This document shows, in pieces, positions 1-64,000 of a DNA stretch of 64,000 nt. The DNA is from Bdellovibrionales bacterium (GTDB lineage: Bacteria > Bdellovibrionota > Bdellovibrionia > Bdellovibrionales > UBA1609). The translations under genes were made by a program, and so were the position numbers. The notes under the pieces are model-generated. The model was not told where the DNA came from. It did not search any database and saw only the letters and a program-made list of their open reading frames with translations. The DNA is taken from assembly GCA_965205945.1 (NCBI GenBank), contig CBDBIB010000003.1, positions 64,001-128,000 on the forward strand. The letters are read 5' to 3'. Each line of letters begins with the position of its first letter. The first letter of the stretch is position 1.

Positions 1-1752
1 ATCTGCTGCAATTTCTTTAAGTTTAGATTTAGTATTGGCTTTGGTTTTTTGCCAATACTGACCGCCAAGTTTGTCTAAGGATCGACTTTTTGAGTTTCCA
101 GAGTATTTTCGAAGTTGATGAATTTTGTGTACAGGTAAAAATAATTTATCTTTTCCATTATATTCAATTTCTATACACTCTGAATCAAGTCCTTGAAGAG
201 AAATTATTTTAAGCCCTTTGAAAATGCCTACACCATGTTGAATATGCACAACAAGATCTTTAAGGTCCATATCTCTCATACGGATTGTTTCTAGTCTGTC
301 AAAATATTCTTTATGTTTAGATTTTTGAATTTTTTGGGTTTGTGTCTCTTTTCCAAAAAGATCTTTAAAACAAACATAAATAATTTTATCATCATTGTAT
401 TTTATTGAATTTGCTAAGGTTTTCAAAATGATATTGATTCTAGGGCTAGTTGGAATTTCATTATTTTCTAAGGGAAAAAAAGAAAGGTTTAGCTCCTTTA
501 AAATAGAAGCTGTTCTTATTAAGGTGTTTTTAGAGTTACAACATATATAAATAGAGTTTTTTGTATTAAGCCATGTTTTTAATAGTTTTTTAACTTCAGA
601 AGTGAAAACCTCCCAGGAGGTACTGTTTTTTTTGATATTTAAAAGGGTAGATTTAATATCTGAAGTAGAATAATTAAAACTAGAAGGTCGGTTATTTTCA
701 TTGTTGTAAACTTTAATATCTGAAACAAGAACAGAGCAGAAATTAACTCTATGATTAAATTTTTTAAAAGAAAGTTCTTCTTCAAATATATTATGAGGCT
801 TTAGGGAGGAGGGGGAGGTTTTAAGATCTGTTTCGTATTCAGATTTAAAAATATTAAATTGGTTAGACCAGGTTGTTTTAATAAGAGTTTCATCAAAGAG
901 GATAACTTTTGTATCAGTAGTAAAGTAATCAAATGCTGTTGAAAGGTTTTTCCAGAAAAAAGGGAGTAAGAATTCTTTTTTAGAGAAGGGAACAGAATTT
1001 CTGATTTTATGAAGAGAATCTTTTTTCCATGGAGAAGAAAAATCAGCTTTTGAAAAATAATTTATTAAAGAAGCCTTATTCTTAGTAGTATATAGTGTTT
1101 CAGTAGCGGGAATAATAGTTAAAGATAGAGCTTCTTTTATGGTTCGTTGAGTTTTTATTGAGAATGTTCTTAATGATTCAATATCGTCTCCAAAAAGCTC
1201 TATTCTATGGGGGAATGTATGGGCAGGAGAGAAAATATCAATAATGCCACCTTTATCGCAAAATTGTCCGGGTTTTTCTACAAACTGTGTCGCCTGATAT
1301 CCAAGCTGTAAAAGTTTTTTGTTAGGATTTTTTAAAAAAACATCTGCAAATTCAAAAGTGTATGCTTTTTTTAAGAGATCTGTTTTACAAAGGGTTTTTA
1401 GTAAAAGAGCTTCTGGATGACTTATAAAAACCTTAGTATCTGATGCTGGATTAAGGGCTTGGTATAAGAAACGAAGCCTGTTTGGGGAAATGTGAGAACT
1501 AGGTTCTAATTCAGAATACGGGCTTGTCCCAAAGGAGTGTAGTTGATGAAAATCAATGGATAATGAGTGAGTATAGTTATCAACAGAATCTTCATCAGGA
1601 AAGATGAGTAGATATTTTTGTTTTTTTTTACTCTCCTTAATTATATTGAGTAAAGGGTCTTGAATGGCCAAAGGGTCGTGTATTCCAGAAAGTACAGATG
1701 GTCCTTGGTCAAGGCATCGTCGTAAAATATTAGAACCCTTTAAAAAATCCAT
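1..1752 (-). CDS. mfd: Transcription-repair coupling factor Mfd, N-terminal part (runs off left edge; not in ORF track)
   Basis: Manual minus-strand translation from ATG at 1752 gives a UvrB-homology segment (GYQATQFVEKPGQFCDKGGIIDIFSPAHTFPHRIELFGDDIESLRTF) and a CarD/RID segment (DLVVHIQHGVGIFKG...IEYNGKDKLFLPVHKIHQLRKY). Confidence 0.9.
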   Translation of the reverse strand, partial: MDFLKGSNILRRCLDQGPSVLSGIHDPLAIQDPLLNIIKESKKKQKYLLIFPDEDSVDNYTHSLSIDFHQLHSFGTSPYSELEPSSHISPNRLRFLYQALNPASDTKVFISHPEALLLKTLCKTDLLKKAYTFEFADVFLKNPNKKLLQLGYQATQFVEKPGQFCDKGGIIDIFSPAHTFPHRIELFGDDIESLRTFSIKTQRTIKEALSLTIIPATETLYTTKNKASLINYFSKADFSSPWKKDSLHKIRNSVPFSKKEFLLPFFWKNLSTAFDYFTTDTKVILFDETLIKTTWSNQFNIFKSEYETDLKTSPSSLKPHNIFEEELSFKKFNHRVNFCSVLVSDIKVYNNENNRPSSFNYSTSDIKSTLLNIKKNSTSWEVFTSEVKKLLKTWLNTKNSIYICCNSKNTLIRTASILKELNLSFFPLENNEIPTSPRINIILKTLANSIKYNDDKIIYVCFKDLFGKETQTQKIQKSKHKEYFDRLETIRMRDMDLKDLVVHIQHGVGIFKGLKIISLQGLDSECIEIEYNGKDKLFLPVHKIHQLRKYSGNSKSRSLDKLGGQYWQKTKANTKSKLKEIAAD

Positions 1753-1904
1753 TGGTTAATTTAAATACATGAAAAAAAACGAATTTACCAGATACTTTGT
1801 AAATTTGTTTAATTTAGATATTATAAAGTAGTATAAAATTTAATTAAAGGAGGAGGGGGCCTTGCTATTAGTTTTTTAATTTTATTTTAAACTTTTAAGT
1901 AGAT

Positions 1905-2432
1905 ATGATGGTTGTAAGTTTTTCTCAAAATACATTGTTTTTTTTCTTCCTAGCAGGTTTTATTGTGGCAATGGCTTTAGGTGTTCTTTTTATTAGAAAT
2001 ACTATAGGAGCACTATTGTTTTTAGTGGTTAGTATGCTTGCAATAGGTGTGTTGTTTCTTGCTCAAGGCGCAGTTTTTTTAGGTAGTATGCAGTTGGTAG
2101 TTTATACTGGAGTTATTATGACCTTATTCTTAAAGGTTTTTATGTCTGTGGACATAGATAAGATCACTTATAAGGCTTTAAAAGAAAAACCATTTATAGG
2201 AAAATTTATAAAAGTAGGCGCAGTAGGTGCTATTTTAGGCTTGTCCTTAGGTGCATTTTCTTTAAAAACATACACTAATTTTTATCAAAAGGATTTAAGT
2301 ATTATGAGTTTAGTAGAGAATTTGATGTTAATGCTTTTTACAAGCTATATATTTGTATTTAAAATAATGGGAGTGTTTATTTTAGTTATATCTGTAGCAG
2401 TTATGAGTGTAAATAAATTAGAGAAAGATTAA
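1905..2432 (+). CDS. nuoJ: NADH-quinone oxidoreductase subunit J (divergent)
   Basis: Five-TM protein with QLVVYTGVIMTLFL, matching the NuoJ Q-x-x-VYAGAIMVLF motif; first gene of a J-K-L-M-N run. Confidence 0.85.
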   Translation: MMVVSFSQNTLFFFFLAGFIVAMALGVLFIRNTIGALLFLVVSMLAIGVLFLAQGAVFLGSMQLVVYTGVIMTLFLKVFMSVDIDKITYKALKEKPFIGKFIKVGAVGAILGLSLGAFSLKTYTNFYQKDLSIMSLVENLMLMLFTSYIFVFKIMGVFILVISVAVMSVNKLEKD

Positions 2433-2437
2433 TTATA

Positions 2438-2752
2438 ATGGGGATAGAGTATATTTTTAATATAACCTTACAGCATTATCTTTCATTAGGATTTTTACTT
2501 TTTTCTATAGGTCTTTTGATTGTGATGGTTAAGAAAAATTTCTTAATCATACTTATGGGTATTGAGTTAATGTTAAATGGGGTTAATGTGATAGCCATTT
2601 CTTTTGGGCACTATAATAGTAATATAGAGGGTCAGGTATTTGCATTTTTTGTTCTTATGATTGCAGTAGCAAAGATTGGTGTGGGGTTAATAATAATTGT
2701 TTCTTTATTTAAAAATACTCAACTTTCTACTTTAATAAAGTTAAAGGATTAG
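2438..2752 (+). CDS. nuoK: NADH-quinone oxidoreductase subunit K
   Basis: ILMGIELMLNGVN and GQVFAFFV motifs, ~100 aa, three TM segments. Confidence 0.9.
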   Translation: MGIEYIFNITLQHYLSLGFLLFSIGLLIVMVKKNFLIILMGIELMLNGVNVIAISFGHYNSNIEGQVFAFFVLMIAVAKIGVGLIIIVSLFKNTQLSTLIKLKD

Positions 2753-4163
2753 TGACGGTGAACTCTTGGTTATTAAGTGGTTTTTTCATAGTTCCTTTTT
2801 TAAGCTTTATTATAAATAAAATTTTGTATAAAAGAAAAAATATTTTATGGGCAAGATTTTTTAGTTTAAGCAGTGTTTTGATTTTGTTTGTACTTTCTTG
2901 TGTGTTATTTCTTAGGTTTTATTTAAGTGATCAACTTAGTATTGATCTAAAACTCTTCTCCTGGTTATTAATAAAAGGTGTAGATATAGATTTTGCAATT
3001 AGTGTATTAACTTTAGTATATTTTGTAACTATGGCTACTGCAGGAGTTTATGTTTTATTTAGATTAAATGGTCTTTTAGATGTTTCTTTTGAGGCGATGC
3101 TAGTGGTTGCTTTTTTTGGAATTTTAACAGCTTTTATAGCTGCAGTTGCAGCTCTTATTCAACAAGATATAAAGAAAATTCTAGCATATTCTACAGTACC
3201 TCAGCTTGGTTATATGATCCTTGCTATTGGATTGGGTTCATATGTTAGCGCGGTTTTTCATTTAGTAACGCATGTTTTTTTTAAGAGTTTGATGTTCTTA
3301 GGTGCTGGAGTAGTGATTCGTAGTTTATCAGGTGAACAGAATATAGAAAAGATGGGGGATTAAAAAAATCTATGTCGTTCATCTATTTTATTTTTTTAAT
3401 AGGTTGGTTTTTGATTATTGGAGTTCCTTTTTTTTCTGGGTTTTTTAGTGAAAATAAAATATTTTTTCATGCGTTTTTTAATTCAATATTCTTTGGGAGT
3501 CTTTTTCTAGTTACTTTGGGTGTGACAGTATTTTATATGACAAAATTAATGATTAAGGTTTTTGGAGGAGAAAGTAGGGTAGAAAAAAATGTTTACTCAC
3601 ATAAAGTAAGGTTTTTATTTATTTCTCCTTTAGTAATTTTAGCTATTTGTTTAGTACTTACAGGATTTTTAGGGTTACCAAATATGTTTTTAAAATATCC
3701 AGTTCATTTATTAGGAGAATGGCTTAATCCTATGATAAAAACCATCCACTACACTAATAAAAATCTAATCTTAGAAGGATTATTGATGTGTGTGTTTATT
3801 TTAACTATTACAGTGTGTAGTATTTTTGCATATTTCTTATATGTGAAAAAAGAAGATAGGGTTATAAGGGGATTTTCTTATGTTAAACACCCTTTTTTTA
3901 TTAGGTTTTTTAGAAATCTGGTGGATATAAAAGATTTTTATAAGAAAAATGTTATAAATTTGTTTAAAGAAGTTACTCAGGCTTTGTGGTTATTCATAGA
4001 CATTAATTTAATCAATAGATTTTTTGTATCAATATCAAAATCTATTATTAGTATTGGAGAAATCAGTAGAATTATTAAATCTAAAAACCTGCAAATTGAT
4101 GTTACGCTTTTTGTTCTCACGGTTGTGATATTTTTAATGGAGGCTCTTTTTATAAGAGAATAA
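2752..4163 (+). pseudogene. nuoL: NADH-quinone oxidoreductase subunit L, internally deleted and frameshifted (ORFs 2752-3363 and 3372-4163)
   Basis: QQDIKKILAYST, HLVTHVFFKSLMFLGAG and GVPFFSGFFS motifs. The TM3-TM7 region is missing. Adding one G to the G run at ~3354-3358 restores MGGLKKSM and joins the two ORFs. Confidence 0.85.
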
Positions 4164-4167
4164 AATA

Positions 4168-5676
4168 ATGATACTAACAAATTTATTATGGTCGCCGATT
4201 TTTTTTATTCTTCTGCTTCTCTTTTTTAAAAAAGATCATTACTTAAAAGTATTAGGATTTAGTTTGTCAGTAATGCATTTTTTTTATGGAGTTTTTATTT
4301 GTACTAGATTTGAGATTGAAAATAAAAACTACCAGATGATCGAGCTGGCAAGCATTTTTAAGCCTTTAGGGATGCACTATAGTTTAGGTGTAGATGGATT
4401 AAGTCTTTTATTGATTATGTTCTCACTTTTTATGATGCCCTTAATTATATTAGGCACATGGAATTTTATGGGGATTAGAGTAAAATCTTATTTTATAAAC
4501 TTATTTGCTTTACAAATTTGCATGATTGGAATTCTTCTTTCATTAGATTTAATTTTATTTTATATGTTTTTTGAATTAAGTTTAATTCCAATATTTTTAT
4601 TAATGGGAATGTATGGTGGAAAGAAAAATTTTTCTGCAGCAAAAATATTTTTTCTCTTTATTTTTGTAAGTTCAATTTTTCTAATGGGCTCGATTGTTAC
4701 GATGATGGTTTTATTTGAATCTGTGAACGGAGTTATAAGTTCTTTAATAATAGATCTTCAAACTATTCAATTACCATTTGTAAAAAATACGGTTTTTTCA
4801 ACACAAACCGTTTTATTTTCAGGATTTTTCATAGCTTTTGCAGTAAGAGCAGCGCTTTTTCCACTGCATACTTGGCTACCAAATACTCACGTTAAAACCT
4901 CAACAGGGGGGTCTATTGTTTTAGAAATCTTGATGTTAAATATTGGGGCTTATGGGATGATTAGATTTTTAAGCTTGTACTTTCCACAAGCAAGCTCACA
5001 GTATGCTTGGGTGGTTTGTATATTAGCAATTATAGGGATTATTTATAGTGCTATGATCACTTTTTCTCAAACAGATATGAAGAGGTTTGTGGCATATTTG
5101 TCTGTTTTTCATATGGGATATATAGTTTTAGGTATTTTTTGTTGGGATACGGTTTCTTATAAGGGAGTTTTGTTTCAAATGTTGAGTCGTGGATTAAGTA
5201 CAGGGGGATTGTTTTTAATGATTGGAATGCTTTATGAAAGATTTAAAACAAGGCAAATAAAAGATTTTGGAGGGTTGGTAAAAACTATGCCAAACTTTAC
5301 TATTTATTTTTTATTGATTTCTCTTACAAGTATGGCAGTGCCGTTAACAAATGGTTTTATAGGGAATTTTTTAATTCTTTTTGGAGTATTTGCTACAAAT
5401 AAATATTATGGAATCTTTGCAGTTTTTGGAATATGTTTAATAGCAGGGTCTATGTCAAATATGATTAGAAAGGTTTTTTTTGGTGCTCTATCAGACAAAT
5501 TTAGTCATTTAAGTGATGTTGATTTGTCAAAAAGAGAAATGTTTGTACTCACTCCCATAGTGATTTTAATTTTTTTAATGGGGATTTATCCTAAAAGTAT
5601 TACAAGTTTTTTAACTAAGAGTAATCAAGAGATAGAAAGTCTACAGGTGAGAGGGGATGATTATGTTATTCAATAG
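4168..5676 (+). CDS. nuoM: NADH-quinone oxidoreductase subunit M (key residues substituted)
   Basis: LGVDGLSL, FYMFFELSLIP, FPLHTWLP, QTDMKRFVAY and GMLYER motifs. Confidence 0.9.
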   Translation: MILTNLLWSPIFFILLLLFFKKDHYLKVLGFSLSVMHFFYGVFICTRFEIENKNYQMIELASIFKPLGMHYSLGVDGLSLLLIMFSLFMMPLIILGTWNFMGIRVKSYFINLFALQICMIGILLSLDLILFYMFFELSLIPIFLLMGMYGGKKNFSAAKIFFLFIFVSSIFLMGSIVTMMVLFESVNGVISSLIIDLQTIQLPFVKNTVFSTQTVLFSGFFIAFAVRAALFPLHTWLPNTHVKTSTGGSIVLEILMLNIGAYGMIRFLSLYFPQASSQYAWVVCILAIIGIIYSAMITFSQTDMKRFVAYLSVFHMGYIVLGIFCWDTVSYKGVLFQMLSRGLSTGGLFLMIGMLYERFKTRQIKDFGGLVKTMPNFTIYFLLISLTSMAVPLTNGFIGNFLILFGVFATNKYYGIFAVFGICLIAGSMSNMIRKVFFGALSDKFSHLSDVDLSKREMFVLTPIVILIFLMGIYPKSITSFLTKSNQEIESLQVRGDDYVIQ

Positions 5677-7156
5677 TCTTTCTTTAATTGATTTATATTT
5701 AGTATCTCCAGGAATTTGTCTTTTTTTAAGTTCAATTTTAATATTGTTTATTAAAATTTTATCAAAAAATAAAGAACCTAAAAAAGGAATAACGGCAGGT
5801 TTTGCATTTGGAGGTGTTTTATCAGCTTGTTTGTTGAGCACATCTGTTTTTCAATCATTAGGTGGCAAACAGTTTTTTGCATTTAATAATGTTCTTATTT
5901 TTAGTCCTTTTACGTATTGGGTGGGAATGGCGCTTTTATTGGGGGCTGTTTTTTCCATAGTGCTTTTTAAAAAGAATAAAGGAATTAGAGGAGAGCAGTT
6001 TTCTGAATTTTTATTTTTATTTTTAAGCTCTGTATTGGGTGCTTTTGTTATTTTATGGAGTAATAATTTTTTAGTACTTTTTATAGGTATTCAACTAGTT
6101 GCCCTGCCTTTATATATCATGATTTTACTTGGTTGCCTTGATGCAAGTAAGAAAGAGTCTGTAGCAAAGTATTATATTTTAGATAGTGTAGTTTCAGCTT
6201 TTTTTCTTTTAGGACTTGTGTTGGTATACGGCTCTTTGATAGGACAATTTAAAGACGAAGTTTTTTTTAATATAGAGGGGCTTTTAGAGGTTTCTTTAAT
6301 CCTTATGAAGACAGATTATTTATTCTTGATTGGGTCAATATTTATGTTACTTTCAGCTCTTTTTAAATTAGGTGTTGTTCCTTTTCATAACTGGGTTTTA
6401 GATATATGTTATCAAGCCAATACAGCAGTAACATATTACATGATAACGGTTGTAAAAATCACAGCGATTCTTTTCATATTTAAACTAATGAGTGCAGGGT
6501 TTTTAATGGAAAATTATTTTTTTCAACAAACAATTCAGTGGATAGTGGTTTTATCAATGTTACTAGGTGCTCTTTTTGCTTGTTCTCAAGAAAGTGTTAA
6601 AAAAATATTTGTCTACTCAGGGTTAACTCAATTAAGTTATATGTTGATGCCTTTACTAGGTTACAGTTTTGATGGAAAAGGTAGCGTGGATGCTCTTGTT
6701 TTTTATTTTTTCTCATATATCTTTTTTTTAGGCTTAGTTTTTTATATCCTTCAAAAACTTGAAGAACAAAAAGGGGCTGATGTGATAGTTTCTGATTTAA
6801 TAGGTTTACATCAAAGGTGGCCTAAAGAATCCTTAGTACTCTTATTAGGTATTTTAGGCTTATCAGGAATGCCTCCATTAGTAGGCTTTATTACTAGAGT
6901 TTATATCATTAAAACTTCTATAGAAACGGGTTTTTATTGGGTTTCTTTTTGGGCTTTGTTAGCTAGCGCGATGAGTATGGTTTATTATTTAAAAATAATA
7001 AACAAAATTTTTATCTATGATTTTAATCAACAGCTTCATATTTTATGGGAGAATCGTTTAGTTCAAAAAACTTTTTGTATTAAAGGGGTTTTATCGTTAT
7101 CAATCCTTGTGGGGGTTTCAGTAATATCGATTTATTATTTTCCTTTAAATTCATAG
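5657..7156 (+). CDS. nuoN: NADH-quinone oxidoreductase subunit N (key residues substituted)
   Basis: FKLGVVPFHNW and GLSGMPPLVGF motifs; position after nuoM. Confidence 0.88.
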   Translation: MIMLFNSLSLIDLYLVSPGICLFLSSILILFIKILSKNKEPKKGITAGFAFGGVLSACLLSTSVFQSLGGKQFFAFNNVLIFSPFTYWVGMALLLGAVFSIVLFKKNKGIRGEQFSEFLFLFLSSVLGAFVILWSNNFLVLFIGIQLVALPLYIMILLGCLDASKKESVAKYYILDSVVSAFFLLGLVLVYGSLIGQFKDEVFFNIEGLLEVSLILMKTDYLFLIGSIFMLLSALFKLGVVPFHNWVLDICYQANTAVTYYMITVVKITAILFIFKLMSAGFLMENYFFQQTIQWIVVLSMLLGALFACSQESVKKIFVYSGLTQLSYMLMPLLGYSFDGKGSVDALVFYFFSYIFFLGLVFYILQKLEEQKGADVIVSDLIGLHQRWPKESLVLLLGILGLSGMPPLVGFITRVYIIKTSIETGFYWVSFWALLASAMSMVYYLKIINKIFIYDFNQQLHILWENRLVQKTFCIKGVLSLSILVGVSVISIYYFPLNS

Positions 7157-8337
7157 CCTCTAAGACTGTTCATTGCAGCTTTAAAGCCAACAGTGATAAT
7201 CTTATTTAAGACCTTAGGTTTTAAGGAAAAATGATCGGCAGAAAACATTTCATAATCTTGTGAACTCGGATTAATATATAAAATTTTAGTATTGCGATCA
7301 GGAAAAAACTTTTTTTCAAAAAACTTTAGAGTTTTCTTTGCATCAGCTTTTGTCATTGTTTTTAATAAAGTCTCTTCAAGAGAATCAAAAAGCTCTCTAA
7401 GCTTATCTTTAGAATCAATATGGTTAACGATTTTATGTTGAATCATTTGATAGAGGGCTTGGTTTAAAATTACAGGTAGTCCGTAGGTATCTAAAGAACC
7501 GAATTCTTTATTCATTCCATAAGGCTGCATGGAATAAGACACAATGACTAAGTCTGAATTTTGTTCAAGAGCAATATGAGAGCTTAAAGAATCCCTAATT
7601 TCACCATCAAAAAAGAGTTCATCGTTAATTTTTATAGGTGCAAAAATTAGAGGAAGAGCTGTAGAGGCTGTTATGGCAGTGGCTACATCAACACTAGTTA
7701 TATAGTTAGTGTCTTTTCTCATGCTTTTAATTCCATCATTTAAAGTGTATTTAGAGAAAATAGCTTTTTTAGGTTGGTTTAGATATGTTGCAACAATAAA
7801 CAAATCTGCAGCAAGATCTTGAAAGTTTGTAGATTTAGAGTTTAATACGACCGTTCGAAAGTAATCGCCTAGTCCTTTGGTTGAGAAAAAACCGTTAATT
7901 TTAAAAGTTTTTTTAAGTAAGCTTTCAATGCCATTCCAACTTATAGTGTCATTTGAAAAAAGACTGGGTATCCATGTAAATGGAGAGGGAGTGGCTAAGT
8001 TGATACTGAATACGTTTTTATACTTTATAGGGGTAAGCTTATGATTAGGCTCTAAATTTTTTAAATCTAGAATATCAAGGTTATGCTTACCTTGAGTAAA
8101 AGCAAAGATGATATCTTCTACGGAAAAGCCTGCTGCAAAAAATGTAGCAATTACAGAACCCGCACTTGTTCCAATATATCTTTTAAAAGCTAGAGGGTTC
8201 TCATTTATATCCTGATTGTTTCCTATTGAGAAACCTTTAATTTGTAGAGCTAGAGCTACACCAATATGGAATGCTGCGGCTTTTATGCCACCACCGCTTA
8301 ATACAAGAGAGGGGTTTGAACATTTTATAGTGGTCAT
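7135..8337 (-). CDS. Patatin-like phospholipase
   Basis: LVLSGGGIKA oxyanion loop, GTSAG nucleophile elbow, ASTALP and FDGE motifs. ATG at 8337 taken as start (ORF track opens at 8373). Confidence 0.85.
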   Translation of the reverse strand: MTTIKCSNPSLVLSGGGIKAAAFHIGVALALQIKGFSIGNNQDINENPLAFKRYIGTSAGSVIATFFAAGFSVEDIIFAFTQGKHNLDILDLKNLEPNHKLTPIKYKNVFSINLATPSPFTWIPSLFSNDTISWNGIESLLKKTFKINGFFSTKGLGDYFRTVVLNSKSTNFQDLAADLFIVATYLNQPKKAIFSKYTLNDGIKSMRKDTNYITSVDVATAITASTALPLIFAPIKINDELFFDGEIRDSLSSHIALEQNSDLVIVSYSMQPYGMNKEFGSLDTYGLPVILNQALYQMIQHKIVNHIDSKDKLRELFDSLEETLLKTMTKADAKKTLKFFEKKFFPDRNTKILYINPSSQDYEMFSADHFSLKPKVLNKIITVGFKAAMNSLRGYEFKGK

Positions 8338-8851
8338 AAAAGAGAGTTTGAACTTTTGTATGTGAATATTCAAGAAATTTTTTTTAATTTAAGTTCATTG
8401 GTTTAAGTTAGAAGGCATATGTAAGCGAAGGATTTAAAAAAGAGTAGTAGGAAAATAAGAAATAAGTTTTATAAATTTTGTACAATTAAATAAACAATTC
8501 TTAAACAAAATTCTATGAAAGTCTTTATTTAAAAGGAATTTTAATTTAAAGAGTTTTTTATAAGATTTGATATAAATATAATTTTTTTTATTTTTTAAAA
8601 TTAAAAAATAAGAGTAGGTTTATTTTAATTATAAAATTTATTTTAAAAGGCTTATTAGTATGGGTTTGCTTGCTTTTGAAAATTAAACACAGCGTTAAAG
8701 CCATGATCCTTATATAAGGCTAAAGTTAAGCTATTAGATAGATATAAAATAAATTAACTAAATTTAGGTTATATAGGTTAAAGTCCTGATTAGTCAGGGG
8801 CCTATTGTAAATAGTCATATGGGTGATAAAGTAAATAAGTCAGGAGGGTTA

Positions 8852-9370
8852 ATGAACTTTCAACTTTCTCTAACTGAGTATTCTGCAAAATATAAGGTGA
8901 GTATCTCTACTTTGCGCAGGAGAATTAAGAAAAGAGAACTTTTGTATGTTCAAGAGGCTGGAAAGTATATTCTTCCAGATATTCCTTATGACAAGCTTTT
9001 AGGTGACAGCATTGCCCACCCCACACGTAGCGTGACTGATCGCGGACCTGATATCGTTCCCTCACAAAAGACTAATCAAGCCGCGGTAGTTTCACCTTTA
9101 GAGTCTTTAGGTTTAGATTTGTCTTTTAAAAAAGAAAAAAATAATAAACCATTCTCTCAAACCACTAATGAGGTAAAATCAAAAGCTCTTATGGAATTAA
9201 AAAAAGCCTATACTTTGGTTTTAAGCGAAAAAGAAGAGCAAATTTTACAACTTAGGCAGCATATTAGTGATTTACAAACTTTAAATAAAGCCTTTGAAAA
9301 TGAAATACATAGGCTTGAACAAAAAAACTTAACAGGATTAAAAACATCTTTTATTAAGCACGCCTTCTAA
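8852..9370 (+). CDS. N-terminal HTH (MerR/excisionase-like) plus C-terminal coiled-coil protein
   Basis: LSLTEYSAKYKVSISTLRRRIK HTH-like segment and C-terminal heptads. GGAGG precedes ATG 8852. Confidence 0.6.
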   Translation: MNFQLSLTEYSAKYKVSISTLRRRIKKRELLYVQEAGKYILPDIPYDKLLGDSIAHPTRSVTDRGPDIVPSQKTNQAAVVSPLESLGLDLSFKKEKNNKPFSQTTNEVKSKALMELKKAYTLVLSEKEEQILQLRQHISDLQTLNKAFENEIHRLEQKNLTGLKTSFIKHAF

Positions 9371-9475
9371 GTGTTCTAATATATTTATGTCATTATTGCA
9401 GCAAGTCTAAAGTCGTGTATATATGAACTATTAAAAATAAAAACTTAAGTTAAGCAGATATTTAAAGGGGGTAGA

Positions 9476-10777
9476 ATGCATAATGCACTATTTACAGGTA
9501 TAATACTTTTGCTATCAAGGTTTGCAATGGCAAACTATATTGGTAGTGAAGTTCAGTACTTTAATCCAACTTCAGATAATATGGATTTTTTTACAGTCTA
9601 CTCGCCAAGAGTTTTGCCTAAAGGGACATTAAAAACAACATTGTTTTTGGATCATGGAGAAAATATTCATTATTTACCTAATTTAAAAAACAAAGTGTTT
9701 CAATCTCAACTAGGCTTAGGTTTAGGTGTGACTGATAGAATGTCTTTTTCTATAGTTGGGCTAGGAATCTTAAATTATGATGATAAAGTTGGTGGGGCGT
9801 ATACAAAAGATAATTTTAATCATGTAAGAACGAGTTTAAAATACAGATTTTGTGAATGTGACAAAGGTGGATTTGCTGTTGTTACAAATTTAGGCTTTGG
9901 ATGTATAGATTCAGATTTTTTTGTTGGTGATGATAATGATTTTGGAGCTTCTATTATTTTTGTATATGATAAAAGACTTACGGATAGGGTGAGGTTTGGA
10001 GTAAATTTTGGTTATAGATATAGAAATTTTAAGGACACAAGGTCCACATCTTTAATATATAGGGATTTTACAACATCAAAAGACGGAAGTGATGTGCTTG
10101 TATCATTAGGTTTTAACACTTTATTAAGTAGAAAATGGACAACAATTTCTGAAATTTATATGAATTTACCGATTAATCAGTTTTTTGACTTTAGAGTTGA
10201 TAAGGGTACATATGATCAAAAGGGAGCTGAAGTTCTTCTAGGTGCTAATTATAACTTTACTCAAAAAGTAGACATTGGTTTTGGTGGAACAATAGGGGTT
10301 TTTTCTCAAGCACAAAATGTTGATTGGAGAGCATTTTTAGGAATAAGTTATGCTTTTAGAGGAGCTTTTAAAGATGCCGCCTTTAATCTTGCAGCAAACA
10401 CATCAGAGCCAGTATATGTTAAAGCACTAGTAAAAAAAATTGGCATAAAAGATGCTCCTGTTCAAAAAATTTTTAATATTAAGGCGCAATTTCTTTCTGG
10501 TAGCGCAAATTTAAATGATTTAGCAAAAAGGCAGCTTGATAAAAAAATTGGAACGTATTTAAAAGAGAATAACGATTATAAAATGATTTTTGTTCAAGGT
10601 TATAAAGATTTAGTAGGAAAGCAGGACTTTAATAAAGTTTTAAGCCAAGGTAGAGCTCAGGCTGTTAAAAACTACTTAGTTAGAGCGCATAAAGTTTTAA
10701 TCGATAAAATTCAAATAGTGGATTCTAATTCGATTAGAAAAGCTAAGAGCAGAAGAGTTATAATTAAAATCAAATAG
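9476..10777 (+). CDS. Outer-membrane beta-barrel protein with C-terminal OmpA-like domain
   Basis: Signal peptide, alternating amphipathic strands, and C-terminal VQGYKD...FNKVLSQGRAQAV...SRRV. Confidence 0.75.
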   Translation: MHNALFTGIILLLSRFAMANYIGSEVQYFNPTSDNMDFFTVYSPRVLPKGTLKTTLFLDHGENIHYLPNLKNKVFQSQLGLGLGVTDRMSFSIVGLGILNYDDKVGGAYTKDNFNHVRTSLKYRFCECDKGGFAVVTNLGFGCIDSDFFVGDDNDFGASIIFVYDKRLTDRVRFGVNFGYRYRNFKDTRSTSLIYRDFTTSKDGSDVLVSLGFNTLLSRKWTTISEIYMNLPINQFFDFRVDKGTYDQKGAEVLLGANYNFTQKVDIGFGGTIGVFSQAQNVDWRAFLGISYAFRGAFKDAAFNLAANTSEPVYVKALVKKIGIKDAPVQKIFNIKAQFLSGSANLNDLAKRQLDKKIGTYLKENNDYKMIFVQGYKDLVGKQDFNKVLSQGRAQAVKNYLVRAHKVLIDKIQIVDSNSIRKAKSRRVIIKIK

Positions 10778-10906
10778 TTTTTTTATAATTAACTTATTTT
10801 AATACAAAAATTATTTAAATAAATCCTTTAAAATCTAAATCTGTCTTAATTTGATTCATTTAAGTGTCATTAATTTTGTATTAAATAAAGATAAAAAATT
10901 TTTAAT

Positions 10907-10933
10907 TAAAGAAAATCTTAAGAATGAACGATA
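10907..10933 (+). promoter_or_regulatory. Candidate sigma-28 (FliA) promoter upstream of flp
   Basis: TAAAG-N16-ACGATA, resembling TAAA-N15-GCCGATAA. Confidence 0.4.
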
Positions 10934-10988
10934 AGAGGTATGAGATAATACTTGTAAGATATTTAATTATTTGTAAGGGGGAAGGATA

Positions 10989-11186
10989 ATGAAAAAGATT
11001 ACACAAGGATTTAAAAAAGCGGTCGTGAATTTTTGGAAGGATGAAGATGCACAGGGAATGATAGAGTATATTCTTATTCTTGTAGCAGTGGTTGGCATTG
11101 TAACTTTCGCAGGCGGTGCCATTAAAAGAGCGGTTACCGGCAAAGCTACCGGTTTAGGGGATAAAATCAATGGTGCTGATTTTTAG
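10989..11186 (+). CDS. flp: Flp family type IVb pilin
   Basis: DEDAQG|MIEYILIL Flp cleavage motif followed by a hydrophobic helix. Confidence 0.9.
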   Translation: MKKITQGFKKAVVNFWKDEDAQGMIEYILILVAVVGIVTFAGGAIKRAVTGKATGLGDKINGADF

Positions 11187-11189
11187 TAA

Positions 11190-11411
11190 ATGACACTAGA
11201 ACTTGTACTTTTAATATCTTTTGTAGGGCTTATAATAACCTCCGCAATGATGGGTGAGAATGGACTTACGGCTCAGTTTCGTAATTCTGGACCTATGCTT
11301 GCAATTCGTATGGAAAAAAGAATGACTACAGGAAAATGTTTTCATGTGCCTGTGGGCGGAGGCAAGCCATGTAATCATATGTTATTTAACGGAGCCTCAA
11401 AAATAAAGTAA
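11190..11411 (+). CDS. Second Flp-like/minor pilin
   Basis: MTLELVLL pilin-like N-terminus with Glu, directly after flp. Confidence 0.55.
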   Translation: MTLELVLLISFVGLIITSAMMGENGLTAQFRNSGPMLAIRMEKRMTTGKCFHVPVGGGKPCNHMLFNGASKIK

Positions 11412-11438
11412 ATGTTGTTTTATGACGATATATAATTT

Positions 11439-11951
11439 ATGTTTGAGTCATTACAGATTTATGTATCCTATATTATATTTACTGTGATTCTTTTAGAGTT
11501 GATTTTTGCTGTTTATCTAGATTTAGCAACAGCAAAATTTCCAAATAAACTTTTTATTGTTTACCTAAGTGTTAATACAATTTTATTTATTTTACTTCAT
11601 GGATTATCAGGCATGGGTATAAGTCTTATGACTTTTGGAATTGCAATTTTATTACTTATTCCCATATATTTTACAAAAATATTAGGAGGGGGAGATATTA
11701 AGTTAATACTCTCAATTTCTCCAGCATTGTTAATGGATGAATTTATTAGTTTTCTTTTCATGTCATTTTTATGGGCTGGATTATTTGGTTTATTAAGAAG
11801 TCTTCTTGGGGGAAACTTAAGAGCACTTTTAATGAATACATTTTTTGTTTTTAAAAAAGTTACAGTAGCAGAAGATATGATGCCATTTACAGTGGGGATT
11901 TTACTTGGTTGGTGTTCATATAAATCTATTTTAGGGTTGGGGTTTATATGA
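11439..11951 (+). CDS. cpaA: Prepilin peptidase CpaA/TadV (A24)
   Basis: YLDL...FPNK and LGGGDIKL aspartic peptidase motifs. Confidence 0.85.
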   Translation: MFESLQIYVSYIIFTVILLELIFAVYLDLATAKFPNKLFIVYLSVNTILFILLHGLSGMGISLMTFGIAILLLIPIYFTKILGGGDIKLILSISPALLMDEFISFLFMSFLWAGLFGLLRSLLGGNLRALLMNTFFVFKKVTVAEDMMPFTVGILLGWCSYKSILGLGFI

Positions 11952-12211
11952 GCAAAATAAACTTAAAAAATAGATATAAAGAATCTGGACAATTTATGCT
12001 TGAAGCTATTTTATTAATGATCTTATTTTTAGGAGTTACAGTAATTTTAAAGAAAAAATTTGATGAGAAAAATATTCTAGGTTTACTCGTAGCAAAACCA
12101 TGGGAGCAGATATCTGGAATGATGTCACATGGTTTTTGGAAATCTGAGTCTTTTAGTCCTGATCTACATCCTCAAGCGCTACAATTATCAAGAGCAGGAG
12201 ATTCTCAGTGA
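11948..12211 (+). CDS. TadE-like minor pilin
   Basis: ESGQ|FMLEAILL prepilin motif. Confidence 0.7.
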   Translation: MSKINLKNRYKESGQFMLEAILLMILFLGVTVILKKKFDEKNILGLLVAKPWEQISGMMSHGFWKSESFSPDLHPQALQLSRAGDSQ

Positions 12212-12810
12212 AGAATTTAAAAGATCAAGAAGGTATTTTAACTCTTGATTTTATTTTTTCTATTATGGCTATGTATACTATTAGTATGGTTTTTGCGCTT
12301 TTAGCAGTCACTTTAATGTTTTCAACAGTAAGTCAGTATGTTGCATTTTCAATGTCTAGAGCTCATATTTCAGGACAGATTAGTATTAATGATCAACAAG
12401 AAGCTATGCAAAGACAAATGGAAAAAATAATGAACAAGCCGTTATTTAAAAAATTATTAAAACAAACCAAAGGTGGTTGGTTTCAGTTAGAATCTCAGGG
12501 TTCAGCTAGGGATCATTTTGATCTAACTAGAAGCTCAATACATAGAGCCTATGGTGTAAAGTTAAAATATACATCTTACCTGCTTAAAAATTTTAAATTG
12601 CCTTTATTAGGAAATATTAGTGATGGAGCTACTGGTCAATTTGGAGAAGCAAATATTTATAGTTTTTTATATAGAGAGCCTACCACAGAAGAGTGTTTAG
12701 CTTTTAACAAAGCTAGGTGGAGTGTTCTTAAGGAAAGATTTCCTCAAATAAAAACAATGCCAAACTTTATGGATCAAGATTATGGAGCAGCAGCGGACAA
12801 TGGTTGTTAA
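12208..12810 (+). CDS. TadE/TadF-like pseudopilin
   Basis: QEG|ILTLDFIF prepilin-like N-terminus within the tad operon. Confidence 0.6.
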   Translation: MKNLKDQEGILTLDFIFSIMAMYTISMVFALLAVTLMFSTVSQYVAFSMSRAHISGQISINDQQEAMQRQMEKIMNKPLFKKLLKQTKGGWFQLESQGSARDHFDLTRSSIHRAYGVKLKYTSYLLKNFKLPLLGNISDGATGQFGEANIYSFLYREPTTEECLAFNKARWSVLKERFPQIKTMPNFMDQDYGAAADNGC

Positions 12811-12878
12811 GTGATTTTAAAGTGTTGCTAAAAAGTTGCAGCTTAGAGGTCTAGATTTATAAATAAAGTACAGATATT

Positions 12879-12905
12879 TAAAGAAAAACTTTTTAAATAC
12901 CGATT
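12879..12905 (+). promoter_or_regulatory. Candidate sigma-28 promoter
   Basis: TAAAG-N16-CCGATT in the intergenic gap before 12913. Confidence 0.35.
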
Positions 12906-12912
12906 TTAAAGG

Positions 12913-13401
12913 GTGAAAAAAGATAGAAAAATTTTTCCAAAAATTAGAAAAAATGAAAAAGGTATGTCTTTACTTGAAAGTCTTCCTTTAATATTGGTTC
13001 TTGCAAGTTTAATAGGGTTTTTACTTGGGCTATGGGGGATGACACATAAAAGTATTCTACATTCAATTGCAGCAAGAAATAATGCGTTTAGAGTATTTAA
13101 TCATAGAGCAAATTTAATATACTATAGTGATACCGATAAAGAGGAGCACTCATATTTAATAAGTGGACTTAGATTTTTTACAGTGGCTGAAAAACCTTCT
13201 GGTAGTGACGGATTTTATGCGTTTACAACACCTATGAGGTTTCCATCAGAAGAGCCAGTGAACGAGCCTTCTCAACTACATACAACAAGAATTTGGGAAG
13301 AGGGAAGAATTCCTATTAATAATGAGGCAATATTAGGAACTAAACAGCCATGGATTATGGTTGCATATGGAATTTGTTTAAATTCAGGGTGTGGGGAGTA
13401 A
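12913..13401 (+). CDS. TadE-like pseudopilin
   Basis: NEKG|MSLLESLP prepilin motif. Confidence 0.7.
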   Translation: MKKDRKIFPKIRKNEKGMSLLESLPLILVLASLIGFLLGLWGMTHKSILHSIAARNNAFRVFNHRANLIYYSDTDKEEHSYLISGLRFFTVAEKPSGSDGFYAFTTPMRFPSEEPVNEPSQLHTTRIWEEGRIPINNEAILGTKQPWIMVAYGICLNSGCGE

Positions 13402-13406
13402 GTAAG

Positions 13407-14231
13407 ATGAATCAAGAAAGTAAGAACTTATGGATGGCCGTTATTTTTGCTGTAGTAGCAGCAGGGCTTCTTTATAGTCATATTCAAGAAAAAAATAAAG
13501 AAGTGACTAAAAAATATGGAGCTAAGACTACAGTTGTTTTTGCAAAAGTAGGTATTAATGAGATGGCACCAATTAATGAAACTCAAGTTGAACTTAAACA
13601 AATGCCTATTGAATTTATTTCTCCGAGTTCTATACAAGATCCTAATGAAATTATAGGTATGGTGGCGTTGGTTTCTTTTAAAGCTGGGGAACAGATTTTA
13701 AGGAATAAGATTACAAGGCCTTCGCCATTAACAGGGCTTTCTATTCAAGTTTCTCCAGGAAAAAGAGCTATTACTATACCTGTTGATGATATGAGGGCAG
13801 TAGCAAAGCTTTTAAAACCAGGAGATCGTGTTGATATTCTTGCAGCAGTATCAGTTGGTTCAGGTCAAAATAGAAGAAAAGAAGTTAAGCCTCTTATGCA
13901 AAGTGTTCCAATACTAGCTACGGGTGTTCAAATAACAAATGAGCTTCCTGTTTTATATGAGAAAAATAAAAAAGGAGATGCTGTTATTATTAAAAATTTA
14001 ACAAGAAATATAAACTTTAATAGTGTTACTATTGAGGCTAGTCCAATAGAGGCTCAGAAAATCTTTTTTATTCTTAATCAGAATCCAAAGGATTTGATGA
14101 TGGTTTTAAGGCACCCATCAGATACAGGCCCAACCTCGGTTAGAAGTACAACTTCACAGAGTATTTTAGGAAGAAGGCTTCCTGCAGGAGACAATAAAAA
14201 AACACAAACAGGTACAAGAGGTTTTAGATAA
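13407..14231 (+). CDS. cpaB: Flp pilus assembly protein CpaB/RcpC
   Basis: SAF-like domain and PGKRAITIPVD...LLKPGDRVDIL motif. ATG 13407 taken as start. Confidence 0.88.
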   Translation: MNQESKNLWMAVIFAVVAAGLLYSHIQEKNKEVTKKYGAKTTVVFAKVGINEMAPINETQVELKQMPIEFISPSSIQDPNEIIGMVALVSFKAGEQILRNKITRPSPLTGLSIQVSPGKRAITIPVDDMRAVAKLLKPGDRVDILAAVSVGSGQNRRKEVKPLMQSVPILATGVQITNELPVLYEKNKKGDAVIIKNLTRNINFNSVTIEASPIEAQKIFFILNQNPKDLMMVLRHPSDTGPTSVRSTTSQSILGRRLPAGDNKKTQTGTRGFR

Positions 14232-14233
14232 AA

Positions 14234-15739
14234 ATGCTTAAAATCTTACTCTTTTTATTATTTATTGGAGTTCGTATAGGTACTTCCTATGCAGAGATTG
14301 TTATTGAAGGTGAAACTGAATATATAGATCTTATTCAAGGTGTTTATGTTGATAAAAAATATGAAGATCTTCCTGATAAATCAATATTTAAATTTGAAAA
14401 TAAAAAGTTTAAAAAATATGTGGATCTTGTTTATGATAATGATAGGAAAATGATGAGGTTTAAGCCTAAACGAAAAGGATCTACTATAATTAGATTTGTA
14501 AATAAAAGAGATCCAGATCTTATAATAAAACAGATTAAGGTGACAGTTCAAGAAAGAAATTTAGATCGAGTTGCAAAAGAAATTAAATCTCTTCTTGGTG
14601 AAATTGAGGGCATTGAGATAAAAATTCTTAATAATAAAGTTATTGTTGACGGATATATTCTTTTAGCAAAAGATTTAAATAGAATTGCAATGGTTTTAGA
14701 GCATTATGATCCAAAGCAAGTAGTGTCTATTGTCAGGCTTAGTCCCTTAACTCGAGTAAAAATTGCAGAAAGAATTGAGGCTCAAATAGATGATCCTAAT
14801 ATATATGTAGAAGTTATAAATGATTATTTTATTTTAGGAGGTAACGAATCCTTTAGTGGTCAGAAGGCAATAGCAGGGGAGTATGCACAAGCGCTTATTT
14901 CTGATATTTTGTCAAAACCTGCAGAATCAAGTGTAAGAGGTGGATCAACAATCGTATCTGTACGATCGCCTAGTAATCCGATTATTAATAATATTAGATT
15001 GTTACAAAAGAAGAAACCACCAAGTAAAAAGATAATACAAATAGTAGTACATTATGTAGAATTATCAAAAACCTATGGAAAAGGTTTTAATTTTTCATGG
15101 GCTCCGACATTTGTAGATACAGGAAATCTTGAGTTAAATGGTAATAACGTAAATTCTTCAAATATTATTGAATCTTTGTCGACAACGATCTCTAATTTAT
15201 TGCCAAGATTAAATTGGGCAAGGCACCACGGGCATGCAAGAATTTTAGACACGATGAATGTAACAACTGAAGAGGGTAAAAAAGGTACAGTAAATTCTGA
15301 AAAACAAATATCTAGACTTCAAACAACAGAACAAGGTGGAGTTTCTCCTCAAATAGTCAAAGCAAATGTAAAAACAGAGGCAACACCAACGATAGATCAG
15401 GCTAGACCAGATAATATTAAATTAGATTTAAATATTCAAATTGGAGAAATTAGTGAAGTTTCTGCAGCTGCTAACACCACATCGACAAATCAGGTACAGA
15501 CTGTAATCACAGTTCGTAATAAACGAAGTGCTGCAATCGCAGGGCTTTTAAGGAGTTCATCAAGTACTGCTTACAATAAAACTCCGAATGCTAATCTAAA
15601 TGCTCTTTTTAGAATGGGGGCTTCAAAAGATTTAGACAGAAGTCAAAGTCAATTCGTTATTTTCGTAACGCCCATAATTAAATATAATGCAAGCGAGGGT
15701 ATTGATCATATAAAGCGTAAATTTAGACTAGACAAATAG
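14234..15739 (+). CDS. cpaC: Tad secretin CpaC/RcpA with BON-like N-terminal region
   Basis: Signal peptide, IQIVVHYVELSK, SAAIAGLL and FVIFVTPII secretin features; operon position. Confidence 0.8.
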   Translation: MLKILLFLLFIGVRIGTSYAEIVIEGETEYIDLIQGVYVDKKYEDLPDKSIFKFENKKFKKYVDLVYDNDRKMMRFKPKRKGSTIIRFVNKRDPDLIIKQIKVTVQERNLDRVAKEIKSLLGEIEGIEIKILNNKVIVDGYILLAKDLNRIAMVLEHYDPKQVVSIVRLSPLTRVKIAERIEAQIDDPNIYVEVINDYFILGGNESFSGQKAIAGEYAQALISDILSKPAESSVRGGSTIVSVRSPSNPIINNIRLLQKKKPPSKKIIQIVVHYVELSKTYGKGFNFSWAPTFVDTGNLELNGNNVNSSNIIESLSTTISNLLPRLNWARHHGHARILDTMNVTTEEGKKGTVNSEKQISRLQTTEQGGVSPQIVKANVKTEATPTIDQARPDNIKLDLNIQIGEISEVSAAANTTSTNQVQTVITVRNKRSAAIAGLLRSSSSTAYNKTPNANLNALFRMGASKDLDRSQSQFVIFVTPIIKYNASEGIDHIKRKFRLDK

Positions 15740-15827
15740 ATAGATAAAAAATAAGGATTTTTTTTAAAATTTTAAATCGAGTCTAAAAATCATTTATTAA
15801 TAAATTAAAAAGTCCGATAAAAACTAT

Positions 15828-18062
15828 ATGACTATAGCAAAAAATTGTCATCTTATTTCAGTAACCAGTGGTAAAGGTGGGGTTGGAAAATCTATCTTTT
15901 GCACCAATTTATCTGTGGCTTTAAGGACAGAGTTTAAGCAGCCAGTACTCTTAGTTGATTTAGATGTGAACTCTTGTGGAGATCAAAGTATTTTATTGGG
16001 AGTTAAGCCTGAAAGATCAATTATGGATCTTGCAAGATCTAAGCAATCATTATCTCAAAAAACATTGGATCAGTTTATAGTTAAACACAGCTCAAATATT
16101 CATTATTTAGCGGCTGTGAGTGATTCATCACAAAGTTTAGTGTTGAATGCAAATATTTTTAGTCAACAGATCTCAATCATGAGTCAGTTTTATAAATATA
16201 TTATTATTGATCTTGGAAGTAATATAAATTCTTTACAGTTAAAGGCTTTAGAGCTTTCAAGTGTGGCCTTAACTTTAACCACTCCAGATATTTTAACTAT
16301 AAATCAAACTAAAAAGTTTTTAAATAAGATGATTGCAGAAACGTTTCCTGTAGAATTTTTTAAAATTGTTATTAATAAGGCATCTGCATCAGGTCTAAGG
16401 CCTGATTCTATTATAAAAACATTAGATTTGCCTTTAAATGGAATTATTCCAAAGGACGATGCTACTGTTATAAATTCTTTAAACAAGATGCAGCCATTTG
16501 TACAAACTTCTCCACGTTTATTAATATCTACTGCATATTTTAATTTAATTAGAAAAATAACGGGTGGTCAATTAGATGCAGCCAGAACTTTTTTAAATAA
16601 CAAAAAAATTAAAAAAAAAGAACTGACTGTTGGGGATAAAAAAGTAAAAGTTATAGATAATGACATTCAATTAAAGATTCAAATTCATAATGAATTGATT
16701 AAAGAAATGGATTTGAAAAAAGATGTGGGTGCTACTCGACAAGATTCTCAAAAAGAAAAAGAATTGAGGCAAAAAACACAGCTTGTAGTTACTAAAATTG
16801 TGGATAAAAGGGCTTTAAATCTTGAACGAGATGATAGGTCTCGGATAATTAAAGATGTTTTAGATGAGGCTTTAGGATTAGGAGCTTTAGAAAAGTTACT
16901 TGCTGATGATACGGTCTCTGAGATTATGGTTAATGGAGCTTCAAAAATATTTGTGGAAAAAAACGGATGTGTTCAACTTAGTAAGGCAAGGTTTACATCG
17001 AATCAACAGCTTAGAAACATAATAGAAAGAATTGTAACGCCTATAGGTAGGAGGATTGATGAGAAAACTCCTTATTGCGATGCTAGATTGGTCGATGGTA
17101 GTCGTGTAAATGCTGTTATTGAACCTTTAGCAATTGATGGACCTTCACTAACAATTAGAAAATTTTCAAAAGATGAAATTACATATAAAAATTATTTAGA
17201 GTGGGCCTCTATGACTCAACCAATGATAGATTTTTTAAGAATATCTGTAGAGCAAGGGTTAAATATAATTATTTCAGGTGGTACAGGTTCAGGTAAGACA
17301 ACACTTCTTAATACAATGTCTGGTTTTATACCTGCAAATGAAAGAATTGTTACAGTTGAGGATGCTGCTGAGTTACAACTTAAACAAGAGCATGTTGTTA
17401 GATTAGAAACTCGAGTGGCTAATATGGATGGTGGAGGAGAGATTTCAATTAGGGATTTGGTAAAAAATTCTTTAAGGATGAGACCAGATAGAGTGATTGT
17501 GGGTGAGTGTCGTGATGGAGCTGCGTTAGATATGCTTCAAGCAATGAATACAGGGCATGATGGATCAATGACAACAGTTCATGCCAATACGCCTAAAGAA
17601 GCAATCGGGCGACTTGAAACGCTTTGTTTAATGGCTGGAATGGATTTGCCGGCAAAAGCTATTCGAGAGCAGATTGCCGGGGCTGTAAACTTATTTGTAC
17701 AAATTGGTAGATTAAGTGATGGAAGTAGAAAAGTAAAATACGTCACAGAAGTAGGTGCTTTTAGAGGTGAAGTTATTGAGCTTCAGGATATTTTTATTTT
17801 TAAAGAAGAAGGTTTTGATAAAAATCGTAAAATTCAGGGCTCATTTAAATGGACAGGAAACATACCAAAATGTGTTGAAAAATTTGAAAAAAGAGGAGTT
17901 ATAATTCCACGCTCAATCTTTTCAGCAAGTATTAATAATCAACCTCCTAAAAAAGAAGCCACTATTGGAGTTCAAAGATCTGGTTTGTCTAAGCCTAGAA
18001 CAATCCAGAATAAAGGAAACATTTTAAGGGGAAATATTAAAAAAGTTAGTGGGGGAAACTAG
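15828..18062 (+). CDS. tadA: Fused CpaE/TadZ (MinD-like) and CpaF/TadA pilus ATPase
   Basis: N-terminal SGKGGVGKS; C-terminal GGTGSGKTT, EDAAEL, LRMRPDRVIVGECR and NTGHDGS. Confidence 0.92.
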   Translation: MTIAKNCHLISVTSGKGGVGKSIFCTNLSVALRTEFKQPVLLVDLDVNSCGDQSILLGVKPERSIMDLARSKQSLSQKTLDQFIVKHSSNIHYLAAVSDSSQSLVLNANIFSQQISIMSQFYKYIIIDLGSNINSLQLKALELSSVALTLTTPDILTINQTKKFLNKMIAETFPVEFFKIVINKASASGLRPDSIIKTLDLPLNGIIPKDDATVINSLNKMQPFVQTSPRLLISTAYFNLIRKITGGQLDAARTFLNNKKIKKKELTVGDKKVKVIDNDIQLKIQIHNELIKEMDLKKDVGATRQDSQKEKELRQKTQLVVTKIVDKRALNLERDDRSRIIKDVLDEALGLGALEKLLADDTVSEIMVNGASKIFVEKNGCVQLSKARFTSNQQLRNIIERIVTPIGRRIDEKTPYCDARLVDGSRVNAVIEPLAIDGPSLTIRKFSKDEITYKNYLEWASMTQPMIDFLRISVEQGLNIIISGGTGSGKTTLLNTMSGFIPANERIVTVEDAAELQLKQEHVVRLETRVANMDGGGEISIRDLVKNSLRMRPDRVIVGECRDGAALDMLQAMNTGHDGSMTTVHANTPKEAIGRLETLCLMAGMDLPAKAIREQIAGAVNLFVQIGRLSDGSRKVKYVTEVGAFRGEVIELQDIFIFKEEGFDKNRKIQGSFKWTGNIPKCVEKFEKRGVIIPRSIFSASINNQPPKKEATIGVQRSGLSKPRTIQNKGNILRGNIKKVSGGN

Positions 18063-18064
18063 AG

Positions 18065-18964
18065 GTGGAAGCAATAGTATCATTTATAGGCTCTTATGTA
18101 CAAAACACATGGGTTATCATGATTTTAATTATAATCTGTGTTTTTATTTCAACACTCTTTGGTTGGACTTATGTAATTGATTTTGTAAAGACTACAGCTT
18201 GGGCGAATAAGGATGAGATTAAAAGAAAACTTGATTTAATCTATGTTAATCTTGAAGAAGAAAAATTATCTATATTTTTAATTATAGTAAGTTATGGTTT
18301 AGGTGTAGTGTTTTTCTTTTTATTTCTCCCTAATATTATGGCAGGTTTAGTTGTAGGAGGAATTATAATTTTTGCAGGTTTAAAAATTCCTCTTATAATC
18401 ATTGAATCTTTGTATCAAAAAAGGTGTCAGAAAGTTGTTGATCAAATGCTTGATGGAATGACTATTATGGCAAATGGGACTAAGGCGGGTAATCCACCAT
18501 CAGTAGCAATGGGTAGAGTTATTGAGAATATTAAAGGACCATTATCTCAAGAGTTTAATTTAGTGAAGAATAAAGAGCATCTTGGAATGAGTTTTGAAGA
18601 TGCATTAGTTGAAATGAGTGAACGCGTTCCAATGCCTGATGTTCAGATGTTTGTAATGTCTGTAAATATTTTAAAGGAAACAGGCGGGAAAATTGATCAA
18701 ACTTTTGAAACTATAAATAGTGTTATTAGAGAAAGGCAGAAGTTGGAAAAAAAAATATCTGCTATGACAGCTCAAGGAATAAGCCAGGGAATTATTATAA
18801 CGGCAATTCCCTTTGTTTTACTAATATTTTTTTGGTTCTCAGATAAAAAAGCGGTGGAACCCATGTTTACAACAATGTTTGGACTTATGATTTTAGGGGC
18901 AATATTTACTTTACAAATTATTGGCGGTCTTATGATAAAAAAAATTGTAACAATAAAGGTATGA
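18065..18964 (+). CDS. tadB: Tad platform protein TadB (T2SSF domain)
   Basis: GPLSQEF, ETGGKI and IRERQKL motifs with three TM blocks. Confidence 0.85.
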   Translation: MEAIVSFIGSYVQNTWVIMILIIICVFISTLFGWTYVIDFVKTTAWANKDEIKRKLDLIYVNLEEEKLSIFLIIVSYGLGVVFFFLFLPNIMAGLVVGGIIIFAGLKIPLIIIESLYQKRCQKVVDQMLDGMTIMANGTKAGNPPSVAMGRVIENIKGPLSQEFNLVKNKEHLGMSFEDALVEMSERVPMPDVQMFVMSVNILKETGGKIDQTFETINSVIRERQKLEKKISAMTAQGISQGIIITAIPFVLLIFFWFSDKKAVEPMFTTMFGLMILGAIFTLQIIGGLMIKKIVTIKV

Positions 18965-20634
18965 TAATGAAGTTTTTATTTTTAAGCATAGGTTTGATTT
19001 TTTCTATAAATATATTAGCTTTTGTAGATATGAAAAATGCGAATTTTTCTGACTCATGGGTAGATTATCAGTCTAGTGGTACAGGCTATCAGTTAAAAAT
19101 TCAAAGAACCTATAACTCAAGATCTACATATGATGGATTTTTTGGTTTTGGTTGGTGTTCTGATTTTGAAACAAGATTAGAGATTATGCCGGATTCTAGT
19201 TTAAAAGTAATTGAGTGTGGGGGAGGGCAGGAAGTGTCATTTACTACAGCTAAAGAATTAAAAGGGTTTAAACTTAGTAAGTATATTAAAAAACTTGTTA
19301 ATTTATCTCAACAAGTAAACCCAAGGCTTAAAAAATCTTATTTAAAAAGATTAGAAAAAGACTTAGAAGACAATCAGTATTTACGAGAAGCACTTGCTAA
19401 AAAACTTGGTGTAAAGGGTAAGATTGAAAACAATTCAACTTTTCTTGCACGAGGTAGAGGGGGTGAAAAAATTCTTTTTAAGGAAGGTTTTTATAGAAGA
19501 ACTTTGGCAGATGGAACGTTTCAGAAATTTAACTCTTCTGGCAAATTGGTGAGCTTATTTGATAGGAATTCAAACTACTTAAGCTTTAGTTATAATGAAA
19601 AAAAACAGCTTATATATGTGACAGGTAATAATGGTCAGAGATTAGATTTTAAGTATCATTCAAACGATAAAATTTCAGAGATTAGAACTCCTGAAAGAAA
19701 AGTACTAAAATATTCTTATTTAGGCCAAGATTTGCAAAAAGTTATAAATGCTTGGAATATGAAATACTCTTACAAATATGATTCGTTACATAACTTAACA
19801 ACCGTAGTTTTTCCAGATAAATCGGTTAAAGAAATTATATACAATAAAGATAAAGATTTGGTTATAGGATTTCGAAATAGAGATTCTTGTAAAGAAGATT
19901 ATTTTTATAAAGGGAGTAAAGATAATCCAAGGAATCATTATTGGAGTACCGTAGTAAAGAGATGTAATGGTAAGATAACAAATGAATCAAAATATGAGTT
20001 TTGGCATAGGAAAAAATCTGATGGAACAGGGAAGTATTTATATAGAGTGTTATCTAAAAACAATGGAGATATTGTGGATGTGACATATCATGATATTTTT
20101 GGAAAGCCGCTTATGATAAATGAGAATCAGAAAAGAACATGGTTTAAATATAACCGTATGGGACTGATGACAGAGAAAAGAACACCTGTAGAAAAAAATA
20201 TATATAAATATGATAAGACTTGCTATAAAATTAGTTTTATTACTAAAGAAGAGTATGGGAATTTTGAAAAAAGAGATAAAATAACATATAAGGAATCAAC
20301 AAAGTTTGTATATGATAAGTCTAAATGTAACTTAGTCTATGCAGCTAATTCACAAGGGATTAAAGTAAAAGTTGAGTATGACAGATTTGGAAGAATTAAT
20401 AAATTAATTGATCAGTCTCAAAAATTTATAAAGCTTATTTATAGTAAAGCTCATGGAAAACCAGATTATATTGTTTACCCAGGGCTAGGTTCAATAAAAG
20501 TTATTTATAATAACAAAGGTGAAATGCAAGACGTTAAAAGTAGCAAAGGGGCTGAGGTTGCGGCTCAAGTAGCAACCATATTTAATAACCTTTTAAAAGT
20601 AGTTTCACCGGCAACTTCGGGGTTAAGTATATGA
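18961..20634 (+). CDS. Secreted RHS/YD-repeat protein (Bd0109-like)
   Basis: Signal peptide, RTYNSRS...GFFGFGW (DUF6531-like) and YKYD/YD repeats; position after tadB. Confidence 0.8.
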   Translation: MIMKFLFLSIGLIFSINILAFVDMKNANFSDSWVDYQSSGTGYQLKIQRTYNSRSTYDGFFGFGWCSDFETRLEIMPDSSLKVIECGGGQEVSFTTAKELKGFKLSKYIKKLVNLSQQVNPRLKKSYLKRLEKDLEDNQYLREALAKKLGVKGKIENNSTFLARGRGGEKILFKEGFYRRTLADGTFQKFNSSGKLVSLFDRNSNYLSFSYNEKKQLIYVTGNNGQRLDFKYHSNDKISEIRTPERKVLKYSYLGQDLQKVINAWNMKYSYKYDSLHNLTTVVFPDKSVKEIIYNKDKDLVIGFRNRDSCKEDYFYKGSKDNPRNHYWSTVVKRCNGKITNESKYEFWHRKKSDGTGKYLYRVLSKNNGDIVDVTYHDIFGKPLMINENQKRTWFKYNRMGLMTEKRTPVEKNIYKYDKTCYKISFITKEEYGNFEKRDKITYKESTKFVYDKSKCNLVYAANSQGIKVKVEYDRFGRINKLIDQSQKFIKLIYSKAHGKPDYIVYPGLGSIKVIYNNKGEMQDVKSSKGAEVAAQVATIFNNLLKVVSPATSGLSI

Positions 20635-20918
20635 AAATTCTAAGAATAAAGGTACAAGTGATTTTAGTTTTATTAATGTGTTTTGTTTCAATAAAGACAT
20701 TTTCTGTTCTTATGCCTATGCCTAAAGAGCAAGATAATAAACCATCTCAGAATTCAGTTCTGCCTCCTATGGGTACAGTGGATTGTAAAGGGTGTTTTAA
20801 AGCACTTAAAACAGGTGCTAATACAGGTGATCTAGAACTTATAGAGTATCATAAAAGACAAATTCTTGGAGGAGATAGGAATCTAAACACCCCTCAAGCT
20901 ATTGAGGAAGAATGGTAA
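20631..20918 (+). CDS. Small secreted protein at the hit (Bd0108) position, with CxxC
   Basis: Signal peptide, Pro/Gln-rich linker and DCKGC; overlaps the RHS gene stop. Confidence 0.55.
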   Translation: MKILRIKVQVILVLLMCFVSIKTFSVLMPMPKEQDNKPSQNSVLPPMGTVDCKGCFKALKTGANTGDLELIEYHKRQILGGDRNLNTPQAIEEEW

Positions 20919-20988
20919 TATGAAAAGAGGATGTGATCGTTTAAAGTAGCAGGAATAAAGTTCATCTAAAATGATTTTTGGTTAAAGT

Positions 20989-21014
20989 TTAAGAAAATAA
21001 AGAAGATACCGATA
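20989..21014 (+). promoter_or_regulatory. Candidate sigma-28 promoter
   Basis: TTAAG-N15-CCGATA. Confidence 0.45.
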
Positions 21015-21118
21015 GGTGAGGTAATGAAGTGTTTTTTATAATCTTTTCTTAAAAGAAGGTTAGCAGGATAAGATTTTAATTAAAGTATAAAGTAACTCAT
21101 ATAAATCTTTGTTATGGA

Positions 21119-21340
21119 GTGAGTATGATTTTAAAAAAAATATTAATTTTTGGAATTTTAATTTCAAATTTCTCTTTTGCAGAAAATGTAGAACCTCCAT
21201 GTAACCATAGTGATTCTGATAGTGCTGAAAAGATTGCAGTAAAGCAAAGAATCGATAATATGTTTAGAGAATTTGTGCATATAGAGCCAGAATCTTCCCG
21301 AGTGTTGGATGATTCTTCTGAGAGTGGAGCAAAAGACTAA
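21119..21340 (+). CDS. Small secreted acidic/disordered protein
   Basis: Signal peptide ending SFA; mature part is Asp/Ser/Glu-rich. Confidence 0.55.
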   Translation: MSMILKKILIFGILISNFSFAENVEPPCNHSDSDSAEKIAVKQRIDNMFREFVHIEPESSRVLDDSSESGAKD

Positions 21341-21352
21341 GTTATTAGGACT

Positions 21353-21697
21353 TTATTTTTCAAGAGTTTTAAGCTCTTTTATTTTTTTATTCTCAGGTTC
21401 TTTTATAACTTTAGTCATTTCGTTTAAAAAGAGTTCTTTAACGCTGTTTTTAATGTTTTTTAAAATAGAACTATCATAGATTTTTTTTCTAATTTCTTTA
21501 AGATCTTGTGGTGTGATTTTTAAGTATTGGCTTGTAGTGTAAGGGCTTTTTGTTCCTAGAAATTTTGGTGTAGCAGTTAAGCGGAGAAAACTCATAAGTC
21601 TATTTTCTAGAGTCTTTTCCTTAAATTTAAGTTGTAAGAAGCAGACAATAACAATTGTAATAACTGTATTTTTAAAAATAAAATAAAGACTTCCCAT
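21353..21697 (-). CDS. Hypothetical membrane-anchored protein
   Basis: N-terminal TM; translationally coupled to the response regulator. Confidence 0.5.
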   Translation of the reverse strand: MGSLYFIFKNTVITIVIVCFLQLKFKEKTLENRLMSFLRLTATPKFLGTKSPYTTSQYLKITPQDLKEIRKKIYDSSILKNIKNSVKELFLNEMTKVIKEPENKKIKELKTLEK

Positions 21698-22059
21698 TAA
21701 AGAACCTTTTTAATGGCTTTAGTAAGATCATCTAAGGTAAAAGGTTTTTTAACAAATGAGTTGGCCCCAGCATTTAGAAATTGATTTATAACATCTCCGT
21801 GATCAAGAGTGGAGAGGCCGATAATGGGAATATTGCTGTTTAAGGATCTAATTTTTTTTGTAGCTTTTATACCGCTTATTTTTGGCATTACAATATCCAT
21901 AAAGATAAGGTCTGGAGAAAAAGATTTAAAAAAAGAAATGGCTTCTTCACCATTTTCAGCTTCTTTAATTTCACTAATGTCGTTTCGGGTTCCTAAAAAA
22001 TTAATGAGGATTTCTCTAATGAATGGAGCATCGTCTACTATTAATACTTTATAAGACAT
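21697..22059 (-). CDS. CheY-like single-domain response regulator
   Basis: VLIVDD, FMDIVMP and KPF receiver motifs. Confidence 0.9.
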   Translation of the reverse strand: MSYKVLIVDDAPFIREILINFLGTRNDISEIKEAENGEEAISFFKSFSPDLIFMDIVMPKISGIKATKKIRSLNSNIPIIGLSTLDHGDVINQFLNAGANSFVKKPFTLDDLTKAIKKVL

Positions 22060-22095
22060 GTAAAGACTGTAACTTAAAATAAGTAAGCTTGAAAT

Positions 22096-22127
22096 AAAAA
22101 AACCTCGCTTAAATGAGCGAGGTTTTT
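22096..22127 (-). terminator. Rho-independent terminator of groESL
   Basis: AAAAACCTCGCT-TAAATG-AGCGAGGTTTTT hairpin with T tract just downstream of groEL. Confidence 0.85.
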
Positions 22128-22160
22128 AACTTAGACTAAAAACTAGTATGTAGTTTAGGT

Positions 22161-23825
<1,665 letters not shown>

Positions 23826-23839
23826 TCAATATTATTAAA

Positions 23840-24136
23840 TTAGTTACAAATTCCTAGAACATCTTCTTCTCTCATCATCAAATACTCTTTGCCCTCTAGT
23901 TTAAGCTCAGTTCCAGAGTATTTGCCAAATAAAATGGTATCGCCAGTTTTTACTTCCAGTGGAATTCTTTTGCCACCATCGGTTGCTTTACCCTTGCCTG
24001 CTGCAACGATTTCACCTTTTTGAGGTTTTTCCTTTGCTGAATCTGGAATATAGATACCTCCAGTTGTTTTTTCTTCTTCTTTTACTCTCTTAACTAAAAT
24101 TCTGTCGTTAAGAGGGGTAACATTAACATTAAACAT
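23840..24136 (-). CDS. groS: Co-chaperonin GroES
   Basis: [21 protein letters not shown] and FGKYSGTE. Confidence 0.98.
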
Positions 24137-24248
24137 ATGTCCTCCTCCTGTTTAATTAGGTTTTGAAATCTTAATATGTAGTTGAGCTTGACAGAGTCAA
24201 GGTTAGTTAAGTTGAATTTATAATTTTACCGTATTGAATAAAATTTGT

Positions 24249-25097
24249 TTAGAGCGGCATACAATGGCTGTTTGCACATTTACTTGGGGGATCCCAAGCT
24301 GAAATATCAAAATATTGGATTTCACCCGAAGAATCTTTAAAAGGAAAACAGCCATTTTTATTTGCGGAGATACTGATGCCATAGAACCAGCGGTGGTTTT
24401 TTACTGAAGATACGGTGTTATGGGTAGAACTAAAATTGGTAAGAAGTTCAATATTACCTTTATTGTCCACCAAAAGGTTTCTAGTATAAAAACGCCATTG
24501 GATATAGGGGTCTTTTAAGAGTTTACCACTGTCATTTCTCAATTTAAGGTTCTCAGCTGTATGGTATAGGCTTTTTAGATGAGGGGTGTTTAGTAAATAA
24601 TTTAGGGGAGATGGGGGCAAGGTGTTAATATTGCTATAATGTTTATTATAATATTCCCTAGGAATTTGGAGGTGACTGTGACCCATATCAGGAAAGAAAA
24701 TATATTTTACATAATTTAAACGAAGGGCACTTTCTATATGAAGAATCACTGATTTTAAAAAGTGTTCAGGGAAAATTACAGATATTTTATCATTTTGACT
24801 TATAAAGCTTTGAGTTTTTGGATGGTAGCCTGCTCGATTAAAAAGACGCTCTGTTTGGTTGTAAACTGTTTTATAAAGAGCATCAATTTCAGGGACTAAA
24901 GCATTAGACTTAAACATATCCATAAAAAAATGGGGCTCATTACTTAGTTTAGGTGTGCAGCGAGTTTTAGCAATTTTTATTTTGTTTTCAAGCGAGAGTT
25001 TATTACTAGTTTTCCCTAGAGATATTTCTGATAAAAAGCTTATTCCAAGTAAAATTGATGCTAGTATTTTAATCTTCATAAAGGGTCTTCCCTCCAA
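24249..25097 (-). CDS. Hypothetical exported protein
   Basis: Long ORF with signal-like N-terminus (start probably MKIKIL); conserved-looking FFPDMGHSH and LYHTAE segments. Confidence 0.6.
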   Translation of the reverse strand: MEGRPFMKIKILASILLGISFLSEISLGKTSNKLSLENKIKIAKTRCTPKLSNEPHFFMDMFKSNALVPEIDALYKTVYNQTERLFNRAGYHPKTQSFISQNDKISVIFPEHFLKSVILHIESALRLNYVKYIFFPDMGHSHLQIPREYYNKHYSNINTLPPSPLNYLLNTPHLKSLYHTAENLKLRNDSGKLLKDPYIQWRFYTRNLLVDNKGNIELLTNFSSTHNTVSSVKNHRWFYGISISANKNGCFPFKDSSGEIQYFDISAWDPPSKCANSHCMPL

Positions 25098-25248
25098 GCC
25101 TTACATATAACATGTATTTCGGATTTTTAGCAAAAAGCAAATTTTTATTAACTCTATAAAAAAATATTATAAATATCTAATGGTGCGCTTTTTGATGCTT
25201 CATTAAAGAAAATAATATAGAATTCGAGGAATAAAAATAGGAATTTAT

Positions 25249-26028
25249 ATGTTTTTTTTCTTTTTAGTAATACTTGGCTTAAATGGTTTTGCTTGCGTGC
25301 ATAAAAGCTCAAGAAAACCTGCTAGTACTAGTCTAGCAACGGGAGGAGACCTGGTCTTTACGTCGGGGGAAGAAAATCTTAGTTTTCAAGGGGAACCAAA
25401 CATTACAGGGAATCCAGACTTAGTAGAACCATATCCTCCTAGGGGAGCAGCGTTTACTAAAAGTCTTACTCACTCTAGAAATCTTACTAATGAAAATTTT
25501 TTAAATTTTAGTTTGATTCAAAAAGCCAACCATATTCATGATATTGCATCAATTATAATTGAGACTCATAACTTTGATTATAGTCCTCGAATAATAACGT
25601 GTAAAATTTATAAAGAATCAACTTTTAATCCACAAATTGAGGCAAAGCATACTTCAGCAAAAGGAATATCACAGGTTACAGATGGCACAGTAGGGGCTGT
25701 TTTTTCTCAAAAAACTCGAATAGGATTTGAATTTAAAACACCAGGATTTCAAAATATTAAAGAAAAATCTGAATTTATAAAGCGTATGGCAGGATCGATG
25801 AATGCTCAAATTGAGTTAGGTATTGCTGTTTTAAAGCTTAAGAGCGTTGAGTCAGGCTCTTTAAGAATTAAAACTCTTTTAAGAAGGTATTATGGACACA
25901 AAAAACAAATCTGTAATAAAGATTATGCAAATAGGATTTTTGATTGTGCACTTTGTATTAAGAGGTTAAAGGGAATTTCAAAAAAATGTTTAAAGAAGGC
26001 GGGGGGAGCAAAGAATGGTTGTGGTTAA
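25249..26028 (+). CDS. Putative lipoprotein with SLT/lytic transglycosylase-like domain
   Basis: Lipobox-like GFA-C; ES...SAKGISQV matches the SLT ES...A-G-(L/M)-Q motif, followed by RYYG...YA. Confidence 0.6.
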   Translation: MFFFFLVILGLNGFACVHKSSRKPASTSLATGGDLVFTSGEENLSFQGEPNITGNPDLVEPYPPRGAAFTKSLTHSRNLTNENFLNFSLIQKANHIHDIASIIIETHNFDYSPRIITCKIYKESTFNPQIEAKHTSAKGISQVTDGTVGAVFSQKTRIGFEFKTPGFQNIKEKSEFIKRMAGSMNAQIELGIAVLKLKSVESGSLRIKTLLRRYYGHKKQICNKDYANRIFDCALCIKRLKGISKKCLKKAGGAKNGCG

Positions 26029-26440
26029 AATTATCGTAGTAGCTTTAGTGTTCATGGCAGTAACAAATGTTTTTGCTTGGAGTATGCGTAGTGAGTATGA
26101 ACCGGTGCCGGGGAAAACTATAAAAAGAACAGTTTTGAAATTTTGGGGTGATGGTGTACAAAGCGAATATAGATCTGTTAATGCACCGTATTTAATGAGC
26201 GCAAGAAAGCAGTTAAAATTACAATCTAGGCAGAATGTTTTTATAACGGTTTGGGGCTTAGGGGCTCAATCAGTGATGTATAGGGTTTTTAACCCTTCTA
26301 TAAAGAGAGAAAAACCTATTTGTGAGCTGTGGTCAGCTTCTGACAAGTTTAAACACCGAATTAAAGAGGGTAAACTTCAGATTAAGGTTCTTAAAAGCTC
26401 AAAGCCAAAGCCTATGTGGAAGTGGGAAAGTTGTAGTTAG
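26015..26440 (+). CDS. Hypothetical secreted protein
   Basis: Signal peptide ending VFA; overlaps the upstream gene. Confidence 0.55.
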   Translation: MVVVKIIVVALVFMAVTNVFAWSMRSEYEPVPGKTIKRTVLKFWGDGVQSEYRSVNAPYLMSARKQLKLQSRQNVFITVWGLGAQSVMYRVFNPSIKREKPICELWSASDKFKHRIKEGKLQIKVLKSSKPKPMWKWESCS

Positions 26441-26496
26441 GCAAAAAGGTTAAATGTTATTGGATAGGCTTAGTGTTAAAAAGGATCAGTAAAAAA

Positions 26497-26572
26497 TGGC
26501 TCAGGTGGAGAGACTCGAACTCCCGACAAAGTGATTAACAGTCACCTACTCTACCGACTGAGTTACACCTGA
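26497..26572 (-). tRNA. tRNA-Asn(GTT)
   Basis: Minus strand reads TCAGGTG...CTGTTAA anticodon loop...GTTCGAG...CACCTGAGCCA. Confidence 0.95.
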
Positions 26573-26697
26573 ACAAAGAAAATAATCTAATCTGTATTAA
26601 AAGTTTTTGTCAATGTGAGATTGAGGGAAAAACTTGTCTTTTTAGTTTTGTAGTCGAAGAGGAGCTTTTTTTAAGTATAATTTTAAAAAAGAGGTTC

Positions 26698-26895
26698 TTA
26701 ATTAGAGGACCTTGTAGCTGGGATGATAAACTGTGGTTGTTTTTTAGAGGCGTTTTTTTTAATTAATTGATACTTATAATAGCTTAGACCGGCAAAAGAC
26801 ATACATAGTAGTATAATTTTGATGATCCAGGGACTCTTTGCAAAATGCCGCGCTTGTAAGAGATGGTGAAATTCTTTGGGTTTTGGTTTAGCCAT
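26698..26895 (-). CDS. Small hypothetical membrane protein
   Basis: 65 aa with one TM segment. Confidence 0.35.
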   Translation of the reverse strand: MAKPKPKEFHHLLQARHFAKSPWIIKIILLCMSFAGLSYYKYQLIKKNASKKQPQFIIPATRSSN

Positions 26896-27192
26896 ATGTT
26901 TATTGAAAGCTATTTTTTGCGTACATACAAGAATAAGGTTTTAAGTTTTAAGGCTCTCTTTTTTTGCATGAAGTATAAAAGGTTATGAAGTTTTTAAAAG
27001 GCTTAATTCTTAGATTTAATCATTAATATTCATTAAAGGTATTTATTTAATCTGACAAAAGTATGAGAATTTATTTAGTTTAAAGTATTAAACTTAAAGG
27101 TTTAGTTTTTTAAAACCGGACTTTAGGCTGTATATACAATATGAATTAGTTAGAGCATTGACTGTAGTTTGTTATTTGTAAGGCTTACTGTG

Positions 27193-27897
27193 ATGAGGTG
27201 GTATGGTGTAGTAAGTCTTTTTTATATTTTGGTAATGGGTTTGTTTTATCAAGGTTATGTAGAGAAAAAGCAGTTTAATTACCCATCAAAAACTTTCTTT
27301 CAAATTTACGGTCTAGATGTTTCCCACCATCAGGGTAAAATCAATTGGGATGAGGTTGGCAAGACAGATTTTAAATTCGTATATATTAAGGCAACGGAGG
27401 GAGAATCTTTTAAAGACCCTAATTTTTTAAAAAACTATAGAAAAGCAAAAAAGCAAAAAATGATTGTAGGGGGTTATCATTTTTGGACTTTTTGTAAAAC
27501 TGCTCAAGAGCAAATCAAGAATATACAAGCGGTGATTCCATATTCTGCAGGAGACTTAATTCTTGCCATTGATATGGAGTCAGTTTACTCCTGTGGGAAG
27601 AAGAAAAGTCATGATAGAGTTACTCGAGATTTAGAAAAAATCAATGAAAGGCTTTTTAAAATTTATGGTGTTTATCCAGTGATTTATACAACTGGTGAAT
27701 TTGTAAAGGTTCACCCTGAAATTTTAAAATTTCCAAATATATTTTGGCAACGCTCTTTATTTGGACCACCGTTATATAAAAGAAAATGGGGTATTTGGCA
27801 GTATTATAATAGAGCTAAAGTTAAAGGAATTAAGGGAGGGGTTGATGTGAATGTTTTTAATAGTAAATTGCTTTTTAGTAAAATTATTCAAAAGTAA
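27193..27897 (+). CDS. GH25 muramidase (lysozyme)
   Basis: GLDVSHHQG, IKATEG, GGYHF, IDME, WQY and VDVN motifs; N-terminal anchor. Confidence 0.92.
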   Translation: MRWYGVVSLFYILVMGLFYQGYVEKKQFNYPSKTFFQIYGLDVSHHQGKINWDEVGKTDFKFVYIKATEGESFKDPNFLKNYRKAKKQKMIVGGYHFWTFCKTAQEQIKNIQAVIPYSAGDLILAIDMESVYSCGKKKSHDRVTRDLEKINERLFKIYGVYPVIYTTGEFVKVHPEILKFPNIFWQRSLFGPPLYKRKWGIWQYYNRAKVKGIKGGVDVNVFNSKLLFSKIIQK

Positions 27898-28126
27898 ATA
27901 TTATAGTTTGTTAGGAATTAACTGCTGTTATAGCTTAACAAATGTTATCTATGTAAATTAGAATTTAGTGTTAAAGAAAAAAATATCTAAAGGGGTTATT
28001 TTCTTGTGTTTGCTTTTTAGTGGTTCATAGTAAAAACCTTATTAAGATAAAGTGGTCACTATTTTTCGAGGATTTTAAGTTTATCAATTTTTGAGTATTT
28101 AACGTTATTAATGAATTTTAAAATAA

Positions 28127-28218
28127 TGGCGGAGGAGGGGGGATTCGAACCCCCGGTACGATGTTACTCGCACGACAGATTAGCAATCTGCTGGTTTCAG
28201 CCACTCACCCACTCCTCC
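28127..28218 (-). tRNA. tRNA-Ser(GCT)
   Basis: Minus strand reads GGAGGAG...TTGCTAA anticodon loop, long variable arm, GTTCGAATCC...CTCCTCCGCCA. Confidence 0.95.
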
Positions 28219-28287
28219 ACAAAGTGGTAGTCTAGTTAATTAAAGACAAAATTTTGCCATTAAATCAAAGGGCAATCAATCCACTTA

Positions 28288-28866
28288 TTAATAATTTTCA
28301 GGGAAGAGCTTTCTTTCAATGGTTTCAATTACTGTATGAATGATTTTTATGTGCATTTCCTGAACACGACCCGAATCATCTGCTGGCACCACGATAGGAA
28401 CATCCACCATATCTTTAAGTTTTCCACCTGTTTTACCAAGTAAGCCTATGGTTTTCATGCCAATTCTTTGCGCTGTTGTAACAGCCTTTATAACATTTAC
28501 TGAATTTCCACTTGTAGATAGCGCTACAAGAATGTCTTCAGACCTTCCTAAAGCTTTAACTTGTCTTGAAAAAATATACTCAAAGCCGTAGTCATTTGAT
28601 GTACAAGTGACATGAGAAGCGTCACCAAGAGCTAAAGCACCTAAGGGGCGTCTTTTTTTTAAAAACTGGCCTGTTAGTTCTTCAGCAAAATGCATAGCAT
28701 CGCAATGACTTCCACCATTTCCACAAGATAAGGCTTTTCCATTGTTTTTATAGCATTCTAAAAGTATATCAGAAAAGTGCTCGCACTGTTTTATAAGTTC
28801 ATCACAACTTATAAAGTCTTTAATTATAGACTGGGCTTTTAATAGATTATTTTTCCAAATATTCAT
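28288..28866 (-). CDS. gmhA: Phosphoheptose isomerase
   Basis: CGNGGSHCDAMHFAEEL, STSGNS and RVQEMHI. Confidence 0.95.
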   Translation of the reverse strand: MNIWKNNLLKAQSIIKDFISCDELIKQCEHFSDILLECYKNNGKALSCGNGGSHCDAMHFAEELTGQFLKKRRPLGALALGDASHVTCTSNDYGFEYIFSRQVKALGRSEDILVALSTSGNSVNVIKAVTTAQRIGMKTIGLLGKTGGKLKDMVDVPIVVPADDSGRVQEMHIKIIHTVIETIERKLFPENY

Positions 28867-28936
28867 TCTATGTAACTATTGCAGCAGGTTTTATTGATTT
28901 TCAACCATTTTATGATAGTGATATTTTTAATTTTGC

Positions 28937-29013
28937 GCGCTCGTAGCTCAGCTGGATAGAGTACCTGACTACGAATCAGGTGGTCGGAGGTTCGACTCCT
29001 TCCGGGCGCGCCA
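28937..29013 (+). tRNA. tRNA-Arg(ACG)
   Basis: GCGCTCGTAGCTCAGCTGGATAGAG...CTACGAA...GGTTCGACTCC...CGGGCGCGCCA. Confidence 0.95.
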
Positions 29014-29049
29014 TTTTAATTTATAAACTATGTTTTAGGATGGACACAA

Positions 29050-29802
29050 TTATTTTAATTTGAGTTGACTCCAGAAGCTTTTATGCCAGTTTAAATTTTT
29101 TATCCCAACTGTTTGAACATCTTTGCTCTCATTAAAGCTGTTAAAGAGCTTGTCCCATAAAATAATAGAGAATCCAAAGTTAGAAAGGGCAAGTTTTGAA
29201 TCTGTACTATGGTGAATTCTATGTAATTTAGGAGTAAATAAAAATTTTTCAATGACCTTATTGATATCCTCTTTAAGTTTGATATTTGAGTGATTAAACA
29301 AAGAGCAGGAACTTAAAAAAACTTCAAACCATATAAAGTTTCTTAATGAAACACCTAGTAAGATAATTATAAAGCCTTTCCATAAAGCTGAAATAAATAT
29401 TTCTAAAAAATGAAACCGTACAGCGGTTGATACTGTCATTGCGTTATCTGAATGGTGCACTTTATGAATTTTCCAAAACCAGGGCCATTTATGAGAAGCA
29501 CTATGCTGGATGTATAGGGCTAAATCAAAAACAATAAAGGTTATAATTAGGTTTAACCAATTAGGCGTATTTATTTGATAGAAAAGTCCCCATTTTAAAA
29601 AATTAGAAAGTTCAAAAAAGTTTTTACCTGTTATATAAAAAAACATGAAAAGAAAAATTTGGGATATAAAAACATGAAAGAAATTATGAAAAAATCTTTT
29701 AAAGGTTTCGATATTATCTTTTTTTAATGGTCTCCACTTTTGAAGAAGAAGAAAGGTTATTAGAAAAAAAATGAATATTAATATTCTATAAAGATTATCC
29801 AT
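29050..29802 (-). CDS. Sterol desaturase/fatty acid hydroxylase family protein
   Basis: His boxes HSASH, HKVHH and HRIHH; WDKLF. Confidence 0.9.
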   Translation of the reverse strand: MDNLYRILIFIFFLITFLLLQKWRPLKKDNIETFKRFFHNFFHVFISQIFLFMFFYITGKNFFELSNFLKWGLFYQINTPNWLNLIITFIVFDLALYIQHSASHKWPWFWKIHKVHHSDNAMTVSTAVRFHFLEIFISALWKGFIIILLGVSLRNFIWFEVFLSSCSLFNHSNIKLKEDINKVIEKFLFTPKLHRIHHSTDSKLALSNFGFSIILWDKLFNSFNESKDVQTVGIKNLNWHKSFWSQLKLK

Positions 29803-29854
29803 GGCGATATTGTAACAGTTTAAAAGATGTTTAAGCTAGCCGTTTTTATTAAAA

Positions 29855-31438
29855 TCACCCTAGAGCAGATATTGAAAATTTAAGCTTTGGATTGTCTCGC
29901 TCTAGCCAGTTTAAATCCCATTCTGATTGAAGTAGTATAACGGGAAGCTCATAATTATCTAAAAAGACCCTGTCTATACCCTTAGGGCAGTCATAGAAAG
30001 GTTTTTCAGTTTCTTTATCAAAGACCCACCTAGCTATTTTAAAATCAAGTCTTTCAAGTCTAGAATTTATATTATACTCGTCTTTAAGCCTACGTAAAAG
30101 AACTTCAAACTGAAGCTCTCCAATAACACCAAGAATAGAGTCTTGCTTTCCGATATTAGGATCGAAAAAGAATTGAATCAGACCTTCTTCTACTAAATGC
30201 TGTAAAGCTTCATTCATTTTCTTACGTTTTAAAGGATCTTTTATACTCACTCGGCCAAAGAGTTCAGGAGCAAAGCGAGGAATAGGCTCAAACTCTATCT
30301 TTTTTTTCAATGTAATTGTATCGCCTATTTGAAAGTTTCCAGTATCGCTAACTCCTATAATGTCTCCAGAAAATGCTTGATCAATGGTCTCTCGATCTCC
30401 AGCAATAAATTGATTTGCATAAGAAAGTCTTAGATCTCTTTTTAGCCGTTGATGAGTTACTTTCATTCCTCTTTTAAAAACACCACTACAAATTCTTATA
30501 AAAGCCACACGATCTCTATGATTTTTATCCATATTAGCTTGAATTTTAAAGACAAAACCTGAGAAGTCTTTTTCTTTAGAATCTAACTCTCCAATTGAAG
30601 TTTTACGTGGGCGAGGTGATGGTGCATATTTACAAAAAAGATTTAAAAAAAGATCAACACCCCAATTGTTTTTTGCAGAGCCAAAAATCATGGGACTCAC
30701 TTCACCCCTTAAAAACTCTTTTGGATCAAACAATCCTAAAGTTCCGTCTAAAAGTTCAATGGACTCTATATATGTATTATAAACTTCACTGTCGTTTATA
30801 CGTTCTTTAATTAAAGGATCATTAAAATCACTAACATTTACAATTTCAGGTTCAATTCTACCACGAGTAAAAAAGTACACTTTCTTTTTTTCTCGATGAT
30901 ATAAGCCTTTAAATCTATTTCCAATACCTATGGGCCAGGTAATAGGGAAGCACTTCATTTCTAAAGTCTTTTCAACATCATCAATAAGATCTAAAGGATC
31001 TTTACCTTCTCTATCCATTTTATTAGCAAAAGTAAAAATAGGCATTTTTTTAAGTTTACATACTTCATAAAGTTTTCTTGTTTGAGTTTCTACTCCCTTT
31101 GCTGCATCTATAAGCATAACAGCAGAGTCTGCTGCAATTAAAGTTCTGTATGTGTCTTCAGAGAAATCTTTGTGCCCTGGAGTATCTAAAAGATTAATCC
31201 TTAAGCCCATATGATCAAAACTCATTACTGAAGATGTTATAGAAACCCCTCTTTCTCGCTCCATAGCCATCCAATCAGAAGTCACAGCTTTTGATCCTTT
31301 TTTACCTTTAACTTCACCAGTTGAGCGAATCACGCCACTAGCATAGAGAATTTTTTCTGTTATAGTGGTTTTACCAGCGTCTGGATGAGAAATAATTGCA
31401 AATGTTTTACGTCGATTGACCTCTTCTATAAAGCTCAT
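29855..31438 (-). CDS. prfC: Peptide chain release factor 3
   Basis: FAIISHPDAGKTT, DTPGHKDFSEDTYRTL and FKIQANMD. Confidence 0.98.
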   Translation of the reverse strand: MSFIEEVNRRKTFAIISHPDAGKTTITEKILYASGVIRSTGEVKGKKGSKAVTSDWMAMERERGVSITSSVMSFDHMGLRINLLDTPGHKDFSEDTYRTLIAADSAVMLIDAAKGVETQTRKLYEVCKLKKMPIFTFANKMDREGKDPLDLIDDVEKTLEMKCFPITWPIGIGNRFKGLYHREKKKVYFFTRGRIEPEIVNVSDFNDPLIKERINDSEVYNTYIESIELLDGTLGLFDPKEFLRGEVSPMIFGSAKNNWGVDLFLNLFCKYAPSPRPRKTSIGELDSKEKDFSGFVFKIQANMDKNHRDRVAFIRICSGVFKRGMKVTHQRLKRDLRLSYANQFIAGDRETIDQAFSGDIIGVSDTGNFQIGDTITLKKKIEFEPIPRFAPELFGRVSIKDPLKRKKMNEALQHLVEEGLIQFFFDPNIGKQDSILGVIGELQFEVLLRRLKDEYNINSRLERLDFKIARWVFDKETEKPFYDCPKGIDRVFLDNYELPVILLQSEWDLNWLERDNPKLKFSISALG

Positions 31439-31464
31439 ACTTTACGTGTAGCATATTCTATGTT

Positions 31465-31719
31465 ATGAATACAAAAGTTATGGCGGATAAAACTGATAAA
31501 TATGATGAAAATGTGGAAGGTAAATTCTATGTTGACCGTTCATGTATTGCTTGTGATGCCTGCGTAACAACAGCGCCGAATAATTTTGGAATGGATGAAG
31601 AAGATGGCCACTCTTTTTTAATAAAACAGCCTACAGATGAAGAAGAAATTGAAATGTGCGAAGAAGCAATGGAAGGCTGTCCTGTTGAAGCTATTGGTGA
31701 TGATGGAAGTAATGATTAA
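31465..31719 (+). CDS. Ferredoxin (single 4Fe-4S)
   Basis: CIACDAC...CPVEAI; acidic. Confidence 0.9.
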   Translation: MNTKVMADKTDKYDENVEGKFYVDRSCIACDACVTTAPNNFGMDEEDGHSFLIKQPTDEEEIEMCEEAMEGCPVEAIGDDGSND

Positions 31720-31778
31720 ATGCTTTGTTTAAAAAAAACAAAGCATCTAGATCCTTTATTTAAGAAATATGGGTGTTA

Positions 31779-32411
31779 TTATACTTTTCTTAGTGAGTAG
31801 TACTCTGTGAATAAACCTGATTGAAAAGGGAATGGAATTGCTTCAACTCCTGGTACACTAATAACTTTTCCAATTTCAGTATTTTCCTTAGTTTCTTTTA
31901 TAAGATATGCGGGAACTTCCATTCTTGGACTGTCTTTAGCATGCAAGTAAGCTTGATGTTGTAAAGATTTAGCTCTAATTGAAATTTCATCTCCAACATT
32001 TAAAACAGCTGATGAGATATCATGTTTTTTGCCATTTAAAACGATATGTCCATGTGAGATTAGTTGTTTGGCAGCAGGAATACTTGGAGCAAATCCAAGC
32101 CTAAAAACAACATTATCTAAACGAAGCTCTAAGCGTCCAGCTAGTTTGTTTACCCAATTTGAAGAAGTGCCACTTTTAGAGTCTCTAATAAAACGTCTAA
32201 GTTGTTTTTCACGTAGGCAGTAGTTTTTCATAACTTTTTGTTTTTCTTCTAATTGAAGCCCATAGTTTGAGTATTTTCTTCTTTTTGCCCCGTGCTCACC
32301 TGGTGGATAAGGTTTTCTTTCTAAAGCACCGGCTTTGCTTAAGCCAGGTAGTTCGGAACCTAATCTGCGTTGAGTCTTAAAACGTGGCGTAGCTCTTTTT
32401 TTTGCAGCCAT
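31779..32411 (-). CDS. rpsD: 30S ribosomal protein S4
   Basis: YPPGEHG, YGLQLEEKQK and LELRLDNVVFRLGFA. Confidence 0.96.
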   Translation of the reverse strand: MAAKKRATPRFKTQRRLGSELPGLSKAGALERKPYPPGEHGAKRRKYSNYGLQLEEKQKVMKNYCLREKQLRRFIRDSKSGTSSNWVNKLAGRLELRLDNVVFRLGFAPSIPAAKQLISHGHIVLNGKKHDISSAVLNVGDEISIRAKSLQHQAYLHAKDSPRMEVPAYLIKETKENTEIGKVISVPGVEAIPFPFQSGLFTEYYSLRKV

Positions 32412-32590
32412 TTTGTATCCTTCCATAGGGTCAGTTAAGACCGGAATTAAGTTTTAAAATTCCTGGGAAATTACCAGAAGCGGTGGTTAAACCACTGATA
32501 AAGTAAAGGGTCAAGAAAGATAATGGGCACAGAAAAGGTTTTTCTTGTTCTCTAACATACAGCGTGTTAAGTCTTTTTGTTCTTAATTGA

Positions 32591-32632
32591 CTTCTTGCTG
32601 GGATATGAGTTCTGGCCAATGACCAAAAGGAG
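32591..32632 (+). promoter_or_regulatory. Candidate S6:S18-type ribosomal protein leader
   Basis: CTTCTTG can pair with the SD region AAAGGAG of rpsF, with CCA triplets in between. Confidence 0.35.
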
Positions 32633-32639
32633 ACCTGAA

Positions 32640-33122
32640 ATGGCATTAAAGTTTAAGAAATCTCAAGCTATGTGTTTATATGAAAGTATTATTATTATGA
32701 ATCCTACGGCTTTAGAAGAAGAACAAAAGGCTTTATTTAAAAAAAATAAAGAAATTATACAAAGCTTTGGAGGATCGGTTTACTCTGTAGAAATTTGGGG
32801 AAAACGTCCTCTTGCAAATCATATTAAAAAACATCAGATGGGAACGTACTTTCATAGTTATTTTACTGCAGGACCTGATGTTATTGTTGAACTTGAAAGA
32901 ACTATGAAAAACAATGAGAAAGTTTTAAGATACATGCACTCAGGGCTTAATGGAGCTCAATCTATTGAAAAACATGCTGAGAATTTTAAGCAAATCTTAA
33001 AAGAATCTACTGAGAGAGTGCAAGAGGCTGAACTTAGAATGCAGAAAAAAAGAGCCGCACGTACACAAAGAGGATCAAATAAAGGTCGTGAAAGTGGGGG
33101 CAATAGTTATGAGAGACTTTAA
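32640..33122 (+). CDS. rpsF: 30S ribosomal protein S6
   Basis: YESIIIMNP, WGKRPLA and ELER...VLRY. SD AGGAG precedes ATG 32640. Confidence 0.93.
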   Translation: MALKFKKSQAMCLYESIIIMNPTALEEEQKALFKKNKEIIQSFGGSVYSVEIWGKRPLANHIKKHQMGTYFHSYFTAGPDVIVELERTMKNNEKVLRYMHSGLNGAQSIEKHAENFKQILKESTERVQEAELRMQKKRAARTQRGSNKGRESGGNSYERL

Positions 33123-33136
33123 AAGAGGTATTTGAA

Positions 33137-33598
33137 ATGAAAGTTATATTAAATCAAGATGTTAAAAATTTGGGGAAAATTGGTGAAATGGTTCTTGTTA
33201 AGGCTGGTTATGCTAGGAATTTTCTTTTCCCAAGAAAACTTGCTTGTGAAGCTACAGAAAAACGAATTAAAGAATTTAAACACCTTCAATCAGTAGCACA
33301 AGTTCAACAAGCAAAAGCTATTGAAGGAAGAAAAGAGACACTTTTAAAAATTCAAGGTCAAACAGTTCTGTTTTACGTTGAAGCAAGCTCTGATGAACAA
33401 TTGTTTGGATCTATAGGAGCTCTTGATATTTGTAGAAAACTTGAAGAAATAGGTTTTTTAGTAGATAAAAAAGATATTGTATTAGAAGATGTGATTAAAG
33501 TTTTAGGCCAACACAAAGCTAAAGTGGTATTTGGCAAAGACCTTGAAGCTGAAATTACAATCTCTGTTGGAAGAAAAATTAAAGAAGAAAAGGCCTAA
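33137..33598 (+). CDS. rplI: 50S ribosomal protein L9
   Basis: MKVIL...VKAGYARNFLFP and LFGSI. Confidence 0.97.
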   Translation: MKVILNQDVKNLGKIGEMVLVKAGYARNFLFPRKLACEATEKRIKEFKHLQSVAQVQQAKAIEGRKETLLKIQGQTVLFYVEASSDEQLFGSIGALDICRKLEEIGFLVDKKDIVLEDVIKVLGQHKAKVVFGKDLEAEITISVGRKIKEEKA

Positions 33599-33649
33599 TA
33601 CTTTAGGATATGTAAAATAAGGAAGGCTTAAAGTTTTTAATAAAACATT

Positions 33650-34138
33650 TGCTAAAAAACTTTAAATCTTAACTAAAGTTTCATAAGGACCCTTCTTCTT
33701 TAGCTTTATCGTCACTAATAAAGACGCTTAAAAAACAATAAACTCTCTGCCGCTAGCTCTGATTTATTCTTACTTAAATCCCAGGCCTTCTTAAACCTTC
33801 TTCTGGCATCCATCATACACCCAAACCTTAGAGCTAAATCTTTTTCAATCTGGTTACAATAAGAATGCTCATCTGCTTATAAAACTCCAGTATAACCCCC
33901 TAAAAGCCTCTCACCCCAGGACTTCTCTTTTTTTCTCCTAAAACTTCAACCCTAGTTTCATCAATTCCTATATAATCTTCATCAAACATTCGCTCTTCTA
34001 AAACATTATAAAGAGGCATCAGTTTTCTAGAAATATTTATCAGCCAACTTGCTATCACTCCTCTTTTTAATGTGATCCCATAAAGTTTATACAGATCTTC
34101 TAGCCTATAAAGTGGAAGATGCTGAAAGTATTTACTAA
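33650..34138 (-). pseudogene. IS66-family TnpC transposase remnant, truncated by IS982
   Basis: SKYFQHLPLYR and IDETRVEVL. In a shifted frame: GYTGVL*ADEHS and FGCMMDARRRF (cf. GCWAHARRKF). Left boundary approximate. Confidence 0.75.
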
Positions 34139-35159
34139 ACCCGAGTTCGGACTTTTCCAAGAATCTAAGTATAAATAAAAGATCACCTTAAGCCTTTTGT
34201 AAGATGTAGTTTTTTTTTAATCTGATCTGAAAAAAGGAGCTGGGAATGATTAAAGAGAACCAAATTATAGAGATTTTTACTCTTGTTGACGATTTTATTT
34301 TAGGACTAAATTACGAGCAGCGCAAACTCACACCCGGCAAAAGGAAGAGGGAGTTTTCCCCCTGCGTTATCTGAATCTAAAGTTATCACAATTTGTTTGT
34401 TATTCCAGTTTTCTGGTTTTAGAAATTTTAAAGCTTTTTATATAGGCTATGTTTTAAAATTTCTAAAACCTTATTTCCCAAAACTCTTGTCCTATAATAG
34501 GTTTGTAGAACTTAAAAAATATTGAGCACCTTAACTCTTTATTTTCCTAAACTCACTCATGGAATCAAATTACAGGAATATCTATTCTAGACTCAAGCCC
34601 CGTGAGTGTTTGTAACAACAAAAGAATCAGTCGCCATAAAACCTTTAAGGGGCTTTGAAAACGTAAAAAATTAACAATGGGCTGGTTCTCTTTAGTTTTA
34701 AAGTTCATATCATTATTTCTCATAAAGAAGAGCTCCTAAACTTCACTATGACCCCAGGAAACGTCCATGATACAAAACCTTTAGAGAATCTTACAGATGG
34801 TTTGTTTGGAAAGCTTTTTGGAGATAAGGGGTATATCTTAAAAGAACCTCTTTAAAAAAAACTTATGGCTAAAGGTGTTTAAGTTAATTACTAATTTAAA
34901 ATCAAATATGAAAAATAAGTTTGTACCACTTTTTGATAAACTTTTACTGAGAAAAAGATATATTGTTAAGACTGTTTTAGGAATTTTAAAGGAAGAGTTT
35001 CACATTGAACACTCTTAACATCAAAGTCTTAAAAAACTTTATAGTGAATCTTTTATCAGCATTAACTGCATATTGTCTGCGTCCTTTTAAACCAGCAATA
35101 CGTGCTTAAACCCATGAAAATAGAGTGTTAAACCAGATTTAAAAAGTCCCAACTCGGGT
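34139..35159 (+). mobile_element. IS982-family element with inactivated transposase
   Basis: Terminal IRs ACCCGAGTTCGGACTTTT (34139) and reverse complement ACCCGAGTTGGGACTTTT (ends 35159), 17/18 match, ~1.02 kb. Fragments EIFTLVDDF, FPKLLSYNRFVEL, LFGDKGY and LLRKRYIV are broken by stops and frameshifts. Confidence 0.88.
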
Positions 35160-35183
35160 TATATAAGAAACAGCTTCTAAAAG

Positions 35184-35310
35184 AACTTAACTCTTGTTAA
35201 TGGCGACTTAACTACACATGTTACTAATATGAGCCATATGCATTGAGTAATGCAGCTTTAACAACCCCCTAACATCTCTGGTTGGAATACTTTTAAAGTT
35301 ATTAATATGG
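35184..35310 (+). pseudogene. Degenerate relic of a DUF285/BspA-like repeat segment paralogous to ~41962-42085
   Basis: aacttaactcttgttaatgg...acatgttactaatatgagc...atgcagcttta...tgg aligns by eye to the start of the repeat array in the giant gene. Confidence 0.75.
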
Positions 35311-35329
35311 ATGGTGTACTTTTACAAAA

Positions 35330-35357
35330 CATGCCGATAAGGAGGATTATGTTACTA
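35330..35357 (+). other. dif-like XerC/XerD site (left)
   Basis: catgccgATAA-ggagga-TTATGTTActa has the 11-6-11 layout of E. coli dif GGTGCGCATAA-TGTATA-TTATGTTAAAT. Confidence 0.7.
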
Positions 35358-35870
35358 CGTCTGCTTTTAACCACATTATATTTAAGTTTGAAAAGCTGAT
35401 TTTAATTATAAAAGTGCTTAGACTGTAAATTTCTTTATAAAATTATTATGTTTCAATAATAATTACGTTTATTATTAACAAGATAAGGACTGCTTTAGAA
35501 TAATTACTCTATAAAAATATTTAATATTTAAAATATTCTTTTTTAATATCGCTTTAGATATTAAATAATCTTTATATTATACATATGCTGTTATTTTAAC
35601 CAGCATCTAAGTTTAAAAGCTTATTAAGATAACAGCATATGTATTATATAAAGATATTTAAATCTAATATTTAAAAAGCGAATATTAAATATTAAGTTTT
35701 TTTTAAAGTATTTATTTGTATAGCAGTCCTTATTATTTAAATAAGAAAATCTTGTTAATTGAAACGTAACTAATTTTGCAACATTTTTATGTTATAAAGA
35801 AATTTACACTTAAGCACCATAGTTAAAATCAGCAGGTCAAACTCAAAAATAATGTGGTTTTAAGCAGAAA

Positions 35871-35898
35871 TAGTAACATAATCCTCCTTATCGGCATC
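35871..35898 (-). other. dif-like XerC/XerD site (right, inverted)
   Basis: Minus strand gatgccgATAA-ggagga-TTATGTTActa; 8/11 identity to each E. coli dif arm; same 6-bp spacer as the left site. Confidence 0.7.
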
Positions 35899-36003
35899 TC
35901 ATACAAAAGCACAGATTTTAAATGAAAATAAAAATGTAGAATTAGAGCTAAAAAACTATTTAATTCCCTCTAATTGTTAAGCTTTTCATCCGAAATATAC
36001 AAT

Positions 36004-39000
36004 ATGTATAGAGTATATGACTTATTAAAAAATTTCATAGAAATAAGTGTGAAAGCTCTAACTTTCTTCACAATTTTACTATTAACTCCCCATTCTCTAG
36101 CCACCCCAAGTTCTTTTGTTTTTCAAGGCCAAATTGTAAAACCCAATGGAGACGCTTTAGAAGAAAATAATGTCAGCTTTCTTGTTCAAGTTTTATCCTC
36201 CATGGATCATTGTCTTCTTTACGAAGAAAGTTTTAATCTTAATATGATAGGATCAAAGGGAGTTTTTAACTTAAACGTTGGGTCTGGAATAAACACAGGA
36301 AATGGAGGCTTAACAAATTTATCTAAAGCTTTAGACAATTCTTTTTTAAACAATAAAAGTCTTAGTTGTGCCTTTGGGTCTTCATACACTCCAACCTTAA
36401 ACGATACAAGAAGGCTTAGAGTAACTTTTGATCATGGCAGCGGCCCTCTTACTTTAACAAATGATCATATAATTCACAGTGTGCCCTATGCTCAGTATGC
36501 CGGCAAACTTGGTGGAAAAGCTGTTAATGATTTTATTCAAGTAAGTCGTGGTGTTACTCAAAGCAATTTAGAGACCGTGTTTGATAATGATGCCAATCAA
36601 AGAGAGCTTATGGCTTTAATTAATGGCAGCTCTAATCAATACTCCCCATTAAGCATCAGTGGAGCTAGCTCTTTACCGAGTTTTTCAAGCTCTCATCCAC
36701 CACCTAATTCTCAGGCAGGAGATATTTGGTATAACTCTACAAATAATCAAATCATGTACTACAATGGATCAGCAGCCACTGTTGTTGGTAAAGGTAGTGG
36801 AACTGTAACCAGTATTACAGCAGGAAGTGGCTTAAGTGGTGGAACCATTACAAACAGTGGTACAATTTTAATTGCACCAGGGGGTGTTTTAAACAGTCAT
36901 CTTGCAAGTGGTATTCATGCAAATAAAATCACAAGTGGAATTCTACCAAGCTCAGTGGTTCCCACAGGAACTGACAATACAAAACTTCCTCTTACAGGAG
37001 GGGTTTTATTAGGTGACCTTAATCTTAATAATAATCAGATTCTAAACACAAGTCATATTATGCAAAACCCAGGAAGTACCATGACCTTAGGTTCTTATAC
37101 GAATTTAGAAGAAGTTAGTCTTTTAGGATCTATGAACATGAGCAATGCTGGGGCTACTTGGTACAATAGTGACTCTGGAGCGCTTAAGTATTGGAATGGT
37201 GTTAGCTTAGAAGTTTTAAGCACCTTAAGTAGTGCATCAAGTGTTTTAGTCAATGCTCCTTTAACCTCTTCAGGTGGTAGCAACCCAACAATAAGCATCA
37301 ACCTTGGTAGGGGTTTATACAACAACAGTGGAAACATAGATTTAGATTTAGATTCTTCTGGGGGTTTAGAGTTTAATATAAATAAATTAAAAGTAAAAGT
37401 AGGAAGTGGTTTAAAAATTACGCCAAGGGGTTTAGAAGCAGATATAGGAAGTGGTTTAGGACAGCTCATGCAAGTGGACACTCTTCCTGTGTGTACTAGT
37501 GGGGAAAAGATTCAACGAAACCCTGGTGCTATAATAAGCTATTCTTGCGTGGCTGATATTGATACAGACACAGACACAAGTCTTTTAGGAAGCCAGGCTC
37601 AAGGGGATCTTACAGGAACCTACCCAAACCCTAGTCTTACACCAACGGGTGTAACCCAAGGGGCGTACCCAAAAGTTAGAGTTGATGTTAAAGGAAGAGT
37701 GGTTGAGGGTTTAAGTTTATTAAAATCTGATATACCAGATTTAAATGGAGAAAAGATCACTTCAGGAACCATTAGCACAGCTAGATTAGATGTTGGCACA
37801 GGGAGCAATCAGCTTATTAAGCTTGATAGCTCTTTAAGACTGCCTGCTGTTGATGGAAGTCGGCTTATAAACTTACCAAGTAGTGCTGATAATATGGGAG
37901 ATAGCGTAGCTCGATTAAATATAAATCTTAACCAAAATTATTTAAGTGGAGACGGTGATAATGAGGGAATTATTATTGATGCTAGTGGAAGGGTTGGAGT
38001 TGGTAAGGCTAGTCCTGAGGCTTTATTAGACGTTGCTGGAACAGCAAGAATAACACAAATTTGTGATGAAAGAGGAGCAAATTGTAAGGATGTGTCTGAA
38101 GGTTGGAGTTTAGCAAGTCTGGCGGCAAACACGGTGACCTACACTCCATTTGGAAACATTCAGGCTACAGATGTAGAAGGTGCACTTAATGAACTTGAAT
38201 CTAGAAAAGCTCCAATAACTAGAACTATTAGAACGGCTTTAAACAGTGGATTAAGTGGAGGTGGAGATTTATCGACTAATAGAAGTTTAAGTGTAGACAT
38301 TAACAAAACTACAGAAAAAACTACGGCTGATTCTTTAGACAGTGTTTTAATATATGATGTTTCTCAAAGTAGTCTTAAAAAAATAACACATTCAAACTTT
38401 TTAAACGGTTATTTAAAAGCTTCTTTAGGAAAAAGTCGAGGCAACGCAATGGATGCTGGTGGGGTGCCTAGTTGTGAAAGCAATGAAAAACTTCAAATGA
38501 GTAATGGCCCTATTTATTCCTGGTCATGTGAAGTTGATCAAAACACAAGTCTTTTAGGAAGCCAGGCTCAAGGGGATCTTACAGGAACCTACCCAAACCC
38601 TAGTCTTATACCAACGGGTGTAACCCCAGGGACGTACTCAAAAGTTAGAGTTGATGTTAAAGGAAGAGTGGTTGAGAGTTTAAGTTTATCAGAAAATGAT
38701 ATACCAGATTTAAATGGAGAAAAAATCACTTCAGGAACCATTAGCACAGCTAGATTAGATGTTGGCACAGGGAGCAATCAGCTTATTAAGCTTGATAGCT
38801 CTTTAAGACTGCCTGCTGTTGATGGAAGTCGGCTTATAAACTTACCAAGCAGTGCTGATAATATGGGAGATGGTATAGCTCGATTAAATATAAGTCTTAA
38901 CCAAAATTATTTAAGTGGAGACGGTGATAATGAGGGAATTATTATTGATGCTAGTGGAAGGGTTGGGGTTGGTAAGGCTAGTCCTGAGGCTTTATTAGAC

Positions 39001-42000
39001 GTTGCTGGAACAGCAAGAATAACACAAATTTGTGATGAAAGAGGAGCAAATTGTAAGGATGTGTCTGAAGGTTGGAGTTTAGCAAGTCTGGCGGCAAACA
39101 CAGTGACCTACACTCCATTTGGAAACATTCAGGCTACAGATGTAGAAGGTGCACTTAATGAACTTGAATCTAGAAAAGCTCCAATAACTAGAACTATTAC
39201 AACGGCTTTAAACAGTGGATTAAGTGGAGGTGGAGATTTATCAACTAATAGAAGTTTAAGTGTAGACATTAACAAAACTACAGAAAAAACTACGGCTGAT
39301 TCTTTAGACAGTGTTTTAATGTATGATGTTTCTCAAAGTAGTCTTAAAAAAATAACACATTCAAACTTTTTAAACGGTTATTTAAAAGCTTCTTTAGGAA
39401 AAAGTCGAGGCAACGCAATGGATGCTGGTGGGGTGCCTAGTTGTGAAAGCAATGAAAAACTTCAAATGAGTAACGGCCCTATTTATTCCTGGTCATGTGA
39501 AGTTGATCAAAACACAAGTCTTTTAGGAAGCCAGGCTCAAGGGGATCTTACAGGAACCTACCCGAACCCTAGTCTTATACCAACGGGTGTAACCCCAGGG
39601 ACGTACCCAAAAGTTAGAGTTGATGTTAAAGGAAGAGTGGTTGAGGGTTTAAGTTTATTAAAATCTGATATACCAGATTTAAATGGAGAAAAGATCACTT
39701 CAGGAACCATTAGCACAGCTAGATTAGATGTTGGCACAGGGAGTAATCAGCTTATTAAGCTTGATAGCTCTTTAAGACTGCCTGCTGTTGATGGAAGTCG
39801 GCTTATAAACTTACCAAGCAGTGCTGATAATATGGGAGATGGTATAGCTCGATTAAATATAAATCTTAACCAAAATTATTTAAGTGGAGACGGTGATAAT
39901 GAGGGAATTATTATTGATGCTAATGGAAGGGTTGGAGTTGGTAAGGCTAGTCCTGAGGCTTTATTAGACGTTGCTGGAACAGCAAGAATAACACAAATTT
40001 GTGATGAAAGAGGAGCAAATTGTAAGGATGTGTCTGAAGGTTGGAGTTTAGCAAGTCTGGCGGCAAACACGGTGACCTACACTCCATTTGGAAACATTCA
40101 GGCTACAGATGTAGAAGGTGCACTTAATGAACTTGAATCTAGAAAAGCTCCAATAACTAGAACTATTAGAACGGCTTTAAACAGTGGATTAAGTGGAGGC
40201 GGAGATTTATCAACTAATAGAAGTTTAAGTGTAGACATTAACAAAACTACAGAAAAAACTACGGCTGATTCTTTAGACAGTGTTTTAATGTATGATGTTT
40301 CTCAAAGTGGTCTTAAAAAAATAACACATTCAAACTTTTTAAACGGTTATTTAAAAGCTTCTTTAGGCACAAGTCGAGGCAACGCAATGGATGCTGGTGG
40401 GGTGCCTAATTGTGAAAGCAATGAAAAACTTCAAATGAGTGAAGGTCCTATTTATTTATGGTCATGTGTGACAGACACAAGTCTTTTAGGAAGCCAGGCT
40501 CAAGGGGATCTTACAGGAACCTACCCGAACCCTAGTCTTATACCAACGGGTGTAACCCAAGGGACGTACCCAAAAGTTAGAGTTGATGTTAAAGGAAGAG
40601 TGGTTGAGGGTTTAAGTTTATTAAAATCTGATATACCAGATTTAAATGGAGAAAAGATCACTTCAGGAACCATTAGCACAGCTAGATTAGATGTTGGCAC
40701 AGGGAGCAATCAGCTTATTAAGCTTGATAGCTCTTTAAGACTGCCTGCTGTTGATGGAAGTCGGCTTATAAACTTACCAAGCAGTGCTGATAATATGGGA
40801 GATGGCAGGGCTCGATTAAATATAAATCTTAACCAAAATTATTTAAGTGGAGACGGCGATGATGAAGGAATCACTATTAACAATAATGGTGATGTTTCTG
40901 TCTCTGGAAGCATTTCTACTCCAGGATCTATTAGTACATCTACTGTTACATTTTTAAAAAAAGTTGGAACAGTTACAACCCCTTGTGACAGTTTAACTGA
41001 GGGTACTTTAAGGTATAATTCTTTAGGAAAAAAACTGGAGTTTTGCGATGGGGTAGTGTGGAAAACTTTTTTAAGTAACAATGATCCAACAATTTCTATT
41101 ACAAACTCTTTAAGTGGATCTTACATTAATTCTATTAATGAGGGGGGTTTTAGGGTTTTAGGAACATGTTCTGAAGATGGTGAGCTTATCACATTTTCAC
41201 ATGGTACAAGCTTTATTACTTGTTCTAATAAAAGCTTTAGTGGTGATATTGATTTTTCAAGCCTAAGTGATGGTCCACTTTCACTAACTGCTAGTATCAC
41301 AAACATTGCTGGAAATTCTAAAACTTCAGGTGTTTTAAATCTAATAAAAGATACTAAACCCCCTATTGTCAGTATTGGAAGCCATATAATAAGCAGTTCA
41401 AATTCTATAGACTTTCCCATAACTGTAAGCCAAGACTTTAGTAGTATAAACCTAGAAAAGAGCAATGTCAGCCTTACTGGAGCTACTACAGGTTGCACAG
41501 TTTTAGTAACAAATGGAACAACTATTAATCCAAGTATTAGGATTTCAGACTGCAGTGATGAAACCGGAAATATTCAAATTACAATCGCCTCTGGTGTTGC
41601 ACAAGATGCAGCCGGAAACCTGTCTGATGTAGTTAGTTTAAGCACTGAAATACAAAATTTAGGAACCCCTTTTACAGCTAAATTTAGTATTTATGGTAGT
41701 GATTTAAATTTAAATCTTAGGTTAAATTCTTCTTATACATATAACTTTATGGTTCATTGGGGGGATGGAACCTCGGGAGTTGTTACTTCATCAAGTGATT
41801 TAGATAAAAATCATACTTATTCATCTTCAGGGACTTATATAGTTAAAATCACTGGGCGCTGCCCATATCTTAACTTTCGTGATAGCGAGCAAATAATTGA
41901 GGTTACAGAATTAGGAGACACAGGGTGGGAAAGTTTTAGTCATATGTTTTATAAAGCAGATAACTTAACTCTTGTTAATGGTGGCTCAACTAGACATGTT

Positions 42001-43215
42001 ACTAATATGAGCTTGATGTTTTATGATGCAGCTTTAGCTAACCCTGACACCTCTAACTGGGACACTTCTAAGGTTACTAGTATGAGCTGGATGTTTTTTA
42101 GTGCAGATTTAGCTAACCCTGACACCTCTGACTGGGACACTTCTAAGGTTACTAATATGAACGGGATGTTTTATGGTGCAGATTTAGCTAACCCTGACAC
42201 CTCTGACTGGGACACTTCTAAGGTTACTAGTATGAGCTCTATGTTTTATAATGCAGATTTAGCTAACCCTGACACCTCTGACTGGGACACTTCTAAGGTT
42301 ACTAGTATGAGCTCTATGTTTAATAATGCAGCTTTAGCTAACCCTGACACCTCTGACTGGGACACTTCTAAGGTTACTGATATGAGGTCTATGTTTAATA
42401 ATGCAGATTTAGCTAACCCTGACACCTCTGACTGGGACACTTCTAAGGTTACTGATATGAGCTCTATGTTTTTAAGTGCAGCTTTAGCTAACCCTGACAC
42501 CTCTAACTGGGACACTTCTAAGGTTACTGATATGAACTGGATGTTTTCTGATGCAGATTTAGCTAACCCTGACACCTCTAACTGGGACACTTCTAAGGTT
42601 ACTGATATGAGCTCTATGTTTTTAAGTGCAGCTTTAGCTAACCCTGACACCTCTGACTGGGACACTTCTAAGGTTACTAATATGAACGGGATGTTTTCTT
42701 ATGCAGCTTTAGCTAACCCTGACACCTCTGACTGGGACACTTCTAAGGTTACTAGTATGAGCTCTATGTTTTATAATGCAGATTTAGCTAACCCTGACAC
42801 CTCTGACTGGGACACTTCTAAGGTTATTTATATGAACTCTATGTTTTATAATGCAGATTTAGCTAACCCTGACACCTCTAACTGGGACACTTCTAAGGTT
42901 ATTTATATGAACTCTATGTTTTATAATGCAGATTTAGCTAACCCTGACACCTCTAACTGGGACACTTCTAAGGTTACTAATATGAGCTTGATGTTTTATG
43001 ATGCAGATTTAGCTAACCCTGACACCTCTGACTGGGACACTTCTAAGGTTACTGATATGGGGAGTATGTTTAATAATGCAGCTTCTTTTGATCAAGACAT
43101 CAGTTCATGGAATGTTTCTAACGTTCTCGATTGCGGCAGTTTTTCAAGCCGAACTTTAACTTCTTGGACTCGTGCTGAAAAACCTAATTTTACACGTTGT
43201 AGCCCTGGTTATTAA
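36004..43215 (+). CDS. Giant (~2400 aa) secreted fibre/adhesin-like protein: Bdellovibrio-type fibre N-domain, ~3.4 x 323-aa repeats, Ig/PKD-like domains, DUF285 (BspA-like) repeats
   Basis: Signal peptide; FVFQGQIVKPNG...CLLYEE N-domain; phage-fibre-like GDLTGTYPNPSL and GRVGVGKASPEALLDVAG motifs; WGDG PKD motif; WDTSKVTxMxxMF repeats. Start uncertain (35974 TTG, 36004 ATG or 36049 GTG). Confidence 0.85.
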   Translation: MYRVYDLLKNFIEISVKALTFFTILLLTPHSLATPSSFVFQGQIVKPNGDALEENNVSFLVQVLSSMDHCLLYEESFNLNMIGSKGVFNLNVGSGINTGNGGLTNLSKALDNSFLNNKSLSCAFGSSYTPTLNDTRRLRVTFDHGSGPLTLTNDHIIHSVPYAQYAGKLGGKAVNDFIQVSRGVTQSNLETVFDNDANQRELMALINGSSNQYSPLSISGASSLPSFSSSHPPPNSQAGDIWYNSTNNQIMYYNGSAATVVGKGSGTVTSITAGSGLSGGTITNSGTILIAPGGVLNSHLASGIHANKITSGILPSSVVPTGTDNTKLPLTGGVLLGDLNLNNNQILNTSHIMQNPGSTMTLGSYTNLEEVSLLGSMNMSNAGATWYNSDSGALKYWNGVSLEVLSTLSSASSVLVNAPLTSSGGSNPTISINLGRGLYNNSGNIDLDLDSSGGLEFNINKLKVKVGSGLKITPRGLEADIGSGLGQLMQVDTLPVCTSGEKIQRNPGAIISYSCVADIDTDTDTSLLGSQAQGDLTGTYPNPSLTPTGVTQGAYPKVRVDVKGRVVEGLSLLKSDIPDLNGEKITSGTISTARLDVGTGSNQLIKLDSSLRLPAVDGSRLINLPSSADNMGDSVARLNINLNQNYLSGDGDNEGIIIDASGRVGVGKASPEALLDVAGTARITQICDERGANCKDVSEGWSLASLAANTVTYTPFGNIQATDVEGALNELESRKAPITRTIRTALNSGLSGGGDLSTNRSLSVDINKTTEKTTADSLDSVLIYDVSQSSLKKITHSNFLNGYLKASLGKSRGNAMDAGGVPSCESNEKLQMSNGPIYSWSCEVDQNTSLLGSQAQGDLTGTYPNPSLIPTGVTPGTYSKVRVDVKGRVVESLSLSENDIPDLNGEKITSGTISTARLDVGTGSNQLIKLDSSLRLPAVDGSRLINLPSSADNMGDGIARLNISLNQNYLSGDGDNEGIIIDASGRVGVGKASPEALLDVAGTARITQICDERGANCKDVSEGWSLASLAANTVTYTPFGNIQATDVEGALNELESRKAPITRTITTALNSGLSGGGDLSTNRSLSVDINKTTEKTTADSLDSVLMYDVSQSSLKKITHSNFLNGYLKASLGKSRGNAMDAGGVPSCESNEKLQMSNGPIYSWSCEVDQNTSLLGSQAQGDLTGTYPNPSLIPTGVTPGTYPKVRVDVKGRVVEGLSLLKSDIPDLNGEKITSGTISTARLDVGTGSNQLIKLDSSLRLPAVDGSRLINLPSSADNMGDGIARLNINLNQNYLSGDGDNEGIIIDANGRVGVGKASPEALLDVAGTARITQICDERGANCKDVSEGWSLASLAANTVTYTPFGNIQATDVEGALNELESRKAPITRTIRTALNSGLSGGGDLSTNRSLSVDINKTTEKTTADSLDSVLMYDVSQSGLKKITHSNFLNGYLKASLGTSRGNAMDAGGVPNCESNEKLQMSEGPIYLWSCVTDTSLLGSQAQGDLTGTYPNPSLIPTGVTQGTYPKVRVDVKGRVVEGLSLLKSDIPDLNGEKITSGTISTARLDVGTGSNQLIKLDSSLRLPAVDGSRLINLPSSADNMGDGRARLNINLNQNYLSGDGDDEGITINNNGDVSVSGSISTPGSISTSTVTFLKKVGTVTTPCDSLTEGTLRYNSLGKKLEFCDGVVWKTFLSNNDPTISITNSLSGSYINSINEGGFRVLGTCSEDGELITFSHGTSFITCSNKSFSGDIDFSSLSDGPLSLTASITNIAGNSKTSGVLNLIKDTKPPIVSIGSHIISSSNSIDFPITVSQDFSSINLEKSNVSLTGATTGCTVLVTNGTTINPSIRISDCSDETGNIQITIASGVAQDAAGNLSDVVSLSTEIQNLGTPFTAKFSIYGSDLNLNLRLNSSYTYNFMVHWGDGTSGVVTSSSDLDKNHTYSSSGTYIVKITGRCPYLNFRDSEQIIEVTELGDTGWESFSHMFYKADNLTLVNGGSTRHVTNMSLMFYDAALANPDTSNWDTSKVTSMSWMFFSADLANPDTSDWDTSKVTNMNGMFYGADLANPDTSDWDTSKVTSMSSMFYNADLANPDTSDWDTSKVTSMSSMFNNAALANPDTSDWDTSKVTDMRSMFNNADLANPDTSDWDTSKVTDMSSMFLSAALANPDTSNWDTSKVTDMNWMFSDADLANPDTSNWDTSKVTDMSSMFLSAALANPDTSDWDTSKVTNMNGMFSYAALANPDTSDWDTSKVTSMSSMFYNADLANPDTSDWDTSKVIYMNSMFYNADLANPDTSNWDTSKVIYMNSMFYNADLANPDTSNWDTSKVTNMSLMFYDADLANPDTSDWDTSKVTDMGSMFNNAASFDQDISSWNVSNVLDCGSFSSRTLTSWTRAEKPNFTRCSPGY
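37574..40870 (+). repeat. Intragenic tandem repeat of ~969-bp units (starts 37574, 38543, 39512, 40475; last unit partial)
   Basis: acacaagtcttttaggaagccagg recurs at spacings of 969, 969 and 963 bp with near-identical intervening sequence. Confidence 0.97.
42001..43083 (+). repeat. 75-bp (25-aa) DUF285-type tandem array, 14 full units plus a partial unit
   Basis: ttagctaaccctgacacctct(a/g)actgggacacttctaaggtta recurs every 75 bp from 42001 to 43050. Confidence 0.97.
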
Positions 43216-43296
43216 TTTATTTTTTTTCTTATTCTGATTTGCTTCAGTTTGCTAAAGCACTTACTTATAAACACTCAATTAAAAAAACTTTCGTTT

Positions 43297-43968
43297 TTAT
43301 ATAAATTGAACTTTTTCACCGTGAAAGAAAAGGTCTACCTTACTAGAAAAATAAACACCCTCATCGCCTATGGCAATAAAGTCCCCGTCTTTAATTCCAT
43401 ATAAAGGAGAACTGTGCAGTGAACTATAAGCAAGTAAGTCTTTAATCATATTTTTAGAGCTTTTATAATGAGGGCAAATCTCAAAGGGTAAAAGGTTTAG
43501 TCCTTTAAAGTCCTTCCTTTCAAGATTGCACTCATCAGCATCTTTTGAAGGAAAACACGCCATCATTAAACTTGGGCTTAATACTATCCCCCCAGCACTT
43601 AAACCTATAATTATTTTTCCATTATTTAAATGCTTCTTAAAAGTAGAGAAAAGTCTTTTTTTCTTAATATTATCAAAAAAATAAAAAGTGTTTCCTCCAC
43701 CTAAAAAAACTATATCTGAGGTTTTGATTTTTTGTTTAATTTGATTTAGGCTTTCATTCTCTAATGCTGCTACTTTAAATTGTGTTGCACAAACATAGTT
43801 TTTAAAATCTTTTAGCATTTGTTTAATTTCATCTTTTAAACCCCAAGGCTCTGCCGGAATATAACAGATTTTTTTAAACTTTGGGTATTTTTCTTTTATA
43901 TACCTTAATGCTTTTATATTATCAGAAGTGTTTACGCCAGAAAGAAGAATAATATTTTTGCTGCTCAT
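43297..43968 (-). CDS. Peptidase S51 (dipeptidase E-like)
   Basis: FLGGGNT, GLSAG and PHY motifs. Confidence 0.85.
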   Translation of the reverse strand: MSSKNIILLSGVNTSDNIKALRYIKEKYPKFKKICYIPAEPWGLKDEIKQMLKDFKNYVCATQFKVAALENESLNQIKQKIKTSDIVFLGGGNTFYFFDNIKKKRLFSTFKKHLNNGKIIIGLSAGGIVLSPSLMMACFPSKDADECNLERKDFKGLNLLPFEICPHYKSSKNMIKDLLAYSSLHSSPLYGIKDGDFIAIGDEGVYFSSKVDLFFHGEKVQFI

Positions 43969-44493
43969 TTAGTGCACAGTTTTATTTTGAACCTGCATAT
44001 CTGTTAAAACCTTACCTCTAGCAATTTCTTCTTTTGTAGCATCTCGGATTTTTAAAATACTAATATTAAAAGTAAGATCTTCTCCAGCAAGTGGGTGATT
44101 TCCGTCAACTATAACAACCTGATCATCAAATTCTAAAACATGGAGCGCTACAGTTTCACCTTGAGGACCATGACTTTCAAACTTCATTCCTTTTACAATT
44201 TCTATTTCTCTTGGAAATAAACCTCGTTTCATTTCAACAACAAGTTCTTTTTTATATTTTCCATGGGCTTCTTCCGCTGAAAAAGAAAAATCCCCTTTAA
44301 AACCTTGGGTTTCACCTAATATACTGTTCTCTAAAGCTTTTAAAATTTGTCCATGACCTACTAGCAATTCGGCTGGATTGTCTGACGTTCTTGCTTCTAT
44401 TATACGTCCATCGCCATTTATAATAGAGTATGATACTAATATTACAGTTCCATTTTTAACTACTTTAGCCTCTTGTATTTTTTTAGCCATCAT
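43969..44493 (-). CDS. slyD: FKBP-type PPIase, SlyD family
   Basis: VDGNHPLAGEDLTF and IRDATKEEI. Confidence 0.9.
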   Translation of the reverse strand: MMAKKIQEAKVVKNGTVILVSYSIINGDGRIIEARTSDNPAELLVGHGQILKALENSILGETQGFKGDFSFSAEEAHGKYKKELVVEMKRGLFPREIEIVKGMKFESHGPQGETVALHVLEFDDQVVIVDGNHPLAGEDLTFNISILKIRDATKEEIARGKVLTDMQVQNKTVH

Positions 44494-45158
44494 TATTCAC
44501 ACTCCTGAGAAAATCTATCAAAGAATTTTTTATCTAACATTATACTCTTTTTCGTTAGTTTCATAAACTTATTTTTTGAAATCTTAGCTCCTCCAAGATC
44601 TTCTAGCAAAGGAGACAACATCTGTGTATCAATAAAGGACACTCCCATAATTTCAAGCCTTTTAACTAGGGAAATCAATGCCACCTTTGAAGCTCCTGAC
44701 TCTAAAAAAAACATACTCTCACCTGAAATATACTTATCTGAGATCACACCATATACCCCACCAACTAGTTTTTTTTCAAATGTGTTTGTCTGTTTCCAGA
44801 CTTCAACCGAGTATGCTTTTTTCATTTTAAAAAGCTTTGTATATGCTTTTTTTATTTCCTCATTAATCCATGTACCTAGTTGCTCTTTTCTTGGTGTTTC
44901 TCCACAAAGTTTAATTACATCTTCAAAATTTTGACAGAAACTGACTTTAAATTTTTTTTTTCTAAGTAGTTTTTTTAAGGAATTTGGTATGTGTAGGTTT
45001 TTAAATTCTAAAACTCCTCTACTTTGAGGTGAAAACCAAGGGATAGCCTCTTGTCCATCTATAGGCCATGGGAAAATAAGATTTTTATATGCTAGAATAA
45101 GGTCTTCTACTAGAATATTTTTTGTCACTGCTACTAAATCATCTTTTGCAACACTCAA
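44493..45158 (-). CDS. aat: Leucyl/phenylalanyl-tRNA-protein transferase
   Basis: IFPW, WFSP, SVEVW, LVGGVYG, GESMF and ASKVAL. Confidence 0.93.
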   Translation of the reverse strand: MSVAKDDLVAVTKNILVEDLILAYKNLIFPWPIDGQEAIPWFSPQSRGVLEFKNLHIPNSLKKLLRKKKFKVSFCQNFEDVIKLCGETPRKEQLGTWINEEIKKAYTKLFKMKKAYSVEVWKQTNTFEKKLVGGVYGVISDKYISGESMFFLESGASKVALISLVKRLEIMGVSFIDTQMLSPLLEDLGGAKISKNKFMKLTKKSIMLDKKFFDRFSQECE

Positions 45159-46594
45159 ACCTCTAATTCTCCAAAATATTCTTTTAAAAAGCTTTTAAAA
45201 CTCTCATCTTTTAAACGTATGAGCTGGATAAGTTTGTATAGTTTTATTTGTTGATTCTTAATAAGTTCTTTACTTAAACCCTTGGCAACATCTGGAACAT
45301 TTTTAACTAAAGCGGCTCCCTTGCGTAAGATTCCTTTTTCTAAAGTTAAACACTCCCACCTTATAAGAATATTGATAGCTGACTCCATCCTAAAGTCATA
45401 TGAGTTATAAAAATTCATTTTCTTTTTAAGTTCATCAAGCCTGTTTATAGGGTAGCCCATTTTTTTTGTTTCACAGATTTTATGATGAATCCATCTAATG
45501 GTATCTGAATCAGGGTGTCCCCATTTAATAAAATCCATTTGTATTTGAATATCTTCTTGGGAATAAAATAAATAACAGTTAGAATTTTCACCGTCCCTTC
45601 CTGCTCTTCCAAATTCTTGCACATATGCTTCTATAGAGCCTGGTAGTTCAAAATGTATAACTGATCTAATATTAGGTTTATCCACCCCTAAACCAAATGC
45701 TGGTGTTGCCAGCATTAAATCACAGTCACCTTTAATAAATTTTTCTTGATTTTTACTTCTTACGTGGTTTGAAAGTTTTGAATGATATTTTACGTAATAA
45801 AGTCCAGTTTCTTCTAAAAATTTACCAAATCGTTCTAAGTTTTTAATAAGTGAAAAATAGATTAACCATGGGCCTTTTTCTATTTTAATGAGTTTTATAA
45901 TATTTTTTCTTTTTTCTTCAAAATCAAAACACAGTTGAACATGGCAAAAAAGATTCTCTCTAAGGATTGAACCATAGTATTTAGATGTATTTTCTAAGTC
46001 TAAGCCTAGTATTTTAATTACATCCTCTTCTGTTTTTAAAGTCGCTGTTGCTGTACAGGCTAGTGTTGGAGGATTTCCTAAAAAACTTCTAATCTCACCA
46101 ATTTTAGAATAATCTGGTCGAAAATCATGACCCCATTGAGAAGCACAATGTGCTTCATCTAAAACAAAAAAATCTGGTTTTTTATTGCTTAAAGCATTAC
46201 AGAAATTTTTTTTTCCAAAACGCTCGGGAGTAACAAAAAATAAATTACAATAACCACTTAACCAAGATTCTAGTGAGGCCTTACGTTTTTTATTGTCTTG
46301 TTGAGAGTGCATACAGGAGGCTTTAATTCCAAAACTTTTAGCATTAGCTACCTGATCATCCATTAAAGCTATTAGTGGAGAGAGTACTAAAACAGAGCGA
46401 TTTAATGCCAAATATTGATAAATCAAGCTTTTTCCACCTCCAGTAGGCTTTCTTAAAAAGATATTCTCGCCTAATTTCAATGCAGAGATTGCTTCAAACT
46501 GATGATCTTTGAAAAAATCATATCCAAAATGATTTTTAAGGGTTTGTAATTCTTCTGGTGTTGGGGGCTTAGGGATTGTTTTCATATATTCCAT
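45155..46594 (-). CDS. RecQ-family ATP-dependent DNA helicase (short form)
   Basis: PTGGGKSL, DEAHC, QWGHDFRPDY and QEFGRAGRDG. Confidence 0.92.
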   Translation of the reverse strand: MEYMKTIPKPPTPEELQTLKNHFGYDFFKDHQFEAISALKLGENIFLRKPTGGGKSLIYQYLALNRSVLVLSPLIALMDDQVANAKSFGIKASCMHSQQDNKKRKASLESWLSGYCNLFFVTPERFGKKNFCNALSNKKPDFFVLDEAHCASQWGHDFRPDYSKIGEIRSFLGNPPTLACTATATLKTEEDVIKILGLDLENTSKYYGSILRENLFCHVQLCFDFEEKRKNIIKLIKIEKGPWLIYFSLIKNLERFGKFLEETGLYYVKYHSKLSNHVRSKNQEKFIKGDCDLMLATPAFGLGVDKPNIRSVIHFELPGSIEAYVQEFGRAGRDGENSNCYLFYSQEDIQIQMDFIKWGHPDSDTIRWIHHKICETKKMGYPINRLDELKKKMNFYNSYDFRMESAINILIRWECLTLEKGILRKGAALVKNVPDVAKGLSKELIKNQQIKLYKLIQLIRLKDESFKSFLKEYFGELEV

Positions 46595-46687
46595 GCTTCC
46601 ATTATTTTTAAATTCCTGCTAGATATTTTTGACTATTTAGTAGTATCAATATAATTGGGGGCTACTATATTTTTTAAGGAGAATCTC

Positions 46688-48793
46688 ATGGCAAAAGTTT
46701 GGGACTTAAATACAGTCCGTAATATCGGTATCTCAGCTCACATTGACTCTGGTAAGACGACCCTTACAGAAAGAATTCTTTTTTATGGTGGTAAAATTCA
46801 TGCTATCCATGATGTTCGTGGTAAAGATGGTGTGGGCGCAAAAATGGATTCTATGGAGCTTGAAAAAGAACGTGGGATTACAATTCAATCAGCTGCAACA
46901 AATGTTGATTGGAAAGATATTGAGATTAATATTATTGATACTCCAGGCCATGTAGACTTTACTGTTGAAGTTGAAAGATCGCTTCGTGTACTTGATGGCG
47001 CTATTTTAGTACTATGTGGTGTTGCAGGCGTTCAGTCACAGTCCATCACAGTTGATAGGCAGATGAAACGTTATAATGTGCCTAGAATTGCTTTTGTTAA
47101 TAAGCTTGATCGCTCAGGAGCTAATCCTTTTAAAGTTATGGAGGCCTTAAGAGAAAAACTTCACCATAATGCTGTTATGGCTCAAATTCCAATAGGAGTA
47201 GAGGATAAGCATGAAGGTGTTATAGATTTAGTGGAAATGAAGGCTTACTACTTTAAAGGTGACAATGGTGAAAATCTTATAGAAGAAAAAATTCCTGCTG
47301 ATTTAGTTAATCATGCTCAAGAGTATCGAAAAACGCTTATCTCAGTTGCTGCTGATTTTGACGATGCTGTTGGTGAAAAATTTTTAATGGAAGAAGAACC
47401 TACTCAGACTGAATTAAAAACAGCTATTAAAAAAGGGGTTTTATCTCTTAAATTAACACCTGTTTTTTGTGGATCTGCTTATAAGAATAAAGGCGTTCAA
47501 AAACTTCTTGATGCTGTTAAAGACTATCTTCCAAACCCTCTTGAAATTACAAACACAGGTTTAAATCAAAGTGATAATGAAAATGAAATTGTTCTTACTA
47601 ATGATCCTGATGCGCCGCTAGTTGCTCTAGCCTTTAAACTTGAAGAGGGTCAGTACGGACAGCTTACTTATATGAGAATTTATCAAGGTACTCTTAAAAA
47701 AGGTGAGTTTATTTATAATATGGTTGGCCAGAAAAAAGTTAAAGTTCCTAGAATCGTTCGAATGAATTCAAATGAAATGCAAGATATTAATGAAGCAAAG
47801 GCTGGCGATATTGTTGCATTGTTTGGTGTGGACTGTGCTTCTGGTGATACTTTTACTGATGGGCGTGCAAATATCACGATGACTTCTATGTTTGTTCCTA
47901 ATGCCGTAATTTCTTTAGCTATAGCGCCAAAAGATAAAGGTGGCGCATCTAATTTTACAAAAGCATTAAATAAATTTCGAAAAGAAGATCCAACTTTTAG
48001 GGTGCATAGAGATGAAGAGTCAGGACAAACAATTATTTCTGGAATGGGTGAGCTTCATTTAGAAGTTTATGTGGAGCGTATGAGGCGTGAGTTTAAAATT
48101 GAAGTTGAGACTGGACAGCCACAAGTTGCTTATAGAGAAACTATCGCCATTGCTGCAGACTACGATTACACTCATAAAAAACAAACTGGTGGATCTGGTC
48201 AATATGCAAAGGTTATTGGTTTAATTAAGCCTTTAGATCCGAACTCTGAGAGTCTTTATGAGTTTAATAGTAAAATAACTGGTGGGCGTATTCCTAAAGA
48301 GTATATAGGTGCTTGTGATAAGGGTTTTCAGGACCAAATGAAAAAAGGCACACTTATCGGTGCACAGGTTATAGGTGTTAGTATTGATTTAGTTGATGGG
48401 GCTTATCATGATGTGGATTCATCTGAGATGGCCTTTAAGATTTGCGCAATGGGTGCTTTTAAAGAAGCTTATGCAAAAGCCCAACCCTCAGCTTTAGAGC
48501 CTTTAATGAAAGTTGAAGTTTCTGCTCCCGAAGAGTTTCAGGGAAATGTTATGGGGCAAATCAACCAAAGACGTGGGATCATCCAAGGCTCTAATGCAGA
48601 CGAAGGCTTTTCTACGGTAGAAGCTGAAGTTCCACTATCTGAAATGTTTGGTTATTCAACAGAGCTTCGATCAGCAACACAAGGCAAAGGTGAGTTTACT
48701 ATGGAGTTTGCAAGATATGCTAAATGCCCGCATAATGTTCAAGATGAGCTTGCAAAAATCTATGCAGCCAAAAAAGCTAAAGAGAGTAAATAA
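46688..48793 (+). CDS. fusA: Elongation factor G
   Basis: [28 protein letters not shown] and GMGELHL. AAGGAG precedes ATG 46688. Confidence 0.98.
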
Positions 48794-48797
48794 CAAT

Positions 48798-49331
48798 ATG
48801 ATTTTATCTGACGGTACTATCACAGATTTATTAGCAGAGGGGACTTTAAAAGTAAGTCCGTTATGTAAAGAGTCCCTTCAACCAGCGTCTATTGATTTAC
48901 GTTTAGGAACACATTACCTGAGCATTGAAGATCAATATATGTCATCAGGATGTATTTTGTTTTCTCAAGAAATTAAATATCGTGAGCTTAAGGGGGCTAC
49001 AATGATCATTCCTCCTCATTCATTTTTATTAGCAACAACAATGGAGTACATTGAACTTCCTGACAACATGACAGCTTTTGTTGAGGGTCGTAGTTCTATT
49101 GGAAGAATAGGCTTATTCATTCAGAATGCTGGATGGGTTGACCCTGGCTTTAAAGGTGAAATCACTTTAGAGCTTTATAATGCAAATTCTTTACCTATTA
49201 AACTTGAGGCTGGAAGAAGAATTTGCCAGTTAGTCTTATGTTCTATGGATAAGGCGGCATTAAAACCATATAATGGAAAATACCAGGGGCAGAAAAAAAC
49301 CACTGGAAGCCGTATTTTTCAAGATCTTTGA
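48798..49331 (+). CDS. dcd: dCTP deaminase
   Basis: QPASIDLRLG, EGRSSIGR, AGWVDPGFKGEITLE and YNGKYQGQ. Real start is ATG 48798. Confidence 0.93.
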   Translation: MILSDGTITDLLAEGTLKVSPLCKESLQPASIDLRLGTHYLSIEDQYMSSGCILFSQEIKYRELKGATMIIPPHSFLLATTMEYIELPDNMTAFVEGRSSIGRIGLFIQNAGWVDPGFKGEITLELYNANSLPIKLEAGRRICQLVLCSMDKAALKPYNGKYQGQKKTTGSRIFQDL

Positions 49332-49571
49332 GCCAGTTTAGGGTTATTTCTTAATTTAAAAGCTATATTTAAGAATAAAGCTGTATTTAAGCTTTTATCT
49401 TTGTCTCTTTTTATTTACAAACCCTTAGAATATGTAGTAAATTGTTTCTCTAACAGGAGTATTTGATACCTATATGGACAACGTCCCCATGCTTGCCTTT
49501 CAGGCAACAGAAGAAATATTAAATTTTTTATCTAATTCTTTAAATCAAGATTTTTTTTGCGTGGTAAAATC

Positions 49572-50630
49572 ATGAGTCTTCTTATAATTTATTTAGTCTT
49601 ATCAATTGTTGTTTCCTTTTTATGCTCACTTTTAGAGTCTGTGATTCTTTCTTTATCCCCTACCTATATTGCAGTTTTAGAAAAAGAAAATCATAAAAGA
49701 GGGGCTCTCTTATCTGATTTAAAAGATAATATTGACCGTCCACTTGCCGCTATTTTAGCTCTAAACACCACAGCAAATACAGTTGGAGCTGCCGGCGTTG
49801 GTGCACAGGTTTTAAGTATTTGGGGAAATGAATGGTTTGCCACTGCTTCAGGAGCCTTAACCTTCACAATTTTAGTGTTTTCAGAAATTATTCCTAAAAC
49901 CTTAGGGGCTGTGCATTCAAAAAGACTTGCCCCATTTTGTGCTATTATTATTAAATATCTAATTTATTTTACTTATCCTTTTGTTTTATTCTCTGAATTT
50001 CTTAGTAATATTTTAAACTCTAGCGATGACACTTCCATGACAAGGGAGGAGATGATTGTTACCGCGGAGCTTGGAGTAGATGATGGTGTTATTCAAAAAA
50101 ATGAGAGCCTTGTAATTCAAAACCTACTTACACTAAATAAGCTTAAAGTTACCGATATTATGACACCAAGGTCCGTAATCTTTTCATTAAATGGAGAGGA
50201 CTCTGTTGGACAGATTTTTACACAGCATAAAAAAATCGAATTTTCTAGAATTCCAATATTTAAAGGTAATTTAGATAATATAATTGGATTTGTACTTAGA
50301 TACAAACTTATGGAAGCCTATTCTCAAGACTTAGACAATTTAGAGGTCGAGAAATTGGCAAAACCTATTCATTCAGTTCCTGACACCATCACAGTTGCTG
50401 CTTGCCTTGATCAGTTTATAAAAAGAAAGGAGCATATTTTTATAGTAGTTAATGAATATGGTGAATCTGAAGGGATCGTTACCTTAGAAGATGTTGTAGA
50501 AACTCTTTTAGGCGTTGAAATTGTAGATGAGTTTGACTCAGTTGAAGATTTACGTAAGCACGCTCGTGATCTATGGAAAAATAGAAAAAATGCTATGGCG
50601 CACCTTCAAAAACCTGCTGCAGATGGTTAA
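49572..50630 (+). CDS. CNNM/CBS-domain protein (CorC/HlyC family)
   Basis: CSLLES, SEIIPKT, IMTPR, FSRIP and GIVTLEDVVE. Confidence 0.9.
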   Translation: MSLLIIYLVLSIVVSFLCSLLESVILSLSPTYIAVLEKENHKRGALLSDLKDNIDRPLAAILALNTTANTVGAAGVGAQVLSIWGNEWFATASGALTFTILVFSEIIPKTLGAVHSKRLAPFCAIIIKYLIYFTYPFVLFSEFLSNILNSSDDTSMTREEMIVTAELGVDDGVIQKNESLVIQNLLTLNKLKVTDIMTPRSVIFSLNGEDSVGQIFTQHKKIEFSRIPIFKGNLDNIIGFVLRYKLMEAYSQDLDNLEVEKLAKPIHSVPDTITVAACLDQFIKRKEHIFIVVNEYGESEGIVTLEDVVETLLGVEIVDEFDSVEDLRKHARDLWKNRKNAMAHLQKPAADG

Positions 50631-50645
50631 AATAAAGAGGTTCTT

Positions 50646-51176
50646 ATGGGGTATAATAAAAATCTTGCAAAAAAAGTTTATGATGTTTCCCACATTACGG
50701 GAGATTTTTTATTAAGGTCAGGGCGGCGCTCAACAGAATATTTTGATAAGTATCGTTTTGAGGCCAATCCTTTTATATTATCTGAAATAGCTAAAGAGTT
50801 TATTTCATATATAAAGCCAGAACATGTTGCCCTAGCGGGTTTAGAAACCGGTGGTATTCCTTTAGCTACAGCACTTTCTCTTCTATCAGGAAAGCCTGTT
50901 TGTTTTGTAAGAAAAAAATCTAAAAACTATGGCACTTGTCAGTTTGCAGAGGGTCTTGATATTAAAAATAAAAATCTTTTAGTAATCGAAGACGTCGTTA
51001 CCACTGGTGGTCAGTTAAAAGAGTCCATAAAGGCTTTGCGCTCTTGTGGAGCTGTTATCACTCATGCACTATGTGTAATTATGCGAGGATCTAAGGAAGA
51101 AATTAAAACAACTCTTAAAAAAGAACTTAATATCGAGCTTGATTGGCTTTTTACTAAAGAGCAGCTCACTTTGTAA
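50646..51176 (+). CDS. pyrE: Orotate phosphoribosyltransferase
   Basis: GDFLLRSG, YFDK, VRK and IEDVVTTGG. Confidence 0.92.
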   Translation: MGYNKNLAKKVYDVSHITGDFLLRSGRRSTEYFDKYRFEANPFILSEIAKEFISYIKPEHVALAGLETGGIPLATALSLLSGKPVCFVRKKSKNYGTCQFAEGLDIKNKNLLVIEDVVTTGGQLKESIKALRSCGAVITHALCVIMRGSKEEIKTTLKKELNIELDWLFTKEQLTL

Positions 51177-51338
51177 ATAATATTTTAATAATTTATCGAT
51201 TCTTAAATTCAGATTTTACGTTTAAATCTTAGATGAATTATTAAAAGCCTTTAACATTATCTTTAATAAAACCCTTACGTAGGTATAAAATAATTTAACA
51301 GCTTGTTTTTAGAAAAGTTTTTTGAAATAATTTTTGAT

Positions 51339-51641
51339 ATGAAGCTTGTTTTAATGATTTTATCAAATACAAAGTACACTGTAATAGTATGTGCTTTGGT
51401 TTTATTCCTTGCATTATTTGTTAGGGGAAGCTTTTTTGATTATTTTAAAATGAAAGCATATCAAATAAAAATTGCTCAAGAGATTAAAGCTATTCAGGTT
51501 CTTTCTAAGGATTTTAAAAAGAAACTTGAAAAAGTAAATGATCCTCATTTTATAGAAAAACAAATCAAAGAGAGGTTTGATTTTGTAAAAGAGGGTGACC
51601 TAGTTTTTATTTTTTCAAGTCAATCTGAGGGTTCTTTGTAA
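51339..51641 (+). CDS. Septum formation initiator FtsB/DivIC-like protein
   Basis: TM plus coiled coil followed by DPHFIEKQIKERFDFVKEGD. Confidence 0.75.
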   Translation: MKLVLMILSNTKYTVIVCALVLFLALFVRGSFFDYFKMKAYQIKIAQEIKAIQVLSKDFKKKLEKVNDPHFIEKQIKERFDFVKEGDLVFIFSSQSEGSL

Positions 51642-51788
51642 AAAGCAATGTCTGAGTACAAGGTATTTGAGTATTTAAGCTTGCCTTAGTAAGTTAAAAT
51701 GCCTATAGGCAGACAGAGTAAGAATTGTTGCGCGTCAATTTCTTAAAAGTCTTTAATAGTTTAAGGCTTAAAGCGTATAGTTTTATTT

Positions 51789-54296
51789 ATGAAAAACAAA
51801 CTCTATCTTGTTGATGTAAGTTCTATGTTTTTTAGAGCTTTTTTTGCAATCCGTGAACTTAAAAATTCAAAAGGATTTCCTACCAATGCTCTTTATGGGT
51901 TTTTATCCATGACAATAAAATTGTTAAAGGATTTTCAACCAACTCATATGGTTTATTGTCAAGATAGGAAAGAGCCTTCTTTTAGAAAAGAACTTGATCC
52001 ACGTTATAAAGCAAATAGATTAGATATGCCTGAAGATTTAGTTCTTCAAATGCCATATATTCAAAAGCTTATAGGTATTTTAGGTATTCCACAAATGGAT
52101 AAGCTTGGGTATGAAGCTGATGATGTCATAGGTTCTTTAGCGCATTGGGGGGTTAAGAACGGTTTTAAAGTTGTAATAGTAAGTGGGGATAAAGATTTTG
52201 CACAATTGATTAATGAGAATGTTGTTATGTTTGATCCTATGAAGGGGAAAACACTTGATATTAATGCTGTTCAAGAAAGATGGGGTGTTACACCAGAGCA
52301 GTTTATGGATTATTTAGCTATTGTTGGGGATAGTAGTGACAATATTCCAGGTGCTAAAGGGCTTGGGCCAAAGGGGGCCAAAGGGCTTTTAAAGGATTTT
52401 AAAGATCTTAATGGAATTTATAAAAACTTAGATAAAATAAAAGGGGCTACTTATAAAAAACTTTTAGAAAGTAAGGATGAGGTTTATTTATCTAAAAAGT
52501 TAGTAAGTATTGTTACAAATTTAAAACTTTTAAAAAAAACTGATGATGCAATGTTAAAAGAAATCAATCAAACTGATTTAAAAATTCTTTTTAAAGAGCT
52601 TGAATTTGAATCGTTTTTAAAAATTTTTGAAAGATCTAATGTTATTAAAAGCAAAGAATCTAAAGAAGAGGTTCAAATTATAGAAATTAAAAAAGTTAAA
52701 GATTTAAAAAGTTTTTTTCAAAGAAATGAAGAAGTTTTTTATATGGAATCTAATAGAGGTGAAGTTTTAGTTTCATCTAAGGATAAGTATTATGTTCTTC
52801 CTTACAAAGTAGAGGATTTGTTAGCTATTGGGAAAGTAGTTAAAGATTTGAATTTAAAATTTTTAGGCTTTGGACTTAAAAGTTTTTTTAGAAAACTTGG
52901 AGTATCAGATTTAAATGTCACAGATGATATTAAACTTATGTGCTACTCTTTAGTTTCAAATAACTGGGATTTTAAAAAGGCATACCTTTATTTTTGTAAA
53001 GAAGAGCTCTCAGATTTATTAACCACTAAAGCGTTACACAAAGCACAGATTAAGCTATATAAGCAACTTTCTAAAAGTTTGAGTAAGGAAACGTTTAAGC
53101 TTTATAAGGAAATAGATCTTCCTTTAATGAAGATCTTGTTGGATATGGAGTTTGAAGGAGTTTTGTTAGATGAAAAAATGCTCGTATCTCATAGCAAAGA
53201 ACTTAAGGCAAGAATCTTTAAAATTACAGAAGAAGTTAATACAATGGTTAAAAATCCATTTAATCTTGCAAGCCCTAAACAACTTGCAAAAGTTCTTTTT
53301 CAAGATTTAGGGCTAACCCCTCTTAAGAAAACTAAAACAGGGTTTTCAACAAATACGGATGTTTTAGAAAAGTTAAAGACTAAACATCCAATTTGTGAAA
53401 AAATTATTGAGTTTAGAGAATTAAGTAAACTTAATTCTACTTATGTAGATGCTATCCCAAAACTAATGAACGCTAAAACCAATAGAGTTCATACAACTTA
53501 TAAACAGGCGTTAACAACAACAGGAAGGCTTTCTAGTGTGAATCCTAATCTTCAAAATATTCCTATTCGTACAGAAGAGGGGAGGAGGATAAGAAAAGCC
53601 TTTATTGCAAAGCCTGGTTATGTTTTAGTATCAGCGGATTATTCTCAAATTGAGCTTAGAATTTTAGCTCATATAACAAGAGATAAAGGCCTTATGGAAG
53701 CTTTTTTAAATAATCAGGATGTGCATGCAAGAACTGCTGCTGAAGTATTTGGTGTGGCCTTAGATGAAGTCACGACTGAGCAAAGGCGCATGGCTAAGGC
53801 TGTAAACTTTGGAATTGCCTATGGCCAAGGAGCATATGGTCTGGCTGAGGTTTTAGGTATTTCTAGAAAAGAAGGCAAAGAGATTATTCAAAGTTATTTT
53901 TTAAAATTTCCAGGTGTAAAGGGTTATATTCAAGAAACTATAGAGGCGGCAAAGCAGGATTTTTTTACAGTAACGTTATTAGGAAGGAAAAGAGAGCTTG
54001 ATGAGTTAAAATCGTCTAATAAAATGCTTCAAAAATTTGGTGAGCGAGCTGCAATTAATGCTCCCATTCAAGGTATGGCTTCAGATTTAATTAAACTTGC
54101 TATGATTAAAGTGGTTGAAAAAGTAAAATCACCACTTTTACTTCAAGTGCATGATGAACTTGTTTTAGAGGTTAAAGAGGAAGATTTAGAGTCTGAGAAA
54201 ATATTAATTAAAAGTGCTATGGAAGGGGTTTATAAGCTTAATGTTCCACTTACTATAAGAATAGGTTCAGGGCACACTTGGAATGATGCACATTAA
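51789..54296 (+). CDS. polA: DNA polymerase I
   Basis: 5'-3' exonuclease (EADDVIG, GDSSDNIPG) and polymerase motifs (TGRLSS, ADYSQIELR, KAVNFGIAYG, QVHDEL). Confidence 0.98.
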   Translation: MKNKLYLVDVSSMFFRAFFAIRELKNSKGFPTNALYGFLSMTIKLLKDFQPTHMVYCQDRKEPSFRKELDPRYKANRLDMPEDLVLQMPYIQKLIGILGIPQMDKLGYEADDVIGSLAHWGVKNGFKVVIVSGDKDFAQLINENVVMFDPMKGKTLDINAVQERWGVTPEQFMDYLAIVGDSSDNIPGAKGLGPKGAKGLLKDFKDLNGIYKNLDKIKGATYKKLLESKDEVYLSKKLVSIVTNLKLLKKTDDAMLKEINQTDLKILFKELEFESFLKIFERSNVIKSKESKEEVQIIEIKKVKDLKSFFQRNEEVFYMESNRGEVLVSSKDKYYVLPYKVEDLLAIGKVVKDLNLKFLGFGLKSFFRKLGVSDLNVTDDIKLMCYSLVSNNWDFKKAYLYFCKEELSDLLTTKALHKAQIKLYKQLSKSLSKETFKLYKEIDLPLMKILLDMEFEGVLLDEKMLVSHSKELKARIFKITEEVNTMVKNPFNLASPKQLAKVLFQDLGLTPLKKTKTGFSTNTDVLEKLKTKHPICEKIIEFRELSKLNSTYVDAIPKLMNAKTNRVHTTYKQALTTTGRLSSVNPNLQNIPIRTEEGRRIRKAFIAKPGYVLVSADYSQIELRILAHITRDKGLMEAFLNNQDVHARTAAEVFGVALDEVTTEQRRMAKAVNFGIAYGQGAYGLAEVLGISRKEGKEIIQSYFLKFPGVKGYIQETIEAAKQDFFTVTLLGRKRELDELKSSNKMLQKFGERAAINAPIQGMASDLIKLAMIKVVEKVKSPLLLQVHDELVLEVKEEDLESEKILIKSAMEGVYKLNVPLTIRIGSGHTWNDAH

Positions 54297-54369
54297 ATTA
54301 TACATATTTATTTAGTGTAATCTAGCTAAAGTAAAGAGTTAGATTGTATTTATTGGCCTAAGTGCTGAA

Positions 54370-54704
54370 GTGGTTTTTCATTCAGATCGTGGGGTTAAAT
54401 ACGCTAGTGATGCTTACAGAAGGTTTTTAAAAAACAAAAAGATGAAGCCAAGTATGAGTAGGAAAGTGAATTGCTATGATAACGCATATGTTGAGAGTTG
54501 GTTTTTAAGTTTAAAAAAAGAATTTTTATATAGAAAAAACTATACTGGAGAAAGAGAATTAAGATCGTTGGTGTTTAAATATATTTAAGTTTGGTATAAC
54601 AAGAAAAAAAGACATTCTTTGTTTGATTATCAAAGCCCTAAAGGGTATATAATTAAACAGAACCTTGCATAGAAAAAAGTGTTCTATTTCCTTAGGCAAG
54701 TTCA
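54370..54704 (+). pseudogene. IS3-family transposase 3' remnant with probable right end
   Basis: HSDRG..Y, SMSR..NCYDNA..ES integrase core; internal stop, then WYN...RHS..YQSP; ends in ...ggcaagttCA. Confidence 0.85.
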
Positions 54705-54710
54705 CATGAG

Positions 54711-55958
54711 TTAAACAGTCTGTAGATATTTTTTGATTTTATCATGGAGGGTGCTTTTTGCAATTCCTAGGTCTTTTGCTGTTTTTCTTTGATTTCCAGA
54801 ATTTTTAGAAAGAGTTTGTAAAATCATTTGTTTTTCAAATTCTTTAACAACAGATTTAGATTTTGGTATTTTAGCCTTGTTTTGATAAAATTTACCTAAA
54901 AGGCCTTCTACACTATCACTTTGAACACCTTTTTGACTATAAATTACAGATGCCCTTTGGACTAAGTTTTTAAGTTCTCTAATATTTCCAAGCCAAGGGT
55001 GTTCTTTTAACTTTGAGATAGCTTCGGGTGAGAATCTTACTCTATATTGTCTAGCAAAGAAGAATAGTAAATCCTCAAAGTCTTCCATTCTTTCCGATAA
55101 TCCAGGAGGGTTTAATGTTAAAGTATGAAGTCTATAAAAAAGATCTTCTCTAAAAGAACTGTCTTGAACTTTTTTAAATAGGTTTTTGTGAGTAGAGGCT
55201 ATGATTCGAACATCAATTTTAAGAGCTTTATCACTTCCAACTGGGCGAATTTCCTTATTTTCTAGAGCTCTTAAAAGTTTTGGTTGGAGAGCTAGGGGGA
55301 GATCTCCAATTTCATCAAGTAAAAGAGTTCCACCTTGAGCTTGTTGGAAAGCGCCTTTACGACTTTTTGTAGCTCCTGTAAAGGCTCCTTCAATGTGCCC
55401 GAAGAGTTCACTTTCAATTAACTGTTCGTTAAAAGCTGAGCAGTTAATGCTAACAAGTTCACCATAGGCGCGTGGTGAGTTAAAATGTAGGGATCTTGCT
55501 ACAAACTCTTTACCCGTTCCAGAAGGTCCTAGAATAAGTACTGGCACTTCAGAGGCTGCGTAGACAGGAAGTTTTTCTAAATCAGCTTTCCATTTTTTAT
55601 TTTTAGATTGGTAGAATTCTTTAGGAATTTTAGAGTCTAGATCTAAACTCTCACGGTACTTGAATATAGAATTTCCAACCTGAATTTGATCATAAGCTTT
55701 TAAAGGGGCCTGTAGGACTTGCTCCCCATTTAAGAAGGTGCCATTTTTACTTTTTAGATCTTTAAGAATGTATTGGGTTTCTTTTTTTTCAATTCTACAG
55801 TGTTTTTGAGATGCAAATGAGTCATTAAAAAAAACAAGGTTATTAGAAGGGTGTCGCCCAACAGAAAAAAAATCATCTAATTCAATGATTTTTTCTTCAA
55901 ATTCTATGAAATATCTTTCAGCAGGTTTTTTCTTTGTTTCAAGGATTTTAGTATTCAT
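54711..55958 (-). CDS. FHA-domain sigma-54-dependent transcriptional activator
   Basis: VGR...SQKH...SKNGT FHA domain; GPSGTGKE, ESELFGH..GAFTGA, and a Fis-type HTH. Confidence 0.93.
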   Translation of the reverse strand: MNTKILETKKKPAERYFIEFEEKIIELDDFFSVGRHPSNNLVFFNDSFASQKHCRIEKKETQYILKDLKSKNGTFLNGEQVLQAPLKAYDQIQVGNSIFKYRESLDLDSKIPKEFYQSKNKKWKADLEKLPVYAASEVPVLILGPSGTGKEFVARSLHFNSPRAYGELVSINCSAFNEQLIESELFGHIEGAFTGATKSRKGAFQQAQGGTLLLDEIGDLPLALQPKLLRALENKEIRPVGSDKALKIDVRIIASTHKNLFKKVQDSSFREDLFYRLHTLTLNPPGLSERMEDFEDLLFFFARQYRVRFSPEAISKLKEHPWLGNIRELKNLVQRASVIYSQKGVQSDSVEGLLGKFYQNKAKIPKSKSVVKEFEKQMILQTLSKNSGNQRKTAKDLGIAKSTLHDKIKKYLQTV

Positions 55959-56101
55959 GGGGCTCCCTTTTGTTTAAATATTTGTTAGAACTAGTAGTGT
56001 GCAAAAACTGGTTGCTCCTTAGAATTTGTTTAGCCTATAAGGTAGTAATAAAGGCATCCGGGTTTCGGATCAAATATAGATTAATGGAGTGAATTTTTTT
56101 T

Positions 56102-56686
56102 ATGAATAAGTACCCTTATTTTATAAAAAGTGCCTTAGGGCCAGAGACTTATCCTGTACATAAAGGGGTGGAGCTTGCTTTTTTAGGAGCTTCAAACTCT
56201 GGAAAATCCACTTTAGTAAACGCTCTTTTAGGTAAAGATTTATGTAAAACAAGCTCTAAACCCGGACATACAAGTCTTTTAAATTTTTTTGGAGTTAAAA
56301 ATGGACTTTATTTTGTAGATCTACCAGGCTATGGTTTTGCTAAAAAATCTGAAAAAGACCAAAGAAAATGGCAAAGAGCCATTGAGCTTTATTTAGTTAA
56401 GCGTGAAAATCTAGCTTTGTGCTATGTCTTATTTGATTTAAAAAGGGGATTTTTAAATAACGATTTTGATCTTTTAAAGTGGCTTAAGTATAATGGGGTT
56501 CCATACGCCATGGTTGCTACAAAAGTGGATAAACTTAATCAGAAAGAGGAGGCGCTGGCCTTAAGAGCAGCTAAGCAAATAGGATTTCAAGGAGGATTTT
56601 TTAAAACCTCTAGTGTAAAAAAAAAGGGTTTAAAGGAACTTTGGAGCCATATTGATGGTTTTTTAAAGGTTTCAGCTTCTCTTTAA
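56102..56686 (+). CDS. engB: GTP-binding protein EngB/YihA
   Basis: GASNSGKS, KPGHT, DLPGYG and TKVDKL. Confidence 0.92.
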   Translation: MNKYPYFIKSALGPETYPVHKGVELAFLGASNSGKSTLVNALLGKDLCKTSSKPGHTSLLNFFGVKNGLYFVDLPGYGFAKKSEKDQRKWQRAIELYLVKRENLALCYVLFDLKRGFLNNDFDLLKWLKYNGVPYAMVATKVDKLNQKEEALALRAAKQIGFQGGFFKTSSVKKKGLKELWSHIDGFLKVSASL

Positions 56687-56713
56687 GATTTATTAGTGTT
56701 ATTTAGAAGACCC

Positions 56714-57481
56714 ATGAAGCACATGGCGGTAATTCCAGCACGATTAGAATCAAAAAGGCTTGCTAAAAAGCCACTCCAGCTTATTAACCATAAGCCATTA
56801 ATTGTTTATGTAGCTGAAGAAGTAGAAAGAACAGGTGTTTTTAAACATATCTATGTGGCTACAGACTCTAAAGAGGTGTTTAATCTTTTTAAAGGTCATT
56901 CAGTAAAAGCCATTATGACATCGGTTAAGCATCAAAGTGGCACAGATAGAATCAATGAAGCCATTAGCAAAGTTCATGAGGATTTTGATACAGTCTTTAA
57001 CGTTCAAGGGGATGAGCCGTTTATTTATAAGCAGGACCTTTTAAACCTTAAAAACTCACTTGAGATGGGGTTAAAAATGATTTCTTTATACGAAGAAATA
57101 AAACCACAAGATATAAAGGATGAAAATAAAGTTAAAGTTATTTTAAACAACCAAAATGAAGCAATTTATTTTAGTAGATTTGGAATCCCTTTTTCAAAAA
57201 AAAATGCTTTAAATACTATAGACTCTAAATTTGTAGGTAAACATATAGGGGTTTATGCCTATGAAAAAAACTTTTTAAAAAGTTTTTGTGCTGAACCTAT
57301 GGGGCATCATGAAACTTTTGAAAAGCTTGAGCAATTAAGAGCACTGCAAATGGGTGAGAAAGTAAAAATGATTTTAACTAGAAATACCTATCAAAGTGTA
57401 GACACCATGAAAGATTTAAAAAAAGTAAATGAAATTTTAAATTTAAATAAGAAAAATAAAATAGAAGATAAAATAAGATGA
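56714..57481 (+). CDS. kdsB: CMP-KDO synthetase
   Basis: [29 protein letters not shown] and EKLEQLRAL. Confidence 0.95.
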
Positions 57482-59091
57482 AAGATAAAAAAATTATATT
57501 TATAACAGGTGGTGTGATTTCTTCTATTGGAAAAGGTCTAACAGCAGCAAGCATAGGAGCGCTTTTAGAAGAGCGAGGTGTAAATGTAGGGATTATGAAA
57601 TGTGATCCATATATTAATATAGATCCGGGAACAATGTCGCCCTTACAGCATGGTGAAGTCTATGTAACAGAGGATGGTGCGGAAACAGATTTAGATTTAG
57701 GGCACTATGAAAGGTTTACATCAAGTATACTAACTCGTGGACATAGCATCACTGCAGGTCAAGTTTATGAGACTGTTATAGCAAGAGAGAGACGCGGTGA
57801 CTATCTTGGTGGAACTGTACAGGTGATTCCACATATTACAGATGAAATTAAAAAAAGAATTTTATCATTAACTAATGAGTGTGATGTTCTTATAGTAGAA
57901 ATTGGGGGGACAGTAGGTGACATTGAAGGGCTTCCTTTTATTGAGGCTATTCGTCAAATGAGAACTGACCTTGGGTTTGAGAATACAATTTTTATACATA
58001 TTACATTTATTCCATATATTAAAACAATAGGAGAGTTAAAAAGTAAACCAACCCAGCACTCAGTTAAAGCCTTAAGAGAAGTTGGAATACAACCTGATAT
58101 TTTGATTTGTAGAAGTGAGCAAAAACTTCCAGAAGAAGTTAAATCAAAAATTGGACTATTTTGCTCAGTGCATCCGAATTTGGTCATTGGAGCTGAAGAT
58201 TCAGTAAGTATTTATGATGTTCCATTAAAGCTTCACAGACAAGGGCTTGATGAAAGAATTTTTAAAAGACTAGGGTTAATAGGACATGAACCAGATCTTA
58301 AGAAATGGGAAGTTTTTACAGGAATTATTCATAACCCACAAACTAAAATAAAAATTGCCTTAGTTGGTAAATATGTGGATCTTAAAGAAAGCTATAAATC
58401 ATTACATGAAGCACTTATTCATGCAGGTGCTCAGATGAAAACTAAAGTTGAAATTGAATACGTAGATTCTGAAAAATTTGAAAAAAATAGTATAAAAGCT
58501 TTTAAAATTCTTAAAAAAGTTTCAGGAATTTTAGTTCCAGGTGGTTTTGGAGATAGAGGTATTGAAGGAAAGATTAAAGCTATTCAATATGCTCGTGAAA
58601 ATAATATTCCTTTTTTTGGAATATGTTTGGGAATGCAGCTATCAGCAATTGAATTTGCTAGAAATGTCTGTAACTTTCCTGAAGCGACAAGCCAAGAGTT
58701 TGAATCAAAAACCTTAAAAAAACCTATGGTTATTCATATTATGGAAAATCAAAAAAGTGTACTTAAAAAGGGTGGAACGATGAGACTTGGAGCCTATCCT
58801 TGTAATTTAGTAAAGGGGACTAAGGCATATAAAGCGTATAAAAATTTAAAAATCCAAGAAAGACATAGGCATAGGTATGAATTTAATAATGAATTTAAAA
58901 CTGTATTTCTTAAAAATGGTGGTTTTTTTTCAGGAATCAATAGCTGTCTAGATTTAGTTGAAATTTTTGAAATACCAATGCATAAGTGGTTTGTAGGAGT
59001 TCAGTTTCATCCAGAGTTTAAATCACAGCCTAATAACCCTCACCCATTATTTTTAGATTTTATTAAAAACTCTTTAAGCCTTGAAAGATAA
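57478..59091 (+). CDS. pyrG: CTP synthase
   Basis: [26 protein letters not shown] and QFHPE. Confidence 0.98.
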
Positions 59092-59095
59092 GATT

Positions 59096-60091
59096 ATGAA
59101 AAAAAATAGAATAGATATAGCAACAAACGTTTTAGACATTGAGATTTCTTCCTTAAAGGTTTTAAAAAATAGAGTGGATGAAAAATTTAGTCTTGCAATA
59201 GATATTCTTTTAGAATCAAAAGGTAAAGTGGTGGTTACAGGAATGGGAAAATCTGGAATCATAGGTCAAAAGTTTTCTGCAACATTAAATTCCACAGGAA
59301 CGTCATCATTGTTTTTGCATCCGGCTGAAAGTTCTCATGGAGATTTAGGGGTGGTTTCTGCAGGAGATGTTATTGTTGCAATTAGTTACGGAGGAGGTAG
59401 TAGTGAGCTTGATTCGATTATTGAATATACAAAAAGAAACGGGATTAAACTCATAGGAATAACAGGAAACCTATCTAGCAAATTATCTAAAAATTCAGAT
59501 GTTGTTATTGATATATCTGTTGAAAAAGAAGCTTGTCCTTTAAACCTTTCTCCTACAGCAAGCTCTACGGTAACACTTGTAATGTGCGATGCACTTGCAA
59601 TGGTTTTATTGTATGAAAAAGGTTTTAGAAAAGAAGATTTTGCACAGCTACATCCTGGTGGAGCTCTTGGAAAAAAACTTTTAACAAGAGTAAAGGATGT
59701 GGTCTTTAAACAGCTTTATTTGCCAATGGTTAAAGAGAATGAATCTGTAAAAAATGTTGTAGATATTATGACAAACAGAGAGGTTCGAGGAATTTGTGGG
59801 GTTATTGATGATAAGGGTGTATTAGTGGGCTCCATTACAGATGGTGATGTAAGAAGATGGCTTGGAAAATTTTTTGAAAAAAAAGAAGATTCAAGTAATC
59901 TAAAAGCATTAGATCTTATGAGTAGTAACCCTAAAGTTATTGATGAAAATGAATTAGCTCAAAAAGCCTTATATTTAATGGAACATTTTTCAATCAGTTC
60001 ACTTTTTGTAGTACGAAAAGGAGAGGATATAGATTTTAGTCCTATTGGAATTTTACACATTCAAGATCTTTTAGATGCTAAAATTGCATAA
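59096..60091 (+). CDS. kdsD: Arabinose-5-phosphate isomerase (KpsF/GutQ)
   Basis: GMGKSG, HGDLG, EACP, HPGGALG and a CBS pair. Confidence 0.93.
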   Translation: MKKNRIDIATNVLDIEISSLKVLKNRVDEKFSLAIDILLESKGKVVVTGMGKSGIIGQKFSATLNSTGTSSLFLHPAESSHGDLGVVSAGDVIVAISYGGGSSELDSIIEYTKRNGIKLIGITGNLSSKLSKNSDVVIDISVEKEACPLNLSPTASSTVTLVMCDALAMVLLYEKGFRKEDFAQLHPGGALGKKLLTRVKDVVFKQLYLPMVKENESVKNVVDIMTNREVRGICGVIDDKGVLVGSITDGDVRRWLGKFFEKKEDSSNLKALDLMSSNPKVIDENELAQKALYLMEHFSISSLFVVRKGEDIDFSPIGILHIQDLLDAKIA

Positions 60092-60188
60092 ATATTTGTT
60101 TTAATGTTCTTTTTGGCTCACCTTTAGGCCACTTTGGCCTTGAATAGGTGTACACTTTACGTTTTTTTTGAAAAACTAATGAGCAATT

Positions 60189-60686
60189 ATGAAGATTAAG
60201 TTGAATTTAAAAAATATAAAGCTTTTTTTAAGTGATGTAGATGGAGTTATGACAGATACACGCATTTTCTTAGATGTTCATGGAAATTGGACAAGGCAGT
60301 TTTCTGTGTACGATGGTATAGGCTTAAAAAGACTTCAAGAGCGTGGAGTTCAGGTTGGAGTTATTACTGCAGCTAAAACTAAAGATATTAGAGAAAGGTT
60401 TGAATTTTTAAAAATAGATTTCTTTTATGAAGGGGTGAAGAATAAAGTTGATTATTTAGACAAGATTGTTGAAAAAACAGGCTTTTTGTTAAATGAGATA
60501 GTGTATATAGGAGATGATCTTATGGACCTTCCAGTTATAAAGAGGGTGGGGTTTGGTGTCACGGTTCCTCACGCTCTTAAAGGCATTAAAGATAAAGCAA
60601 GTTATATTACTAAGAACCCAGGTGGATTTGGTGCTGTTCGAGAAGTTTGTGAGATGATTATTTCAAATAAGGATGGTGAACTGTGA
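60189..60686 (+). CDS. kdsC: KDO8P phosphatase
   Basis: DVDGVMTD, GDDLMD and GGFGAVRE. Confidence 0.93.
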   Translation: MKIKLNLKNIKLFLSDVDGVMTDTRIFLDVHGNWTRQFSVYDGIGLKRLQERGVQVGVITAAKTKDIRERFEFLKIDFFYEGVKNKVDYLDKIVEKTGFLLNEIVYIGDDLMDLPVIKRVGFGVTVPHALKGIKDKASYITKNPGGFGAVREVCEMIISNKDGEL

Positions 60687-61435
60687 CAATATTTAGAAAA
60701 TATATTTTCATTTTAGTAAACTTAATGTTTATAAGCCATGCTTTTTCTCAAGTTAAAATAACTTTTCCTGAAGAGGAGCTTGCAACAGAGTCTATTCTAC
60801 CAAAATTTGAAACAACATCAGCTGTTAAAAATAGGAAAGTTAATCATAAAGGAAAATTTGAAATAAACTTTATGGGAGGGATGGTGGCCTCAGAACCTAT
60901 TTATGACCCTTTAAGCTTTGGGCTGTCGTTATCATATCATTTTAACAATACTCAAGGAATTCATATAATGGGTTTAATGTTTAGCAGTGGCCTATCTAAG
61001 AGTGGTAAAAGTTTGCAAGAGGGAAATGTAATTTCAGATTCAGGAGATAAATCAGGGCAAAAATTTGATGCTTTAAAAGCACCACATAAAGAATCTATGC
61101 TTGCAATACATTATCAGTATACTTCATATTATGGAAAAATTTCTTTAACACATGAAAATATAATGAATTTAACACTATCTGGATTAATTGGTGGAGGATT
61201 TTACTCTATGAAGGGTTTAACAGTTCCGGCTGTAAACTTAGGATTAAGTCAAAGGCTTTATTTTAATTCAAGTGTGGCCTTTCGTTTTGATATTTTATTC
61301 TCAGTATTTAATGGTCCCAATATTACAAGTGCTGGAACAGTTAAGCCTAATGAGCCAGCTCCAGATGTTAAAGATTTTAATAAAACAATACAGTTTGATA
61401 CAAATATTTACATGGGGGTAAGCTTTCTTTTGTAA
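60683..61435 (+). CDS. Outer-membrane beta-barrel, Glt-like (gliding motility-associated)
   Basis: Signal peptide, YYGKISL motif and C-terminal GVSFLL; paralogous to the next gene. Confidence 0.65.
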   Translation: MTIFRKYIFILVNLMFISHAFSQVKITFPEEELATESILPKFETTSAVKNRKVNHKGKFEINFMGGMVASEPIYDPLSFGLSLSYHFNNTQGIHIMGLMFSSGLSKSGKSLQEGNVISDSGDKSGQKFDALKAPHKESMLAIHYQYTSYYGKISLTHENIMNLTLSGLIGGGFYSMKGLTVPAVNLGLSQRLYFNSSVAFRFDILFSVFNGPNITSAGTVKPNEPAPDVKDFNKTIQFDTNIYMGVSFLL

Positions 61436-61505
61436 AACTTAATAAAGCTTAGAGTACGCATTAAGAACAAAGCTTTGGATAAGATCAGAGTTTTAGGGGT
61501 TAGAA

Positions 61506-62258
61506 GTGTTTAAAAATAAGATATTATTTTTTTTATTAGTATTTAAATTATTTTGTTTAAATATTTTTGCTCAATATAATGAGCAAGATCAATATGGTCA
61601 AAAAGTAAGTGTTGATTCTAAGCAATTAATTCAAAATATTGATGATTTAACGACGCTAGAAAACTTAAAAGATATTGCTGTAATTCAAAGAAAATTTTTG
61701 AAAAAAACTAAAAGATTTGAACTTTTTGGAGCGGCCAATATAGCCTTAAACTCTCAATATTTTAATCTTTTAGGAGTTAATTTTTCAGGAACATATCATT
61801 TTAGCGAAAGATGGGGTATTGAAATTCAAGGAATGTTTTTATCAAGTTTAGAAAAATCTCTTACAGAAGGTTTAAGAAGAGATCAGGCTATTCTTACACA
61901 GAATATAATAACACCAGAGTCTTATTACGGTTTAAATTTAAGGTGGTCACCAATTTATGGGAAAATGTCCTTGCGTGAAAAAACAATCAATCCTTTTGAG
62001 GTTTACTTTGCATTAGGATTGGGCATGACCGGTACAGACGACTCTCAATCAGTACTTACGGTTCATGGTGAGATTGGACAGGTGTATCCACTTTTAAAGG
62101 ACATAACCTTTAGGTGGGGTCTTGGGTTAAATAATTTTTTTGCAAATGCTAAGAGTGATTTAAAGGGATCTGTTCAAGGAGAAAAGGTGAATGCAAATTT
62201 ATTTTACTTATCTGCAGGCATGAGTATGTATTTTCCATTTAGTAAGGAGAGGCAATGA
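61506..62258 (+). CDS. Outer-membrane beta-barrel, Glt-like (gliding motility-associated)
   Basis: AVIQRKFL.K..RFEL and WSPIYGKMSL motifs typical of myxobacterial/Bdellovibrio Glt barrels. Confidence 0.7.
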   Translation: MFKNKILFFLLVFKLFCLNIFAQYNEQDQYGQKVSVDSKQLIQNIDDLTTLENLKDIAVIQRKFLKKTKRFELFGAANIALNSQYFNLLGVNFSGTYHFSERWGIEIQGMFLSSLEKSLTEGLRRDQAILTQNIITPESYYGLNLRWSPIYGKMSLREKTINPFEVYFALGLGMTGTDDSQSVLTVHGEIGQVYPLLKDITFRWGLGLNNFFANAKSDLKGSVQGEKVNANLFYLSAGMSMYFPFSKERQ

Positions 62259-63778
62259 TAGTGAAAGTATATTTTTTATCACTAATTTTGATTTTTTTTA
62301 GTTCTTCTGTAAGCTTTGGTTCACAAAAGCTTAATAGGGCAAGAGGTTTAAATGATATAAAGAATTATATTAATGCTTCAAAAATTTTATATTCTTTATC
62401 AAGAAATTCTAGGTATAGAAAAGAGCAAGCTGCGATTGCATATGAAATGGCAAGAAGTTTTGAGGGATTAGGGCTTAAGCAGTCTGCAGTATTTCAGCTT
62501 ATTAGGGCTGTTAGATATGGACAGGGACAGAATTTAGTTCTTTCAAAATCTTTAGAAAAATTATCCAAATTAGCGTTTCAAGTTGGAGATAGCATCGGTC
62601 TTAATTATGCTCTTTCAAAGGTTAATTTAAAAAATTTTCCAAAAGAACAAAAACCAATTTTGTATTTTAGATTTGGAGAGGCATATCTTGGTGTAAATAG
62701 ATTTAAAAAAGCAATCAAAGCTTTTTTGAAAGTTCCTAAAGGTCATTATTTATATTCTAAGTCAAGATATTTAATAGGTCTTGCTTATTCAGAAGATGGG
62801 CAATTAAAAGAGTCTTATAGTGCATTCACACAAGCTGCTAACTCAAGAGCCGAAGCGGGTATTGCTGATGATGAGAGGGTTGCAGCCCTGATGGGGAGAG
62901 CAAGAGTTTTTTACCATTTGCAAAGATGGGATGATTCACTACAAGCTTATAGACTGATTCCAAGGGACAGTAAGTATTTTCATGATATGATGTTTGAATC
63001 TACATGGGCTATGCTTAGAGCTGGTAAATTTAGAAGTGCTTTAAGTAATTTTCAATCGCTACATTCAGAGTATTATGAAAGTTATTTTTATCCAGAGGCT
63101 ACGTTATTAAGAGCTATAGTTTATCTTTATATTTGTAAAATAGATGAGGTTAATAAAGTTATTAATTATTATGAGACTACATATAGCAAAATGTATGTAG
63201 AGTTGTCGAATTATTTAAAAAAAAATATAACGCCTAAAGCAGATATTCGTGAATTCATGGTTTTACTTAAAGATTTAAGTTCTGGGGGTGAAATTAACAA
63301 AGCATCGTATAAGATACCTTATGTAGTTTTAAGGCATTTAAATAGAAATTCAAAAGTTAAATCAAAAAGTGAATATTATTATAATATTCAAGATGAAATA
63401 GCTCGAGTGGATTTAATTCAGGGTTGGAGTAGATTTAAAATTAAAGCAGCTGTTAAAAATTCATTACTTATAAGAAAAAGATCTAGTTTAAAAAGATTAG
63501 GTAGAGTATTAAGAAAAGAAATAATTAAGATTAAAGATGAGCTTGTTGGATTTGAAGATCAAAAAGAGTTGATTAAATTTGAACTTATTTCATCAGAAAA
63601 AGAGCAAGCAAGAAAAAGGCTTGAAAGGCGGGATGGTTTTTTTAAGGATAAAAAAGATCTAAAAGTTAGTAGATTTTCATTTACAAAAGATGGTTATGAA
63701 TATTGGCCTTTTCAAGGTGAGTATTGGCTGGATGAAATTGGAAATTATCATTATTTAGGGGCAAGTCGTTGTGAATAG
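62255..63778 (+). CDS. TPR protein, GltC-like
   Basis: Signal peptide, TPR helices and C-terminal WPFQGEYWLDEIGNY motif. Confidence 0.7.
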   Translation: MIVKVYFLSLILIFFSSSVSFGSQKLNRARGLNDIKNYINASKILYSLSRNSRYRKEQAAIAYEMARSFEGLGLKQSAVFQLIRAVRYGQGQNLVLSKSLEKLSKLAFQVGDSIGLNYALSKVNLKNFPKEQKPILYFRFGEAYLGVNRFKKAIKAFLKVPKGHYLYSKSRYLIGLAYSEDGQLKESYSAFTQAANSRAEAGIADDERVAALMGRARVFYHLQRWDDSLQAYRLIPRDSKYFHDMMFESTWAMLRAGKFRSALSNFQSLHSEYYESYFYPEATLLRAIVYLYICKIDEVNKVINYYETTYSKMYVELSNYLKKNITPKADIREFMVLLKDLSSGGEINKASYKIPYVVLRHLNRNSKVKSKSEYYYNIQDEIARVDLIQGWSRFKIKAAVKNSLLIRKRSSLKRLGRVLRKEIIKIKDELVGFEDQKELIKFELISSEKEQARKRLERRDGFFKDKKDLKVSRFSFTKDGYEYWPFQGEYWLDEIGNYHYLGASRCE

Positions 63779-64000
63779 AAAATTAATTTTATTTTTTTTA
63801 ATAGGTATTTTTCCCATTACTATAGGCTTGGCTCAAACAGTTAAAGATGTAATTAAAAACATTGAAAAAAAACAAGGCAAGATTCCTATATATAAACAAA
63901 AAAAGATTCAAAAAAAAGGCCGTATCAAACTTGCTATTGAGCCGTCTAATCAATTCCCAGCTGTTTTTGCTAAAGGAACTGCAGAAAGAAATTTTGAAGT
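63771..64000 (+). CDS. Partial secreted protein, next gene of the Glt-like operon (runs off right edge)
   Basis: GTG 63771 opens VNRKLILFFLIGIFPITIGLAQTV..., which stays open to the window end. Confidence 0.6.
   Translation, partial: MNRKLILFFLIGIFPITIGLAQTVKDVIKNIEKKQGKIPIYKQKKIQKKGRIKLAIEPSNQFPAVFAKGTAERNFE

Follow-up and report, generated by a model that had tools for sequence, protein, structure and literature searches.

A candidate family of invertible segments with dif-like ends upstream of giant fibre genes in a Bdellovibrionales bacterium

A quasi-palindromic segment located upstream of a giant fibre gene in a Bdellovibrionales bacterium probably belongs to a family of invertible switches (invertons) that would be driven by XerC and XerD. 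The segment lies in a 64,000-nucleotide stretch of DNA, here called the window, which is C3:64001–128000 of a 1.87-Mb genome in five contigs (G000). Eight full copies of the element and one truncated copy are present in this genome, and every one is found upstream of a giant fibre paralogue.

Both ends of the quasi-palindrome (window positions 35330–35898) are perfect inverted 27-mers, with exact matches at 35331–35357 on the + strand and at 35871–35897 on the − strand (expected number 0 in 100 shuffles). A repeat search located inverted-repeat arms of 95 nt that are 83% complementary (35315–35409 and 35819–35913), and more arm pairs follow inward to the center. A 611-nt stretch folds as a single long hairpin with a DNA MFE of −148.2 kcal/mol, which corresponds to z = −18.3 and was matched by 0 of 20 shuffles, and as RNA the same stretch yields z values of −28.2 for the + strand and −24.2 for the − strand. 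The ORF listing of the window includes no frame of at least 40 aa inside the palindrome. Repeat search, folding, and ORF listing together confirm the first-pass annotation, which described a non-coding palindrome of ~570 bp. That annotation also took the terminal 27 bp to be the only long perfect stretch. They are indeed the longest, but a perfect central stem of 16 nt is present too, as is the side palindrome that had been noticed at 35733–35744. A search of the whole window with Rfam at gathering thresholds returned three tRNAs only, and the palindrome had no match. The segment and its neighbors are divided as follows:

35184..35329, + strand: distal flank D, a degraded DUF285-repeat coding fragment with two in-frame stops; present at 6 of 8 loci
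35330..35357, + strand: distal dif-like site, with an XerC-type arm (35330–35340), the spacer GGAGGA (35341–35346), and an XerD-type arm facing inward (35347–35357)
35358..35614, unstranded: distal arm of the putative invertible segment, an outlier that is B-related, yet 75–81% identical to both arm types
35615..35870, unstranded: proximal arm, type A, 92–95% identical to the A arms of the other seven full copies
35871..35898, − strand: proximal dif-like site, which has the same spacer as the distal site and is its inverted counterpart
35899..36048, + strand: fixed proximal flank from the switch to the gene start, near-identical at 9 of 9 loci regardless of segment orientation
36049..43215, + strand: gene for a giant secreted fibre-like protein, with GTG 36049 as probable start and the signal peptide MKALTFFTILLLTPHSLA

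The last 15 nt of flank D (35315–35329) form the outer extension of the inverted repeat, and positions 35899–35913 form its counterpart on the proximal side. Flank D matches residues 1997–2037 of the giant protein (blastx E = 5e-8) and shows 75–80% nucleotide matches to the DUF285 regions of the paralogues. The window copy is unusually palindromic because its distal arm is an outlier close to both arm types, and this arm is an intermediate, less-decayed form. Within the proximal A arm, the first ~135 nt are conserved in a sister species (G003). By eye, the SD-like spacer and an ATG can be read into the segment from the site, where inward frames run for 13–16 aa in arm A and for 6–16 aa or more in arm B. 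These small inward ORFs were considered as a type I toxin or small protein and were rejected, given that the frame length varies between copies and that the SD-like spacer is absent in G003.

The G003 orthologues begin with ATG, and homology with that start was used to assign GTG 36049 as the probable start of the fibre gene. An alternative start is ATG 36004, and the frame is open from position 35974. The C-terminal part of the protein is composed of DUF285 repeats (Pfam E = 5.4e-110). Nine paralogous giant fibre genes are carried by the genome, all of them open frames (1241–2813 aa; one runs off a contig end), and their first 1700 nt differ from one another at 0–22 positions. The distance from the site to the GTG is 150 nt and is constant at 9 of 9 loci.

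Comparison of the copies points to inversion. The 27-mer occurs 17 times in the genome as eight pairs and one lone site. Fourteen of these are perfect, and three carry one A>G change in the spacer. A search allowing up to four mismatches found no further 27-mer in G000 outside the 17 fibre-locus sites. Each full copy is a non-coding segment of 510–567 bp. When each copy was split at its middle and all arms were compared, two types were found: Type A arms are 92–100% identical among themselves and type B arms 98–100%, whereas A and B share only 61–66% identity. At three of the eight full loci (the window, C2:62k, and C2:176k), the arm that adjoins the gene is A, and at the other five it is B. 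All eight copies align end to end after being oriented from A to B. Outside the sites, the sequence stays put, with the proximal flank conserved at 9 of 9 loci and distal flank D at 6 of 8. The copies therefore have what is expected of an inverton, namely segments bounded by inverted repeats (eight pairs in the genome) and, across paralogous loci, both orientations between fixed flanks. These comparisons indicate that the segment is inverted relative to the gene among the copies.

Orientation also is scattered on a tree of the first 1700 nt of the fibre genes, although support values are modest (0.69–0.91) and gene conversion may blur this tree. For example, the gene at the B-proximal locus C2:116k and that at the truncated, A-proximal copy C1:289k have 0 differences over their first 1700 nt. 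Since the evidence on orientation is drawn from paralogous loci, it may record past events. An exact scan for the 27-mer returned 0 matches in genome_contigs and metagenome_contigs, and therefore no conspecific locus in the opposite orientation was found there. The 27-mer also was found 0 times in 40 relatives.

The ends of the segment resemble the chromosomal dif site of the same genome. A motif search located a single-copy dif at C1:58571–58598, which reads AATGCTGATAA GGTATA TTATGTTACAA and which coincides with the cumulative G−C maximum of contig C1 (60–62 kb). The dif core was found in 29 of 40 relatives, mostly once per genome, compared with 2 hits for a reversed-pattern control. The switch site, NATGCCGATAA GGAGGA TTATGTTACTA, has the same 11-6-11 layout and matches the dif of its own genome at 19 of 22 arm positions and at 3 of 6 spacer positions. 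The first-pass annotation had parsed the ends as dif-like sites with identical spacers and inward XerD-type arms, and had proposed that they be compared with the dif at the GC-skew terminus. The parsing holds, and the comparison reveals that the arms match whereas the spacer is private to the switch. The ends are, in sequence, true dif mimics. Because they match the host dif so closely, Xer recombinases are the likely actors.

A search of 201 genomes of the order with a spacer-free pattern derived from the site arms picked out G003, which belongs to the same genus and whose dif is identical over 34 nt. G003 carries two pairs of inverted sites with the spacer TATGGA. Each pair bounds a segment of 528 bp and lies ~100 nt upstream of a fibre orthologue (75% identity over 200 aa). 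The segment is homologous to the G000 element along its length, best in arm A. The two G003 loci provide an independent second example of the same signature. Identity of their proximal flanks is 100% over 200 nt. On the distal side, identity is 96% for the 188 nt closest to the sites and 75% when 300 nt are compared. In contrast, the interior is 98.6% identical when compared as the reverse complement versus 61.8% directly, and the two loci cease to be colinear precisely where the inner edge of the sites is reached. Between G000 and G003, the left and right sites have changed together (columns 5 and 11–13), as partner recombination sites must.

Only 2 of the 15 fibre paralogues in G003 carry the switch. 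The other 13 are without one, and therefore fibres can be expressed without it. Comparison of the switch with the sequences that precede these switch-less paralogues gave no homology beyond the final 20 nt before the gene and two matches of 13–15 nt at chance level.

A family-level scan of 109 genomes and the scan of 201 genomes of the order revealed further genomes with several sites that share a non-dif spacer. The numbers of private dif-like sites and their agreement with the dif of the same genome are listed below. Outside G000, the putative dif used in this comparison was assigned by its single-copy status and its order-wide spacer type.

G000: 17 sites; 19/22 arm positions as in its own dif
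G003: two pairs; 19/22 arm positions as in its own putative dif
G043: 3 sites; 18/22 arm positions as in its own putative dif
G217: 4 sites; 20/22 arm positions as in its own putative dif
G220: 2 sites; 21/22 arm positions as in its own putative dif
G221: 4 sites; 22/22 arm positions as in its own putative dif
G222: at least 12 sites; 20/22 arm positions as in its own putative dif

In all seven genomes, the private spacer differs from the dif spacer. The outer XerC arm varies between lineages (AATGCT, ATCCCC, TGTTCT).

Another explanation is that the segment is an orphan MITE-like inverted-repeat element that was duplicated passively with the gene and that was flipped by occasional RecA-dependent recombination between the 27–43-bp repeats. 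The element is non-coding, AT-rich, and ~0.5 kb long with terminal inverted repeats, and IS debris adjoins it, all of which speaks for this explanation. However, every copy is associated with a fibre gene, the ends show no visible target-site duplication, and an IS with such ends was not found. The outer flanks are an inverted repeat rather than a direct one. Homology between repeats also leaves unexplained why those repeats copy the arms of the host dif and why private sites and dif covary in seven genomes. A second species has this architecture at the corresponding position, and its spacers have changed together. We consider this explanation quite unlikely.

As candidate enzymes for inversion of the segments, G000 encodes an XerC-like protein (C3:142846–143835; 160 bits to TIGR02224) and an XerD-like protein (C2:242725–243639; 263 bits to TIGR02225), both of which score below the model cut-off. 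It also has three other tyrosine-recombinase genes or fragments and one serine recombinase of 251 aa. In G003, which is 98% complete in 10 contigs, the only two PF00589 proteins are the orthologues of these XerC-like and XerD-like proteins (87–88% identical). G221 and G222 likewise have two PF00589 proteins each. At dif, XerCD normally needs FtsK.

Two other candidate invertases were rejected. The serine recombinase has no orthologue of like size in G003 or G043 (the proteins are 251, 628, and 624 aa and are not orthologous). PD-(D/E)XK "transposase" genes are present in or near the modules of G220, G221, G222, and G043, and proteins of this Rpn/YhgA-like type are multi-copy in three of these genomes (17 matches in G221, 48 in G222, and 14 in G043). 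They were not found in G000 or G003, where searches for PF02371, PF04754, and PF12784 found none.

The first-pass annotation had proposed a different role for the palindrome. It was seen as a protein-free mobile element whose single strand folds into a rod, rebuilding a duplex dif site at its foot, and which would integrate or excise by means of the host XerCD in the manner of CTXphi, or alternatively as a rod-like RNA or ssDNA satellite. The window copy taken by itself fits this description, since it folds into a nearly perfect rod whose foot is a complete dif-like duplex, and its sites are good dif mimics. The fold is not maintained, however. The other seven copies reach only −65 to −70 kcal/mol versus −146 kcal/mol for the window copy, and they form 63–92 arm-to-arm pairs versus 221. 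Of the 230 arm-to-arm pairs of the window copy, 148–152 are kept in other G000 copies and 113–114 in G003, and 41–50 are lost to gaps in the seven other copies. Seventy-three of the 230 pairs depart by breaking only. Both sides are changed in just 11, of which 4 are within the sites, and compensatory changes are therefore few. The informative covariation is in the sites themselves. The paired fraction, 80.6% compared with 42%–48% when slid, derives from the common origin of the arms.

The element shows no mobility either. All 17 sites are at a fixed position upstream of one gene family, every paralogue has at least the proximal site, and neither empty sites nor copies in other contexts were found in G000, in 40 relatives, or in two public collections. 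Integrative elements of the CTXphi type (IMEXs) resemble the present element in that they use host XerC/XerD and dif-like sequences, and in that a folded strand can create the site. In contrast to IMEXs, which integrate at dif and have direct flanking sites, the present element has inverted sites, shows no mobility, has no conserved single-strand fold, and is located away from dif. Its eight full loci either are separated from dif by 9 kb to several hundred kb or lie on different contigs. Inverted sites lead to inversion, not excision. With no Rfam family for the element either, a mobile hairpin or satellite is highly improbable.

In the mechanism that we propose for the invertible switch, housekeeping XerC and XerD would bind the dif-like arms. 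Strand exchange is proposed to invert the segment because both sites share an identical, asymmetric, and private spacer, GGAGGA. The different spacer of the true dif (GGTATA) would stop the switches from recombining with the terminus. Inversion would decide which arm, A or B, adjoins the gene. This is expected to link a signal to the gene or to cut it off, the simplest case being a promoter in one arm, such that each fibre gene would go on or off independently. We infer that XerC and XerD are the enzymes, that switching continues, and that orientation controls expression. Seventeen identical sites should also allow rearrangements between loci, which would be costly. Two loci have, in place of flank D, a gene start that is truncated and inverted, and this second start may be the scar of such an event.

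Signals that could be switched were sought in the arms. Promoter-like hits on two copies numbered 5 and 8, compared with 7.1 ± 2.8 and 7.6 ± 2.7 for the respective shuffles of this AT-rich DNA, and no terminator-like site was found in the two copies scanned. Footprinting of the arms between G000 and G003 revealed conserved blocks in arm A but no convincing −35/−10 pair. No promoter was placed, and the regulatory effect is therefore deduced from the position of the segment alone. The sequence GCCGATAA inside the site, which we liken to a sigma-28 motif, was considered as a promoter and rejected. Its upstream spacing is unfit, and by eye G003 has GCTGATAA instead.

Another scenario that could account for inverted copies is that the element is a decayed remnant of a shufflon-like, cassette-swapping system, in which dif-like sites once located in or near coding sequence exchanged gene ends. 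In this case, the segment may flip without regulating anything. Several observations are consistent with such a history. Flank D is a degraded DUF285 coding fragment whose frame passes through the site into a short inward frame, and the first 12 codons of the inward frame of arm A are similar by eye in G000 and G003. Pilin cassettes of genus g19 likewise have reading frames that run through this ATG in the XerD-type arm. Furthermore, the origin of the palindrome would be explained by a pair of homologous gene starts in inverted orientation that lost the DNA between them. Relics near the element, including IS copies, the degraded DUF285 flank, and truncated gene starts, suggest past rearrangements among the fibre loci, and therefore descent from cassette swapping stays a rival explanation.

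Against decay, maintenance of the sites is perfect, in that 14 of the 17 are identical and the other three differ by a single change each. The arms, whose identity within a type is put at 98%–100% across loci and in both orientations for this comparison, argue for current use rather than decay. Also, the partner common to both species is the downstream gene and not the upstream relic, and by eye the distal flank in G003 has no obvious DUF285 likeness. We regard a decayed shufflon as unlikely.

The private sites of the related genomes also speak for the proposed Xer-driven switch. In G220, G221, and G217, these sites are inside the coding sequence of the prepilin leader (PF07963). Each system contains a single site whose XerC side bears a strong SD, an ATG, and leader codons, whereas its other sites are silent. 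In G043, three pilin start codons overlap sites, and a 640-bp segment is located between two divergent pilin genes with an SD at one end only. It is possible, although we offer this more tentatively than the switch itself, that housekeeping XerC and XerD double as a global invertase of dif-mimic switches in predatory Bdellovibrio-like bacteria. Private spacers would insulate each switch family from dif and would define which sites pair. A single essential pair of enzymes could then drive on/off variation that is combinatorial. The targets would include up to eight giant fibre genes here and, in sister genera, type IV pilin genes whose expression site would be switched by a crossover inside the prepilin leader.

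Phase variation by DNA inversion is well known and normally is carried out by dedicated invertases. The E. coli fimS element is an invertible promoter. The mpl genes of Mycoplasma penetrans reportedly each have their own invertible promoter, and capsule promoters of Bacteroides are said to be inverted by the master invertase Mpi. As in these systems, surface-protein genes here are immediately preceded by a short segment that has an inverted repeat at each end. The same repeat is shared by many loci of one genome, which implies a single enzyme that acts globally. The known systems use dedicated invertases with sites of their own, whereas here the sites mimic dif, and three genomes with such sites (G003, G221, and G222) have no tyrosine recombinase beyond the XerC/XerD pair.

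Xer-type recombination has been linked to inversion in other bacteria. Oppositely oriented pXerC/D (pdif) pairs with an identical 6-bp spacer on Acinetobacter Rep_3 plasmids are reported to undergo reversible inversion (PMC9947245). These modules resemble the present element in being bounded by oppositely oriented XerC/XerD-type sites with identical spacers. Unlike them, the element here is chromosomal, non-coding (no ORF of at least 40 aa), and ~0.5 kb long, and it is always upstream of a fibre gene, at a fixed distance from the start codon of one gene family. The Acinetobacter modules carry genes, whereas the element here gives no sign of moving between contexts and is presumed to be a regulatory switch.

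In Ureaplasma parvum, XerC is reported to mediate inversions at the mba and UU172 loci, which switches surface antigens (PMC3599477). Similarly, Xer-family inversions of surface proteins are described for the vpma locus of Mycoplasma agalactiae (PMC11868660). In Ureaplasma, the putative dif is bound by a different protein, CodV, and phase variation uses repeats distinct from that site (PMC3599477). The arrangement is different here, since the switch sites copy the dif arms and the spacer alone is private.

No description of chromosomal dif-mimic switches or of phase variation in Bdellovibrio-like bacteria was found in literature outside subscription journals, and a term search of the text of a paper on Bdellovibrio fibres found neither "phase varia" nor "promoter" (PMC10769870). 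If XerC and XerD do run the switches, then the dimer-resolution machinery would have a regulatory role on the chromosome, and the switches would be a clear natural case in which spacer identity partitions Xer sites into non-interacting sets. The genes under control would be those for giant surface fibres here and type IV pilins in related genera, which raises the testable question of whether predatory bacteria diversify their prey-contact surface within a clone.

Some features of the surrounding DNA also can be recorded. Left of position 35161 is a degenerate transposase copy (34138–35161) that has intact relatives elsewhere in the genome and that, by the look of the protein, we take to be IS982-like. 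On the − strand, positions 33903–34187 look like a transposase fragment.

Read toward the interior of the segment, the switch's private GGAGGA spacer and the ATG in the XerD-type arm amount to a textbook ribosome-binding site, both at window 35341-35351 and at the partner site. The homologous switch of the same-genus sister species has the spacer TATGGA, which is without the ribosome-binding site seen in the GGAGGA spacer.

Candidate switching systems for type IV pilins are present in three relatives, and dif-like sites also lie among the pilin genes of a member of another family of the order. The features are as follows:

G221:C1:1727813-1748703 (L079/L080), candidate pilin switching locus
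G220:C1:293694-295204 (L078), candidate pilin switching locus
G220:C1:294211-294894 (L078 2559-3626, - strand), PF12784 gene
G217:C11 (L082), candidate pilin switching locus
G043:C8:493000-505000 (L037), dif-like sites at 4204, 6740 and 7412, spacer TATTCA

At the three candidate loci, dif-like sites with private spacers lie within the prepilin leader coding sequence, and each system has one site whose XerC side bears an SD, an ATG and leader codons. Judged by their sequences, these loci look like expression-site switching systems for type IV pilins, in which the remaining pilin genes would be silent cassettes. The 1.5-kb invertible pilin segment of G220 contains a PF12784 (PD-(D/E)XK "transposase") gene, the only full-length gene of this family found in that genome. 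Its product could be an accessory factor, or the gene could be a passenger. In G043, the start codons of three pilin genes overlap dif-like sites, and an SD is present at just one end of the 640-bp segment that separates a divergent pair of pilin genes.

The conserved distal flank of the window switch is a degraded DUF285 repeat, whose frame runs on through the dif-like site into a short inward frame. Transposase remnants occupy the ORF-poor 2.4 kb to the left of the switch. The positions of these remnants and of the flank are:

window 33903-34187, second transposase-like fragment
window 34138-35161, degenerate copy of an IS982-like transposase; the genome contains about a dozen relatives
window 35184-35329, degraded DUF285 repeat

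At two other loci of the source genome (C1:651555-651702 and C3:590450-590554), the distal flank is a truncated and inverted copy of a fibre gene start. These copies may be the scar of recombination that joined switch sites of different loci. The giant fibre gene itself (window 36049-43215) carries near-identical internal repeats of ~969 bp. The nine fibre paralogues share ~99% identity across their first 1.7 kb and differ in length, and two of them differ at the C-terminus.

G222:C1 holds at least 12 dif-like sites with the spacers GCTTAA and GCTTCA (L076, L077, L081, L083). Several are inverted pairs with 2.6-10 kb between partners and XerD arms facing outward. YhgA-like (PF04754) genes lie between paired sites, and small secreted beta-solenoid proteins of one family are encoded next to the sites. 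In two relatives, an inverted pair of sites has the dif-type spacer: at G181:C1:1166852 and 1176554 (9.7 kb between) and at G022:C52:2842 and 2882 (40 bp between). The source genome has one more single dif-like site, AATACTGATAA GTTTTC TTATGCTACAA (C1:423623-423650), which is distant from the terminus and has no partner.
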